A stretch of 13,898 nt of DNA from a virus, in IMG/VR virus record IMGVR_UViG_3300018080_003280; one strand, given 5' to 3'. Under the pieces are notes generated by a model, which saw nothing but the letters and a program-made list of their open reading frames with translations, had not been told where the DNA came from and did no database searches. The position numbers were made by a program, and so were the translations under genes. Below, piece after piece: positions 1-13,898 of the stretch (the stretch's first letter is position 1; the number at the start of each line of letters is the position of its first letter).

Positions 1-6749: not shown

Positions 6750-6986
6750 TTACCCATCGGTTACCACCCCATTCGGTTTGGTGATTTCCAGGAGATAGCT
6801 GCCAGTAGCCAGAGGCGGCGGACCCCAATCGAGGTCCTCATCAATCTCGGCTCCGGTTCGTTTGCAAAATTTCCAGGAGCCACATATGATGCGTTTGTCG
6901 GTTACGCGTGTGACGCGTAACTTCATTGGGACTTGGCCACCGAGCATTCTGGTGACCTCGTCGCCGACCCTGATGCGAGTATGCAT
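6750..6986 (-). CDS. hypothetical small protein (78 aa, or 58 aa from ATG 6926)
   Basis: ATG at 6986 with AAGGAG at 6-nt spacing. The alternative ATG at 6926 forms an ATGA overlap with the upstream gene stop. Confidence 0.45.
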   Translation of the reverse strand: MHTRIRVGDEVTRMLGGQVPMKLRVTRVTDKRIICGSWKFCKRTGAEIDEDLDWGPPPLATGSYLLEITKPNGVVTDG

Positions 6987-7219
6987 CGGTCACTCCTTGG
7001 CGTAAACGGAATGATTGGTCCGAGGGCTGCTTGCTTGGCTTTTGTCTGCCGCTCGAGCATGAGGTCGTCGATGATCTTCTCATTGTGTCTGATCTGGATC
7101 ATCGCGATCTGCAAGTCGATACTGTCGGCAAGCACCTCAGGGAAGTCGCGCTCCAGTACATCAGCGATGCTGCGGCGACTGGTTTTACGTTTCGTCCACA
7201 GCTGTGGATCAGTAGGCAT
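6923..7219 (-). CDS. hypothetical protein, 98 aa
   Basis: Internal ATG at 7219 preceded by AGGAGGA, MPTDPQLWTKRK... Confidence 0.5.
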   Translation of the reverse strand: MPTDPQLWTKRKTSRRSIADVLERDFPEVLADSIDLQIAMIQIRHNEKIIDDLMLERQTKAKQAALGPIIPFTPRSDRCILASGSATRSPECSVAKSQ

Positions 7220-7227
7220 AAGTCCTC

Positions 7228-7437
7228 CTATTGACTTGCTATCCAGGAACCGATAACGACACCGGCAGCTACTATTGCGCCGACGATGGTAAGCAAGACG
7301 GTGACGGCCATGCAGCCGTACATGCACATAAAGCACCCGTCTATCTTATCCTTCTTCTCCGGCGGTTTCGTTGCCATCGCCTCGTCCCGCGCTGCCATCC
7401 GGGCCAGCGCTTTCGCGTCCGCTCTCCTGTCTGCCAT
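7228..7437 (-). CDS. small single-pass membrane protein (~69 aa, start uncertain)
   Basis: C-terminal hydrophobic helix AVTVLLTIVGAIVAAGVVIGSWI. ATG at 7437 preceded by GGAAGGAAAG. Overlaps the 3' end of the 7346..7636 gene in another frame. Confidence 0.4.
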   Translation of the reverse strand: MADRRADAKALARMAARDEAMATKPPEKKDKIDGCFMCMYGCMAVTVLLTIVGAIVAAGVVIGSWIASQ

Positions 7438-7636
7438 CGCGGGCTTTCCTTCCATGATGGATAGGGTTCTTGTTAAGTTGCAACTGACCCATGTAGACAT
7501 GATACGTACCAGTCTCGTACGACTCGTTGATCTTGTCGCACTCGATGATCGCGTCATTAAGGGCCATGTGGATTTCGCCAACGACCTTCTCCGGGTAGGG
7601 GCGGGTCGCTATGACGAAGACAGTTGTCTGTGACAT
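7346..7636 (-). CDS. hypothetical protein, 96 aa, translationally coupled to the radical SAM gene
   Basis: ATG at 7636 overlaps the radical SAM stop as TGATG. Globular-looking N-terminal 55 aa, then a low-complexity G/R/E tail. Confidence 0.45.
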   Translation of the reverse strand: MSQTTVFVIATRPYPEKVVGEIHMALNDAIIECDKINESYETGTYHVYMGQLQLNKNPIHHGRKARDGRQESGRESAGPDGSAGRGDGNETAGEEG

Positions 7637-8523
7637 CAGATGATGCGGCTCCCTCTGTACTTCCAGTCGTACCGAAGTTGGCCGTCCGGAAAGTAGATGA
7701 GTTGTCGAATCTCGTCCGGGTTGAGCGTGTCCGTCAAACAGTTGTTGACACACACGTTCTGCCCGTCAACGTCGTATATGATCGCATTGTGCGGCAGCAC
7801 CAGCAGCTTCTGTCCGCCGAGCTCTTCGACGCAGTGTTTGATCTGGTATGTGCCGTCATACTTGCGTTCATCCTCGGGAAACAGTTTGAGGGCCGGCAGC
7901 TTGTGCTGCTTGGCCCACACGTAAACTTCGTTATCGCCCGCCATCATGTCTGGCACGGCGACCTCGCGGATGGTCAGTTGCTCGACCGAGAACTTGCGAC
8001 ACTGCATGATCAGATCCGCGATGCCCTGTTTGGTGCAGATGCCGGTATGCATGGCTGTGCAGTTGATCCGCACGGCCATACCAGCATTGTGGATCCGATC
8101 GACGAGCTCCCAGATCTCGAACCCAGCGTGGTCCATGATCTTGGCGTTCTTATTCGAGTCGAAATGGACGATCGAGAGGCAGACGAGGGTCATGCCGCGA
8201 CAGGACCACTCGTGCAGCCATCTGTTGTCGGGCTCCTGGGCGAGTGTCAGTCCGTTGGTCTGCAGTTCGATCAGCGGGAAGATCTCGGATACCCGGGCGA
8301 CATATCTGGTTACCAGCTTCGGGAAGAGCGTAGGCTCCCCCTTGCCGGTGATAAGGGCCGTCGTGGCACCGCTCATGGTTGCCAGCCTCGCGGCGACGTC
8401 CATGCGGGCCCAGCTGGGTTCCTTAATGTTTTCCTCCTGCGTGGTCATCTTGGACACGCAGAACGGGCACTTGGCGTTGCACGCCTCCGTGCCGCAGACA
8501 AGGGACAGCGTTCCAAACTTCAT
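7636..8523 (-). CDS. radical SAM enzyme, 295 aa (MoaA/viperin/PFL-activase-like core)
   Basis: CNAKCPFC (C-x3-C-x2-C) near the N-terminus, GKGEPTL SAM-binding glycine motif, LQTNG motif. Additional C-terminal Cys (CTAMHTGIC, CVNNC). ATGA overlap with the upstream gene. Confidence 0.85.
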   Translation of the reverse strand: MKFGTLSLVCGTEACNAKCPFCVSKMTTQEENIKEPSWARMDVAARLATMSGATTALITGKGEPTLFPKLVTRYVARVSEIFPLIELQTNGLTLAQEPDNRWLHEWSCRGMTLVCLSIVHFDSNKNAKIMDHAGFEIWELVDRIHNAGMAVRINCTAMHTGICTKQGIADLIMQCRKFSVEQLTIREVAVPDMMAGDNEVYVWAKQHKLPALKLFPEDERKYDGTYQIKHCVEELGGQKLLVLPHNAIIYDVDGQNVCVNNCLTDTLNPDEIRQLIYFPDGQLRYDWKYRGSRII

Positions 8524-8855
8524 TTCGGTACTCGCTCCTCGGGTACTTCGTGGTCATGACATTCCGTTTTCATGGCGTCGGGTGCCAATTTGTTTGCCAC
8601 CAACAAGCAACGGCCGCACATCCACGTGTCTTCGGGCACGACGTCGGCGAACTGTGCCTCGGCCGCCGTCTTGTCGGGGCCGTCATCCATGTCCTCGATC
8701 TGCTTGGCAATCTCGTCGAGGGCGAGTACGCCGCGGGCGATGATGTCTTGTTTGTACGCCAGCTCGACAGCGTGGTCCTCGCCGCACCAGTTGCACCGGA
8801 GCGTCTCGGTCTTCTCGCCCGGCAGGTGGATGTTGATGTTCAGTTTTTCACTCAT
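8520..8855 (-). CDS. zinc-ribbon protein, 111 aa
   Basis: CNWCG ... CGRC pairs. ATGA overlaps at both ends. Confidence 0.6.
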   Translation of the reverse strand: MSEKLNINIHLPGEKTETLRCNWCGEDHAVELAYKQDIIARGVLALDEIAKQIEDMDDGPDKTAAEAQFADVVPEDTWMCGRCLLVANKLAPDAMKTECHDHEVPEERVPK

Positions 8856-9391
8856 ATCGGTAGCTCTCCCAGTTTACGCGGTTTGTAGGGTACGAATGCC
8901 GAGAACATGCAGTTCGGCAGGCACAGCAGCTTCTCCGTGTCCATGGCTTCCATCGCCTTCCGCGCGAAGCCGTACTGCGAGGCATCCACAGGCGGGTCGC
9001 CGAGCAGATTGAACTGCTTCCAGATGCCACGTTCCGATCGTACGGCAGGCACACGGACACGCATACCAGGTATGCATTTGCCGTCGCTCCGGATCTCTGC
9101 ATTCGGCTCGGGCGTGCAGACACAGTCGAAACCCTCTTCGGTGCCCCAGAAGTAGGACACGCGGCCGAGGATGCACCACTTCTCCTTGTCCTGCATGACG
9201 TGCAGGTGTCCATGGTAGAGATAGAACGTGTGGCTGGCGATTCGGAGCTCGTATTCGTACGGGAGGAAAACACCGACATGCTCGCGGATCTCCTCTGTCT
9301 CTTCTTCGCTCGCACGGAGGTCCTCTGGTGAGAGGATAGCTGGCGATGCCGCAGCTGCAGCGGAAACCTTCAGCATGTCACGACGATTCAT
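8852..9391 (-). CDS. Tat-signal exported protein, 179 aa, His-rich motif
   Basis: Internal ATG at 9391 with AAGGAAG at 6-nt spacing. N-terminus MNRRDMLKVSAAAAASPAILS fits the twin-arginine consensus (RRxxLK, Ala-rich h-region). Mature part has YLYHGHLH and 6 Cys. Confidence 0.6.
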   Translation of the reverse strand: MNRRDMLKVSAAAAASPAILSPEDLRASEEETEEIREHVGVFLPYEYELRIASHTFYLYHGHLHVMQDKEKWCILGRVSYFWGTEEGFDCVCTPEPNAEIRSDGKCIPGMRVRVPAVRSERGIWKQFNLLGDPPVDASQYGFARKAMEAMDTEKLLCLPNCMFSAFVPYKPRKLGELPI

Positions 9392-9713
9392 TGTCTTCTT
9401 CCTTTTCTGGTTTGGCTTCGATGATACGCAGTACCACCTTCGGCTCCACAACGGTATCAAAATCAGCCGTACGCAGTGCGAGCAATACTTCAAACGCGAG
9501 AGACGGATAGAGTCTGCATGCGTCATTCCGCTCGGGCACCCAGCGGGCATCTGCGATATTTTTGTTAGCAGGCCAGCCAGGCCACGCCGACAAGAATGTG
9601 TCGGGCGTGCCATACGGGTTAGCCAAGCACGGAGGATCTCCGGGCTTTCTAATGACATGGTCTCTGGCACGGGCAGCATTGCCAAAGGTCTCCACGGTCG
9701 CTTTCAAACTCAT
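9378..9713 (-). CDS. hypothetical protein, 110 aa, acidic C-terminal tail
   Basis: Internal ATG at 9713 with GAGGAG at 5-nt spacing. The 3' end (EKEEDNESS) overlaps the start of the Tat-protein gene by 14 nt. Confidence 0.55.
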   Translation of the reverse strand: MSLKATVETFGNAARARDHVIRKPGDPPCLANPYGTPDTFLSAWPGWPANKNIADARWVPERNDACRLYPSLAFEVLLALRTADFDTVVEPKVVLRIIEAKPEKEEDNESS

Positions 9714-9970
9714 AGTCTCTCCTCTCTTGTGTATTTTGCCGTCCCGTGTTACACAAAACACGGACGCATAAAACCGGGCCAGGCTACGTCCGCGGTCTCT
9801 TTCTTTTGACAACGCAATACCTCGTTGCACGACTCAGCTACCCCTGCTGCCGTAGGATACGACGGAGGAATGAGAGATCGATACCAGGAAGCAAGCGCTT
9901 TTGCTTTGTTCACCTTTGCAGTTAGGACTTTCGACAAGTCGGTTAAAAGTTACTAAAACGGGACGGCAAG

Positions 9971-10043
9971 GGTGACCGGCGGAAATCGAATCCGCAACCT
10001 CCGGAGTCACATTCCGGTGCTCTTCCAGTTGAGCTACGGCCAC
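9971..10043 (-). tRNA. tRNA-His (anticodon GUG)
   Basis: Acceptor GTGGCCG/CGGTCAC, U8 A9, D stem GCTC/GAGC, anticodon arm CCGGA-ATGTGAC-TCCGG, T arm GCGGA-TTCGATT-TCCGC, discriminator C. No encoded CCA and no encoded G-1. Confidence 0.7.
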
Positions 10044-10045
10044 AG

Positions 10046-10118
10046 CAGGCACCCGAGGAATCGAACCTCGCCAGGCGGTTTTGGAGACCGCTTCGCCAGC
10101 CTTGGAACATTGGCACCT
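10046..10118 (-). tRNA. tRNA-Trp (anticodon CCA), weak D stem
   Basis: Acceptor AGGTGCC/GGTGCCT (two G-U pairs), anticodon arm GCGGT-CTCCAAA-ACCGC, T arm CGAGG-TTCGATT-CCTCG. The D stem pairs only with wobbles. Separated from tRNA-His by 2 nt. Confidence 0.5.
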
Positions 10119-10120
10119 CG

Positions 10121-10384
10121 CTAAAACCCAAAAAGTGCTACGTGTTCGACATCGTCACCTCCCATCATCTGGAAAATGAACTCGTCGTAATTTTCTCGTT
10201 TCTGTACGATGAAGGCTGCAGCGGCGCCGGTGCAGCCGCATTCCGGACAATGGATCCGTCGCGGGTTTTCGACCCACTGTTCCGGGTGCCACGTAAAGAA
10301 TTTGAATTCCAGGCCACATTTCATGCATTTGACTTGGAATTCTGTATGTTTCGGCTTTTTCGTGTCGCCGTTACTTTCGCTCAT
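10121..10384 (-). CDS. zinc-ribbon protein, 87 aa
   Basis: Internal ATG at 10384 with GGAGG at 7-nt spacing. CMKCG ... CPECG. Confidence 0.55.
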   Translation of the reverse strand: MSESNGDTKKPKHTEFQVKCMKCGLEFKFFTWHPEQWVENPRRIHCPECGCTGAAAAFIVQKRENYDEFIFQMMGGDDVEHVALFGF

Positions 10385-10414
10385 AGCTATACCTCCACGG
10401 TTAAATGTATGCAG

Positions 10415-10487
10415 AGACAAGGGTGGGATTTGAACCCACGACCCGCGGATTAACAGTCCGCTGCGCTGACCACTGAGCTACCCTGTC
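10415..10487 (-). tRNA. tRNA-Asn (anticodon GUU)
   Basis: Acceptor GACAGGG/CCTTGTC, anticodon arm GCGGA-CTGTTAA-TCCGC, T arm GTGGG-TTCAAAT-CCCAC. One mismatch in the D stem. No CCA. Confidence 0.7.
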
Positions 10488-10764
10488 ATTCGCGGAGCTC
10501 TACGAACTCCACGAACTCGTTTTCGACTAAGTACTCATAGATATCGCGCTCCGGCGGCCATTGTTGATTGCGATTCCGCCAGTTGTAACCGAAGGTACTG
10601 TGCAGGTGGGCGTGGAGCGCGTTCTTTGCGGCACCGATCGTTGTCCACATGGACTTGCCGCTGCGTAGGCGTATAAGCCTTCCTTGATACCGGATGCCGT
10701 ATGCGTTACCCGGATTGCGGTCGCGGACCGACTCGGAGAATCGATCTATGACTTCTCGGTTCAT
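10486..10764 (-). CDS. hypothetical protein, 92 aa
   Basis: ATG at 10764 overlaps the upstream stop as TGATG. Translation has GKSMWTTIGAAKNALHAHL. Confidence 0.5.
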   Translation of the reverse strand: MNREVIDRFSESVRDRNPGNAYGIRYQGRLIRLRSGKSMWTTIGAAKNALHAHLHSTFGYNWRNRNQQWPPERDIYEYLVENEFVEFVELRE

Positions 10765-10973
10765 CAGTTGTCCTCAGGTGTCTCGAGGATATGGGCGATA
10801 GCGTAGTCTACGCCATCAATCTTTTCGATACCCACGAAGCGGGCTGGCTTGCCTTTGATCACGACGACCTTACCAATGCCACCCAGTCTCCGTAGTTCCT
10901 GCGCCTGTTCCGGTGTCAGCTTAGCGCCGACATGACGCGTGTGTTTTGCATCCGTCAGCGCAGCCTTCTTCAT
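10764..10973 (-). CDS. hypothetical protein, 69 aa
   Basis: ATG at 10973 with AAGGAGG at 6-nt spacing. Confidence 0.55.
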   Translation of the reverse strand: MKKAALTDAKHTRHVGAKLTPEQAQELRRLGGIGKVVVIKGKPARFVGIEKIDGVDYAIAHILETPEDN

Positions 10974-11328
10974 TGCAGCCCTCCTTGGGTTCGTCGGGTA
11001 CTGGTTTGATCACGATTTTTACGGGCGGGTCCGCATGGCAGCGATAGCCGGCCTTGCGGAGTTTGTGTACCCACTCGAACGTGACGAGCGCGTTTAGCTT
11101 TAGGGCACTTTCGCGTGTTTCACACGTTATTGCTTTATACTTACGCCCTGTTTCCTCGGCAATGGTTGACGGATATTCGTCTACACCAAACAGATATAGC
11201 TCTTGTGTGCCCCACGGATGCTCCTTGCTCGGAGGCATCGGATCCATCACGATGATGGAACGTGGCGGGCACGTGCCGCACTTACATCCGGCAGTGCAGC
11301 CATCCACTATTGCTTCTGCTTTGAGCAT
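10921..11328 (-). CDS. Cys-rich PWGT-motif protein, 135 aa (paralogue of the next gene)
   Basis: ATG at 11328 with GGAGGAAGAGGA. Shares HPWGT...YL... and PPVKIV blocks with the 11307..11672 product. Cys clusters at both ends (CTAGCKCGTC, GCNEEGCADGCKTHASC). Confidence 0.55.
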   Translation of the reverse strand: MLKAEAIVDGCTAGCKCGTCPPRSIIVMDPMPPSKEHPWGTQELYLFGVDEYPSTIAEETGRKYKAITCETRESALKLNALVTFEWVHKLRKAGYRCHADPPVKIVIKPVPDEPKEGCNEEGCADGCKTHASCRR

Positions 11329-11672
11329 TCCTCTTCCTCCGTGGGACGCTTGTCCGAAAATGTAAGCACGATTGTGACTGGAGGTTCGGTTCGACAGATC
11401 TCGCCGAGCTCCTTACGCACCCATCCTGCCCATCGCACGGCTGTCTTGCGGGACATTGGGTAGGCGAATTCGCGGTGTGGCGTGAACTCGAACCAATGTA
11501 TTTCGCCAAGCAGGGCTCCTTCATTCCAGCCGTATCTCCTTGCGCCGCCCGCTTTGAGGTACTGCTTTGGCGTACCCCACGGATTACCCTTGCCAGGCGG
11601 CTTCGCGGGTATCGCAATGTGGTGGTCGAGGTGATTGTCCCGTCCACTCGACTCTAGTGTCACTTTCAGCAT
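11307..11672 (-). CDS. PWGT-motif protein, 121 aa (paralogue of previous gene)
   Basis: ATG at 11672 with GAGGAGG at 5-nt spacing, directly after tRNA-Gln. Contains NPWGTPKQYL and PPVTIV blocks. Confidence 0.6.
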   Translation of the reverse strand: MLKVTLESSGRDNHLDHHIAIPAKPPGKGNPWGTPKQYLKAGGARRYGWNEGALLGEIHWFEFTPHREFAYPMSRKTAVRWAGWVRKELGEICRTEPPVTIVLTFSDKRPTEEEECSKQKQ

Positions 11673-11687
11673 AGCATCCTCCTCAAA

Positions 11688-11757
11688 AGGCCCGCCAGGA
11701 TTCGAACCTGAGATATAGGAACCAAAATCCTATGTGTTACCGTTACACCACAGGCCT
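11688..11757 (-). tRNA. tRNA-Gln (anticodon UUG)
   Basis: Acceptor AGGCCTG/CGGGCCT, D stem GTGT/ACAC, anticodon arm TAGGA-TTTTGGT-TCCTA, T arm with TTCGAAT loop. No CCA. Confidence 0.7.
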
Positions 11758-12028
11758 ACGTGTTCTTCTTCAGCCGCACTTTGCGTGGTAAACGTTCAAT
11801 CTGTTGGCGACCCTCCGGTTCTTGAACCATTTCGCCAATGATGTCCTGCACAATCGGGAGAACAACCGGCCGCAGTACTTCCTGCGGTATCGGTATGCAC
11901 GCAGAATGCGTAACTACTCCGGTGTGCAAGTTTATATCGATCCAGAGTGTGCCATCTTCTATAGCGTAGGCTCGTCCGGTCATATACATGGTGTGGCGGA
12001 TATGCGCAGCTAATTCGTCAGCTGTCAT
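11756..12028 (-). CDS. hypothetical protein, 90 aa
   Basis: ATG at 12028. Ends at the tRNA-Gln 5' end. Confidence 0.5.
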   Translation of the reverse strand: MTADELAAHIRHTMYMTGRAYAIEDGTLWIDINLHTGVVTHSACIPIPQEVLRPVVLPIVQDIIGEMVQEPEGRQQIERLPRKVRLKKNT

Positions 12029-12191
12029 CAGTCTCTTCCACTACCTCGCCAACGTACCGCATGACATCGTCGTCACGTTCGTAGCGATATTTACGGCCGT
12101 CGTCAGTGACGATGGTGGCGCCATTGCTGCCGCCGTCTTGGTGTTCGGCCCCGTCGATAGGGCCGCCGATGAACTCGATCCACTCATGCAT
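12018..12191 (-). CDS. hypothetical acidic small protein, 57 aa (not in the ORF track)
   Basis: ATG at 12191 preceded by AAGGTGGAGGA. Translation MHEWIEFIGGPIDGAEHQDGGSNGATIVTDDGRKYRYERDDDVMRYVGEVVEETDDS. Its stop overlaps the next gene start by 10 nt. Confidence 0.4.
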   Translation of the reverse strand: MHEWIEFIGGPIDGAEHQDGGSNGATIVTDDGRKYRYERDDDVMRYVGEVVEETDDS

Positions 12192-12206
12192 TCCTCCACC
12201 TTTTAG

Positions 12207-12236
12207 TTCTCAGGAACAAAATTGCGTACTGGACCC
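12207..12236. promoter_or_regulatory. palindromic motif copy 2 (TTAGTTCTCAGGAACAAAAT ... CTGGAC)
   Basis: Near-identical to the 2477-2505 motif, with the same GAACAAAAT-N6-CTGGAC arrangement. Lies immediately 5' of the RBS of the 57-aa gene on the minus strand. Confidence 0.35.
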
Positions 12237-12663
12237 GCCTCTCCGATGGTATAGAGTCGTGTCAACAGCAGGTCGCTCAGCGGCAGTCCGGTGCCTATAC
12301 CTCACACACCGTCCGTACACCGCAACGTCAGAAGCCCTTCGCTTTCAGGACCCTATGTACTCCCTATCCGGTCGCTGAACTGCAGCGCGCGGCCCGGACT
12401 CAGTTTTCAGTTCTGGGCTGGTGCAGCTTGTAGCACCACATCCAACGTCGTACGCACCAAGTCAATGGTTTTTGCGCTGGGGTGTCCTCGCCGCCAGCGA
12501 ATGCACGCTCAAACGGACACCCGTACCTCTCCCGGCAACAGTCGCTGGACTCGACAGGAGATCGTAATTCACTAAGTTGTGCTTTCCCGTTCAAAGTACC
12601 CAGGGGAAAGCTTTCGGTCGAGGGTACAGACTTACTTAAACAACATACTGTGAACCGCGCAAG

Positions 12664-12736
12664 TGACCCGTGGGGGAATCGAACCCACCCCTGCTGGATC
12701 GAAAATCCAGTGTCCTAACCGATAGACGAACGGGCC
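12664..12736 (-). tRNA. tRNA-Glu (anticodon UUC)
   Basis: Acceptor GGCCCGT/ACGGGTC, D stem GTCT/GGAC with GG in the loop, anticodon arm CTGGA-TTTTCGA-TCCAG, T loop TTCGATT. One U-C mismatch in the T stem. No CCA. Confidence 0.6.
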
Positions 12737-12740
12737 AAAA

Positions 12741-12801
12741 CAACACGGACAGTGCATGGGTGCCGCCGCACCGTTACAAGAGCGGCAGACTGTCCGTGTT
12801 G
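12741..12801. repeat. perfect 13-bp inverted repeat CAACACGGACAGT / ACTGTCCGTGTTG with a 35-nt loop
   Basis: Directly abuts the tRNA-Glu 5' end. The loop carries a nested GGTGC/GCACC stem. A second 7-bp inverted repeat GGCTACG/CGTAGCC lies at 12811-12849. Confidence 0.45.
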
Positions 12802-12857
12802 GTACATCTGGCTACGACGTGCCGGGTTAGGGCGCGCCTCCACGTAGCCGTCTGTTT

Positions 12858-13898: not shown

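Follow-up and report, generated by a model that had tools for sequence, protein, structure and literature searches.

Does a phage gene encode a protein that crosses the membrane of the infected cell through the host's twin-arginine translocase (Tat), and is the exported part a metal protein that is matured by an enzyme encoded beside it? These questions are raised by one minus-strand gene in a stretch of viral DNA of 13,898 nucleotides (IMG/VR record IMGVR_UViG_3300018080_003280), which is called the window here. The window is clearly phage DNA: a single strand carries five tRNA genes, ThyX, a DenV-type glycosylase, DUF7873 and numerous small ORFs. The features discussed are collected in Table 1.

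Table 1. Coordinates of the Tat-leader gene, its elements and its neighbours in the window
Feature	Position	Strand	Remarks
Tat-leader gene, CDS	8852..9391	-	179-aa product, stop codon included (ATG 9391-9389, TGA 8854-8852, 179 codons); orphan family, three known members
Predicted signal peptide, residues 1-27	9311..9391	-	PF10518, TIGR01409, uncharged stretch, -3/-1 site
Twin-arginine codons, residues 3-4	9380..9385	-	CGT CGT; relatives AGA CGA and CGA CGT
Shine-Dalgarno sequence	9398..9404	-	AAGGAAG, 6 nt 5' of the Tat-leader ATG
Upstream gene, 111 aa	9378..9713	-	Last 14 nt overlap the Tat-leader start; stop 9380-9378
Zinc-ribbon-like protein, 111 aa	8520..8855	-	CxxC...CxxC (+ECHDH), acidic; ATGA overlap with the Tat-leader gene
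Radical SAM enzyme, 295 aa	7636..8523	-	CNAKCPFC; Pfam Radical_SAM 1.5e-9; ATGA overlap with the zinc-ribbon gene
tRNA-His (GTG)	9970-10043	-	Amid small ORFs, operon strand
tRNA-Trp (CCA)	10045-10118	-	Amid small ORFs, operon strand
tRNA-Asn (GTT)	10414-10487	-	Amid small ORFs, operon strand
tRNA-Gln (TTG)	11687-11757	-	Amid small ORFs, operon strand
tRNA-Glu (TTC)	12663-12736	-	Amid small ORFs, operon strand

Start codon and leader

A Tat leader is meaningful only at a true N-terminus, and the start codon that the sequence-only reading had chosen is right. The AAGGAAG at a 6-nt spacing, independent gene calls and stops upstream of the gene in its relatives all agree on it. GGGAGGG and CAGGAGA are found at the same position in the relatives' genes, and the 179-aa product has been called identically on two public contigs, one of them a 19.5-kb metagenome contig. 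In both relatives, P0003 and the L012 protein, stops lie upstream with no in-frame start farther 5', so that their ORF cannot begin farther 5' and the RR motif is truly N-terminal. The concern that the true start of the window gene might lie elsewhere is therefore answered by the gene calls and the relatives, which leave the motif N-terminal. The start had been placed inside the acidic tail codons of the upstream gene, and it is seen there, within the terminal KEEDNESS and its stop codon. The upstream gene itself is not present in the relatives and has no family matches. The earlier translation was also accurate, as the 179-aa product contains both the YLYHGHLH run (residues 57-64) and six Cys residues (73, 90, 92, 106, 157 and 161).

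The translated product opens with MNRRDMLKVSAAAAASPAILSPEDLRASEEETEE, and its N-terminus reads MNRRDMLKVSAAAAASPAILSPEDLRA, followed by SEEE. The leader can be divided into an n-region (MNRRDMLK, net charge +2), an Ala-rich, weakly hydrophobic h-region of 12-14 residues (VSAAAAASPAIL) and a c-region (SPEDLRA), with a signal peptidase I cut predicted after Ala27, between LRA and SEE. The twin-arginine motif was defined as Z-R-R-x-hydrophobic-hydrophobic, with the consensus S/T-R-R-x-F-L-K and a positive n-region at the true N-terminus, and N-R-R-D-M-L-K at residues 2-8 fits it. TATFIND-type criteria ask that the motif be followed by an h-region that is uncharged, only moderately hydrophobic and some 13 or more residues long. 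The window leader has 14 such uncharged residues (mean Kyte-Doolittle value 1.26) and the relatives have 13 and 16, all within this description. The window leader and both relatives also agree with the small-residue rule for the -3/-1 positions, Leu at -3 being tolerated but suboptimal.

Profile scores for the window protein, taken alone, are borderline. The Pfam TAT_signal model (PF10518) gives the whole protein 22.7 bits, which equals the gathering score (E = 8.7e-5, residues 1-18), and the isolated leader 26.7 bits; with the NCBIfam model TIGR01409 the protein reaches 16.3 bits, the cut-off being 16.7. P0003 clearly exceeds the cut-offs of both curated models (25.1 bits for PF10518 and 18.9 bits for TIGR01409), and the L012 member matches neither. 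A simple rule that combines the RR motif with the uncharged stretch picked out one spurious ORF among the 338 ATG-initiated ORFs of the fetched loci, and it was also passed by both relatives and by three cellular Tat proteins.

The three-member family and the route of export

The comparative evidence for a Tat leader is stronger than the HMM scores. Searches of about 5.8 billion proteins, together with the viral and metagenome scans, yield three members of the family: the window protein, P0003 (169 aa, 29% identity to the window protein) and the product of L012:507-1031 (175 aa, 25% identity). P0003 is found on many large viral contigs. The L012 member came to light only because its gene immediately precedes a radical SAM gene of 58% identity. 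The contigs of the relatives are viral, 78-220 kb in length, and carry a GpA-type terminase. A word-indexed search of the 5.8 billion proteins returned only the query when a single sequence was used and only the query and P0003 when a profile was used, and full HMMER against 1.84 billion representatives returned the query and one low-complexity match. Searching 50,697 phage records with each of the three members by tblastn gave no match, nor did mature-domain profile scans of GTDB genomes and IMG/VR. The metagenome scan yielded one known relative, on the L020 contig, together with unrelated cellular Tat proteins whose match is restricted to the leader.

The three proteins are nonetheless homologous beyond their leaders. 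The mature domains alone give significant BLASTP E values (1.8e-5, 3.4e-4 and 1.5e-16) and z-scores of 7.4 to 23.7 against shuffled sequences. The leader is the best-conserved part of the family: between members, 9-14 of the first 20 residues (45-70%) are identical, compared with 22-29% of the remainder. All three members start with M-N-R-R-[DE]-M-[LM]-[KQ], have an n-region of net charge +2, an uncharged Ala-rich stretch of 13-16 residues (mean Kyte-Doolittle value 0.94-1.26) and a helix-breaking Pro in the leader, and have -3/-1 sites at residues 27, 25 and 23 (LRA-S, AEA-K and LQA-S, the hyphen marking the cut). The codons for the Arg-Arg pair differ synonymously among the members, which indicates that the pair is kept at the protein level. 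Unusually fast evolution of the Tat-leader protein was considered and ruled out, as its 29% identity resembles the 30-34% of several neighbouring orthologues.

The leader is very near the common Tat consensus, because cellular PIG-L-family deacetylases share the MNRRDMLKVSA start with the window protein and because a pattern set that includes MNRR[DE]M[LM][KQ] has at least 599 matching stretches in metagenome contigs. What is new is an orphan phage protein family of very narrow distribution; the kind of signal is already known. The cellular PIG-L/LmbE deacetylases with Tat leaders at L017-L019 (4001-4750, plus strand) adjoin a gene for an alpha-N-acetylglucosaminidase-like lipoprotein.

The N-terminal Tat-type signal that the sequence-only reading had proposed for this phage gene is thus supported, with HMM cut-offs reached or nearly reached and the leader conserved in the relatives. 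The N-terminus is very likely a real signal peptide, and its most likely route is Tat. Two other readings of the leader have to be weighed. The signal may instead direct export by Sec, or serve as an uncleaved N-terminal membrane anchor, with the Arg pair providing mere n-region charge. The window leader just reaches the PF10518 score and falls 0.4 bits short on TIGR01409, the L012 leader matches neither model, and the L-R-A cleavage context is suboptimal, Leu at -3 being weaker than Ala. However, RR-x-M-L-K fits five of the six positions of R-R-x-F-L-K, the Arg pair is invariant despite the synonymous changes, and two members have an Arg in the c-region. The h-region is also short and Ala-rich, with a mean Kyte-Doolittle value of about 1.0-1.3, which is typical of Tat signals and not of Sec signals or anchors. 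A Sec or anchor function is considered unlikely on these grounds.

It is less likely still that there is no export signal at all, and that this is a cytoplasmic phage protein in which Arg-Arg and an Ala-rich N-terminus have come together by chance. Models of short motifs are prone to false positives and the HMM scores are borderline, the protein has no recognisable extracytoplasmic domain, and the support for export comes from the sequence. Against a chance origin, the n/h/c architecture, the Pro and the -3/-1 site are kept in three proteins that are otherwise 22-29% identical, and the chance rate of the simple rule is about 1 in 330 ORFs.

The mature domain and its neighbours

The metal site proposed by the sequence-only reading does not survive the comparison with relatives. 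None of the six Cys residues of the window protein is conserved in the family; P0003 lacks Cys and has just one His. Only the window protein has the H-G-H-x-H run, and neither Tyr57 nor His60, His62 and His64 of the Y-x-Y-H-G-H-x-H run is conserved. The residues that are invariant in all three members are I35, E37, H38, K69, G76, E85, P94, P108, R118, P133, P134, L155, R172 and K173, the first three of which form an I-x-E-H motif just past the leader with H38 as the sole invariant His. The six Cys residues and the His-rich run are thus, on sequence comparison, lineage-specific, and a cofactor- or metal-binding Tat substrate was rejected since the mature domain lacks a conserved Cys/His/Tyr ligand set. 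The impression of intradiol-dioxygenase-type ligand spacing loses its basis together with the metal site. There is no Pfam match at E <= 10, and an intradiol dioxygenase was set aside because Dioxygenase_C is not matched and the candidates for the two Tyr and two His ligands are not conserved. The pI of the mature domain varies widely, being 5.6 for the window protein and about 9 for the relatives, so a single ligand shared by the family is not obvious.

No credible match to the mature domain was found in Pfam, NCBIfam, PHROGs, PADLOC or PDB sequences. Weak matches to YkuD, Ral, DrmMI, cystatin-like proteins and an AI-designed TIM barrel were dropped because of low scores or missing key residues. 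For L,D-transpeptidase (YkuD), P0003 scores 15.7 bits against 23.4 and has no Cys for the H...GC(I/V)R motif, and the GKCIPGMR of the window protein sits in an insertion that is absent from the relatives. A sulfatase with an anaerobic sulfatase-maturating partner was also rejected: the C/S-x-P/A-x-R motif is absent, C92-T-P-E-P being unfitting and unconserved, and on the enzyme side Radical_SAM is the only Pfam match, with no SPASM domain. The structure prediction that had been proposed as a check was carried out with AlphaFold2, but the shallow alignment gave a pLDDT of only 32, which is too poor to assign a fold.

Could the neighbouring radical SAM enzyme nevertheless modify this protein? 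The Tat-leader, zinc-ribbon and radical SAM genes are linked in the window by ATGA overlaps, so the coupling of the radical SAM gene that had been described stands as far as an ATGA-linked operon is concerned; direct adjacency does not, as the zinc-ribbon gene lies between. The radical SAM gene is directly 3' of the Tat-leader gene in the relatives, and the zinc-ribbon orthologue there (L005 12965-13318, 45% identity) is about 2.5 kb farther downstream. The zinc-ribbon-like protein has no family match. More than 1075 proteins of about 280-295 aa, mostly on viral-looking contigs, make up the family of the radical SAM enzyme. The enzyme contains the CxxxCxxC motif, and its AlphaFold model has a pLDDT of 91. 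The nearest folds found by Foldseek are MoaA, SuiB, SkfB and viperin (about 16% identity, probability 1.0, TM 0.58-0.68), and the window enzyme shares with them a partial TIM-barrel radical SAM core and CxxxCxxC. It scores 47 bits against a cut-off of 284 for MoaA and 36 against 180 for viperin, and is well under every curated family cut-off. Beyond CxxxCxxC, only C155 and C258 are near-invariant in the family, and no set of auxiliary-cluster Cys residues is conserved. No sequence relative of the family, which carries the automatic JGI name 'MoaA', was found in the PDB.

Members of this enzyme family lie at L013, L015, L021, L022 and L026-L039. At about 20 other loci of the family, the upstream neighbours vary and include Methyltransf_21, Ro60/TROVE, isochorismatase-like and ligase-like proteins and small unknowns. 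At L021, a gene for a Ro60/TROVE protein with a vWA domain lies beside the radical SAM homologue. When all ORFs within 2.5 kb of these loci were searched (hmmsearch, E <= 1), none encoded a relative of the Tat-leader protein.

A longer block of orthologues includes the radical SAM gene. Within it, identity is highest for a small basic ORF (75%), followed by the radical SAM enzyme (60%) and the zinc-ribbon protein (45%); other genes reach 44%, 34%, 33% and 32%, DUF7873 30% and the Tat-leader protein 29%. Collinearity of the three phages extends over the entire block, so the adjacency of the genes represents inherited synteny and is weak evidence of functional coupling.

It has been proposed that the Tat-leader protein is metal- or cofactor-bearing, or modified, and is matured in the cytoplasm by the radical SAM enzyme, hence the use of Tat. 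Each of the three genes lies beside, or one gene away from, a radical SAM gene of one and the same subclade (58-60% identity), and there is translational coupling; SuiB and SkfB, both peptide maturases, are among the top Foldseek matches; and in the HXS system radical SAM enzymes mature an exported effector (PMC13128918). But MoaA and viperin, which act on nucleotides, match equally well as the peptide maturases, and the enzyme has no SPASM match and just two further near-invariant Cys residues. In the Tat-leader proteins no Cys and, among the His residues, only H38 is conserved, with P0003 lacking Cys altogether. Another gene is inserted between the two in the window, and the other loci of this large enzyme family have varied neighbours and no Tat-leader relative. 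The adjacency in a block that is collinear in three phages is inherited, not independently selected. Maturation by the radical SAM enzyme, as the sequence-only reading had suggested, is therefore very improbable given the size of the enzyme family, the partnerless loci and the collinear block. The enzyme is an independent, widespread, uncharacterised viral family, and neither a metal cofactor nor radical SAM modification is needed to explain the data.

Other genes of the window offer observations of their own. The 76-aa, very basic ORF at 6527-6757 (minus strand; MGNRRRKTGGKRRRRVRCTLCTDVRWLGN...) is 75% identical to its counterpart in L009, more than any other gene of the block. The long form of the DUF7873 ORF, which starts at a TTG, overlaps this gene, so the true start of DUF7873 is probably a Met near 6597. 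ThyX (Thy1, 1.2e-48) adjoins the DenV-type pyrimidine-dimer DNA glycosylase (Pyr_excise, 2.6e-27) at 598-1661 (minus strand). The genes to which ThyX is 49-57% identical come from many phyla, which leaves it without a host signal, and the similarity of DUF7873 and of the terminase is likewise scattered over many phyla. A haloarchaeal virus with Tat as the default route was ruled out, as the window proteins are not acid-shifted (most have a pI of 5.5-9); the use of Tat would thus not simply be the haloarchaeal default. An 867-aa ORF at 2508-5108 (minus strand) has major-vault-protein domains (MVP_shoulder 1.8e-26, Vault_3 and SPFH/Band_7). Unannotated ORFs of LR756500/501/503 (uncultured 'huge phage', 462-735 kb) match it at 38% identity along about 95% of its length, and the L009 relative lacks it at the equivalent position. 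A phage-encoded shell protein of the vault type may outrank the Tat-leader finding in interest.

Proposed export and known systems

On balance, the Tat-leader gene probably encodes a phage accessory protein that is exported by the host's twin-arginine translocase. In the infected cell, and assuming that the host has a Tat system, TatBC would recognise N-R-R-D-M-L-K, and the protein would cross the cytoplasmic membrane folded, powered by the proton-motive force. Cleavage by signal peptidase I after Ala27 would then release a domain of about 152 residues (17.6 kDa), probably beta-rich, into the periplasm or cell-wall compartment. It is possible, with low confidence, that this domain works at the envelope to the advantage of the phage. 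Candidate roles that may be guessed at are superinfection exclusion, the masking or modification of a receptor, and the timing of lysis. An accessory role at the envelope is favoured because the gene lies amid small early-type, nucleotide-metabolism and tRNA genes, and not structural genes, and because it is confined to one phage lineage.

If export is true, the window would offer a clear example of a large, lytic-type phage that uses the folded-protein route of its host for an accessory protein, and phage proteins that act at the envelope would gain a family of very narrow distribution. In practical terms the value is modest: the leader lies near the Tat consensus, and superinfection exclusion or envelope remodelling is a candidate role of the mature domain. 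The negative results are also useful, as they identify the Cys residues and His-rich run as lineage-specific and the radical SAM enzyme as an independent and widespread viral family. A literature search returned no paper centred on a Tat-exported phage protein, a result that does not in itself establish rarity.

The closest known counterparts of the leader are bacterial Tat signals (PF10518; TIGR01409), for example those of the periplasmic PIG-L deacetylases at L017-L019. These have the same n/h/c anatomy, identical first 11 residues, an Ala-rich h-region and a small-residue cleavage site. However, the phage leader scores at threshold and is carried by an orphan domain for which no relative was found outside three phage lineages.

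A second comparison is with the HXS anti-phage system, which consists of the effector HxsA, the radical SAM enzymes HxsB and HxsC and the small protein HxsD (PMC13128918). A 2026 study reported that the radical SAM enzymes mature HxsA, a signal-peptide-bearing periplasmic protein that acts against incoming phage DNA (PMC13128918). The window resembles this system in grouping a signal-peptide protein, a radical SAM enzyme and a small protein. Unlike HXS, which is bacterial, the window element is phage-encoded and has one radical SAM enzyme, not two, and no member of the family has His-x-Ser repeats or a peptidoglycan-binding domain. The window enzyme scores 24.4 against 267.9 on the HxsC model (TIGR03977) and 12.9 against 370 on the HxsB model (TIGR03978). 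Membership of the HXS system was rejected, as all of its defining features are absent from the locus. It is a long shot, the least probable of the readings considered, that the Tat-leader, radical SAM and zinc-ribbon proteins form a phage counterpart of the HXS logic, in which a modified periplasmic effector acts as a superinfection-exclusion gate. Modification of the effector in the cytoplasm would explain the need for a folded-protein route, and the co-occurrence of the three genes in all three known phages and the invariance of H38 in I-x-E-H are in line with such a reading.

The Tat-exported accessory protein favoured here may also have analogues among exported phage accessory proteins. 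Sp/Imm of phage T4 and Llp of phage T5 are superinfection-exclusion proteins. The T4 antiholin RI has a cleavable signal peptide (PMC8385771). These proteins use Sec, SAR or lipoprotein signals and have no sequence similarity to the window protein, so that the analogy would be a functional one: like the window protein they are small, fast-evolving and non-structural, they are bound for the envelope, and they are encoded outside the structural module.
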